DNA of 64,000 nt. Origin: Geosiphon pyriformis uo1. Taxonomy: Eukaryota > Fungi > Glomeromycota. The stretch is from positions 124,001 to 188,000 of the forward strand of contig JAAOMT010000563.1 of assembly GCA_016748015.1 (NCBI GenBank). The letters run 5' to 3'. Shown in pieces: positions 1-64,000 of this stretch (its first letter is position 1; each line of letters opens with the position of its first letter). Below the pieces are notes generated by a model that saw only the letters and a list, made by a program, of their open reading frames with translations, had not been told where the DNA came from and made no database searches. The position numbers and the translations under genes are program-made.

Positions 1-584
1 ACAGCAGAAAGTTCAATATCCAATACAAAAGATTTTACCAAAATAAAATTCTGAATCTCCCAATCATGTGACACAATTGGCAGCAACTGATTGGATCCAT
101 TGAACGTGTGAGGAGGGAGCTCCAAAATGTCGCCAGCACTACCCATATCAATGAAAGAAGGCTGCTTAGGCAGGTGATCAAATACATATGTTCTCATTCT
201 CAAACCCTTTGGCGTAGCATTACCCATTAGTTTGTCATCCCCAGAAGCGTCGGAATTGACGTAGCTCGTTTCTTCCACAATCGTGTTTTTCATGTTCTCA
301 ACGTCAGAAATCCCTCCAATACTTGATTCCTCACTGTCCATTTTGCTACCCCAAGATTTTTTCCAGTCGTCAACACCACCATATAGCATGTTCACAAGCA
401 GAGAGCCAGCCGACAAATTCACAACAACACCAGAATCATCAGATTTCTTTGCTTTCTTGTAAGACGGACCACGAGCGTAAACACTCTCAATGTACATCTT
501 TTTTTTATTGCCAGAATGGGTCCTCACACCAGCCGAACCAGATGCTGACCCACCAGCAGAAAAGCCTACTGGATCCATTGTCAT
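1..584 (-). mobile_element. 5' part of a LINE ORF1 (gag-like), open and running off the window edge
   Basis: My manual translation from ATG 584 gives MTMDPVGFSAGGSASG...ELPPHTFNGSNQLLP...KSFVLDIELSA with no stop. The end matches KLFALDINFLAV in ORF1 of the LINE at 8075. Confidence 0.8.
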
Positions 585-1249
585 GAACAGAGGTGTATGT
601 AAAGAAATAACTGAAGAGAACAGAAGGGAATAAGGGAAAAAAAAGATATTTCTTTGACTACCCTATGCTCTCGTTGTGGTCAGGGGATCAACAAAAGAAA
701 GGATTTTTTTTATTAGCAGTTTTCAAATTCATGATGAAAGAATTATTTAAAGAAATATTGAAAGATTTGACAAGAAAAAACAGAAAACTTCTTTTTTAAA
801 AATGTGCCTTTTTTAAGGATTTTTGGAGGTAAAAAAGAAAGAAGTTTTTATTTTTGTTAATTAATATTATTTAATTATTTTTTATTTTTATTTAATTTTT
901 TTATTTTTAATTTAGTTTTTTATTAATTTTAATTTTTGGTTTAAATATGACTTTGAATATATATATTTTTTATTTAATTTTTTTTGATAAAGTTTAAAAC
1001 TCTTTATTTTTGAATTTTATTGTATTTAATATTATTATTTTAAAATTAAATAGCTTAAAAATTAATATAATTAAGTTTACAAGCTTTTTTAATATTGTTT
1101 TCTTAAAATTAAATTTTTTGTTTATTAATAATATTATTTTTTTAATAATTTGTTTAATGTAAAAAATTATTATATGTAATATTAAAAACATAAACAATTT
1201 TATAAAACAAAAAAATATGTAAAATAATATAAAAATATAAATAATATAA

Positions 1250-3080
1250 TTTTTATTATTATTAAACAAAATTAAAAAATTAAATTAGATTTTGAATTAT
1301 AAACAAATTGAATAAATATATATATTTATATTTGATTTAAATTTTAATTACTTGAATTTTGAAATTATAATTATTATAAATTTTAATTTAATAAAATATA
1401 TCTGTAAAATTTTTAAGCTTTTAAAATAACTTTTGATAATTTACTTATTATTTAAAAATAAATTTTTAATTATTATTTTAGATTTATATATTAAAATATT
1501 ATTATGTATAAAACTTAAATTAAATTATGTTTTACATACTAAAACTGTAAATATTAATATATTTATAATATTAATTTTAAAAAATATTTGGATTTAAATT
1601 TGTGTAACTTTTTAGTAAATTGCTTTGTAACTAAATTTTTAACTTGAAAAAACTTTAAAAAAATTAAACAAATTATTAATTCTGTTTTTATTATTTTTGT
1701 TATTATTATTATTAACTAGAATATATATATAATATATTTAAGTTTTTTAACTTTAATTACAAAGCTGTTTTGGTTTGAATAATATTTTAGATGTTTAATT
1801 TAATAATTTATATAAATAAACAAATAAAAATCTTTAAAAATATAAAATTAAAGATGTTAATAATACTAAATAAAACTATTTTAAAAATTTTTTTTTTGTT
1901 AAAAATTATTATTATTGTAAATATATTTAATAAGTGAAAAAAAAACTGAAAATTTAAACATAATATAATTTTTTATTTAAATATATTGTGTTTATTAACT
2001 AATAAAATGTTTTTTAAAACTTGGTTTTATAAATTTAATTATGTTAAAAATGAATATTTTTAAAAAATTTTTAAATTAAAACAATTAATTATTAAGTAAT
2101 TAAAACTAAATTTTAATATTAAATTTAAATAATTTCTATATATTTGATTTTTTTTAATAAAGTTAAAACATTAAAAATATGTAATATATTAAATACTAAT
2201 TTTTATATTAATAATATTAATATAATTTGTTTAATTTATTAAATATTTAAGTATTATAAGTTTTGTATAACTAAAACTTTAAAAATAAGATTAATAATTA
2301 AAAAAACATATGAAAATTTTTGTAAATAAAAAACAATATAATCAAAACTATGTTAAAACATCTTTTTTAAAAAATTGGTTTGAATTATTTAATTATTAAA
2401 AATAAATTAATTTAAAGTTAAAAATTGTTAAGTTTAAGATAAATACAATTATAAAAAAATAAATTAAGAAAAAAATAATTTTAAATAAGATTTCTGTTTT
2501 ATAATATTATTAATATAATTTATTAAATTATGTAAATAATAAAGTATTTATTAAAGTTATAAAAAAAATCAAACATAATAAGTTGTAATAATTAAAAATT
2601 TGCTAAATAACAAAATTATTAATTTGTTTGGTATTATAAATAAGCTTAAATCTTTTTAGCTTGTAACAAGTTTAATGTTCTTTATAATAATAATTTTTTA
2701 GTTTATAGAATACTTTAACTTATTTTCTTATTTTTACAATAAATATAATAATTAAAAATATTTTAAAAAAGAATTAAGAATTGTAGTTTGTTTTACAAAA
2801 TATGTAAAAAACATATAATTTAATAAGTTAAGATTAAAATATGTAAAAAATTCATTAAATTTTTTGAAAACATTTATAATAATAAATAAAATAAGATTAT
2901 AACAAACTTTGGCTTAACAAAAAACTATAAAGTAATGTAATAAGTTAGATTAAGAAGAGCTTTTTTTGGAAAATTTTTATGATTCTCTTTTTTGTAAGAT
3001 CAAAGCAGTATAAAAGTTTAAGTGGTTATAAGATTAATTCCAAATTTATTGTAAAGACTAAAAAGATTAATGTTTTTAAA
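1250..3080 (+). mobile_element. Heavily AT-eroded ghost LINE ORF2 (endonuclease to RT)
   Basis: Colinear with ORF2 at 10-12 kb. 2605-2647 (ctaaataacaaaattattaatttgtttggtattataaataagctt) matches 11496-11539 (cctgatgataaagctgctggtttgtctggcattcccaataagctt). 2945-3070 matches the LDQ..FYD.LLCKIK...GY.INSKF segment near 12070-12200. Boundaries are approximate. Confidence 0.75.
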
Positions 3081-3390
3081 GATAATAAATTGGCTAATTT
3101 AAAGATTGTAAAAATTAGTTAATTATGTATTGTAAACAAATTGGAATACTATTACCCAAATTAAAAATAAAATAAAAAAACAAGTTAATTAATGTAAGTT
3201 TTAATATAATAGAAAATTCAGTATTTTGTTAAGTCACTTAGAAAAAACCGTTATAATTATTTTTATTGTTTAATTTGTAATTACTAAATTAAGTTCATAG
3301 CAAGAAAAAATTTGAAATGATGAACTGCAAATTTCAATTTTGATTTATTATCCTTCTACAGGCTCTTTCCCGTCCCAAGTGTCCTCAAGC

Positions 3391-4788
3391 ATGTCCGAGT
3401 TTCCAACGCTTAAAAACGACCTCATTCTTCGCGCTGCTACTGGTACGTAAAACTACCTATATATGATGTCTGAAAATTTAAAAAACCTGCAACCACTGAT
3501 TTTTTCTGATGTTAACAGGTCAACCTACCGAGCGTGCACCAGTTTGGATAATGAGACAAGCTGGAAGGTATTTACCTGGTAAAAACCAAAGCCCTAATAT
3601 TTATGCTGCAGCAAATTCCGAAATAATTTGGCGTTGCAAGTACACACAAACCTTTTATTTATTAAAAAGAGTAATCAAATAATGATCTGTTAGCATTAAG
3701 TGGATCTACTCTCTTCCATTTTGTGGATAGAATTTCGCGAGGAACGTGAAAAGCACGATTTTTTTACAATCTGCCGAACTCCAGAACTCGCAACCCTCGT
3801 GACGTTACAGCCGATTAATCGATATGATGGGTTATTAGATGCCGCCATCATATTTTCTGATATTCTTGTTGTTCCACAAGCCCTTGGGATGACAGTAGAG
3901 ATGTTGCCGGGCAAAGGTCCAAACTTCCCTGAGCCTTTAGTAACCCCAGCCGATTTGGGGAAGCTGAAGGACAACGTAGACGTGAACCAAGAATTGGGTT
4001 ATGTATTTGATGCGATCACAATGACAAGAAAAGCTTTAGAAGGCAGGGTGCCATTAATTGGGTTCATCGGTGCGCCTTGGACTTTGATGGCGTACATGAT
4101 TGAAGGGGGAGGAAGTAACACTTTATCAAAAGCAAAGACATGGATTTTCAAACATTCAAAGGAAAGTCATGAATTATTGCAAAAAATCACTGATGTGGCA
4201 ACAGAATTTTTGGTGGGACAAATAAAAGCTGGTGCTCAGGTAAACATGGATTATTGGTTTTAATTTGAAATCATACAATATGATTGCTTACTAGGATGCG
4301 GAATTTTTTATGACTAGATGGTTCAAGTATTTGAATCATGGGGTGGTGAACTTTCTCCACAAGATTTTAAGACCTTCTCATTACCATATTTAACTCAAAT
4401 CGCAAGACGAGTCAAGGAGAGGCTCATCAATGACAACATCCCCCTTGTACCAATGACAATTTTTGCTAAAGGCTCTTGGTATGGCCTTGAATCGTTGTCT
4501 CAAAGCGGCTATGACACTATTTCATTAGACTGGACTGTGGATCCAGTCTACGCCAAAACTATCACCAAAGGGAAAGTTACGCTTCAGGGAAATATGGACC
4601 CGAGCGTATTATACGGTGGTGATGATGTGATTCGTGAAACGGTGCGAAAAATGTTGACAGCTTTCGGCACGAATGAAAGATATATAGTGAATTTGGGTCA
4701 TGGAATTTTGCCCACGGTCGATCCGGAAGCGACTAAAGTTTTCTTAGAAACAGTGCATAAGGTTGGATTGGAGTTGAACAAAAATTGA
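3391..4788 (+). CDS. HEM12: Uroporphyrinogen decarboxylase; exons 3391-3442, 3519-3578, 3731-4239, 4318-4788
   Basis: Spliced product contains [56 protein letters not shown] and NLGHG. Introns are GT-AG. Confidence 0.96.
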
Positions 4789-5224
4789 GGAGGGTCTTCG
4801 ATCTTATTTTCAGCCTTGTAAACTTTAATCGGTAGCTACATTCCGACGATTAAACTCGGGTAGAAGGATCTGTATTTTGTCTATTCGCATGAACACAAAA
4901 TAAATTACTTCTAAATTATTTTTAAGGATATTAATCAAAGCTTTATTGATTCGCTAACTGCATTCATCAGTTCAAGCTTAGCATGAGTTCAGATTCATTA
5001 ACGATTCTCACTTGTAGAGAACTAATAGTTAGATTATTTAACTTAAAAAGATTCTAAATCCACGTTTATTTGAAGATCAATTAACAGAAATCATATGAAA
5101 AAAAGGTTCCTCTGGATACTGACGAGTCACATTAAAAAGATTTGTTCACTTATCCTAAAAGCTCATATATACAAAATATCTATGTTCCAGAAAAGCTGTT
5201 GATTCTCTTGGTAAAAAAAAATTC

Positions 5225-5810
5225 CCGATTTTTTAAGTAATTTGTTTCCAATATTCAACAACGTACCATTACATCATATTAAGGATTGCATGACCTCAAG
5301 GCTCCAAGCAACGCCTGGAGAAAAATTCCCGAGCACCATTTTTATCTCTATCCATTATGGTCTTACAATTTTGGCGTTTATACATCTCAAATTCCTTGAT
5401 GTTTTAGATGTTTTCACACCAACTGCAAGTTTTGGACATACAAACTTCATTTTGAATGATAATACAAACTCTCAATTCCTCTGTTTTGGCTATTATATGT
5501 TGTCAAAATTGATAATATGTCCAACTGAGCATGTTTCGAACGATTTTTTGTGTAATATTCCTCATTTTTTGTCAATACCTCGAAAGAAGGAATGATAATG
5601 ACATTAACTTTCTAAGTAAAAAAAGCAATGATTTTTCTATGGATTTTGGTTGCAAATATTTAATTTTTGGTCAAATAGATTCTGCTGCTTTTTTAAGTCT
5701 TTTAGCCTTCTTTTTGTTACATTGAACTATGTAAATATAAATATAAGCAATATGTTTACTTTCATGAATGCTAAAAATCAATAAAAACTGTATGAACAAA
5801 ACTATTTGCT
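5225..5810 (-). pseudogene. Degenerate Fanzor2 / IS607-type TnpB nuclease C-terminal relic with a putative element right end (...AAAAAATCGG)
   Basis: Minus-strand translation across stops and frameshifts: KKKAKRLKKAAESI..IHRKIIAFFT*KVNVIIIPSFEV..RNITQKIVRNMLSWTYYQF*QHIIAKTEELRVCIIIQNEVCMSKTCSWCENI..EMYKRQNCKTIMDRDKNGAR. This gives RuvC-II (IIIPxFE), a CxxC..CxxC zinc finger and RuvC-III (DRDxNGAR). An eroded VHTVFID near 5775-5800 may be RuvC-I. Confidence 0.85.
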
Positions 5811-5934
5811 TAGAGTATATAAACTTTTTTTATATCTTATAAATTCAGAAAATGTTTACTTATTTAGTTATTTTGTATAAATAAAATTACTTTTTGTTTT
5901 GTGCTTTGTTTTAAAATAAAAAACCCATAAAAGA

Positions 5935-7900
5935 TTTTTATTAAGTTTTAACAAAGTGTGTCTAAATACTATTTAATACAATATATTAAACTAAGTAATT
6001 TAAATTAAATATGTTTTACATGTTTTTTACATGTGACCAACCACCCGAATCAATTAAGATACTAATTAAGCTGAATTAAAAGAAGCTAGAAATAAATTTA
6101 ATTTACTAAGTTTCTTTATAATATTATTCAAATTTTGATTATTAAAAACAGCCTAGTTTTTTTAATACTATTTTTAGTATTAGAATAACAAATTTATTAC
6201 AAAGTAATTAAACATTCAATAATGTCATTATTCAAAAAAGATGCTTTAACAGCACCAATTTTGTTTTTATTTATGTTATTGAATTTTATTCTAGCTTTAA
6301 AATTAACAAAACAGACTAGCCAAAAGATTAATAAAGTTCTTAAAAATATTTATTTTAATAATTAAGTTTTTTTTATTTTGAAATTTTTACATGTATTCTT
6401 AGCCAAAAGAAAAAAACTAAAATAATTAAAAAACTAATTGGTTTAATAACAGATTTAATCAAAGCAGTTAAATTTAAAATTTTAAAAAATTTAACTTAGA
6501 GCAAACTATATAATTAATAACAAAAATAACAGTAAATAAAGCCAAAAACACAGCAATAAAAAAAACCAAAAAAGCAATCACTTTGACATATAATTTTGAA
6601 CCAATAAAAAATAAATTAACACTTTCTAAAACTTTAATAAACTTAAAAAAAACAAAATCATTTTACAATTTATAAAAAAAAAATTTAAATTCTAATATTT
6701 ATAATAATAATAATATTTAAAAGTCTCTTATTAAATACAACATTTATACAAAATACTAATTTTTAAAACAACAAGATTCAAACTTCTAAAAAATTAAAAA
6801 TTATAACAGTAAACATTATTAATAATAAAAATTAAAAAAGCAAAAAATAAAGCAAATATAAATACCAACTTAAAAAATTAAATTACTGATTTTAAAAACA
6901 ATATAACTCAAAAAAAATTAATTAATTTGGCTTTGAAAATATCTTTTAAAATAATAATTTTTTTTGGTTAAACAAAATAAAATTTTAATATTATTTTTTT
7001 TAATTAATACAATTAGTTATTAAAAACAGCAACAGCAAAAAAAGTTCTTAAAATAAACAAACTTTAATTTAACTAAAATAATAATACCAAAAACATTAAA
7101 ACCATTTTTAATATTATTAAAAAATATGTTATAAAAGTAAAAATACTTGGAATTGCTGATGCTTTTGGTGTTTATTTTGGTTTCTGTAGGTCATGTTTAT
7201 TCTTTTTTGGTATTGGCAATGATATTTCAGTTCACATAGCTGTGTAGTAGTGTCTTGATCAGTCTAAGTGGCTGGTCACATGTAGAAAAAGCATAATTCG
7301 CACCTAGTTTAAATTATTTGTATGATGTATTATATTAGGTGGTGTTTAGACCTTACTCGTAAAGCAATAAAAATAAAAAATAAAAAAAGTAAAAATAAAA
7401 AAATAAAAACCATTACAAAAATTTTTGTAATCTTAAGTATAATTAAAAAAAATTATCAATAAAAATTTTAATAATAATAATCAAAAAAACATTAAAAATA
7501 AAATTTATATAAAACAATTTTATATTATTTTTTGAACTTAATTTAAGTTCAACAAAAAATTAACTAAAACTAATTTGATTTTAAAAATAATATTAAATAT
7601 TATAATAAAAATTATCTACTTAAAAAATTTTTAACACCTAAAAATTATTTTTTAAAAATAAAAAAAAATTAATTTAGTTTTTATTTAATCAATTTAATTT
7701 TTAAAATCAAGTGATTTAATAAGTTAATTTGTTTTTAAAATTAATAAAAATTTGCAAAAAACATTATATTTGATAATATAACTAATAATTAATTTTAATT
7801 TATTATAAAAAACATGTTATTGTTATTATTATCTATATTAAAATTAAAAATTTAAAAATAAAACAAGTAGAATTATATATTTAAAAATTAATTTATTAAA
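5935..7900 (-). mobile_element. AT-eroded ghost copy of the ORF1-only retroelement family, interrupted by the 7146-7384 insertion
   Basis: The reverse complement of 6070-6330 aligns with the C-terminal coding region 23560-23810 and is followed directly by the conserved 3' tail (ggttggtcacatgt...aataaaaa). 7500-7640 aligns with the FKIKLAHVK and SKDNVKLFCVEF coding segments. The 5' boundary is approximate. Confidence 0.75.
7146..7384 (+). mobile_element. Severely 5'-truncated LINE insertion (ORF2 C-terminus, 3' tail, poly(A))
   Basis: Encodes LGIADAFGVYFGFCRSCLFFFGIGNDISVHIAV*, homologous to the ORF2 end at 21357. Conserved tail present. 13-bp TSD aaaagtaaaaata at 7133-7145 and 7385-7397. Confidence 0.85.
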
Positions 7901-8074
7901 AACAATATAATTAAAAAAATTTTTTAATTTAGCTATAAAAATATTAAAAAAAAATTTTTTTTCTTTCTTACTTCCAAATAATCTTCAAAGAGCACATTTT
8001 CTGAAAAAGAAGTTTTTTTTATTTTTTCCTGTTAAGTTTATATCAATATTTTTTTAATTAATAACCTCTTCATT

Positions 8075-9947
8075 GTGGATTTAAAGGCTGTTTCTGGCAG
8101 TGATATGTCTAAGAAAAAGACGCCTAAGGGCACTTTTCATGGTCTTGCTAGTGGTTTTTTCTTCCAAAAAAAAAAAGTGGTTTTTGGTAATATTAAACAT
8201 TTAGGTGATGAAAAGAACATTTCTTTAGTCAAACTTGGTTCTAGTGACATGTACTTGGACATAAATAGTGAGTCTAGTTGTGGTGAAGACAATACAGTTA
8301 TGGAAGACATTAACAGTGGATTACTTTTAGGCTCAGCAGCCAATACTCCTAGAGCAAAAAGTGTGGATTTTAGCATGGTCTTTGGTTCCTCTCTTGGATC
8401 TCCCAATTATAAAATAAAAGAAGAAATAGAACTCCTCCCACTTCTCCTTAGTATATCTTTGGAAAAAAAATGGATAGATCCTAAAATTGTGAAAACTCCT
8501 ATGGAAGTTTCTGTTAGAAAATTATTTGCTCTAGATATCAATTTTTTAGCAGTGAAGGGCAAGTCTGCTACAGTGAAGACTCAGTTCATCAGGAAAATTT
8601 TTTCAACAGTCAATGGTTTTGGAGAGACCACTACCTCCTCAAAATTTAAGGGGATCATCAGATCTACTTTTACTTTAATAGAAAGCATAGAACAGGCCTC
8701 ATCATTGGCCAAAGAAAATAGAATCATTATTAACACTTAGAAAACAAAGTTTTTACTCAGATTGGGCTGTGATCATTAAGAAAATTCCCATGAATACACC
8801 TAAAGAAATAATTGTCACTGCAGTTTCTGAATTTGGTAATATTAAGTCAATCAAGATACAACTAATTGGGATGTGGCAAAAGACTATAGTAGAGTTCACT
8901 AATTCAGACCAGGCTATGCAGCTAGCATCCAAATGATTATTCCTGATTGGGAAAAATTCTGTGCATATAGCCATAGCTGTAAGAAATTGTGAGACTTGGG
9001 CTTCTAAGAACCAGTTCAGAGTGCTTTTGTTTACTTTGCTAGTAAAGACAACCACACATAATCTTGGTGCTCTATTGGATGGGGCTGGTGGGAAAATATG
9101 TGTAATCAACCATTCACTAGAAACTGGCAATTGAACTTACTGTGTTATCATTAACTTTGAGTCTAAGAGTGGTCTTGAGTCTGCATTTTATACTGAACCA
9201 ATTTTCGGCAATATGAGACTTTCCTGAACTAGATTGGACTTAGTTCAGTGTGAAAAGTGTGGGAAATTTAGACACTCATCTTTGGAGTATAATGCTCCTA
9301 ATGTCTCTGTGTTGTCAAACCCAAAGTCTTTTAGAGGAAATACTTTTGGTATAGACCAACTTCAATTGACCAGGTTGTATGCTAAAAAAAACATTCTTAT
9401 CTTTTGTCCTGCTGCTTTTGGTGGCCAGTCATGGGCTTAAGTGGTTTCAATGGCCTCACTTATTCATAGTTCAGTTGCTGGCTCTGGTGCTGGCTTTTTT
9501 CTCTCTGGTGCTTATATCTTGGGTGGTTTTTTTTCTCCTCTTTCTGTTGGTGATTTTTCTTTGAGTGCATATTTGGTATCTTTGGAGTGTTTTCTTGAAC
9601 TTTTAACAAATCAAGTTTCTGGTATTTTGTGTAAGCTCAGCAATGTGGAATTAGTGTCTTTGGTTCTTGTTTTTCTCTCTTAGGCTTCGACTGGCTCTGC
9701 AATTTCTGATTTGGGCTCAGTTATAGATATGGTTATGGATAAATCTGAGATGGTAGCACCTTTTCTCTTTTTTGTTGCTGATAAAGTTCCAGTTTTGGGC
9801 CCAAGTAGTTCCAAAATTCTAACCACTAAGATAGGCTGTTTGGAATCTAAGTTAGTGGCTCTTGAAGCCTCTATTGGTTCAGTTTTGGTAAAGTTAAAGC
9901 TGATTTGTGTTGGTTCAGGTTTATTGGCCTTTTTTTCTCCTCAATAA
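8075..9947 (+). pseudogene. LINE ORF1 (RRM-like segments, CCHC-type knuckle CEKCGKFRHSSLEY, C-terminal coiled coil), broken by stops
   Basis: In-frame ORF fragments 8075-8740, 9234-9440, 9441-9683 and 9711-9947. Confidence 0.8.
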
Positions 9948-12900
9948 GTGGTTTGATCTGAAAAATAGCTACCTGTAATGTTTGGGGTATCAATGTTTCT
10001 GCCAAGCAAGAGGATATTGTTCATTGGCATAAGGAATCTGGGAATGTGGTTTCTATTATTATGGAGATAAAGTTAAGGTCTAATATTAGGTCATGGATAG
10101 CCAATAAGTTTAATGGAGTAAAAATATTCTCGATGGGCTTGGACAAGGGTTTTCTTGGTGCTGAAGTAGCAATAATTATGAACAATAATTTGGCTCATTA
10201 TGTGTGCAAAATTGAGGAAATTCCAGATTGGGTCATCTTGATATGGCTCCTGTTCAAAGGCAAGCTTTCAGTTTCAATTTTGGATCTATATGCTAGTGCT
10301 TCAGCTGGAGCTAGATTTAGTCAAGCCTTGGAGATTAATGCATTTATTACTAAGACTATTAACTCTAGTACTTTTTTGGTTATTGGTGGGGATTTTAATC
10401 AGAGTGGTTCAAGAAGAAGTGCATGTTTTAGATTTTGTTCAGATTTGGGTTTGGTTAACTCACTCAGTGGATTTTCTTTGATCAAAGCTCCCACATGGAG
10501 CAATTCTAGAGGGGTTGAAAAGACCATAGACTTTGTTTTTATTAGTGCAAGTTTGGCTTCTATGGTCACTGGGTGTGCTGTTAGTTCTGCTTCTGAATTT
10601 TTTGAATCTGATCATAAGGCAGTTTTGGTCTTAATTAATTTGGATGGTCTTGTAGATGTCAATTTGAACAGCTTGCATAAGCAGGCCAATAGGGACAAAT
10701 GGAAGTTTAAAATTAAGTCAGCTAGTGATGATCAATGGTTGCAATTCAAAAAGTGTTTTTCTAGTGAGTTTTAGTTGAGATCTGTGAACTTTGACATCAC
10801 AAAAAAAAATGGAGATTTAGATAAGATGTGAGACATTCTTAGTGAGATAGTAGTTTGCTCTGCTGATCAAGTGTTTTCTAAGTTCTGGTTTAATGATTTT
10901 GAGTGTTTAAGGAATAAGGTTTCTTCGAAGTTCTTTAAGCTGGAATTATTAATCTCCAAACTAGTGAAGGATTTGAGTTTGCATTGGGATCCTGTGGCTA
11001 ATTGCTTTGTTAATGCCTGGTCTGTTGTTGATTTTGAGGAAGCCTCCAAATTTTGTGCTATGGTTGATGGTAGTGCTGATTATGATGCAATTTTTGGCCA
11101 CTTGTCAAGTATTAAAAAGAGATATTATAGGTCCAAATATTTTGAATTCAAGAATGCCAGGGATGTTGTTATTAGAAAGACAGTTGACAAGTGCATAGAA
11201 AATTTTTGTACTGACAAAGGCCATATGATTAAAAGTGTTTTGAAATGGCCTTTTCATAAGGTAGTCTTCGATCATTTGGTGGTTAATAATGATTTGGTTT
11301 TGGAGCCTGGTAAAGTTAAATCTGTAGTCAACACTATTATAGAAGGTTGGACGAGAAAACATGCAATCTCTGATGTTCTGCCTGCTTGTTGGACTGCCTA
11401 ATATGCTCTCCTAAGTTATGTTGATGATGATGCATTCTCAAAAATTATGTGCAATATAGAGTCTGATGAATTTTTTCATATAATTAAGTGTTTACCTGAT
11501 GATAAAGCTGCTGGTTTGTCTGGCATTCCCAATAAGCTTTGGAAATATGGTAATACATGGGTTTTGGGTGGTTTGTTGGATATTCTTAATACATGTTTGG
11601 TGTTAGATGCAATGTCTGCTCATTGGAGATGTGTATGGGTGTCTATAATTCTGAAGCCATATGATTGAGAAGGGATTCTTACTAACATCAGACTGATTGC
11701 TTTGATTAAAACATCTTGAAAGATATTGTCTAAGATATTGTTTGACAAAATCTCTGTGGCTTGTAGTAGATTTGATGTTCTGCAAGGTGACAATTTCTTA
11801 GTTTTGAAAGACATATCCATGCAGACCCCAATTTTTGCTATTGGTTTGATTGTTGAGGACACTTTGGAGAAGAATAGGGAGCTATGACTGGTTCTTCAGG
11901 ATATGTGAAAAGTATATAATTCTGTTGGATGGTTTTATCTATATAATAATTTGGCTAGAATTAAGATGTGTTCTTGCTTTACTAGGTTTTTTGACAGCCT
12001 ACACAATGACAGATTCAATCATGTCATGACTAACTTTGGATTCACAGATGGTTATGTTGTTCATGACAGTCTAGATCAAGAAAAAGTTTTCTCATCTTTG
12101 TTATAGAGGATCTTTTATGATCTTTTGCTCTGCAAGATTAAGCATTGTAGTGATTTATTTGGATATAGGTTGAATTCAAAATTTTTTACTAAATCTGGCA
12201 AGCTAGATTTTAAAAGTAGCTTGACATTTTTTCTGGCTGCTGAAGCTTTTGTGGATGACACAATATGGATCGGAAATAGTATGACTGCTATTCAGAACAT
12301 TTTAAATATAGCAAGTGAGTTTTTTGGGATCAATGACATCTCCATTAACACAGATAAGATGGCTGCCATACTTATCAACATGAGGGTAGAGAATCCTCAG
12401 TTGTTTATTAGTGGATTTGCTATTTCAATAGCAAAAAAGAAGGAACCACACAGATACTTAGGCATTTTTTTGTTTACAGATGGTCTTTCTGTATCCAGTT
12501 TTGCCAAAGCACACTCAGATGTTTGGTTTTTTACCAATCTAATATTGAGAAAGTCCATTTCAGACAAGCAATTTTTGTATCTGGTGTCTGCTGTGCTTCA
12601 GTCTATTGTTAATTACAGGATTCAATTCAGCTATGTTTTGGCACATATGTGTGAGAAATGGGACAGACTGCTCAGAAAGGGGCTGAAACTCAAGGCCAGC
12701 TTATCTAGAGATTTCCCCAATGAGGCTATATATCATCTTGAACTGTATAGTCTCAAATCTTTTGGCCAGTTGCAAGCTAAAAATCTATTGGCCAGTGTGG
12801 TTAGTTTCACCAACTCTGGTGGCATCCTCAGCAGGTTGTTCAAGCACAGAGCCATGGATCTACAGGCCATCAGCTGGATGCTCTGGCAATCTTTTAGTTT

Positions 12901-14653
12901 TCTGATTAAATTGTTAATTAATCCAATCAATTGCTTTCTGGCTAGTATGACCAACACACTTGCATCATGTGGGTCATTATTGGTCAATAATATTCCTAAT
13001 GTTTTCCGGTCTGGTGTTGGTGTTCCTGTTACTAATGTTTTGGGCATAGTGTGATACTTAAGCATGGTTGCCTCTTTAAGAAAATTTGGGATTGTGTTCA
13101 TGAATCAGCTTCTAAATTGTAATGATGTGTGCTTCACTTGGAGCACTTTTTGCAGATAGAAAAAACTGGATCCCAGAGGTCGGGTTTCTGATTGGTTTAT
13201 CTTTTTAATCTCATTCATTTCTAGTGGTGGTCTAACTGGTGTTGGTGCTTTGGATCACCATTTTGTTTCAGATACACACTTATGCAATTTTGGCTTTATT
13301 AATAGTTATCTTGTTGAGAACGGACCTGGCATTATAAGTGTATACACAAATGGGTCAGTCAAGAGTTTGGGTTCTGCAGGCACTTGTGGTAATGCTGCTG
13401 CTTACTTCTCAGACATTGATTTGAGTGTGGGGGTTAAAATTTATGGCTTACTTTCTTCAACTCTGGTGGAACTTTAGGCTATTGCTCTTGCTTTAGAATG
13501 CACTTTAGTTTCAAGCTCAGTTATGTTGTTCACAGACAGCCAGACTTCTTTGAAAGTGTGTGCTTTGTTGGTCAATTCTGTTGGTCCCAATTTTTGCAAT
13601 AAATGCTAAATTAAGAAGGAACACATTCATTTTACTATTGCTTTTAAGAGACTTTTGGTTTGCTGGAATAAAGTCAAGGGTCACTTTGGGGTTGTTGGTA
13701 ATAAGCATGCCAACTTTTTTGCTAATGCTGCCACTAAGTCTAAGTTTGTGCTGCTGGTCAGTGTGGCATATCGATTCCTTACTGTGGAAGACCAACTTGT
13801 TTCTGGAAATGCTCGTCAATTTATTTGGTGTCTATTTGATGCTGTTAATTTTGTTGGCTGGAAGTCCAAGTGTGTGGGTGGCATTATTGATTTAAATTTT
13901 GTCAAACAATTTGATATGCACCAAATCTTTTGAGTTTGGCACTCCAATAGTGGTATCCACTCTGGCTTTTCCAGCTCTGTTACTGCGACACTGAGATCTT
14001 ACTTCATAAAAGCTCTTCATTGTAGGCTGCCCACAGCTGTGAGGAAAAAACAGTACAGATCAAGTTATCCTAATGTAGCATGTATTCATTGTAGTTTGAT
14101 TGAAGATTCTGACTATATGTTCTTATGCACCTGGGATGTTGATGCCAAAAAAAAGTTGATTTCTGACATGATTAAGATGTGGACTAGCTTGTCTGGAATC
14201 AGTAATGTTAATTGTGCTGTAACTTGCTCCTTGCATAATACTAAACTGTCAGATGGTTTGTATATGGCCCTAGCCAAGGGTTTTGTGTTAAAGGAATGGG
14301 TGGCTAACACAGTATGTTTGTTAAGCCCTGGTTCTAACAGGGGTTTGTTGGTTATTAATCTGGTCTGTGGGTTTGCAGAAGATCATTAATCTTCTATCTG
14401 GATACTGACTGCCAAATTGAGAGTGTATTATAAGAAATACGGTCTTTTGCCAAGGGATAACTTTGAGTTTTTGACCATATCTGGCCTGGCGTCTGTATGG
14501 TCTTGTAAAATGGTTTTTGATTTTGGTATTAGGTTGGATGTATATGTTTGTTTTGGCTTATATCTTAGTTTAGTGAGCTTGTATTTTGGTTTTCTGCATG
14601 ACTTTTCTGTGCTGGAAGGTTTGAGTGCATTGTATTATCTTGACTTGGCCTGA
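9944..14653 (+). pseudogene. LINE ORF2 polyprotein (APE, RT, RNase H, zinc finger) with many nonsense mutations
   Basis: Fragments 10046, 10871, 11447, 12125, 13250, 13655, 14039 and 14417 lie in one frame. Stops are mostly TGG>TGA/TAG or CGA/CAG>TGA/TAG. Confidence 0.9.
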
Positions 14654-14769
14654 GTGACCAGTCACATATAGACAATGCATAAGCCATACTTAATTTAGAG
14701 TCTTGTTGATTTTATGTACTTAGGTAGTGGTTGGGTTGCACTTATAAAAGCTTAATAAAAAAAAAATTA

Positions 14770-15508
14770 TTTTTAACATTATTTATAATAATCTTGAAAA
14801 AAATATTATGTAAAACAATAATAGAAAAACAAATTTAAATCTAAATACACAGAAAATATTATAATTTTAAAAATAATAAAAAAATAACTTAATAAGTTAG
14901 ATTTAAATAATAGTATTTAAAAAAGCTTTAAATGTAAATTTTATATAAAAAAGCTTAATATTGTTTTTAATAACTAATTTTAAATCAAAAAACCATATAA
15001 AAACTAAAAATAATTTTAAAATAAACCAATTTAATTTTTATAATTTTATTAAATATTAAAGTAAAATTATTTTTTAAAATTAATAATATTATTAAAAATT
15101 TAAAAATTTATAATTAAAGTTTTTTATATAAAAAATAAAAACTTAATACCTTAATAATTTATAATACTTGATATTTAATTTTTTTGTATTATAGCAAATT
15201 TATTTTAATATTTTTTATTCTTTTATTAAGTTATTTAACTTTTATAAATTTTAATATTATACTTTTTTTGTGTTTTTTATTAAATAATTTTTAATATTAT
15301 AATCTTAATAATTATATATTTTAACAAAACAAATAACAAAAAAATACAAAAAAACAAAAGAAAATAAAAATTTAATAGTTTATTAATAGTTATAATCAAA
15401 AACTATTGGTCTAAAATAATAATAATATTAGTATTATGTTTTTGGTATTTGTTGTTTTAAAATAGTTTAAGTTAATTAATTATTATTAATTATATATTTT
15501 TATTATTT
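14770..15508. repeat. AT-eroded repeat relic, partly homologous to 58560-58670
   Basis: 15330-15410 (A-rich run then ttaatagttataatcaaaaactattg) resembles 58560-58666 (A-rich run then ttaatagccataatcaaaagctattg). Confidence 0.45.
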
Positions 15509-15518
15509 ATAAGTTTTT

Positions 15519-18500
15519 GAGAGTTCGGATGTGGCCACTGGTGGTAAGACTGTTGCAAATGCAATGAGTTTTGATACTTCTGTTATTTTGAAAATGGAAA
15601 AAATATTGAAGAATCTTTTAGTTACAGTTATGAGTCTTTCGGCTAAAATAGAAAAAAATGGTTTTGTTTCTGCTGTTTGTTCTTCCTAATGAGTAAGTTA
15701 GTGTGAAAATTTGGTACATGTAATGTTCGGGATATCAATGTTCCTGTCAAGCAAGTGGATATTGTGCATTGGCATATGAACTCTGATAATATGGTGTTTT
15801 TTGTCACAGAAACTAAATTGAAGTTCAGCATTAAGCCATGAATTGCTAATAAGTTTGAGAGTGTGTATGTCTTCACATTGAATTTGGAAAAAGGTTTTTT
15901 TGGTGCTGGGGTGGCTGTTATTATAGACAATTCTCTGGCTTGACATGTGTCTAAAGTTGAAGAGATGCCTGGTTGGATTATTTTGGTGTGGCTTCTGTTT
16001 AAGAGCAAGCTTTCTGTGACTGTACTCGGTTTGTATGCTGGTGCTTTCTTTAGTGTTCATTTTGGGCAAACATCTAAAGTAAACTCTATTATTGCAAAGA
16101 CTGTAAACTCCAGCACTTTTGTGGTCCTGGGTGGGAATTTTAATGAATGTGGATCTGGAAGAAGTGCGAGTTTCAGGTTTTGCTTAAATCTGAGTCTGGT
16201 TAATTCGTTTGCTGGTCATTGTTTGGTTAATACTCCTACTTGGTGCAATTCAAGAGGAGTTGAAAAGACTATTGATTATATTTTTGTTAGTAAGAGTCTG
16301 TCTTCCACTATTGTTAAACATTGGGTTGGTTTTGTTTCTGATTTTTTTTAATATGGATCATAATGCTGTTGTTGTGTCAGTTGATTTGGGTGGGCTCTTG
16401 GATGTTCAGTTAAATAGTTTGCATAAGCAGGCTAATAAGGATTGTTGGAAGTTTAAAATTAAAGATGCAGATAGTGCTGGGTGGTTTCATTTTAGGGACT
16501 GCTCTTCCACCAAAATTTTGATGGTAAAAGATGAGTTTTTTGCCACTGCTGCTGATCATAATTTAGATGCTATGTGGTCACTGCTGGAAAAGGCTTTGGT
16601 AAATTCTACTAATGAGATATTTTTTAGATATTGGTTCAGTGTTTTTTAGTGTTCAAATAATATGCAATCTTTTAAATTTCTGGGCTTGGAGTTGTTGATT
16701 GCTAAGATTGTCAAAAACCTGGACTTTGCTGATATTCTTGGTTTTGATTATTTTGTTAAAAAGTGAACATCTTTGGATGCTACTAATGCTCTTGTTTTAG
16801 AAGACATGATTCATGATAATCAAAGATCAAAGGATATTCTTAAATATTTATCACTTATCAGGAAGGAGTATAGAAAGTCTAAATTACATGAATCAAAGTT
16901 GGTACAAAAGGCTTCTATCAAGAAGGCTGTCAAAAAGTGCATGGAGAGATTTTGTTCAAATAAAAGGAGTATGATCAGAAGTATTTTAGATAAGTTTTTT
17001 TGAAGATGGTGTTAGATTATTTGGTGATCAATGATAAGTTGATTTTGGAGCCAGATGAGGTGAGGTTGAATGTCAACAGTATCATGAAAGGTTGGACGTG
17101 GAAATGTGTAGTGTCTCCTATGCTTCCTAGTCTCTGGGCTCATTAATATGCATCTTTAGACTATGTTAGGAATGGTATCTTTTCTGGTGTAATGGATGCG
17201 ATTAGTATGAATGAATTGCTTTTGGTTATTGGTGGTCTGCCTGATGGCAAAGCCACTGGCCTGTTTGGCATTCCCAACAAACTATAGAAACATGGTGGTA
17301 AAGAAATAATAAGATGCCTTTTGGTGTTGTTGAATGTGTGTTTATCTGTTAGTATAGTGCCTGCTTTGTAGAGGAGAGCATGGGTTTCAATGATTCCTAA
17401 GCCTTATAACTGGAATGGAGTTCTTACAAACACTCAGCCAATTGCTTTAATTGAAACTGCTAGGAAAATTTTGGTTAAAATTTTATCTGATCATATATCA
17501 TTTGCATATAACAAGTTTGGTGTTCTCTAGAGTGATAACTTTTTGGTGCTTCATGGCATGTTCACACAATCTCTGGTGTTTGCAATTGGGTTTGTAATGG
17601 AGAATGTTCTTGAAAAAAACAGAAAAATTTGGTTGGTGTTGCAGGATATATGAAAGACATATGATTCTGTTAGTTGGCATCATTTGAGAGCTAGTTTACA
17701 GTACATCAAAATGTGCAAGAGATTCATTAAGTTTTTTAGTAATATCTATGAGGACAGGGTTAACAGAGTGATGACTAATTTTGGTTTGTCAGATGGTTAC
17801 AGAGTTTATGATGGTTTAAATCAGGGTGAAGTTTTTTTGCCTCTTTTATAAAGAATTTTCTATGATCCACTCTTGTACAAGGTGAAAAGACATGAGCAGT
17901 TGTATGGGTACTGCATTAATTCGAAGTTTGTTGCGAAAATGGACAGGATTGAAGGTGTTGGTGAAATGACATCTTATTTTGCAGCTGGCACCTTTGTTGA
18001 TGACACAATTTGAGTTGGGAATTGTCAAGCCTCTACTCAGTATGCTCTGAACATTGCCAGTAAATTCTTCAAGATTAATGATATCTCTATTAGATAGTGG
18101 CTATTCTTATTAATCAGAGTGTTAAGGTTGCTTCTCTAAATATTTGTGGTCAGCCGATTTCTATTGCCAAAAAGGACAAGACATATTGTTATCTGGGAAT
18201 TTTTTTGTCTATGGAGGGATTGTTTAAGCCGAGTATTGTAAAGACTCATTCTGATATTTGTTTTTTTGTCAATGTTGTGCTCAGGAAGGCTATTACAGAT
18301 AAACAATACTCATACTTGGTTTTTGCTGTCTTGCAGCCTATTATTGGCTACCAGATTCAGTTTAGTTATGTTTTATCTGGTGTTTATTACAAGTAAGATG
18401 TTATGGTTAGGAAGGGTCTTAAATCCAAGACTGGTCTGTCTTGTGATTTTCCCAATGTTGCATTGCATTACCCTTCTTTGTATGGCTTAAAAACTTTTAA

Positions 18501-21494
18501 ACAAGTGCAGTTTGAGGGGAAAGTTGCTGCTCTAGTGTTTTTTTCTAATGTCTCTGGTGTTCTTGGATGTTTGTTTAATCATATATTTTTGGACTTGCAG
18601 GTTCTTGGTTGGGCTCCTCTGAATCCACTCCAGTTTTCTATCAAGCTGTGTTTTAGTCCTATTAACAATTTTTTGGCTGGGATTGTGAAGATTTTTTTGG
18701 ACAATAAACTTTCTTTGGTGAATAATCTTCTTAATGCCTATTGTAGTTCTGGTCAATTTCCAATGTCATTAATTCTTGGGGATTTTTTATATTTTAATTC
18801 TGTCCAATCTCTGAAAAAATTCGGGTTTGCTTTTGGTGACTGTCTCTTGAGCAAAAAGAGTAGTGTGCTTGATTGAAAAACTTTTCGTCATTGGAAGAGA
18901 TTAGATCCTCAAGGCCCTGTACCTTGCTGGTTCTTAATTGCATCTGAGTTTATATTGGCCCAAGGTTCTTTTTTGCCCAGCTCTACTGGGTCTAATCAGT
19001 CTGATAGTTTGAACATTGTTACCAGAGGTTTTTGGTCTTCTTTCTTGAATGTTGTTGATGCCTGTTTGCTGTGAATTCACATTTCTAGGAAGTAGTTGGA
19101 CCTTCAGTAACTGAATTTATCTTCAAATTATCTCCTATAATTTGAATTTGCTGGGCTTATAAGTGGAATAGCCAATTCCGTGCCAGTTGCTTTATGTAGT
19201 TACATTGTAGTAAACATCAACTCTTTCCCAGGAATTGCTCATCTGGAAGCTCACTAAAAATGTGTAGTTATTTTGCTGTGAAAGTCAACTCTTCTACAGG
19301 AATCTTGTCTGTAGACTACCCTAATGATTATAATAAGAAAAAAAAAGAAAAATAAAAGAAATGTAAAAGAAATAGGATTTTATCAAGGGAAACGTTTTTC
19401 TATCCAGGCCTGGAGTCACTAACAGTTTACTGAAATTGGTAGCTAATCAATTTCAAAACGTTAGTTGGGTTTTGGAGATTTTCCAAGTGCAATAATTAAA
19501 GAATTTGGTTTTTCAAATTATTTGATATTTATTTCTTTTTGTGTATATAGGAATGGTTTTTAAGTAATAAATCTAAAGTAAAATACATTTTCTCAAAAAA
19601 AGATGCTCTTCTTTTATACAACTTATTATAACACTATTCTATAAACTTGAACTTTGCTATTTTCTACAATTTCGCTGAACTAAAAATACATTTTGGCAAA
19701 CTACAAGTTATTTCTGTAAACTATTAGATATTTTGGTGAACTATCAATTATTTTGGCAAATTTCTACAAATTTTGGCAAACTTTTAAATATTACATAGTT
19801 TGGGATATTGCATGATTTGATTATCGCAATTAAGTTACATTTGTGTTGTGTACAAATTGGATTATTAATTTAAATGATAATTTCAAACATTTTGCTAATG
19901 TAATAAGTGATAATTTGAAATGATAATATATGCTAATTAATGATAAGATTTATAAGATAATTTCATGCTAAATAATATCTCTAATTTTGTCTGGTAACAA
20001 CATTTAGGAGTCTGATGTGTTTTTTGCTGTGAAAAATGGCTTGCATAATGTCTGGTCTGATTGCTTTGAGGTATACACTGATGGGTCTTTGAAAGGGGCT
20101 GGCTCTGCTGATGTCACTTGTAAAGCAGCTGCATATTTTCTGGCTTTGGATTTGAGTGTTAGGGTTTTGGTTTATGGTCTTTTGTCATCTACTTTTGCTG
20201 AATTGCAAGCCATTGCTTTGTTTCTTGAGTGTGTTCCATTTTCATGTAAGTTAGTTTTGCATATTGATAGCTAGGCTGCTATTAACTCTTGCTTGTCAGA
20301 ATTGTCATCCACTGTGCCTGACTTTTAAAACTGGTGCTGGTTGGAGAGACATCATATTTTTAATTTGATTCAGGATAAAGATTTTGAGGTGGTTTGGGTT
20401 AAGATTAAGAGGCATTCTGGTATCTCTGGCAATGTTAAGACTGATTTGGCGGCTGAGGAGACTACTCAGTCTCATTTCACACTGCTGGCTGGAGTTCGTG
20501 AGCAGTTTTTGGTTGCTGAGAACACTGCAGTTTCTGACAACACCTGTTATTTTGTCAGAGACATTTTCCAGTCTGTTAGTTGTCCTTACTGGGAGGCTGG
20601 GCCTGGTTATGATGTGGTTCCTGATAAGCTGGTTGGAGGTGTGGACTGGATTTTGACTGCAAAAGTGTGGGATCCCAACTCTCACATGTTTGCTGGATTC
20701 ACTAGTCAGAATTCTTCAAACTTGCATACTTATTTGATGAAGGCTGTATACAGGTGTTTTCCCATGGCAGTTCAGAAGTGGTTGTATGATAAAAGGTATC
20801 TTGGTGTGCTGTGCTTGCTGTGTAGTGAAGTGGAGTTTTTGGATTATGCCTTTATATATGCTCAAAATGTAGCTATTCGCAATAAAGTTTTGGCTGAAAC
20901 TTCTGCCCATTGGGTTTCTGTGGCTGGTGTCTGTAATTTGTCATCTTCTATTATTTTGTGGGTTTTGTTTGTCTGTTCTTTGGATGTCAGCTTGTATTCT
21001 GTTGTTTGTAAAGGTTTTGTACTGAGCAAGTGGTATGAGAAAGCTCGGAGTGTATTTGATGATAAAAAGTGGGCTGTTGGTGAGGTTGTTAATTTTGTTA
21101 GGTTTGTTGCGGAGTTGCATCATGTGAAGGCATGGTTGGTGAGGTCTGAACACAGAGTGCAGATAGAGAAAGCTGACTTGATTGTTGATAAGAGTGTGAT
21201 TTCTGGTCTTTTCTGTAGTGTGTCTTCAATGTTGTTTAACAGAATAGTCAGATTACTTGGTGTTGTCAAATTTTTTGCTGTTAGCTTTGGTCATCATAGA
21301 CCGTGTTGCTTTTTCTCTGATCTGGGAGGTGATGTGAATGTTAATATAGGTGTGTAGTATTGCCTTGTCTGGCCCAAATGGCTAGTCACATGTAGTAAGT
21401 GTGCGAGTCACATTTAGTTTGGACCACTTAGTTTGGCTCTATGTATTAAATAATGGTTGGGCTTCACTTATTAAAATGCTTTAATAAAAAAAAA
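15519..21494 (+). mobile_element. 5'-truncated degenerate LINE (end of ORF1 plus ORF2 APE-RT-RNase H-zinc finger), second subfamily, interrupted by a solo LTR
   Basis: ORF2 ATG at 15689. Motifs GGNFN, TIDYIF, TFVDDT and VYTDGS..AELQAI..DS. ORF2 stop at 21357, then the conserved tail and poly(A). 10-bp TSD ataagttttt at 15509-15518 and 21495-21504. Confidence 0.93.
19017..19999 (-). mobile_element. Solo LTR (983 bp) of the Gypsy family at 60.4-64 kb
   Basis: Perfect 10-bp terminal inverted repeat TGTTACCAGA...TCTGGTAACA and 4-bp TSD ACAT (19013-19016, 20000-20003). Colinear with 60398-61372. The LINE frame resumes across the insertion. Confidence 0.95.
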
Positions 21495-21658
21495 ATAAGT
21501 TTTTTAGTTAAATAATAAAGTCTTATTAAATTAATTAATTTTAACTTTAAAAATAAAATAATTTTTAAGTTTTATAATTATTAATTAATTGATTAATTTT
21601 TTAATATTTTTTTTATAATTGTTATATATAATTATTATTAATAATATAATATATTTTA

Positions 21659-23943
21659 AAAAACTCTTTGTCTTCTTAATTTTATGACCACGACCAAAGC
21701 AAAGAGTAAAAAGGCTGCACCTAATATCTGTCTTAAGATATCTAATAAAATTTCAACCAGAGGAGTTCTTTCTGTTGTAGAAACAACTAGGCAAAACGTT
21801 TTAGAAGCCTTCCTCTTACCCAGTAATCGTAAAAAGCTGCCTTTGGTAGCCACTGAATCAACTTCCTCATCTTTGGCTGGTTTTTCACCAGTCAAAGTTT
21901 TTTCAAAGAGATATACTTGGGTTACTCCCAGTGTTGCCTTCACTCCAACTAAAAGCCCAAAAGTTTTTAATAATAGACCAGTAAATAAGCTGGTCTTCCC
22001 CTCTATAGATTCAACACCTGGTGCTTCTGGTACCATCTCTTCAAAAAAAATGGTCAAAAAGACCAAAAGTTCAGAAAAATGGGGACAGTCACTTGCCTCT
22101 GCTATTGTTACACCAAACCCTTTTGTGGTTCCCAATAAGATCTTAGATGAGATCTCAGTAGCATCATCTGACACGTCATCCAAGATGGGCCAAGATCAAC
22201 CACTGGCTGTGTTGCCAAATGTGGTGTTTTCCGGCAGATCGTCGCCGGTTTTAGAAGCAAAACAATCTCCTTCTGTTGGGTCATCTGTTCTTGAGAACTG
22301 GGCTGATCAAATGGAAACTGATTCATCTCCTCCTCTAGTTTCTGGTGCTACTTCTGGTGGTGCTTGGGAAATTATTACTAGTTGTCAAAGGTTTGCTGGG
22401 TGGGTGGCCTCTACTCTGGTGCCTAGTGCTACTTTTAAGATCAAATTGGCTCATGTTAAGACTGTTTTTCAGTCTGTGCATGGTTTTTTGGGTGCTAAAT
22501 CTGTTTCAAAAGACAATGTGAAGCTTTTTTGTGTGGAGTTTGCTTCTCAACAGTCTTTGGAAGCTGCGTTTCTGGTTGAGCTTACAAGTTCTGTTCGTTT
22601 GGCCACTCTCAAAATTGCCAAGTCTTTGGTGGTTTCTGAATCTGGTTCTTCTTCTGCTGCTGTTGTGCTGCATGATGTACCTTTGGGTGTGTCTGCTGCT
22701 GATATTAAGTTGGCTCTCAGTGTGTTTGGTAGTGTTACTCATGTTGTGCTGAAGCTTGCTGGCATTTGGCAGTATGTGGTGGTTTATTTTGAAAAGTTGG
22801 ACTCTGCTGTGTCTGCCTTGAAGCATTGGTCAGTCTTAGTGGACAAGGATAGTGTTAGAATCCTCTCTCTGGTAAATCAAAATGAGACTATTTTGTCTCA
22901 TAATAAGTTTAAGGCCAAATTGATCTACTTTCTCTCTGGCTGTACTGTTTTTGAAATCAGTGATATGATTTCTCAGATTAGTGGTCGAACATGTTTCATC
23001 TCTCATTCTCCTGATTTTGGTCATCATTCCCAGTTTGCTTTGGTTACATTTGACTCTCAAGGCGATTTGGATTCTGCTGTAGTCAAAACTAGTACTCTAA
23101 GGAAATGCCGTATCTGGTGGGAAACTCCTGGCTGCCGGCACTGCTTTAGGTGTCAAGAAATGGGCCATCTGGTCATGGATTGCAAGATTTTCTCACCTTC
23201 TACTCTCAAGGTTCCCAAGGTTTTCAAGTCTCGTTTTGTGGATTCTGCTTCATATGCTAAGACTGCTGCTCCTTCTGGTCTTTCTGAGTTTCCTCCTTTA
23301 GTGGTTTCTTCAGCTGCTTCTGCTGCTGATCCTGCTGTTAGTTCCAGGTTGGACTCTTTGAAAAAGCAGATTTCGGATTTGGCTGCTCTGGTTAAGTCTA
23401 TTGTTGAGCCTGTTGGTTTTTTGGTTGCTTTGGTGTCTCGTTTTCTTGATGATAATGTTATTAAGGCTGTTCAGGTCGAGAAAGATATCGTTTCCATGAA
23501 GAGTGCTGCTAACAATTTTTCTAACCTCATGGTTGGAGTTTCCAAGGACATTGCTTATCTTAGATCTAAGATTGACTTTGGTAATATGGATTATGATGGT
23601 GTTCTGGCTGCTAAGTCTTTTTTTTTAAGTGAGGACACTATTGAGCATGTTATTGCTTTGTGGCGAATGTCTGGTGCTGAAACCAGGAGCAATATTGAAT
23701 CTACTAGATTGTTTCTTAGTGAGTTTATTTTTGACTCTAAGAATCTGAATGGTATCATTAAGAGAATTCGTGAGTTGGGGTTATTCTCACCTATTTTTGA
23801 TTCAGTATAGTGAGTCCTTGATTGGGCCAAGTGTCTGATCACATGTAGAAAATGCATGATTTACACCTATAATGTAATCCCTTCTGTGGTATCATAGTTT
23901 AAGTAGTATTTGGGTCTCACTCGTTAAAATATAATAAAAAAAA
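21659..23943 (+). mobile_element. ORF1-only non-autonomous retroelement (copy A) with LINE-type 3' tail and poly(A)
   Basis: A single 708-aa ORF is followed immediately by the ~130-nt tail shared with the LINEs and by aataaaaaaaa. There is no ORF2 sequence. Confidence 0.85.
21684..23810 (+). CDS. Intact 708-aa LINE ORF1-like protein: S/T/P-rich N-terminus, RRM-like domains, CCHC knuckle (CFRCQEMGHLVMDC), coiled coil, helical C-terminal extension
   Basis: Uninterrupted ORF. The RRM-like AVVLHDVPLGVSAADIKLALSVFG...WQYVVVYF parallels AVIIKKIPMNTPKEII..VSEFG...WQKTIVEF in ORF1 at 8766-8900. Confidence 0.8.
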   Translation: MTTTKAKSKKAAPNICLKISNKISTRGVLSVVETTRQNVLEAFLLPSNRKKLPLVATESTSSSLAGFSPVKVFSKRYTWVTPSVAFTPTKSPKVFNNRPVNKLVFPSIDSTPGASGTISSKKMVKKTKSSEKWGQSLASAIVTPNPFVVPNKILDEISVASSDTSSKMGQDQPLAVLPNVVFSGRSSPVLEAKQSPSVGSSVLENWADQMETDSSPPLVSGATSGGAWEIITSCQRFAGWVASTLVPSATFKIKLAHVKTVFQSVHGFLGAKSVSKDNVKLFCVEFASQQSLEAAFLVELTSSVRLATLKIAKSLVVSESGSSSAAVVLHDVPLGVSAADIKLALSVFGSVTHVVLKLAGIWQYVVVYFEKLDSAVSALKHWSVLVDKDSVRILSLVNQNETILSHNKFKAKLIYFLSGCTVFEISDMISQISGRTCFISHSPDFGHHSQFALVTFDSQGDLDSAVVKTSTLRKCRIWWETPGCRHCFRCQEMGHLVMDCKIFSPSTLKVPKVFKSRFVDSASYAKTAAPSGLSEFPPLVVSSAASAADPAVSSRLDSLKKQISDLAALVKSIVEPVGFLVALVSRFLDDNVIKAVQVEKDIVSMKSAANNFSNLMVGVSKDIAYLRSKIDFGNMDYDGVLAAKSFFLSEDTIEHVIALWRMSGAETRSNIESTRLFLSEFIFDSKNLNGIIKRIRELGLFSPIFDSV

Positions 23944-24509
23944 TATTTTAATATTTTTAATTAATATTTTATTATTTTTGATATTTTTAAAATTTTTTTT
24001 GGTATTTAGTATTTTTTTATTTTTTTATTATTTTATTAATTTTAATATTTAATTAATTAATTTTATATTTTAACTTTATTAGAGTTTTAAAAAAGTTGAG
24101 TCAATTTTTTTTAACTTATTATTTGACTTGTAAAAATTGGGTTTAAGTTATAAATATTTTATTTCAAAATAATATAAGTCAAAATTTTATAACTTAAATT
24201 TAATTTATTAAATCTTATATATAAATAGATTAAATTCCAATTTATTTATTTTTAACTTGAAAAATAACAGATGATTAGAATAATATATTTATTCATAAAA
24301 ATAACATGTTTAATAATGATATTAAAATAAATACTATAATTATTATAATTAAAAAAAAAGCAAACATAAGTTTAAAATTTTTATAAATAATTTAAAAATA
24401 AAAAAATAAATATAGCTTTTGCAAATAAGTATTTTTAATTATAAAAATATTTTTTTATTAATTATTTATTATTTGTTTAGTTTATTTATTAATAAGTTTT
24501 AATAATTTA

Positions 24510-26794
24510 AAAAAACTCTTTGTTTTCTTAATTTTATGACCATGACTAAAACAAAGAGTAAAAAAGCTGCACCTGATATCTGTCTTGAGATATCTAATAA
24601 AATTTCAACCAAAGAAGTTTTCTCTGTTGTAAAAGCAACTAAACAAATCATTTTAGAAGTCTTCCTTTTACTCAGTAATTGTAAAAAGCTATCTTTGATA
24701 GCCACTAAAACAACTTTTTCATCTTTGGCTGGTTTCTCACCAGTTAAAGTTCTCTCTAAAAGACATACTTAAGTTAGTCCCAGTATTGTCTTCACTCCTA
24801 CTAAGAGCCCAAAAGTGTTTAATAATAGACCAGTTAACAAGCTGGTGTTTTTCTCCATAACTTTAACATCTGGTGCTTCTAGCACCTTCTTTTCAAAGAA
24901 AATGATCAAAAAGACCAAAAGTTCAGAAAAATAGGAGCAGTCGTCTGTCTCTGCTATTGTTATACTGAACCCCTTTGTGGTTTCAAATAAAATTTTAAAT
25001 AAGATCTCTGTTGCATTATCTGATACATTATCTAAGATAGACCAAGATCAATTACTGACTGTATTGCCAAATATAGTGTTTTCTGGCAAATTTTTGCCAG
25101 TTTTAGAAGCAAAACAATTTCCACCTGTTAGGTTATCTGTTCTTAAGAACTGGGCTGATCAAATAGAAACTGAATCATCTCCTTCTCTAGTTTCTGGTGC
25201 TACTTCTGGTGGTGCTTGGGAAATTATTACTAGTTTTCAAAGATTTGCTAAGTGGATGGCCTCTATTCTGGTGCCTAATGCTACTTTTAAGATCAAATTG
25301 GCTTATATTAAGACTGTTTTTTAGTCAGTACATGGTTTTTTGGATGCAAAGTCAGTATTAAAGAACAATGTGAAGCTGTTTTGTGTGGAGTTTGCTTCTT
25401 AAGTGTCTTTGAAAGTTGTGTTTTTGGTTAAGCTTACAAGCTTTGTACATTTGTTTATCTTCAAAATTGCCAAGTTTTTGGTGATTTCTGAGTCTGGTTC
25501 CCCTTCTGCTACTGTTGTGCTGTATAATATGCCCTTAGGTGTGTCTGCTGCTAACATTAAAACTGCTTTCAGTGTGTTTGGTAGTATCACTCATGTTGTG
25601 CTAAAGCCTGTTGGCATTTGGCAGTATGTAATGGTTTATTTTAAGAAGTTGGACTCTGCTGTGTCTGCTTTGAATTATTGGTTAGTCTTGGTGGGCAAAG
25701 ATATTGTTAGAATTCTCTCTCTGGTGAATCAAAATAAGACTATTTTGTTTTATGATAAGTTTAAGGCCAAGTTGGTCAATCTTTTTTTTAGATATACAGC
25801 TTTTGAGATTAGTGATATGATTTCTCAAGTTGGTGGTCAAACATGTTTTATCTTTCATTTTTTTGAGTCTGATCATTGTTTCTGGTTTGCTCTGGTTATA
25901 TTTGGTTTTCAAGCTGATTTGGACTCTACTATTGTCAAAACTGGTATACTGAGAAAATGCCATATTTGGTAGAAAACTCCTGGTTGTCAGCATTGTTTTA
26001 AGTATTAAGAACTGGGCCATCTGGCTGCAGACTGTAAAGTTTCTCCACCTTCTCCTCCCAAGTTATCCAAGGTGTTTACACCATGTTTTGTTGGTCCTAA
26101 GTTTTATGCCAAGGTTTCTGCTCTCTTGAGCTCCTCTGGATTTTCATTTTTGTTATCTCTTGTTTTTTTTCTAGTTGTTGTTGGTGATTTTTTGGTGCTG
26201 TCCCAATTGTCTTCTTTGGAATCTGATTTAACTAAGCTTTTTGTTTTAGTTGAGTTTATTGTTAAGCCTATTGGCTCTTTAGTTACAACTTTTGAACAGT
26301 TTATTAATGGTGATTTGGTTTTAAGTAGTGCTTTTGGTCTTAGGATTAATAAGATTTTGGTACATATGAGTTCCTTTAATAGGACTGTTGGTAAGTTGAA
26401 AAGAGAAGTGGTTTCTTTGAAAAAAGAATGTTACATGAAAGACATTGATATGTCTGGTGATTCAGAGCTTCCGCCTATTGTGGGTGATAAGATGTTTTCC
26501 AACTTAATGTCCCTTTGGGACCATGAGTCTGTTGATATTAAAATTGATCCCTTTAAAACTGCCAAGTGGTTAGTTGGTTTGGTTTTTTACAGTGCAACTT
26601 TGTTTTCTGTCATTTAAAAGATGTTATTTTTGGGTAAGTTTTCTTCTGTAGCATCAGTATAGTGTGTCCTTAACTGGTCTGAGTGGCTGGTCACATGTAG
26701 AAAATGCATAATTAGTGCTTAATTTAGATCACTTAGTTTGATATATTGTTTTAGGTGGCTTTTGGGCCACACTCATTAAACTTTAATAAAAAAA
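24510..26794 (+). mobile_element. ORF1-only non-autonomous retroelement (copy B), degenerate, with a divergent C-terminal module
   Basis: Highly similar to copy A from the leader to the zinc knuckle. Ancestral stop near 26662, then the conserved tail and poly(A). Near-perfect ~19-bp TSD aataagtttt(t)aataa(t/c)tta at 24491-24509 and 26795-26814. Confidence 0.88.
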
Positions 26795-26814
26795 AATAAG
26801 TTTTTAATAACTTA

Positions 26815-28105
26815 GATATAAAATAAAATAAATTTAGTATTATCTTATTAATAAATATTTACAACAAAAATATTCTAATAAAATTGACAAAAAATTTATT
26901 AAGTTAAAATTAATAGCTAGATTTTTAAAATTAGAAGTAAACATTTATTTTTATTTATTTAAAAACTATACAATATTTATAATTTTCTTAGATATTTTTT
27001 TTAAGTTTTTAAAAATGTTTTTTACAATAATTAATTAATAAAAACAGATTATTTGTTGTTGTTAAAAATAAGTATCTTTGTTAAATTTTTTATTTTTCTA
27101 AGCTTAATATTTTTATTTTTAAAGTTAATATTATAGAAAATGATGCTATAAAATTATTTATAATAAAAAAACAAAACATTTTAAAATTTTTGCAAATAAT
27201 ATATTTTTATTATATAATATAATATAATATATTTATTATTTTTTTAATATTTATTAATTTTAAAATATTTTTGACAATTTTATTTAACTTAATAAATTGT
27301 TTTCTGGTAAAAATTTTGCTATAATATTTATAAAATATTGTATAAAGCTTAATATTTTTACTAAAAATATTAAAAACTGGTAATATTTTTAAAAAAAATA
27401 TTAAGTTAAATATCTTAAATATACTAAATTTGGATTTAATTTTTAAAGTAAATATATTATTAAAATTAGTTTTGTTTAATTATTAAATTTAAAATTCTTA
27501 TAATCTTAATTTATTGTATTTTACATATTATTTAACTTTGAAAATTAATTGTTAAAATTTATTTTTTATTTTAATGTCACAAAAAATTCAAAAAACAATA
27601 TTAAATTTTTGATTTTAAAAAGTTAAAATTAATCTGTAATATTATAATTCATTAAAATTTAATATTTAATATATTAAAGTGAACATATAAACTTTGTTAA
27701 TTTAAGTTCATTTATTATTAATCTTAATATTTATAGACTATTAATAATACAATAAATAAATAAAACCTAAGAGTTTTTGGCTTAATAGAAAATAAATGAG
27801 ATCATATAAATAAAAGAAAAACTTTTCTTTATATAAGTGTTTTACTTAAAAAAAAAACAAAGCTTTAAGATAATTGAATGCTTAATACTTACTAATAATA
27901 AAAATAAAACTCATCTTTATTTATTATAATTTATAGTTCTTTTATGAATTGAAATTTATTTTTTCTATTGGTCGAATATCCAATAAAATTGTTACACGTG
28001 ACCAAAAACGAGTCGAGCCGAGTTATAGGCTACTAAACTCGACTCGATTTCTTAAAAATGAAAATTTTCCGAGCCAGATCAAGATTCGACTCGTTAGGAG
28101 CCCTA
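26815..28105. mobile_element. Probable hAT-like DNA transposon relic: CpG-rich terminus with subterminal CGAGTCGA repeats and an AT-eroded interior
   Basis: The terminus reads TAGGGCTCCTAACGAGTCG on the minus strand from 28105. Inverted repeat cgagtcgag (28009-28017) / ctcgactcg (28038-28046). A possible eroded partner end is at about 24080. Confidence 0.45.
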
Positions 28106-28448
28106 AAATCAATAAATATTATTCATTATTGTTTATTTGATTTAAATAATAATTATAAATATTAAAATGCTTGTTGATTAAATATTATACAATTTAAGAA
28201 AAAATTGATTTCAAAAAATTTCCAGAGCTCATTTTAAAAATCATACATAAAATTACAAACGCTCTTTAAACGTGATTATATATAAATAAATATATTGATT
28301 ACATATAAAACCACGTTGTCAATTTTCTAATTAAATAAATACATTCTAAACTTATTGTAATGTCAATTCAGGGCTTATTTTTCTCCCGAATCCGCCTTAC
28401 AGTTTACTATTGACATTGTTCTTATCCAAATCTTCCACTTCCCATTAT

Positions 28449-29712
28449 TTAAAACAGTCTAATCCCGAATAATTCCTGTTTAGAATATACCTCTTTCATT
28501 TTTTCTAATACAACGAAGGTTATTATGGTGTGCGGTCCGAGACGTAAGTATGCTGGTACCCAGCCCTTGAAAAGTGCCAAAGGACCTTCTTGACGAATGA
28601 TTGTCATTAAAATGGGAAGGGTGCCCTGGATTCCATCCAAGAATTGGTTAAATTTGGAAAAACAAAGGATTGGGGACATAGTAGTAATATTTAAAGTTTA
28701 CTTGAGATTTTGACGCCACGTTCATTACCCGTGTTTTTATGACATCTACTGGAGAACATATTGTAGTTGCTACCAAACCCTAATAGGGAATAAAAAAAGC
28801 ATCATTTCTCAAAAATTGGCCAACACGTCTAAGCAATAGAAGAAAACTTACCGATAACAAACTAGCAGTGAAATGGGACAATATGTTGTCTTTCAAGTAA
28901 CCAGTCCTCAGAAGTATCAGCTTAAACTGATCATAAGTAGCGACTTGCGAAATATTCATCAAAACCGCTCGGTTCATGTTAGGCCCTACACCACGAAAAA
29001 ATCCCCAGAGTCCTTCTTCGCGACCAATTCGTATAATCCCATCTAGCGCGTTCCGATAATTACGTCGATATTTTGACTCTAACTTTGCATCGTTCTGCAT
29101 TCGTACCATCACGATATCAGCTGGGTTTCCGCACGCACCACCCACTGCACCACCCACTGCTGCGGCAGCAATCATTTTCCCGAATGACAATTGATCTGAA
29201 GAAGGAAGAGTTTTAAACGAATAGCTACCACGCATACCAAATTCGTTGTTTGTTCTTAAATTTTATGATAACAAGTTACCTTTGTCACCCTTTTTGATTA
29301 AAGATTGCTTAACTTTATCATAGGTACCGAATCGCATTGTGGAATAGGTCGCCTGTCGTAATAAACTGGCTGAAAGCCCTTGATACAGTCCACGTATACC
29401 TTCTGTTTGTATTATAGTAAGGGCGGTTTGTAAAGAGCTGGCCTTTGTAGCACCTTTCGATGTCTGAAGACGTACTTTGACCAGGTCAAATGGGTGAGTT
29501 ATCAATGCGGCACACATAGCAGCCGCTCCTTTAGTCAAAGATTTTTACATGATTCAACAATAAGAAATGAAATATAGTCAAAAGTAAAACTTAATACAAG
29601 AAATGTAAATACCAAGTATGATAGCTATTTCCAACTAACCTCCGAGCCAGAACGGATAAAATCTTTTTTTCTTTGAAGTTGTCGCTTGCTCCCCTACCTT
29701 GGCATTTCGCAT
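28449..29712 (-). CDS. DIC1: Mitochondrial dicarboxylate carrier (SLC25A10-like), multi-exon
   Basis: YPFWLGG|AAAMCAALITHPFDLVKVRLQ, ASLLRQATYSTMRFGTY, GNPADIVMVRMQND, CSPVDVIKTR and WVPAYLRLGPHT; three carrier repeats. Confidence 0.92.
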
Positions 29713-30420
29713 TGAGGTAGATTTCGCGTCGAGATGATTGATGTTGATGTTGTTGTTGTCGATAATGGCGGTGGTGGTGAGGAATTCGATGCTATTCTTT
29801 TTCACGAGAAAAGGATTGGTATGTTTGATTCGTAGGAAAAAAAGAAAGTAAATCCTGAATCGCATTTACTTTGGAGAAATGATTATTTCATTAATGTCTA
29901 CAGTTGTATTTATTTGGTCAGAGATTAAAACACTACAATATTGATTGATCGATTGATCAATTCCTATTACAATCTAATGGATATGCAAGGTGGTGTCAAA
30001 TTTCAATAGGGAAATTCTATTGTTTCATGAATAAATTTGAAGTTCGAAAATTTGAGGATCGCCAACTCACCGAAAAAATGGTTTATTATGAAATTATGAA
30101 AACAGATTTTGCAGCCAACAAAATTTAAAAAGCTACTGCCTTTGTAGTTAATTAATCCGAATTTTTTAATTTTTTTAGTTCAGTTCCAAATAATTACAAT
30201 TCAAAATTTCTAAATATCATGAATCACCTTGATAACTCGAGCATAGAAATATTTTCTTTGAGTCATGTGTATTGATAGCGAGAGCTCGGAAGTAAAAATA
30301 CTTCTTTGAGAATCGCGTCTTGCAAAATTATTTACAAATAAAAAGTCGAAATCATGGAGCCTCAACATTTACATTCAGCAATCCAACGATACAATACTTA
30401 CACCTTTCACTCTGAATCGA

Positions 30421-32267
30421 TCAGCGAAACCTTCCATAAGAATTTTGTGCACTGATCACGTAATTTTCATAGAGCGCATCCATAAAAGATGGATCCGACT
30501 TGAATAGCAAATTATTCATATCATGTATTGGGCAAAGATGTAGTTTTAAGCCAATGATTTTAAACCATGATATTTACCTGTATCATTTGCAAATATCTTT
30601 GCGCAAACTCGGATTTACTTAAAGTACTCATGCCGTCGAAAAGCATACCTTGACCAACCGGCAGCTTCGTTAAAGAGGCGATTGATACCTTTAGGGCCTC
30701 TTTTCGCAGCAAATTAGGTGCCTCACCTGTACTCACAGAAGTCTGGGATGTTTTAGAAATTTGAACAGGTAAATTTGGTGGCAACGTCACCGTATGAGAA
30801 GAATGTGAAGCATGACTGCCTTGTAACAGTTTTTGAAAAAATGAAGTTCCAGAAATTTTCATGACGTTGTTGTTGTTGTTGTTGTTGTTGTAAGTTATAT
30901 GTTCAGCAGGTAATGAACCAGGCCTTTGAGGTGGTGGTGTTGGTATATGGAATGAATTAGATGAAGTTGTTGAATGTGGAATAGGTGTCACTGATTTTTC
31001 TTTTGGAGTGTGCGAGGATTGACGCAAAAGGTCCAATAATGATTTTCCATCTAACTGATTCCCATCGGCTTGCATTGGCTAAAATATATGAATAGAGAAA
31101 AAAAAAGTAGAAAGCAGTATCATATAATCGAAATGGGGTGTTTCCAGAATTACAAGATTAATATAATAGGTCAAAAATAAGTATTTTTACCACAGTCTGA
31201 GGTGTTGATCGTCGTGATTCATTTACGTTCGCTTTGAGGAACAAATTGTTCAATATATCTCGTTCTGATACACTACTAAGAGGTGGGGTAGGTTGTCGTG
31301 GACTAAGTGATCCATTACTAGCCCCATTCATTTGATTCGTTCCTGCCTGCTGAAACAGTGTTACAATGTCAATGGACTTTCCATAAGACTGCGATGGGGG
31401 TGGCGTGGCTATCGATGTTGTACTGGTTATACGGGGAGATTCTGAAAGTGGTGGAGGTGGGATAGCTGTTTTGGAAAGCTCGGAACAGCTAAGAAGATAT
31501 TTTATGAAAAATGAAAAGAATTATTTTGATATTTGAGTCTCCAGAGACCAACTTATGATAAAAAGCAAAAAGTCAAGATGGGCCTACTTTAACATTGTCT
31601 TCCCTATTCGGTCTCGGTCTTTCTCTTCGAAGACCCAAATCCCGTGAATATCATCTTGAAAGTATTAAAATATACAGAGTTGAGTTGATTTCAATTGATT
31701 ACATTCTTGATATGGCAGCAAACAACGTATTCTCTTTAATACCTTCATCGGTTTTATACATAATATATGTATCTGTAAATTCAATATTCATGCCATCTGT
31801 CAATGACGCGACAAAATTATCTATGCCTAGCCGATTCATGACGATAAAGCCATATACCGGCTGCACGCATCTACAAAAAAATAGCAAGAAGAAATGAAAA
31901 TCATTCTGTACAATCTAAAATTTGATCAGAAGGAATCAAACCTTTTAAAGACAAAAAGGGTCCCCTCCACGCCTTTCTTGGTCTGGATAGAGGACCGATT
32001 TAAGGAAAATAAATGGGACAGAGTTAAATTTGATTTGGAAGGATTAATAGATGTCACTTGTTAACAAGGCAATTTCGTAAAATAAGAGCCTATTCCTTCA
32101 CTCATTGCGGAGTCCGACCAAGTAGAGTGACATCATACCCACGACCTAGTCTGGTTGTCGAACTTATAAACTACAACATAACTAGAACTATCTATAATTT
32201 CAACAATATTCTTGTCGTGTCGGCGTAGAACACTAAGATTTACGGCTCGTCTAGCTAAAAGGTCCAT
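30421..32267 (-). CDS. DCP1: mRNA decapping subunit Dcp1 (EVH1 domain, low-complexity linker, C-terminal helical domain), multi-exon
   Basis: NLSVLRRHD..I.EIIDSSSYVVVYKF, W|TKKGVEGTLFVFKR, YGFIVMNRLGIDNF and IHGIWVF. Ends LSKSEFAQRYLQMIQ|SDPSFMDALYENY..RFR*. Confidence 0.92.
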
Positions 32268-33186
32268 ATCCAAAGTGCCACAGTTAGGTTTCAAGGGCTA
32301 TTATTATGTATTCAGGCAAGCAAAAAGAGAATTTTGAAAAAGGCAAAAAAGAGTAAAGTAGATTTCCCGCGTATGGGTTTAAATTTTATGAATTATTTAG
32401 AATCTACTAACCTGTTTAAATATAAAAAGAAGTTACAAAGAATTTATTACGTAATTAGTCAAATGACGTAGATATGGGAAATTTTCGGCATCCCAATGGA
32501 AATACTTTAATATTTTATTTTTTTTAAATGAGGCATGCTGCAACAAAACCAGAACCCGCCAAGCATCTCCAACTATTGGGTAGTAAGCTATAGATAGTGA
32601 GGAGTTCCGGAAAGCAGCCCTCTGGAACTGTTTTATAAAAATACGTGAGATCGCTACAGAAGAAGAAGAAAAAGCGTCAAAGCTAAATGGAGATGAAAAT
32701 TCACGGAGTTCGAAACGATTCATTCGGGGTATTCACGATGTAAATAATTGTATTTAGTTACAACTTGGCAACATTTAGTGCGAGTCCCAAGTTTCATTCT
32801 TTACACAGATTCTATATTGCTCAAAGGCTTCAAAGCCTAGAGGCATATATTATAGGATTTCTGATTAAGCCATCGTGAATACCCTATTACGTCTCTTCTA
32901 AGTTTCTTTTCGCTTAGTCTAAGCTTACTTTCTCACGTTCTCCACAGGCAGAAGATTAGGATTTTCGCGCCTAGCGAAGTTACACAAGTGACGTATAAAT
33001 ACGAGGACCAGAAAGTGACTTGACCAGTGTATAAATAAAATGCACGTAAAAGGAGACGCATAGCTGCAAGTTCAAATATACAACGATTTTGGCTTCAATT
33101 ATTTTCAGTTTCAAGTGGGTTGAATAATTTTTTCTTGCTGTGAATATGTCAACATTTCTGTTAAGCATGAAAGAAAGCATCAGTGG

Positions 33187-33319
33187 CAGACAAGTTCTCT
33201 CGGAAGTCAGTAATGGCGAGTCATCATCAAGGAGATGGGTTTATTAAGGACACATAAGACGTCCGCGACAGAAAAGTTCTGTTGGAAGGCAGTAATGGCG
33301 AGTCATTATCAAGGAGATG
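33187..33319. repeat. Two imperfect 51-bp direct repeats, period 82
   Basis: 33187-33237 and 33269-33319 share cagtaatggcgagtcatYatcaaggagatg and differ at 5 positions. Confidence 0.9.
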
Positions 33320-34337
33320 ACTGGCCTTGAATGAAGAACAGCCCAGTTTGATCCCGTTTTCTTTAAAAATTTTATATTAAAATTAGTTTAGATAATTGGT
33401 TAATTTGAAAAAATCCAAAAAAGTCTTTATTATGCTGAAATAAAGAGCAAAAAGCTGAAACAGGTCAAAAAAAAAAAAGCTGAAGAATTTGTGAAGTCAA
33501 CTATTTATGTTTTGACCAATATTAAAGAAAACTGAAAAAAAATATGATTCACATTAAACAAATTTACCAATTTTATTTTTCACAATAACTCTTAAAAAGA
33601 ATTAATTCAAAATGCTGAAAAGATTAAAACCTGAAATAATTTCTATTTTGGTGATTTTATTAAGAAGTATCAACTCATTCAAAGCCAACTGATTTCAAAC
33701 AGTTAACAAAAAATTTAGTAAGTATTATAAAATATTACCTATGTTACTAATTTTTATGGTGGGTAATTTTTGAAATTGTAAAATGAAACGCTCCAATTTT
33801 TTTTTTGTGTTGAGAAAAAGAATGTTTTTAAGTATTCGATATTTTTAAAAATATATATATATATAAAATTAGATTTAAAAACTTTCTATTATTAAATACA
33901 AAAAATAATTTTTTAAAAAATATGATTGTAATAATTTAAATAAAAAGTAATTTAAAAATAATATGTTTAAAGAAAATTAAAATTTTTTATTAATTTATAA
34001 TTATTGTGATTAACAAACAAATTATATTTGTGATTTTTTCATATTTAATAATTTTTATATTTTTTATTTAAATTTGAAAATTATTTATAAATAATACTAA
34101 ATTTATGAAATACTTATATCGATATCAAAGAAAAGCAAATAATAAAGACCAAAAAATGAACAAAAATTAAAATAATCTCATGAAAAGCGAAAATTAGCAT
34201 GGATTACGCGACGCGACGTTAACATTTCTTTTGAATAACTCAAACATCTATTTATACAGTATCTGTCAAACGGTTATCAAAAAAGCCCAATTCATTTTCT
34301 ATTCTCCTTTCTTTATTCATTACAATTTCGATAAATT

Positions 34338-35490
34338 ATGAAAAAATCTTTACCTTTCATCACCCTTTTTCTTCTGTACTCATTGTCATTTTCTATTTAT
34401 CTCTTTACCTTTTCTTCAACACTAGCAAACACTGAAAAAGAAGTATTCACTTGTACAACTGGCATATATCTACAAAATGTCGTTGACCAAATTAACACCT
34501 GGAGCTTGAACAGAAATTTATCGGTAAAGTACTTGAATCCTTGTTTTCTGCTTCCCAAACCATTTCACACAACCAATGAAAACCTAAATTTATTCTTCTG
34601 TTTCGATTTAAAGACTTTAATTCCTCCATATACGATAATTAGGCATAACTTTATTGTACCATTTGCAACATTAGAAGAATTCTCCCGTTCTTTTTTGTCC
34701 AATAAATCTCACTTGAATATTAATGTAACTGATAAAGAACATTGGTACATTCTTGATGAGCTTAATGAGGGTGATACTTATGAAGTGCGAGTGTCATACG
34801 CTGCTACGGTAAATTACTTCTTTCCTTCCTTCCTTCCTTCCTTTTCTTTCTTTCTTTCTTTCTTTCTTTCTGTCTTTCTGTCTTTCTTATACCAAGAAAG
34901 GGTTAAATTCTTTGTATTTATTTGGGACAAAAGTCACCAACAAATTTTGTCCAGGAAATTTTAGATATTGAAGCGTTGTCGATATTTTTAAGAAATCGTG
35001 GGGATTTTAAAGAATTGGTTGGTATAAATGTATTTTTTTTCAGTAAACTTGAATTCATTTAATTAATCAATCAATCAATCAATCAATCCATTGATTATTC
35101 CAAGAATCAAGAATCTGAAATGAAACCCCAAAAAATATTCACTACCACGCGATTTCTTCGCGTACGTGGAATCTATGATGGGTACTCGATATTCCCAGGG
35201 AAGGAATATCAACCTGTAAAATATAATATAGGTATTATAAAATTCACTTCATTTCATTCACATGACTTGCTTTTGAAAATCATGAATATTTTTTTTCAAG
35301 AAATTTCTTTATAATCTATACAGTATTAGAAAGATTGATGTTGCTCGGTGTTCCACGCGTAGCTTTCAAATTAATCCTCCTTCTAGGATTTTCAATACTA
35401 TTTACTTATTTTGTGATCACACCCAAAATTTGGGCGATTTTGGTGAAAATTCGAGATGAGCCGGATGAGAATATTGACAAAAACGATTAA
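34338..35490 (+). CDS. Membrane protein, Pga1-like (putative GPI mannosyltransferase II cofactor family), multi-exon
   Basis: Signal peptide then ANTEKEVF. WYILDELNEGDTYEVRVSYAAT|SPTNF and PVKYNI|VLE motifs, followed by a C-terminal TM helix. Family assignment is from recall of the motif layout. Confidence 0.65.
34819..34888 (+). repeat. Intronic (CCTT)n/(CTTT)n microsatellite
   Basis: Read directly from the sequence. Confidence 0.9.
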
Positions 35491-35720
35491 TTTAAATTGA
35501 GTATGAGTTAAAAGAAATAATTAAAAGAGTTTTATTTTATTTAAATATCTGATATGAATGAAACAGAGAAGAGAAATCATGCTTTGCTTGATTAATTGAA
35601 TGAATAATTGAATGAAAAACTAAAAGATAAAAAAAATTTCTAAAGTTCTTTCTCATACAAGATTTATCTCGATAAGCTTCAATTTCTTCTAATCAGATTC
35701 AACTCTCTCTCTCTATTACC

Positions 35721-36038
35721 TTACCAACACGCCTTCTTAACACCCGGTAACTCACCGGCTAATGCATTTAACCGGAATCGAAACCGACACAATTTATATT
35801 CACGAAAAACACCTCTTCCACGACCGGTCTCGATACACCTATTCTTAACAGTAGTTGGTCTCGCGTATCTGGGGAACGCATTCAAGGCAAGTTGCGCTTG
35901 TTGTCGAATACGTGATGGTAGGGTTTCGTTGCGTAACAAGTAACGGTATACATTTCGAAGTGGTTCAGTAGCCGCAACGGTTTTACGAGCTTTTTGGTCA
36001 CGACGACAGCGTGCGTTGCGAAGAATGTTTAGGTTCAT
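35721..36038 (-). CDS. MRP2: Mitochondrial ribosomal protein uS14m, intronless
   Basis: RDQKARK..EPLR, VKNRCIETGRGRG and LCRFRFR..AL.GELPGVKKA.W. Confidence 0.93.
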   Translation of the reverse strand: MNLNILRNARCRRDQKARKTVAATEPLRNVYRYLLRNETLPSRIRQQAQLALNAFPRYARPTTVKNRCIETGRGRGVFREYKLCRFRFRLNALAGELPGVKKACW

Positions 36039-36908
36039 CTTTGGAAAGAGAGATGGATGGGTTAAAAAACTTTGATTGATATATTGATGAAAGACACTTG
36101 GGTGTTTTGGGATATTTTGCGATCCCTCAATTGTTCACATCCAAATAATTAGGTCACATAAAATACTAAAATAATATAATATTTACATTAATTAAATTAA
36201 AAATATTTATATTTTATTTGATTTATAAATATTTATAACTTTTATTATTTACTAAATAAATCTCATTAACAATAATTAGAATTTCCATTTTTTGAAAATG
36301 TATCATAAAAACAATTAATTGTTTAAATAATATATTATTATTGTTTTACAGTATTTCACGTATTTGTTTTTACAAATTTAATTAAATTGTTAAATTATTT
36401 TATTTTTTATTTTTTAATTAATAAAATAGATTAAACATTTATTTGAAACAAAAATATGTCATTTTTTATATCAACTAACTCATCTTTTGGTAAGACTTTT
36501 TTGTTTTATATATAGTAATTTGAGTAGCGTGATGAATTTTCTATAAATGTTTTAATATCTATTCTAGCTTCTGCTTTCCCCCCAAACTCTAACTAGACCA
36601 AATTCGACTTCTTTAAACTCCTCAATTACCCTGACGTATTATTCAACAATCTTGCTCGGTTGACTCTGTTCTAGAATGAAATCACAGCTTAATATGAGCC
36701 TCATTTTCAATCATGAAAAGCAAGGGGCTCGATAATAGGTACCCATTTAAATCTGAGTACAAATGATAGGAATTCATTGGTTTGTTTAATGAGCTTTTTT
36801 CACTCATCCATTTGGGACTTCTCTGATGCTTTTCATTGAATTTATATAGACTAATTGGGGTTTTCACTTTTCGACTCTAATTCATATCTATATTATATGA
36901 TTCAGAGA

Positions 36909-38325
36909 TCACACGTTAGAATTGCGACTTAAACGTAAAAAAACGAGGAAAGTTGAAAGGTTTTACTTAACGAGAAAAATTTTATTTTCAAAATAAATGC
37001 TAACGCGGCGTGAGCACCCAATATGAATAATAGAATAATACGAGAAGTTTTTGAATCTGCCCTGACAATCACTGGGTAAAGATTGCGAGCTATGAAGAAT
37101 CCTACAAAATAAAAGAAAGATGTATTAAGTGAAGTGATTTAAAACATTTTCATGATGACTGTAACCCACCAGAAATACAGAACCCAACAATCACCACTGT
37201 CCACCGTAAATTAGTTGACGGTACAATACAAATTACCTGAAAATTTTGAAATCAAAATATTTAATATAAATTAGGTTAAAAAACAAAAAACAAAACAAGA
37301 ATAGAATTTGACATACAGATACAGGGAGCCATACAGTCATTCCATAGCCGTACAGTCCAAGAATGTCTAAGAGTGACGGCTTACATCCAAGATATTTAAG
37401 TGCACCCCAGATTGCCAGTGGCAATCCAAATGCATATGTGTATATTAACATCGCTCCAAACGTCAAAATTTCTAGAACTTTCATATCATACTTGAGTGTT
37501 TTGTTAAAATATGCCACAATAGATACGGTAATTGATGACGTTACAAAAAGCAAAAATACAACAGTTGTGGAAATCCAAAAAGGCCCTAATATAAGAGTAT
37601 TAGTTCTGTTACTTTGGAAAAAAAAACCTCGATTTTCTTTTAATCAAAAAAAAAGTTACCATATAAATCTGGATTTGCCCCAACAACCTCTAAAAAGTTG
37701 TCCTTTGGGAAGATACTTTTTGCCGCACGTTCAAGAACCTGACACGCGAAAAAATATCAACATAAATTCAAACATAATTCAAACATTTAAAAATCCAAGC
37801 TATAAATACCTGATGAGTGTCTACATCAAAGAATTGAGCATAGTAATCCACTGACCAGAATGGCGGCTTTGCAGTTTGGTTATCAGGTCTTGGTTGGTTT
37901 GGATCAAAAAATGGGTCATTAAATCCAACTTTTTTTGGAGAAGAAAATTAAATAGGATGAAGGGAAAAGGAAATGGATAAACACGCGTTAAAATAAAATA
38001 AAGAGACACACCATACCATTGTGACTTGAGGAAGCTTGCTTATCCGACCCGATCTTACCACCGATGGCTGAACCTGAGGAAAAGTCTAACATGAAGAAAA
38101 AAATTTGTAAGAATTTACACAAGTCTCAACGGTAACCTTAAGAATTGAATCTTGGAAAAATCTTGTTACCTTGAAACTCTAAAGTTTGTCTTCCAGCACC
38201 CTATAGAAAGCTCAATAAACTTTGAGAGAGGGTGGGGTGAATGGATTAATGAACCAAAAGCCCTAAATCAGACGGCTTACCGGATCGTCGTCTACCTCAA
38301 CGACAACACTGTAATCTCTCGACAT
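36909..38325 (-). CDS. Yip1-domain Golgi membrane protein (YIPF1/2-like), multi-exon; last exon uncertain
   Basis: WSVDYYAQFFDVDT, NPDLY|GPFWISTTVVF and LYGYGMTVWLPVS; several TM segments; ATG at 38325. Confidence 0.85.
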
Positions 38326-39596
38326 AATTCAAATAAATAGTCTGCTTGGATATTGTTCGTAATGTTTTAAATAAAGCTATTCATTCACCATCGTTTTCCA
38401 GCGAAACAAAATCTCGATAGCCAATCAGTCTAAGCCAACAATTTCACATGACCCCTTTTGGTCGAATTGTAACTCACGCTTAAGACTTCATAGTTGGATA
38501 AACTTACTTATTAAAATTTTAAAATTATTTAAATTAAATTAATTAATTATTAGAAAATTCTATCATTTATTATTAATTATTTAAAAATATTAATTCTTAT
38601 TAATTTTAAAAAATAAATATTGTATAAAATTATTTATTAAAAAAATTCATTCTTGTAAAATATTAATTAAAAATTAACATTTGTAAAATTAATGCAGGGT
38701 AGTTTTATGTATTTTTGATTTAAAATAACATTTTTTTGTTATTTTTTATTTTAAAACTTTAAAATAATTATATTAAACAATAGTAAACTAATAATAATTA
38801 TTTAAACAATAATAAATTATAAAAATATTTTAACTATTTATAATTTTAAACAAAAATTGAAATATTGATCTTAAATTTTTGTTTTAATTTAGATTATAAT
38901 ATTTATATATATATAAACTTTTAATTCAATTTGCAAAAAATTATATTAATTAATTAAATTTATTTTCAAATTTAAAATATTTTTAAACAAATTTCAAATT
39001 TCAAAATTTAATTAATAAATATGTGAACATACAATTTTTTTTAAACCATTAATTTTAATAAATTATAATAAACTTTGATTATAATACACAAAATTAAATA
39101 CACACTATATTTTTAATTTTATAATTAGTTTCTTTATCTAATATACTTTATATTATTTAATTATTTTTAATACAAAATATTTGGAAAAAAAGATTTAAAA
39201 TATTATTTGTTAAAAATTACAATATAAAATCCTAAAGTATTATGTACATATATTAAATTCTTGTGTTATAACAAAATATAATTTTGTAAATATATGTTAA
39301 TTTTTATTTTTAATATTTAAAAAAATTTAATGTAATCATATTTTTTTATCGTAAGTTTAAAAAATTAATTGGCAAAATATTTATTTCGAAAAAAACAAAT
39401 TCAGGATTTGCGGTTCTTTTTAGGCAATCTTCAAATTATATTTTGTTATACAAAGATATACTAGCCTGATTCACAAATACAACCGCAAAAAAACCAGTAT
39501 CCCTACTTAAAAACAAAATAATATTTAATCTTAATTTATATAAGCTTCAAAAGCAATTTTGGAAAATTTATTTCCCACTTTCCAATATAAATTTAA

Positions 39597-40805
39597 ATGC
39601 TTCATTCTTCAAAATTGACTTTCTTGTGGAAAACCTCAAACTCAAAGACTGCATCTCATAAAACTTCAACCTATTTGTTCCCAAACAAGCTTAAGGTTAC
39701 TCTTTTATATACAAGCTCCACGAATTTATATTGTCGCTCTTCCAAAAACCACTTGGTGATCCAACTAACATCTTCCTTCAAAGCACTATACCCATTTCCG
39801 CAACGCTCACAATATCCATGTTCTTTTATTAGAAAACTCTGTTCTCAAAAAATGGCCAACCTAAATTACTCAAGCGGCTCAGCTTCCTCCTCAAATCAAA
39901 GTGCTCGACAGATAAATCTCCCCACTCTAAAAACTCTATCTTCGGTCACAACGTACCCTTTTGTGGACACGCACACTCACCTCCATTATGTGCTTGAGCA
40001 TCTTCAGCACCCTCCATCCTCATTAACTTCCTATAAATCCCTTCGTGAACTTCACTTTCCACCCAACCTAGAGTTCTGCATCAATGTACTGTGTGATCCA
40101 GAATCATTGGCTAGTGATATTCTTTTCCCAGACTCTTTTTTAGATTGGCGTGTACAAGCAAAAGAATCTTATATTTATCTAGCTGTGGGCATTCATCCTC
40201 ATCACGCAAAGATTTATGATGATCATATTGAGCAGCAAATGCTAAAAATTCTTGAACATCCCAAAACAATAGCTCTCGGGGAAATCGGTCTGGATTATCA
40301 CTATAATAACTCACCACGCGACATTCAAAAATTAATATTCGCCAGACAATTAAAGAAAGCAGTCGAACTTAGAAAACCAATTGTTGTACATACACGTGAA
40401 GCTGAGCAGGACACCTATGATCTTCTCACTACATATGTACCGTACAACTGGCATATTCACGTGCATTGTTTCACTGATAGTCCCGAGTTCGCCAGAAATT
40501 TGTGTGATTATTTCACGAATTTGTATATCGGAATTACAGGAGTTATCACCTTTGGAACTGCAAAAAATACTCAGGCTGTCATAACTGAAGTAGTGCCAAT
40601 GAATCGTTTCTTATTAGAAACGGATGCACCATATATGGTCCCAGCAAAATTAAATAAAAGAAGACGAACTCACGATAAGATTAGTGTGTCTCATTCAGGA
40701 ATGATTCCTTTTGTCGCTGAAAAGATTGCAGAGCTCAAAGGTATTGAAATTGACCAAGTCATGAATGCTGCTAGGGAAAACACTAGAAATATGTATGGCA
40801 TATGA
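39597..40805 (+). CDS. TatD-family metal-dependent nuclease, intronless, with an N-terminal extension (alternative start 39852)
   Basis: DTHTH, GIHPH, GEIGLDY, VHTRE, HVHCFT and LLETDAPY motifs. Confidence 0.93.
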   Translation: MLHSSKLTFLWKTSNSKTASHKTSTYLFPNKLKVTLLYTSSTNLYCRSSKNHLVIQLTSSFKALYPFPQRSQYPCSFIRKLCSQKMANLNYSSGSASSSNQSARQINLPTLKTLSSVTTYPFVDTHTHLHYVLEHLQHPPSSLTSYKSLRELHFPPNLEFCINVLCDPESLASDILFPDSFLDWRVQAKESYIYLAVGIHPHHAKIYDDHIEQQMLKILEHPKTIALGEIGLDYHYNNSPRDIQKLIFARQLKKAVELRKPIVVHTREAEQDTYDLLTTYVPYNWHIHVHCFTDSPEFARNLCDYFTNLYIGITGVITFGTAKNTQAVITEVVPMNRFLLETDAPYMVPAKLNKRRRTHDKISVSHSGMIPFVAEKIAELKGIEIDQVMNAARENTRNMYGI

Positions 40806-41139
40806 AGTTTCCTGATAGGATAGAGACATGAGACTATGTTGTTAGTGCCAAATGGCACCGCAACTTCCCTTGAAATCTAAATAGATTTTTATTTACAAAA
40901 ATTTCAACATATTATCCTGAATATTGAATCAGGAGAGGAACAACTATTGCTCCTAGTCACGCATAATCGGTATGAGATTTATGCCTTTTTGTTCCAAAGG
41001 CAATAAGTGGGTTTGCAGAATTTGCATCAACCCACTTTTTTAATCTTAAAAACCCTGAAATCAAAATTGGGAACTGCCTTTCAGAAACACCAAAGCCTAC
41101 CCATAATTATCAGACTTCCAACAGAAAAGCACTAATGGG

Positions 41140-43369
41140 CTACACCGTGATTGTAACTGCATGCTTTTCTGAAAACTCGGACATTTCTGGGAAATTAGGC
41201 AAAGCTTCCTCAGTGACATCATCCCCGGATGCCTTTTTTAGGAAAAGAAAAGCTTGAGCGTCGATGGTATTGCACAAAAATTTTATCAAGTGAAATAATT
41301 ACGATGGTACGCCAGAGTAAATGGGTCGTATTGCTTCTAGAATGGTTATGAAGTTACGCTCATATAAATACTTACAATCAACGCTGCCCAATGCCGAATC
41401 ATTTTATCATTCAACTGCAGATGCAAATTTTTCTTTATTTCAAAGCACCCAAGCGGATGTTTTTCACATCGACCAATGTATTTTGATCGTAAAATTGCTA
41501 TTGCCATATCATAACGGTACTTGAAACTTTCCGGTTCATTCTATCGATAAAAAGAAATCATAAATATATTCATTGAACATAACCTTATTTGGATTCTAGC
41601 TTACCGGATCTGCTTCTGTCATTATCATGTCTAATTCTCGCTTCCGTCGTCCTATTGAGGAAGGGGAGCATTAGAAAGGGATTAGAAAGTGTCATAAATC
41701 AAAAAAAATATGCAAATTTAACATTATTCACTTTTAGGAGCAACATAATTTTTGCCATTGCTTATCCCTTGCGAATGGAAAATCTAATGTGAGAACATTT
41801 TGTCTCACAATTTGATTAGATAACTTTAGGCAAACCTCACAATTTACGCACTTTTCCGGCTTGTTTGCTCGGCTCTGGGTGGAACATAATCTTCATCAGG
41901 TTCATCAGGTTCTGTGTAGTGCAAATTACGACGTGGCCTCCTCAACGAAGATGATGGTGTATTTGTACCCGTTGAGCTTGGACCAGCTTTTTGTGCTGTC
42001 ACAGTTTCATCATCAGAATCTTGAAGCATAAAAATAAAAATAAATTTGAAGTTGCAATTAAGTGTCCTATATTAGATAACAACTCTAAATAACTGTTACC
42101 AATATTTATCACTGTGGGTGTAGGTTGTGAGGATTCCCCAGCAGTTGGGTGTACAAAAGTCTGTGGTGTTTCAGTGACCTCTCCAGCAGGATCCATTTCA
42201 ATCCCTAGCATAGCAAGAATTGCTTCTGCAGGACGATTTTGGGGATCTAATTGTTGGGGTAATGATTGAGACTGAAATAGTGATTTCGGTAACGATGCAA
42301 CAACTTGCGGAATATTGGTACTAATGATGCCTCTTCCAATAGATGTTGCATGCGTTGTACTACTGCTACCCGGTGATGCTGGCCGTATAGGCGAATATTT
42401 ATATCTATGAGAGTTTGATATTGAATTTCCGGTATTATGGAATGTATTATTAGGTGTCAAACTATGCTGTCCTTGGCCTGTGTCACTTGATACCATTAGG
42501 AAAGACTCTTCTTGAGTATTCATTAAAGCAGCAGCCTCACGAGCTTCTCGCATACTCTTTGCAGCAGCCTCTTCTTCAATTTCTGCCGTTAATTTTTTCA
42601 CTCTCGGGTGCTTTCGGATTTCCTCCCATCTTTCTAGATGTAAAACTTCATGATGATATTTTTTCAATGCGGCAACATACCATTCCACACTGCGTGGGTT
42701 ACTTGTGTCAGCCTTGAAACGCATGTAATTACAAAGGCCGTCAACTTGCACAGGAAAAATTGATCCATCCGGATTTATCCAACGATTTTTTTTGGCCAGG
42801 GCCTCATAGGATCTACCAACTTGAAGATGATGCTGTCTTTTGGTTTTTTTTGCTTCATCACCTGAGGCATCATTCCTTATTTGTGTCGGTGAGGTTGGCG
42901 CAGTATTAGAAGTATAATTATAAAGAGGCTGAGTAAAAGGTATTGAATTAGGGAAAACTCGACCATCGCCCAGGGATTGTGGGTCTGGAACAGGAATGGT
43001 GAAAGTTTGTTGCTGGCGAGGCACACTTTGGTCTATTTGTGAGGTGGTGTTAATCTTTGGTGGAAGGGCAGAGACGTGGTTTCTATTGAGGTTTTTGTTA
43101 TTGGGAACTTTATCCTCTTTTTCCAGGTTAATCACATTAAGGTTTCCACTTTCCGGAGGCGTCGCTGAGCCTATACTGACAGGGTCATTTTGCGAGCTGC
43201 CCTGGGTCTGATTATTGGGTGTTGGCTCTGGATCGAGATCAATAATGGTGGGTGGTGGTTTGGAGCGAGAGGTCGGGGTAACTGTCGTCGACGCGTCTTT
43301 GTCTGTCACGACACTAGTAGTTTTAAGTGCTTGTGTGTTTTTAGCAGTAGCTTGTCCTTGGATTTCCAT
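41140..43369 (-). CDS. Hypothetical protein with a tyrosine-recombinase core-binding (SAM-like) domain and a C-terminal C-x2-H..C..H..WA domain, multi-exon
   Basis: ATG 43369 (MEIQGQ). Internal RSYEALAK..IFPVQVDGLCNYMRFKA..PRSVEWYVAALKKYH..IRKHPRV. Downstream spliced exons LRSKYIGRCEKHPLGCFEI..HLQLNDKMIRHWAALI|ASGDDVTEEALPNFP..TV*. Confidence 0.7.
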
Positions 43370-43618
43370 ATTACACTGGTTTTTTTGACACCTTTTGGGC
43401 TCGAACTTTTGTACTGAAGGTGCAGTGCGTAACTTGTGATCGCCCAAATATATGATCTGATAGGGCGTATAATTATGAAGAATGATAATCACGTGTATAA
43501 TATATACGGATATAGGAAGATAGCACGAAGCAGATAGTCGACCTGAACCATCAATCAATGGTACCAACAAACTTAGAGTCGGTTCTTCAATCTCCTCCAA
43601 TTTTGCTATTCCACCCAA

Positions 43619-45243
43619 ATGACTGACAAAGAACACCTTTCCAAAACCATAGAACAAGGTTCTAATAATCCTTCACTACAAGTAGAAGCCGGTAATAAAG
43701 GGAAGAAGCCTTTTCCGCACTTCAACGTCTCATTTCCTTACGCTAGGCAACCCGACATCAGTGAAGTATTTCGAAATTATCCAAGGATACTCTGAAAAAC
43801 TCTTAATTTACAGAGCCTTTGCAACTTTTCGTTTCTTGCTTATCAATCATTAAAAGTTCGAGCAAATCAGAAAGATGTATATTATCAACGGGTGCTCGAA
43901 GAACAAATGACAAATGTGTTTCGACAGTTCTTTGGTGAGCTTATATATATATATCACTAATTTATATGTGAGTAAAATTATATGTGATTCGAATAATTAA
44001 CGCGGAATTCAATTTTAGGGACCCGCAGTCAACATTATTATCAAAAAGAAGTAGTGCTATTGTCTGATCTCTTTTATTTTTGTTTGACAACTTTAGTTGG
44101 TGAGTTATAGCATAAATTGTATTCTTTCTTCACCTGGCTAATTATAAATACTCTTTTACTAGGAACTCAAACTCTGGGTGAAGAATACTGTGATATATTG
44201 CAAGTTTCAGAATCTACCAAAAAGTTTCCGAACTTTCAAGTTAGCTTAATTTCTTTTGTGAGAAAGAGCGCTGAATACAAGATTATTATTAAATTTCATT
44301 ATCTAATTATCTGAATGATTCAGAGAAGAGCTACCCAGATTTTTTGGCACGCGATATTCCCTTATTTTTACACTAGAGGCACGGCTGAAATTCGTAAACG
44401 TACCAAACCCTCTTGGCGCGAGCAATTTCAAGTGGAAACCGGAGGAGATACTAAATACAAAACTCGGTTTCGTGAATTTTTACATAAATACCTTCCAAAA
44501 ATTCAGCTATTTTTCACAAATCACATACATCCCTTCCATTTGGCGATCTTTTATTTTTTTGGGGCATATTATGGATTTTCCAAACGGCTTACTGGTATCC
44601 GCTACGTATGTAAAAAAATCAACCTTTTTGCTGTCAAATCATAAATAATCTGATGATTCATTGTCAGCATCCATTTCTTGGATTAGATTTTCACTCGACA
44701 ATTGTCACCCAATGAGCAGCATTTTGGCTATGAAGTTCTTGGATTCTTACTTTTAATCCAGCTCATAATTCAAACCTATCAATATCAAAAACAATTATCG
44801 AATGGAAATGAGGATAAGAATGATATAGAAGAGGATTTCGAAGCCGAAGAGTATTTTGAAAATATCGATTTGAATCCCTCGTTATATTTATTTTTATTAA
44901 CTCCTTTGGCTTGCCATGTTTTTCATCTAAATAGAGACCAAGCTGATTTTCTTTTCACCTCTTCAATGGGTCTTACTCCTCAGGAAATCAATGCTCGAAA
45001 ATGCACTCTTTGTCTTTCACCACGCATAAACACTACCGCCACTGGCTGCGGCCATTTGTTTTGTTGGTCATGTATAGCAGAATGGTGTCGTAATAAGGTT
45101 CATCCGAAGCAATATGTTTATTAAATTTCTTGCTAATTTAAATTTTGTGTTAATATTATTTTCTTGATTGTATCCAGCCTGAATGTCCGTTGTGTCGGCA
45201 ACACATCAATCTGGCTCATCTACTTCCAATTTACAACTATTAA
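43619..45243 (+). CDS. PEX10: Peroxin 10, RING E3 ligase, multi-exon
   Basis: FPYARQPDI|[49 protein letters not shown] and [22 protein letters not shown]|PECPLCRQ. Confidence 0.95.
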
Positions 45244-45252
45244 GGTATTCTT

Positions 45253-46980
45253 AATGCTGGAATTGGTTTTTACTTAACATTATTCTCAGTGATAGAGTAT
45301 AGGGAACCCACAGATAAACTGAGTGCCTAGATCGAGAGTTTTCTTTAATCGTCATTCATTTGGAGCAGAGCTTGTGGTCATTATAAAAGATAGCCAACTG
45401 AGAAAATTCAAAGTAAAATGTGCAAACTTTTGTTTGGAAAAGCTTCGCAGATCAAAGGAGAGGAAAGGTTTGTAAAGGTAGGCAATAAATGGTTGCTGGG
45501 CCGAATACTTTGGTCTCTAAACTTCAGTAGTACGCTGAACTTGCGTTGCCAACCACCGATGTTTGACCTGATCAGTAACGGTTTGACTCTTCATGCTCTG
45601 AGTTTAGGTGACCTGCAAGATTACTCTAAATTCTACATAAGGATAAAGGAATTCCCCACCCCCAAAAAGAGGTTTTTTTAATCAATTATAAACTGAGTGA
45701 AAAATTTTGACTCACAACCATCCAAATATTTAATTCAAGGTGGTGTGAAAGTCTGCTCCTTGAGACTTTCTAATCAACGGAATCCCAAATGGCTTTGGAT
45801 ATTAGTTTGCAAGTGAATACTAACTGGTAACCACTTTGAGCATGAAAAACGATAAATGATCGTATCTTTAAACTTCAATCACTATTTTTGCCTCTTCTCA
45901 CCACTTTAACCAACACAGGTAAAAGTTGTATGTAGTTATGGTTCCACCCAATTATCGGGACCAAAAATTCTTTTACTATTTGTTTGGATGTCAAAATAAA
46001 TACAAGTTTGGGCTATCACTCTTCCAGCATTTTAGTTCCACCAATATTCAAATTGGTCTTTCCATATTAGCTCAATGAATTATTTATCGAAATCAGCATG
46101 ATTTAAAATCAAACTTTATAGTCTCCTACGATTACATTGCGAAATCGTTTTCTATTATATTCCCGTTTGGGTCTTATAAGTTGTTGGTCATTCTCAGAAT
46201 ATCAAATGTATCAACCCCTTTTTCAGAAACTTTCACCGATTAGAATGGCTCTCAAGCTTTGAGAGGGGATAACTATTTAATTAAATCAACAAATAGTTGT
46301 CGGTGGCTCCTATTTTCCTCCCCCATCCGTGACTTGCATTCAAAAAATATTTAGTTGCGGGTGGGTGTTTCCTTTATCCTTCCTTATTGATTCAATTATT
46401 GCCGAGACGAACTCAGCGAACCCCCCATTCACAATTTTCGGCTAAGACTTGATACTGGAGCCACTTTCACAATTATACCATACTTGGTAGGGGCCAAGTT
46501 ACCGACCCGTGCCGGTTGGCACTGGAGGCCACTCGTGACTTACATTCAGAAAATATTTTGTTGTGGGTCGACTTGTCGTGAATGGCATATTTTCTAAATT
46601 TATTTTAACACTGCTCCACTTTGTAGTTTTTCGAAAATTTAACAATTTAATAACAAGAGCGCTTCCTCTATCCATATTTATGCCTAAGACTTTCATTCAA
46701 AAAATATTATTCGCACGTCGATTTATAATGGTGATTATATTAGATGGTGATTATATTAGATGGTTTGGTTTCTTGCGGTAGTTAACAGAACAAGTCTCAC
46801 TTTGGGGTTTGGGCCCGTTTGATGTGATCGCTGATCGTGGTATTTTTTTTGGAATGCGAGAAAGTTTTCTTTGACCTAGGGTATTGAAACCACTTTTGAT
46901 TTCAACAATAAAAATTTTTTTTGGTAAATCTGAAAAGATGTTTTGGCAACTTTGGGTTCGATTTTGACTTGAACCTTGGG
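45253..46980 (+). ncRNA. Candidate large structured RNA (independent ncRNA or very long structured PEX10 3' UTR)
   Basis: No credible ORF, CpGs retained, many nested and crossing helices with G-U pairs favouring the + strand, and a repeated 21-nt motif (see findings). Confidence 0.5.
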
Positions 46981-47968
46981 TTCATGGTTATGAAAATTAG
47001 ATATAATTAAATCCCAGCGTGTAATCAATTTGGTTTGGGTAAAGATTACTGGATAGATATAACTTTTTGATCACCCCATCAAGCAAAGCCTTCATCAAAG
47101 CCACTTAAAAAGCCAACTTGGATACTATTTGTATCACTTAAAATTTTTATATAGATTTGTTCAAATCGAATGATGATTTTTATTCTTTTAATTGAATTGT
47201 AAATTAATTTTATTTGTTAATAAATATATAATTTGTTTTAATTTTAAAACATAATTAAAAATGATTTTATGATTTTATTAATTATTTATTTATTATAATT
47301 AAAAATCAATTTATATTTATTAAGATTTTTATTATTATTAATGCTTTAACAAAGTGAGGTCCTTCCACTACCTACGCACGCAAAACACACGTGTTCTACA
47401 ATAGGCGCTTTCTGCACGTGACTTATATTTATTAATATGGTTAAAAATTAATAAAAAATATAGGCATATAAAAATTGTGAAATATAAATAACTTAAACAA
47501 TAGACGAAATTAAATATTTCTACTTGTTTAATCGAAAATATTAAAACAATTTGCCATGTTGTTTTTATTAATCAATTTATAAATTTCTGCATAAAATTCA
47601 CAAAGGATTTGAAATTTCTAGAATACTCATTTTTATTATATGCTGGCTGTTGATACATCCGACTTCTAAAAGCCGTTAAATATACAAAAAAATATATTGA
47701 TTTTTTGAGGTATCCATGTATAGTAATAAAATGGACATGAAAATTTATGGAGGGAACAGCGGAGTTAGAAAGGAAATATAATACATTGATTTGGTTAGGA
47801 AAATATTCCACGTATAGCCAAAAATTTGGGGGAAGTATTAATATTACAAGGGAGTCGAATAAATAATATTTAAAGGTTTTGTAAAGTGGAAACGAGAAAA
47901 TAATTTCAACCTGTTTAAAAACCGCAATAATAGACCATTCCCACATTTCCTTCTGATAACCAAAGAAA

Positions 47969-50900
47969 TCAGACGAAAAACTTTTTATTGATCAAGAAAA
48001 TTAACAGATTTAAATTAACCTTGGCGACTCCATCAAACAGGCTCATCACTTGAATTTTATTGAATTGACTTTGCAACAATTCTTCTAATCGTAATTCCAT
48101 TTGTCCACCAGGTATCGACACACTCATATATGCTGCCTCGACAGTGAAAATTCCCAGTTCGTCTGAGGCGATAGTGAAACTAATTTTATCAAATTGTTTC
48201 GGTGAGTAACCATCGATGGATAGGAGTACACCTTTTTCGTGAAGCCGTTGAGCCGTGTATTTGTATGAGCCGAATTTAGGAGCACGACCCGATCGTTGTA
48301 ATTCTCGAACATGAAAGTATTGTCGGGTGAAGGGAAGGACGAGTTTGGATTTCTTCCTGTATATTTTAAAAAGAAAATATTTTATGTTACCTATTTTCTG
48401 TCAAAAAGTCCGTCAGAAAATATTTAGTCAAACTTACCCTTTCTTGGTGGATAATTGTTGCATACAAACATCGATGTAATCATTGTAACTTTGTATCTGA
48501 TCATCCAAATATGTTCGTTTCTCATCTAAATTCGTCAAAGTTTGTTTAATCTGTTTCAACTCACGTTGTCTTTGAACTCGTCTCAGATGCTTATTTCGAA
48601 TGTCCACTGCTATCGCATTCAATATATCCTGATAATTATTTTGCCTTGATAATTTGCCTTCTGCTTCCAACCTTAGTACATTTTGTAATGTCAATTTTTT
48701 CAACTCAGTGAATTTCATGTTGGTAATATCATGCATCACATGCCGCTCAGAACTCTCGGCCGAAGAATGTCCATTATTTTTTTGACGATCTCCTTGACAA
48801 AGATCCGCATAAGCCTGTTCGTCTTGGTGGGTTACTGGACTCACCAATATATCTAAGAGATTTTTACCCGTTTGAACACGTAGTATTGATAGAATATATC
48901 GCTTAGTTTCCATGAATAATTGTGAAATATCGACTTCGGTTGATTTATGATTCGAATCAACATGATGGCGATTGGTAAGGGTAAGACTTATTTCATTGCT
49001 TGCCGATGCGTTTTGTTCTTCGTCCAATGATGGGACATCACCTAGTTCAGTAATAATCTGACGTAATGGATCGTTAGGTTGTGGAACGATCAAATCTAAA
49101 CGTTGAACTATCATCTCGTGCATTGAGAAAACTTCGACTGGTGAAATGTAAATGATGGGTTTGTGGGTGCGTGTGAGGTCATTATATTCATCAATATTGA
49201 AAAACATCTCGGGATCTTGAATTTCGGTCACTTATTATTAGAAAAGAGAGGTTTTAAGCATTTAAATATTCCGTTGTATGATTAATGAAAGTATGCCAAA
49301 GATATGGACTTTGGGGTTTGGATACGCACCAGCTGTGAAGAAACCAGAAAACCTATTTGAGGCATAGGTTACATATTCGTTCAATGGTTGTAAGTACATA
49401 TTTTCATCGGTGAAAAGACGACCCACAGAAATCTGGTTGAGCATCTTTGAAATCTATTATCCATAAATAAATCGATTAATTATGAATGCTATAACGTGAA
49501 TCCAAAAGAAAATCGTTAACAAGAAATAAGCAAACAAACCTCGGCCAAATTTTTACGCTGCATTGGACTGACTACAGTTTCGATGACATCAAACCCTTCT
49601 GGTGCTCTTGAATGCGGAGATGCAAACGATTAGAATACTCCATAAGGAATGTCCTGCTAATCATAAAAAAGACAAACTTACACAATAGCCGGATTTAAAT
49701 ATCGATAATAAACCAAATGTCCAACAACTTTCATCACAGCATCCTCAGATTCATTCGGAAACTTTTTCACTAAAGCTTTCTTTAGCTCTCGAGATATATA
49801 CCGAATACCATATGGCATTTTCGGAAGAGAGAGACAGATCGCGTTCAAGAAAACCTCTGTCTCTTTACGAAGACGTTGAAGATGGTGAATAAACGCGATG
49901 CGGATTTCTGGATCATTCAAAGCTTCCGTCTGGCTTAAATCAGTCGGTCGGGATGAAGGGTGTCCGGTACGTAATTCTTCGGCATTAACAAGGGTTCGAT
50001 ATATCTTCAAATGAAATGATCAATTAAAGCTACGTTTTAATTTTAATATTGTACAATATAAAATCTCACCACAAGAGGATCAGTCTCGAGGTCCATATAA
50101 TCGTCTTCCATGACATGTTTTACTAAAGGTCCCAATAAGTCCCGTAAAAATTTACGTTCTTTTGCCCCCCTTCAAAATTGAAACGGATTAAATGAAGGAT
50201 TTTTAATTTTGATACGTAGAGTAATTTTGGAGGAATAAAAAATTAGACTACTACTCACCGATTGTAGTGTACCACTAATTTCATAAACATGAAATTACCA
50301 CGCATGAATTCTTGTAGCGTATCCACGCTTTCCAACTCTTCCCACATACTCCTTTGAAACAGTTTCAACAATAAAAACTCCTCTCTTGCGTTTTGCGCAT
50401 AACCAAATAGTGTCAGTACTACACCTTCCACCATTTTCTTTGTTTTTTCAGGCACACGTGTTTTATTCATTATGAAAAACAGACGTGCAAGATAGGAGGG
50501 TTGTGTTTGCAATAAGTAAAAAAATTGTTGATAAAGTTCTAGTCGATGTCTTGATTCTTTGTCAAGAGATTTCAAGGCAAATGAACCACCAGATGAGCGT
50601 AATTGGGATAGACGACGTTGTCGTTTCTTTGGATTGGCGACAGCAATAACCTCGTCAAGTGTAATACGATTTTTTACGAGCAACGCGATTTTGATATCAA
50701 GGGTATTCAGGAGAATTTCCGATTGATCATTTGTACGGATCCGTTGAATTACAACTTGACGAACACGCTCTAGTTCTAAAATCAAAAGGAGCATTAATTA
50801 GTGTTATAAATCATTTTATACGATCTCAGTATCCAATGCACTTACCAATTTCTTCTTCGAAATCGAAATAACTGTCGTTCAATAAATGTATAAAATTTTT

Positions 50901-52961
50901 TATTGTTCCAATGGGGGGATTACTTCCGATTGCTTTTAAATTATGATGAAAGCAAATAATTTTTTTTATAAGTATATTGGTATTTAAAATACTCAAAAGA
51001 GTATAAAGGGGAAAAACTTACTTAAACTCCGATAAGCATCTCCATCTTTTTTGGCACGATATAGGCTCTGGATTCTGACAACCTTCTCAATATTCTTTCG
51101 AAAATATTCCAATCGATCTTGAAACTTTCTTCTTGCGATTGCACCACGTGATAATGCTTGTAGCTACAATGTGTAAGTCAAAATCTCAATAAATATTCTA
51201 TTTGAAGGAATAGAGTTTTAATGATTTTTACCTTTATAGCCCATCTCTCTAAATTCTCCATTTGACGAACCCGTTCTTGCCATTCACGTCGCAAAAACCA
51301 ACCTCGTGCGAGTGCCTGAACACGTATTATGAAAGGCTCAGCGTTTTTATGCAATTGACGTCTTTCAAGTAAAACGCGTCGTGCAAGATATGTACGAAAG
51401 GCGGCCTGACACCGAATAACTTTTCCCAAATTTTCTTGCCAGTATCTTCTGTTCTCTGATAGATATATATCGATAAAATTAATCGGCGTTCATTTGATGG
51501 AAAAATTGATTTAAATTAAATACTTGAATTCTGTGAGAAACCAGCATACTCTCTTCATCAGTTTCTTCGGGTTCCTCTACAAATTCGTTCAATTCAGCCG
51601 CTAAAGCGTGACCAACATTTGCAAAACTTGGCATCACCACTCCTGATGTGTCTAAACCTCGTTGAGTCACGGATAATTGTTCCTCTACAGAAGAGTTTTC
51701 CAGGTTAGACAAAGAATGGTTATATGATTTTGAATTTTCAAAAGATCCCTTGTTTTTATGTAATATTGTCATACCAGTAAATTCAAGTTTTCCCAATAAA
51801 TTTCGAATACGAGGTGTTAATCCACGCCGTGATAATAAATGACTATGTAAAAAAGGAATTTCCTTACTTAGGAAAATTCTTGATCTTCTCGATAAGCCCT
51901 CATTAATCAAAATAGATATAAATCATACCTTAGAGCATGTATGCAATAAATCACTCTAGGAATATTTTTCTTTTCGTATAAATCCGTTAATTCGAACCAA
52001 AATATCTACAGCGATAAAAATTCCAAGGTGAATTTTACGATCATAAAACAAAAAATTTCAATCAGATCTGTTAAGTGTCTCACATCAGGCAATCCAACTC
52101 GGCGTATAGCCATAAAAAAGAAATTAATATTATCCGAGTGCCGGAATTGCAATGTAGAAGCAGTAAAAATCCTTCGTACGACACTTGGGTCAAAAGATTT
52201 AGCTAATTTTGCTAAAACAATCCCATTCCGTAAACTTTCCTCTAGCTCAGCAATTGGATCGATTTCTTCCGCGATACATGCTTCAATCCATCTTCAAAAG
52301 TAATTCAATCTTGGGTTTAAATGATTATAATAAATGATAAAACTAGATAAAACCATCAAATAACATACTCTTTAGCTTCACCAATATGACACAAGTACTC
52401 GTACGCTTGAATATTTTTACGTTGGTGATCCATCCAATTGCGAAAGTTTCGACGCGAAGAGTCTTTTTGCAATCGAATTCGCCCTCTGAGACCTGCCAAT
52501 CAAAAAGTTCCATTATGGATTAAATAAGATTCGAGTGGGAACATTAAATGAGAGCGTTGATTTAAATTTATGTTAGGGATATCTGATATGGTTAACTTTT
52601 GAGATGGTTCATGCAAAACTTTCAATCTGATCTAAGAAGATCACTGGTGAAAGTTTCAGATATGTTCTATATTGTCGATATTTCATATGGCCTCTACTGT
52701 AATTTTTAAAATAAACCAGATTTTTCATCTCAACTCACCAGTTACGTCCTCGGCATTTTCGGTAATGGTAGGTATGGTCAAATCAGACAAGCCTTCCCTT
52801 CCTGATAACGTAGACAACCGTCTCAACTCGGGCACTGCAGACTTTGATAGATCACGTTGAGAAGTTGAGGCTCTTCGTGGTAATGTGTTATGTTGTCGAT
52901 GGTTGGGCGGGGTAGGACTGGTCGGAGACTGTATTGGAGAGTCCAAAATAGTAGAAGACAT
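47969..52961 (-). CDS. IQG1: IQGAP / Ras GTPase-activating-like protein (CH, IQ, RasGAP and RasGAP-C domains), multi-exon
   Basis: AYEYLCHIGEAKE|WIE, LRNGIVLAKL, FRHSDNINFF, DLYEKKNIPRVIYCIHAL, IQ motifs, MPYGIRYI, YYRYLNPAIV and C-terminal NLLIFLINKKF. Confidence 0.95.
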
Positions 52962-53659
52962 TTCAAGCAAGTTGGTTGTTCAAATTTTCTTTGGGGTTGC
53001 AAATTGGAACAAGATTGTATTGTTCAATGGGTCTTTTTAGTTTTCTACTTTGGGGGTTAGAGTTTTTTCGGTTTCCTTATTAATTTCAGTTAAATACAAG
53101 TCTTTTTCAGCACCAAAACACTTAAAAAAGATATGAAAATCACAAATTGTTTTTGTTAAAATGTATTAATTTGACTTTTACTTTACAGCTACCACGAAAA
53201 CTACAAAGACATACAACAAAGAGAATATCGTTATAAATATATCATGAAAACAAGCTGAGCGAGAGCGAACAGATTTAAAACATGCGTATAGCTGATAAGG
53301 GGCGCGTTCAACAGAGTGATACAATAAATAGGGAGTAAATACCAACACCCCATTGACTGATACTACACTTTGGAGATGTTGTGGTATGTCTCAAAGTACC
53401 ACCTGGGAAATTTTATTCACCAACGAACAAACAGTTATCCCTTGGGTTTTATTAAGAAATTTCTATATATGGAAATGCTTGACCTTAAATCAAGGGTCTT
53501 TCAAATTTGGTACTATTTTCACTAAACTTTTTTTGAACACCAAATTTTCATTACAGTTTTACTAAATGTTAAATATTTTCCTTTTCTTTTATTTTGTATT
53601 AAAGAAATAATTTCATTATTACTTAATTCATTCTATTTTTTAACATAATAATAATAAAT

Positions 53660-55790
53660 ATAAATGCTTAACCATTGAAAAATTATGGTAAAAAAAATCA
53701 AAAAAGCTTTATATCTTACAGACAAATTAAAATTTGTTATAATTTTATTAGTATGACCATTGTAAATATATTCAAAAAAATTAATAAACTTGTTACATAT
53801 TTTAATTTTTCTTAAATTATTATTTAAATGATTCTATTTCATTGAGTTATAAGTCTTGTATATGTTCTAAAGCACCAACCAGATTTTTTTGCTCTTTTTT
53901 AATATGTTTTTAACAATAAAACCAATAATAAAGATAGAAAACTGAATTAAAGTACTTTTAAAAACTAAAAAGTTGTTCTTTTTAAGAATATCATACTTAA
54001 TATATGTCACCAAAATATAATTAAACAAAACTTTAAACAGAATTTTTTATGTAATTTTTATTAGAGTTATAAATTTAGTATTAATTAAAATATCTTCTTA
54101 TTTGTAAAATTTTAAAATTATAAATACTAATGTCTTCTTTTAAGTATTAAAAATCTTTTTTCTTAGAAGACACTTATTAAGCAAACTTAAAAGCTAATAT
54201 AAAACAAATTTATTATAGTATTTTTATATTTTATTAGAAATTTCAAAAAAACCAAATGATTTTTTATTTAAAAAATCTTTAATAATTGCTAAAAACTTAG
54301 TAAATTCAATTCTCTTTATAATATTAAAGAAAGTGCTATTATTTATATAATTAAAAAATACAAATTGCTATTGCCAATAATAGAGTATATTGCTTTAATT
54401 ATATATTTTCTGGTTCATTTTTTTATAATCAGATTAATTTTATTTTTAATCAAATTAGAATTTAAAATTAACTTATTGTTAATAACTAAGTAATCTAATA
54501 TTACTTTTCTAACCAGTTTTTTCAATACATTATTGATTATTTGATCTTTATTATTAGTAAAAAAATTTATGTACTTATTAATAACAGTTCTTATACTATA
54601 ATTTTTAACTGTTTTGGTTTTTAATAATTTATAAAACTTATATGTTTTCTTAAATTAAACCAATATTTGTTTCACTTTACTTATTTTAAAATTACTATTT
54701 ATAATACTAATAAATTATTAGTTAAATCTGAATCCAATGTAATTTATTTGTTTAATAAAATCTGAAGTTATTTTAAATTACCAAATTTAAATATTTTTAA
54801 GATCTTAAAAATTAACAATTTTAATATATAAAATTTGAATAAAACAGTATTTTTAATTGAACTATTGTCTTAAAACCAGATTTTTAAAAAAGCAGTATCT
54901 GTTGTAAAAACTATTATGTGACTTATAAAACCTTATATTGTATTAAAATTTTCAATTTTTTTGTATAAATTAAAATTTGTAATAATATTTAAAGCAATAT
55001 TTAAAGATAAAATATTAAATCTCTTTTAATAATATTTTTTATTCTGTATTTTTAATAATTTCTGTTTATTTGTTTTTATACCAAATTAACTTAAGAGTTA
55101 AAAAAAATTTTAAACTAATATTTACTAAAATAATCAAATAATTAAAGTTAAAGAATTTATCTTAACAATATATCTGTTAATTAAACACAATATTTTAAAA
55201 ACTTTTATTAACTATTACAAAATTCAAACACTTTTATTTATTTTGTGTGTTAGATTAAGTTGGAGTTTCATAAACAAAAAAATTATAATAAGTATTAGAA
55301 AAATATAAATTCAAGAATTTTTTAAAACTAATATTGTGACCAGATTTATTTTGTTTAAAATTATTTTTAAACATTACAAATAAGCTGTTGTTTACTGTTA
55401 TAACTACTAGCAAATTAATTTTATAAACCTAAACTAATTTTTTTTAGTGTAGCACTAGCATATAAACTTAAATTTGTGATTAAAAAATAGTTTTTAAACA
55501 GAAAACATATTAATAACCAATAGCTTATTACTTCTAAAATCTTATATACATACTTTACTATATTATTATTTACAATAATAATAACACTTAAATCAAAATA
55601 ATTAAAATTAATTTCAAAAGTAAAATAATATTATTATTAAATTTGTTTTTAATTTATAATCTAATCTTATTATGTAATTTTGTTTTTGAAATTATTAAAA
55701 CTAAATTATTTATTTTTATATGCTATTTAATAATATTTTTTGGTTTACAGAATTGTTTATCTCTTTAATATTATATATAACAACTTTTTA
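53660..55790 (-). mobile_element. AT-eroded ghost LINE ORF2 (endonuclease to RT)
   Basis: The reverse complement near 55470 (tttatatgctagtgct) continues colinearly with the endonuclease region. Near 53880, aaaatctggttggtgctttagaacatatacaagacttataactca matches the WLVLQDM.K.YDS RT motif at 17625-17670. Boundaries are approximate. Confidence 0.78.
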
Positions 55791-56117
55791 AACAAGACTA
55801 GTCATTAAAATAAATAAAAAATAAAAAAGCCAAAACCAAAAATTAACAGTATTATCAGTGGGTTTTGTCAATATTTGAAAACATTTTTTAGCTTAATTGG
55901 TAACACATATTACCATGATTATGTTACTAACTATAGCATATTATGAGTGTATGAACTATTTCAGTAAGTGGGAAAGTGAAAAGAAGTATTTGATAAAGTC
56001 ATTAAAAATAAAGAAAAGTATTATCATTATTATTTGTTTTTGAACAAGAACTAGTCTTAGGTATTTTGAAAAGGAAAAAAAGTCACATCTCTTTATATAT
56101 ATTAAAAACACAACCAG

Positions 56118-57370
56118 TATTACCAGTAGAATTTTAGCTATTAATTAGCATAAAATTACTCTTATAATTCTTAGTATATATTATTATCATTTCAATTATC
56201 ATTTATTATTTAATCAAATTATCAAATATTATTATTCAATTAATAATTCGATTTGTACTATAGAAATTAAGATAATCAAATTATCAAATATTATTATTCA
56301 ATTAATAATTCGATTTGTACTATAGAAATTAAGATAATCAAATTATCAAATATTATTATTCAATTAATAATTCGATTTGTACTATAGAAATTAAGATAAT
56401 CAAATTATCAAATATTATTATTCAATTAATAATTCGATTTGTACTATAGAAATTAAGATAATCAAATTATCAAATATTATTATTCAATTAATAATTCGAT
56501 TTGTACTATAGAAATTAAGATAATCAAATTATCAAATATTATTATTCAATTAATAATTCGATTTGTACTATAGAAATTAAGATAATCAAATTACACAATA
56601 TCCTGAACCATTTAATATTCAAAAATTCGCTGAAATTAGCAGAAATTGGCCGAAATAATTAATAGTTTGTAGAAATAACTTGTAGTTTGCTGAAATAAAT
56701 TTTTAGTTCACCAAAATTGTAGCAAAAAAAAAAGTGCAAGTTTAAAGACTAGTACTATAACAAGTTGTATAAAAAAAGAGCTTTTCTCTTCAAAAAAAAA
56801 TATTTTACTTTAGATATCATAATTAAAACAAATTATTTCTTATATATTCTTATAAAATCAGATAAAAATTAAATATTTAAAAACTAAATCCTTAATTATT
56901 ATACTTGAAATTCACAAAACTTCAACTAACATTTTGAAATTGATTAGCTACCAATTTCAATAATCTGTTAGTGACTTCAGATCTGGATAAAAAACGTTTT
57001 CCTTAACAAAATTCTATTTCTTTTACATTTTTTTATTTTTTCTTTCTTTTTTTATTATAATAATTAAGATAGCTTACAGACAGAATTTCTGTAGAAAAGT
57101 TGACTTTCATAGCAAAATAACTACACATTTTTAGTGAGCTTCCAAATGAGCAATTCCTAAAAAAAAGTTGATATTTACTACAATATAACTACATATAGTA
57201 ACTAATACAAAATTGGCTATTCCACTTATAAGCTTAGCAGTTCAAATTATAGAAGATAATTTGAAAATAAATTTAGTTATTGAAAATACAACTACTTTCT
57301 GAGAACATGAATTTACAGTAAACAAACATTAACAACATTCAGTAAAAGAGACCAAAAACCTCTGATAATA
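56118..57370 (+). mobile_element. Older solo LTR of the same Gypsy family, opposite orientation, with an internal tandem array
   Basis: Reverse complement of the 19017 and 60398 LTRs. Eroded ends TATTACCAG...TCTGATAATA. TSD-like CCAG (56114-56117) / CCAA (57371-57374). Confidence 0.9.
56211..56593 (+). repeat. Perfect tandem array, 62-bp unit x6 plus 11 bp
   Basis: Unit taatcaaattatcaaatattattattcaattaataattcgatttgtactatagaaattaaga starts at 56211, 56273, 56335, 56397, 56459 and 56521. Confidence 0.97.
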
Positions 57371-57899
57371 CCAACAATAAAAGCAAAACCAAACTACTTT
57401 AATAAATATATAACCAGAATTTTTTTAATTAGTCATTGAAAGAATGTGGTATTTAAATGATTATTTTGAAAACAAAATTATAGCAATAATAAAAGAATTG
57501 TAAAAGTAAAACATAACTGAAATAAATTTTGATTAAATTTTTTATTGTTGAAACTACTCTCTAATAATATGATATTTTATTACTTATTTTTATATTTAAC
57601 AACTTGTTTAATAAAACAAAACTTAATGCAAAATAGTAATAACAATGATTTTAAAAGATTGGAAGTAATAAAACAACTTGAAATGATAATAACAAATAGG
57701 TAAAAGATTATAAACAACATGATTTTAAATGGTAATAAAGAATATGAGAAGGCATACTTGAGATTGTAATAATAAGTATTTAGAGCATAGGAAGAGGGAA
57801 AAAAAAAGTAAAGAGTAAAGAAAAAAACTAACTGCTTACTATAAAACTATAATGACAAGTTAGCTTAATATTGAACTGATATTTTTCTAAGCTAACAAA

Positions 57900-59500
57900 G
57901 AAGCTGTATTTATAATTAAATTATATCAGATCTATATACTATATTAAGATTATTTAAAATACATTAATTATTTATATATATTGAATTAATTAATTCATAA
58001 TAAGCTTATTCAACCTGTTATTTATTCAAAAGCTAGTAATTTAGATAATCAGATTTAAATAGCTGGATCTAAAACATTGATCATAAATCAATAATACCTA
58101 TTATAATTATGATCAATATAATTAGAAGTAGATTAATTGATTATATTTCTTGGTAACTACTTTTAATTATTGATTGCAGATCTGGAATGTTAGATTGTTT
58201 TAATAAAGATATTGTTACAGGTGATTATTTGGGGTCTCAAAGTAAATAACAAACCCGTAATTTAGTGCTCAATTGATATAATTATATTGGTTTCTGAAGG
58301 TTTTGTTGATCTGAAAATTTTTGTTATGGAGTCCTTTGTATAATGGACAGAGATTTAATGATAATATTGCTCTTGTTAGTAAGTTGCTTTTCTAATTTCT
58401 TTTTTAGCTTGGTGGCCAGATTTATTCTGGCAGTTGTGCTCTTCTGGTAAGCTATTCATTAATATATATATAATTCTACTCTTATTTCTGGGTCTTTTAC
58501 CAGGCTATTTGTGATGTTAATTATTCAGTACTTAATTCTTTTAATCAATTTAGTAAACAACAAAAAAAAATAAAAAAAAATAAAGAAAATAAAAAAAAAT
58601 AAAAAAATAAAAAAAATAAAATAAGAAATAGTGTTTTGTTAATAGCCATAATCAAAAGCTATTGTGCCAACAGGTTAAGTTGTGAATAATAACATAAATT
58701 TAAGAATAATGGATAATTTCATTAATATGAAAGTAATTTCACTTCAAGTTATAGTATTTTATCTTTTGAAGGAAGGGTATTTAATAATTATGACCTGTGA
58801 ATCTAATTGACTTTGAGAGTCCTATTGACTCTCAGTTTTCTTAACTTTGAGCTTAATTAACTTTGGAAGTCTACTTGACTAATTTTTTAGCTTCTGATAC
58901 TACTGCTATATATACATAAATTTTATTATACAAGATTCCTTGAATTCCTCAATTTTTTAGCCAGGAATTTTGAAATTCCTGGAATCCTGTAATTTTTTTG
59001 AGAGAAATTCTAGAATTCTGGAATCCTGCAATTCCTTATACAAGAATCCTGAAATTCCTAAAATCCTGCAATTCCTTTGAAAGGAATCTTAGAATTCCAT
59101 ATTTACTATGTCTACTTTTGATTGGCTAATTTATATGCTAATATACTTTCTATATTCTATAAATAACAGCATATAAGAATCTTAAAGCATAACAAAGTTT
59201 GTTATTATTAGATAATATGCATTAATCATTTATTTTTATTGGTGTTTTTTGGTTTGCCAAGATTTTTTTGTATCCAATTTAGTTAAACTATTAGATTGTA
59301 TTATATCTTTTTGTTGTAATTAGATTAATTGCTGATTATTTATTTTTGGATTGCTGGCTGATTTTGTTGATTAATTGTGATAATATAGGCCTTTTTTGTA
59401 TGATTTTGATGTTAATTTCCATTGTATATGTTGTAATTTTTGCATTGAAAAGCATAAAAATCTTCTGGTAACAACAGGTTTAAATAAGTCAAAACTACAT
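57900..59500. mobile_element. Degenerate CpG-depleted repeat, possibly LTR-retroelement derived, with an internal GGAATCCTG/AATTCC array at 58930-59100
   Basis: Intermediate GC with CpG nearly absent, a short-period repeat, and partial homology to 15330-15410. I could not read a diagnostic domain. Confidence 0.4.
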
Positions 59501-60397
59501 ATATAGAATTTTTTAAAGCCAATATTTTGGTTTTCAGATTACCAATATTAATAGTAAAAATTTTGGTATCTTTAAAAATTAATTAAAACATACTATTAAC
59601 TATTGAATTATTAGCAAAAGAAGATATATTAAAAATATTTATGTTAATACTAATAAAACCATTAAAAAAACATCTAAGAATAAATAAGATAAGAAGATAG
59701 ATAGAAAAAAAATTTTTACAAATATGTTTAATATAATAAAAATTTTAAAAACTTTGTTACTAAAAAATTCTATAAAATATTTAAGCATGCTTAAATAAGA
59801 GTTTAAAAAAGATGAAACAAAAAAAATAAAATTAGCCAAAATATCAAATAAAACAGTTTTATGAAAAATTATATTAAAATAAAAATTAGTTATACTATTA
59901 CTAATTATTTAAGTTTACAATATATCTTTAAATACCAAAAAACAGAACATAAGAACTTGTTTTTTAGCATAAAAATAAACAAAATATAAATGTATTTTCT
60001 TAAAAAATAATTGTTTAGAGAATTTTTTGGTAAAAAAATGTAAAAAATTAACATAATTATATTTTAAAACTAAATATTTAAAATAATTATATTTATAACA
60101 ATAAATTAAATCAAATTTAATCCAAAAAAGTTTAATATTATTAAAAACAAAAACAGTTATTATTTATAGAAAAAGAATACAAGAAAAAAACAAGAAAAAC
60201 AAATTATAAAAATAGATTAATAAAAAAATAGTATTTAATATATGAACACATTTTCAAAAATATGTATATTTAAAAAAAATAAGCATATTTACAAGGAATA
60301 AACATATTTTCAAAAAATTATGGCATATTGTTTAAGAATAAAAACAGTTTTAGAAAGTAATATAAAAAAAAGTAAGAATATGTAAGATCTTATATAA

Positions 60398-61372
60398 TGT
60401 TACCAGAGGTTTTTGGTCTCTTTTCTTAAATGTTGTTAATGCTTGTTTGCTGTGAATTCACGTTTTCTGGATGTGGTTAAATCTCTAGTAACTGAATTTA
60501 TCTTCAAATTATCTTCTATAATTTAAACTGCTGGGCTTATAAGTGGAACGGCCAATTCCGTGCCAGTTACTTTGTATAGTTACGTTGTAGTAAACGTCAA
60601 CTCTTTCCCAGAAATTGCTCATCTGGAAGCTTACTAAAAAATGTGTAGTTACTTTGCTATGAAAGTCAACTCTTCTACAGGAATCTTATCTGTAGACTAC
60701 CCTGATGATTGTAATAAGAAAAGAAAAGAAAAATAAAAGAAATGTAAAAAGAATAGAATTTTATCAAGGGAAACGTTTTTCTATTCAGGCCTGAAATAAC
60801 TAACAGTTTTATTGAAATTGGTAGCTAATCAATTTCAAAACTGTTTAGTAAGAATTGGTTAATTTCACAAGAGAAATAATTAAGGATTTGATTTTTCGAA
60901 TTATTTGATATTTATTTCATTTTTGTGTGTAAAGGATAATTCTAATTGTTAAATCTGAAGTAAGATACATTTTCTCAAAGAGAGAAGCTTTTCTTTTATA
61001 CAACTTGTCATAACACTATACTATGAACTTGAACTTTGCTTTTTTCTATAATTTTGCTGAACTAAAGATACATTTCGGCGAACTACAAGTTATTTCTGCA
61101 AACTATTAGATATTTTGGTGAACTATCAATTATTTCAGCAAATTTTTACAAATTTTGGTAAACTTTTGAATGTTACATATTTCAAAGTATTGCATAATTA
61201 ATCATTGTACTTAGGTTACATTTGTGTTATGTACAAATTGGGTTATTAGTTAAATAATAATTTTGGACATTTTGCTAAGTGATGATTTGAAATGATAATA
61301 TATGCTAATTAATAATAAGATTTATAAGGGTAATTTCATGCTAAACAATATCTTTAATTTTGTCTGATAACA
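60398..61372 (-). repeat. 3' LTR (975 bp)
   Basis: TGTTACCAGA...TCTGATAACA ends; colinear with the solo LTR at 19017-19999. Confidence 0.95.
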
Positions 61373-62058
61373 TAACCTCCTCCTCAAAACTGAGCTCTAT
61401 CAAAGTCCAAGTACTGTCTGTAATTTCCAGATAATAATCCAAAATTATTAAAGAAATTTGATTTGAAAATTGTTGGAATTTCAGTTCTGTAAGCTTTCCA
61501 ATGTATTGAATCTTCAAAGATTGTAAAATTGGGTTTTGTAGGACATTTTCACAGGTGTGGAATAGGTCATAAAGTCTAAGAGCAGCTCTTAGTTTATAAT
61601 GACTGTTTGTAGGTCCAGCTGTTGTCTTGAATTTATTGTGAAGTTGTTTCCGAATAGCTTCTTTTGTGAGGTTTGCTGCTATAAGCTCCCATTTTTGTTC
61701 GTGAAGTGTTTTTCCAATGTAGAAATATCTATATATTGAGATAGTCATAGTTTTCTTCATTAAAACACAGTTGAAGTTTTTGTTGAATAGTAGCATTTGG
61801 TAGAATACTAATAGAAATGAGCATTAAGTTTTCTCTTAAAGCAAGCTTTAAAAGTTCTGGCAAATGAATTCCAGAATAACTTCTTGTGTTCTTCTTATAT
61901 GGGTGATATTTTCGTGAATTTGGGACTGAATTTGTAACTACTTCTGTTTGGGTATAATTAATGTGGTTTCCAGTAACAGTAATAGATAATTCAGGTATTG
62001 TTTTTAAAGCTAACATTAATTTTTGGGATAATTGTTAAATGTTTTGAGGAATAGTCAT
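61341..62058 (-). pseudogene. Extra ORF (ORF3) of the Gypsy element, between pol and the 3' LTR; one nonsense change and one frameshift
   Basis: ATG 62058 is in frame with ORF 61729-62016 via a CAA>TAA change. It overlaps ORF 61341-61796 (YRYFYIGKTL...LRAALRLYDLF...IGKLT..F) and runs through the PPT into the LTR. Confidence 0.65.
61376..61385 (-). promoter_or_regulatory. Polypurine tract GAGGAGGAGG
   Basis: Lies 3 nt upstream of the 3' LTR on the minus strand. Confidence 0.85.
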
Positions 62059-62178
62059 TATAAGAGATTTGAAATAAAAGAAAATTATTTTTGGTATATG
62101 GGTTTTTATGTTATTTTTGTTTTGTTTTTTTGTAAGATTGTTTCTAAATTATAAGAAGATAACTATAATAAATTTAAG

Positions 62179-64000
62179 TTAAGTGTTCAAGTTGGGAGGT
62201 TGTTCAATAAAAACTATTGGTTCTAAATTTTGGGGAATATCTTTGGGATTGATTAAGAGAGAATGTGTATCAATTTGTGAAATTAATAATTCAGAATTGT
62301 TTATAGAATTATAGTGTTTCAAATGATTTTCATGTACAACTTTTGCTAGGATTTTGTTATCAAGTCTTAGCTTATATAATCCGTTGCCTAAAACTTCATG
62401 AATAAAGAATGGTCCATCCCATTTATTTTCAAATTTCCCACTTCATTGTTTTTCAGCTTTAGTTCTGTGTAAGAAAACTTTGTTTCCAATTTTAAATCCA
62501 TTGGTAACTGGAGGCAATTTGTTGTCATGCCGTTCTTTTTGTTGAGCTTGGGAGTGTTCAATATGAGTGGCTGCTATTCATTGTTTTCCTTCCAACGTGC
62601 TAAGCAGAGTGTAGGCTCTTCATTGAAGTGTTTCCTGGAAATTGTTTTTATCAATTGGTTGTGCTGGGTATGTTTTTACTGTGAAACTAATTGGTAATGT
62701 TGCTGTTCTTCTATAAGTTAAATCAAATAGTGTGTGTTTTGTGGTATTTTGTTTTAGTGTTCTGTATGCTAGTAACACTGATGGAATAAAGAGATCCCAT
62801 TTTTGCTCAAAATTGGTTGAGACTTTGCCTAATGATTTACACAATGTTCTGTTGAAACGTTCTACAAGTCCATTTGTTTGTGGATGGTAGGGCAAAGATA
62901 ATGATCTCTTGACATTAAATCATCCACAAATTTCCTGGATTAAATTGTTTACGAAATGTGTTCCTTGATCAAATAAAAGTTTTATTGGGCATCCATGTCT
63001 ACAAATAATGTCTTCATAGATGAAGTTTGTTACTGATTTCGCATCTGCTCATTGAATGGCTCTGGTTTTAGGCCATTTGGTGAGATAGTCTACAGCTACT
63101 GCAATATAACGGTTTCTTTGGTTTGTAATAGGGAGTGGTCTGACTAAATCAATACCAATTCAGTTAAAAGGCTATTTAACTTTGATTGGGTTTAAAGGTT
63201 CTGTAGGGTGAGTTTCTCCTCTTTTTTGACAACTATCACAAGATTTAACGTATTCATAAATGTCTTTTCTTATTCAAGGCCAAAAGTAATATCCTAATGT
63301 TCTCTGAGTGGTGCTGTCTTTTTCTAGATGTGCTGATGAAAAGTCTGAGTGTATGTTATATAAAATGGTTTTTTTTTCATGTTTTTGTATTAATCTGAGT
63401 GAATTGTCTGGATTTCTGAAGTTTTGATAATAAATAATGTTGTTGTGTAAAAAGTATTGTTTGGCTTGTTGTTGTAACTGATGTTTTTCATCTGGAAACC
63501 AATCTGTTGGGATTGTTAATGTCTCCAGATATTGTTTAAGATTGTTGTAGTTTTCAGAGTTCATTGTTTGTTGTTTTGTTGTTAATTCAAATGGGTGTTG
63601 GTTTTTGTATTCTAATCTTGTCTCATTCTTGAGAGACAATCAACGTTGGTGTAGAGTTTTCTTGGTTTATAGTATACAATGTATCAGTAGTTGGCTAAAA
63701 ATTCTGTCCATCAGGTTTGTTTTGCATTTAGCTGAGTGTTTTTGTTTTAAAGCCATTTGAGTCCAATATTATCAATGATAATATCAAATTTTTTAGGTCT
63801 GAAATAAAAGTTGAAGTGGTGTAGGGCCCAAATTATGGCTGCTGTTTCTAGTTCTGTGGCAGGGTAGTTTTTCTTGGCTGGTTTTAATGTTCTGCTAGCA
63901 TAAATGATTACTTGCTCATTTTCGTTGTCATTTAATTGTGATAAGATGGCACTAAAGGCAGTGTAAAAAGCATCTGTAGCTAGTCGAAATTGGTTACTGA
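62179..64000 (-). pseudogene. Gypsy pol (RNase H and integrase) with stops and frameshifts
   Basis: Motifs as above. Ends KFENKWDGPFFIHEVLGNGLYKL..VVHENHLKHY..LEPIVFIEQPPNLNT*. Confidence 0.92.

Follow-up and report, generated by a model that had tools for sequence, protein, structure and literature searches.

Plant target mimics include IPS1 and At4, directed to miR399, and the short tandem target mimics; IPS1 has a single site with a 3-nt bulge. TAS/PHAS transcripts, for example the two-hit TAS3, are non-coding RNAs with more than one small-RNA site. In mycorrhizal fungi, kinase genes number in the hundreds to thousands and the Argonaute sets are expanded. The miRNAs miR482/2118 target the P-loop codons of NLR genes, with variation at the third codon position, and the same study found little miRNA-driven change in the targets (PMC5026261). 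In Rhizophagus irregularis, a cluster of miRNA-like hairpins (loci 338-345) was described (PMC6399891, PMC9757828). For relatives of the fungus studied here, the accessible part of one report gives Dicer, HEN1, expanded AGO and RdRP, and 24-nt loaded small RNAs; on kinase control in mycorrhizal fungi, that part reports methylation and transposon proximity and mentions no motif-specific small RNA (PMC8647823). A literature search of incomplete coverage returned neither motif-specific small RNAs nor mimics for kinases in mycorrhizal fungi.

Geosiphon pyriformis (Glomeromycota, Archaeosporales) carries a two-locus array of kinase-loop mimics, which is real and undescribed. The window is a stretch of 64,000 nt (contig JAAOMT010000563.1, positions 124,001 to 188,000), and its coordinates are used for the first locus, located beside PEX10 (Table 1). 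The interval between the convergent genes PEX10 and IQG1 comprises 1.85 kb at GC 0.36, followed by an AT-rich spacer with a dispersed repeat. An original prediction, made from the letters alone, had described there a region lacking a credible ORF, with its CpGs kept and no AT erosion; ORF and Pfam checks of the stop-free pieces agree with the first point, and a CpG o/e of 0.70 and the GC of 0.24 in the adjoining spacer agree with the second. Apart from the motif described below, the region is single copy in the genome, not a multi-copy transposon. The dispersed repeat is unclassified and ends in CACGTGAC, and one related copy is transcribed.

Table 1. Features of the PEX10-side locus (window coordinates).
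Feature	Position	Strand	Remarks
PEX10 last coding exon and stop	45178..45243	+	Context, outside the element; stop 45241-45243
5' half	45245..46250		Non-coding, GC ~0.35; no RNA contig, no similarity to second locus
44-nt segment	45639..45682	+	Complementary to 46338-46381 (copy 1 loop, 3' arm and flank)
11-bp hairpin	46268..46301	+	3' arm AGTTGY common to motif hairpins, loop diverged; z -3.8
9-bp helix enclosing copy 1	46302..46310 with 46457-46465	+	Pair probability 0.8-0.98
Motif copy 1	46322..46365	+	R D L H S K N I codons, 46328-46351
RNA contig	46340..46610		Strand not given by contigs; depth 3.8; covers copies 1-2
Motif copy 2	46528..46572	+	R D L H S E N I L codons, 46534-46560
Motif copy 3	46685..46711	+	D F H S K N I I codons; 3' arm lost; can pair with 46838-46868
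Perfect 16-nt tandem duplication	46728..46759	+	Either copy pairs 18-19 bp with 46815-46833
U-rich stretch	46838..46868	+	Imperfect motif complement; energy within control range
Dispersed ~100-bp repeat	47330..47422		At least 21 genome copies; right border, outside the element
IQG1 stop codon	47969..47971	-	Context; convergent with PEX10

The surroundings gave two further observations. The TatD gene of the window has its nearest relative in Ambispora. Between TatD and PEX10, a gene without Pfam match (41999-43500) is syntenic in Ambispora, Diversispora and Rhizophagus, and is a conserved orphan of mycorrhizal fungi.

The region had been predicted to be densely base-paired, which the helix counts do not support: perfect helices of at least 8, 9, 10 and 11 bp number 45, 11, 3 and 1, against 36, 9.9, 3.0 and 0.9 in 100 shuffles. 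The eight long-range complements that had been listed are all present, six as perfect Watson-Crick helices and two with G-U pairs, and the caution that a few matches of 8-10 bp are expected by chance was well placed, complements of 8-11 bp being at shuffle level. The folding z-scores proposed as a check are likewise unfavourable for the region as a whole (for 45250-46035 the MFE z is -1.5 whichever strand is folded; 46036-47100 gives -1.1). One large, densely paired 1.7-kb fold is thus unsupported, with helix counts at chance and no fold conserved in the paralogous locus. A 13-bp helix turns up in 7% of the shuffles. The 13-bp complement 45639-51/46369-81 does extend as predicted, to a 44-nt pairing (45639-82/46338-81) with a score of 24 reached by none of 100 shuffles; AT-rich windows elsewhere do reach this score. 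This pairing, which would compete with the hairpin of copy 1, is the sole link between the two halves; through this one helix the 5' half may belong to the element.

Local structure is above chance at a few places of the 3' half, namely the hairpins of copy 1 (46322-65, z -3.9) and copy 2 (46528-72, z -2.5) and that at 46268-301, while 46245-46730 taken as one unit gives z -2.3. The local hairpins of the original prediction fold, with two weak ones among them, 46401-42 (-6.0 kcal) and 46805-16; the latter had been likened to telomerase P6.1 and reaches -3.7 kcal. G-U mismatches had been taken to indicate a + strand RNA. When G-U pairs are allowed, helices exceed the shuffles on both strands (194 vs 158, and 157 vs 119), and an excess so similar does not tell the strand; the two motif hairpins favour the + strand over the other one (z -1.5 and +1.0 there). 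Rfam covariance models gave a best E of 1.3 for this region and 3.7 for the second locus, and the tRNA search found none. The element is non-coding and probably transcribed; its 3' half bears + strand hairpins and has no match among the described RNA families. The word GTTGTCGGT lies at 46296-46304, at the foot of the 46268 hairpin, with an estimated chance probability of ~1%. At 46448-46476, a stop-free stretch of 68 codons reads L-D-T-G-A-T-F-T-I-I, like a retropepsin active site; it is the only such word in the window, has no genomic relative or Pfam match, and is probably due to chance.

A motif of ~30 nt, absent from the original prediction, occurs three times within 46328-46711 (starts 46328, 46534 and 46685). 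In copy 1 a 13-bp stem, which contains tandem U-G/G-U pairs, presents the site in its 18-nt loop. The only other genomic DNA resembling the region is a non-coding island of ~1.4 kb before a convergent RGS gene on contig C718 (L002 700-2100 = C718:2171620-2173020), with three motif copies 248 and 242 nt apart. A covariance model found these two loci and nothing else above noise among 150 scored candidates, in agreement with strict patterns. The copies keep one orientation per locus and are 80-94% identical over 30-40 nt, whereas the spacers of 150-250 nt are unalignable, a contrast from which we infer selection on the motif. Ends of the C718 island are closed by nested long-range helices (756/2007, 765/1994 and 778/1981 in L002), unlike the window locus.

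Neither such a region nor the motif was present at the PEX10 loci of Funneliformis, Diversispora, Rhizophagus, Endogone and Calcarisporiella, or at the TatD loci of two Ambispora and Paraglomus; the PEX10 search returned no Ambispora PEX10, and a single-exon search with IQG1 returned no mycorrhizal contig of useful length. In viral, bacterial and metagenome collections the strict motif patterns match nothing, and a loose pattern gave 26 metagenome matches, all single, stemless and AT-rich.

On the + strand the motif spells R-D-L/F-H-S-K/E-N-I(-L), the catalytic-loop codons of ~190 kinase loci. The loop is that of the tyrosine-kinase-like family expanded in mycorrhizal fungi. The six copies translate as RDLHSKNI, RDLHSENIL, DFHSKNII, YDFHSK, CDLHSKNI and RNLCSKNV, and copy 2 is the nearest to real kinases, with 21/27 positions identical to locus L160. 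A degenerate pattern for the kinase loop matched the genome 149 times and its reversed control 5 times; four of the six copies fit it, and the loci fetched from its matches were kinases for the most part. A tighter pattern had 64 matches against 0, of which three are copies of the element. The chance of such a match was estimated as ~2e-8 per position, that is ~1e-4 within the few kb of both loci, before allowing for the number of recognisable motifs. A second kinase family (47 exact loci, D-L-H-P-G-N-I) shares with the motif the TTG/TTA dimorphism and both flanking blocks. In all six copies, a central A(A/G)AA is fixed in place of GG, which sets them apart from nearly all kinases. Outside the loop, DNA and protein profiles of 10 kinases revealed no kinase homology, and there are no notable shared 13-mers; as the profiles match the loop codons and leave the flanks unmatched, the element is not a kinase pseudogene.

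Two other occurrences of similar words were observed. At least three family-2 kinase loops are followed, ~1 kb further downstream and on their own strand, by a 19/21 match to the motif that has the central A run; the match sits where a dispersed repeat akin to 47330-47422 ends (L157/L158, at C534:69904 and C589:22915; C685:27347; C789:141; C440:7491); it is either chance or a second site behind a kinase gene. In another repeat family (L081, L161, L162), the word T-D-L-H-S-K-N occurs outside the kinase frame, within chance expectation.

A functionless relic would account for the array by capture of a kinase fragment, tandem duplication, one duplication between contigs and homogenisation by gene conversion, with the low RNA coverage as read-through noise. 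We regard this as doubtful. Global folding near chance, low RNA depth, the lack of an ortholog in the loci examined and the synteny breakpoint at the PEX10 flank (see below) would all suit it, as would the 19/21 match at repeat ends in five places, which implies that such words can arise in this genome. It has difficulty, however, with the short conserved copies amid unalignable spacers at two loci, hard to obtain neutrally, with flanks free of kinase homology, and with a CpG and GC content that is not eroded.

It is also unlikely that the motif acts by its shape, as an RNA (or DNA) element that binds protein and was perhaps first acquired from a kinase gene: a wobble-rich stem and an A-rich loop with the palindrome AAATATTT, with loop-loop kisses possible, in an RNA serving as sponge, scaffold or long 3' UTR element. 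Conservation of the 3' arm GTTGYGG reaches past the kinase match, stem changes are mostly one-sided and pair-keeping, and AAACATTT of C718 copy 2 and AAATGTTT of C718 copy 3 are exact reverse complements, which would be expected of such an element; this reciprocal CA/TG pair in the C718 loops is, however, one observation. Covariation in the motif stem is not beyond shuffles, the C718 copies fold no better than shuffles (z +0.5, +0.5 and -0.5), and copy 3 kept the codons but lost the stem. A shape would, besides, leave unexplained the match to both kinase families and the recoding of the site.

This recoding concerns family 1, the largest kinase family, which uses C/G-ending codons at the motif site. 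In 46 open-frame family-1 kinases, which are not independent samples, G or C is the last base in 6 of the 8 codons of the site and in 16 of the 94 conserved codons outside it (Fisher p 0.001; by permutation, 0.0005 for this stretch of codons and 0.045 for any stretch). Both site leucines are CTA, used nowhere else in the family consensus. The bias is independent of the element's own sequence and falls on the same 24 nt. Either a G-rich guide well matched by family 1 or an escape from an A/U-rich guide would account for it. The G/C codons of the site are retained at 0.67-0.87, against 0.65-0.92 for other G/C-ending codons; as they decay like the others, the recoding may be a founder event, and no current selection is indicated.

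In silico, + strand copies and antisense sequences from 69 family-1 sites give a duplex in which a 4x4 loop separates a helix of 14 bp from one of 7 bp. The median energies for three copies are -26, -29 and -27 kcal, against -9 for controls (best -17), and the other three + strand copies pair weakly (-9 to -15 kcal). Three of the six copies thus present target-mimic geometry towards a hypothetical guide, the kinase antisense, and three do so less well; this geometry is not proof, since any AT-shifted sense copy pairs with antisense through U-G wobbles. Minus-strand copies, conversely, reach -18 to -25 kcal with AT-type kinases (L159 and L160; L163 for copy 2) and only -5 to -17 kcal with family-1 mRNA. 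Within the two loci, other antisense partners of the motif did not exceed the control range.

The minus-strand energies would be expected if the loci were instead sources, in which minus-strand RNA, made by RdRP or arising from IQG1 and the RGS gene through read-through or as long 3' UTRs, gave putative antisense small RNAs against the kinase catalytic loop; the biggest family would have escaped by C-ending recoding and then expanded. A single guide could cover G, K and E codons, because U in the guide reads A and G. Most family-1 changes (T to C) make A-C mismatches, at each locus a gene on the minus strand ends 0.7-1.3 kb away from the nearest copy, and three states occur at a single position, which is a third codon position, as in miR482 (PMC5026261). 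We nevertheless consider a source improbable. GAC in family 1 strengthens the pairing instead of weakening it, and a guide with two central G-U pairs and 1-2 mismatches is poorly suited to slicing, family 2 included (-12 to -23 kcal). The long stem with star strand of a miRNA or milRNA precursor was not found: + strand copies lie in loops, minus-strand copies lie outside miRNA-like stems (28-60% paired) and the window hairpins fold worse on that strand, and only copy 3 has an irregular pairing partner (46838-46868).

Evidence of transcription comes from the contigs of one RNA run, which show presence without strand. One contig covers copies 1-2, and the C718 cluster is likewise covered. Spliced PEX10 RNA assembles into a contig of depth 22 whose end, at 45271, is 28 nt past the stop codon, and no RNA contig covers 45324-46243, although absent contigs are weak evidence alone. 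The idea, present in the original prediction, that the RNA is processed from the PEX10 transcript is not supported, given this contig end and gap and the paralogue, which has no upstream + strand gene. That PEX10 has a long regulatory 3' UTR here, or a transcript from which an RNA is cut, is accordingly very unlikely, even though the region begins directly after the stop, the 44-nt pairing joins its halves and a contig gap proves nothing. In Funneliformis, Diversispora and Rhizophagus, moreover, a convergent pantoate ligase gene lies within 77-250 nt after PEX10, leaving no room for the element there; the PEX10 junction is therefore a synteny breakpoint, with no orthologous sequence.

Telomerase RNA had been another hypothesis for this region, whose size fits and for which the TER of Ustilago, cut from an mRNA 3' UTR, is a precedent (PMC9564094). 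Ustilago maydis TER carries a 9-nt template (PMC9564094). The region is like it in length class and in position behind a coding gene, but has no template; candidate helices for the pseudoknot, CR4/5 and P6.1 occur at chance level. Telomeres of the assembly (contig ends L004, L006 and L010) combine TTAGGG and ATAGGG repeats, which alternate strictly in places. Against these arrays the longest template-like match in the region is 6 nt on the + strand and 7 nt on the minus strand, which bears out the earlier remark that no template was seen; a template of ~1.5 repeats, ATAGGG variant included, is absent from either strand of both loci (best 6-7 nt). It could be missing only through an assembly error, and the RNA contig 46340-46610 matches the assembly without difference; two paralogues with repeated kinase codons would also be left unexplained. 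The probability of a telomerase RNA is practically nil, and the locus is struck from the candidates, while the mixed arrays constrain the search for the true template of G. pyriformis telomerase RNA. Upstream of the second locus, the AT-rich spacer has a 9-nt telomere-template word, TAACCCTAA (L002 315-323), of which ~0.15 are expected by chance. The U-rich stretch proposed as an Sm-like site near 46841 is an imperfect complement of the motif. SECIS, U1A-loop, Sm-site and branch-point/3' splice-site readings of the motif, compared by eye, fail at required positions that vary among the copies.

A small-RNA link of any kind appears to us about evenly balanced. Our preferred version of it, held tentatively, is that the core (46260-46870) acts as a + strand RNA and binding platform for putative antisense small RNAs that silence kinases. 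It would be a weakly expressed non-coding RNA displaying three imperfect kinase-loop copies, with a C718 paralogue of the same design, and would bind antisense small RNAs aimed at the most conserved motif of the expanded kinases. A hypothetical guide would pair with the two ends of the site and leave 3-4 nt mismatched at its centre, so that Argonaute would bind and not slice, as in plant target mimics. Kinase silencing would be buffered or relieved, or RdRP might be recruited as on TAS-type transcripts. The kinase codons are matched by six copies at two loci, of which three pair well in silico in this geometry, RNA contigs cover both clusters, and family 1 is recoded at the site; the strand of the RNA, its guide, the Argonaute binding and any effect on kinase RNA are inferred. 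A binding site is favoured over a source because the fixed central mismatch is the defining feature of target mimics, because the window copies belong to + strand hairpins, that of copy 1 leaving the site exposed, and because the copies are not in precursor-like stems. As expected for an endogenous target mimic, no ORF or Pfam match was found, and both clusters are covered by RNA contigs.

The array resembles plant target mimics in being non-coding RNA with sense sites, several per RNA, that would pair around an unpaired centre, here towards a hypothetical guide. It differs from IPS1 in its 3-4 nt mismatch loop, three sites, two loci, hairpin-loop sites, many U-G pairs and fungal origin. With miR482/2118 it shares a short non-coding match to the most conserved motif of an expanded, fast-evolving signalling family, but those have fold-back precursors, miRNA/miRNA* duplexes and sequenced products; the target here is a kinase loop, and, unlike the miR482/2118 targets, the site is recoded in one family. 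The array thus belongs strictly to neither the IPS1-type mimics nor miR482/2118, and the likeness would hold only if the proposed binding does. More than one candidate small-RNA site and a possible RdRP recruitment recall TAS/PHAS transcripts; here, in contrast, the sites copy a protein motif. Reverse complements from the R. irregularis cluster end in YRUUUA after a variable centre of 5-6 nt, as the motif does; there, unlike the motif, YRUUUA is the AT-rich closing stem of ~110-nt hairpins. The internal motif of that cluster is not above control in the Geosiphon genome (12 vs 34), and the likeness is probably chance.

It is possible, if short of probable, that Geosiphon has a dedicated small-RNA circuit against the kinase loop, in which two loci act as decoys or guides and the site has been recoded in the largest family, as an independent fungal counterpart of the plant miR482-NLR system. 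If so, the codon recoding would be the visible footprint of the conflict. An array that copies the motif common to all these kinases predicts a peak of small RNAs on the 24-30 nt site. Should this hold, no natural target-mimic or miR482-like system would have been described earlier in fungi, as far as the literature searched shows.
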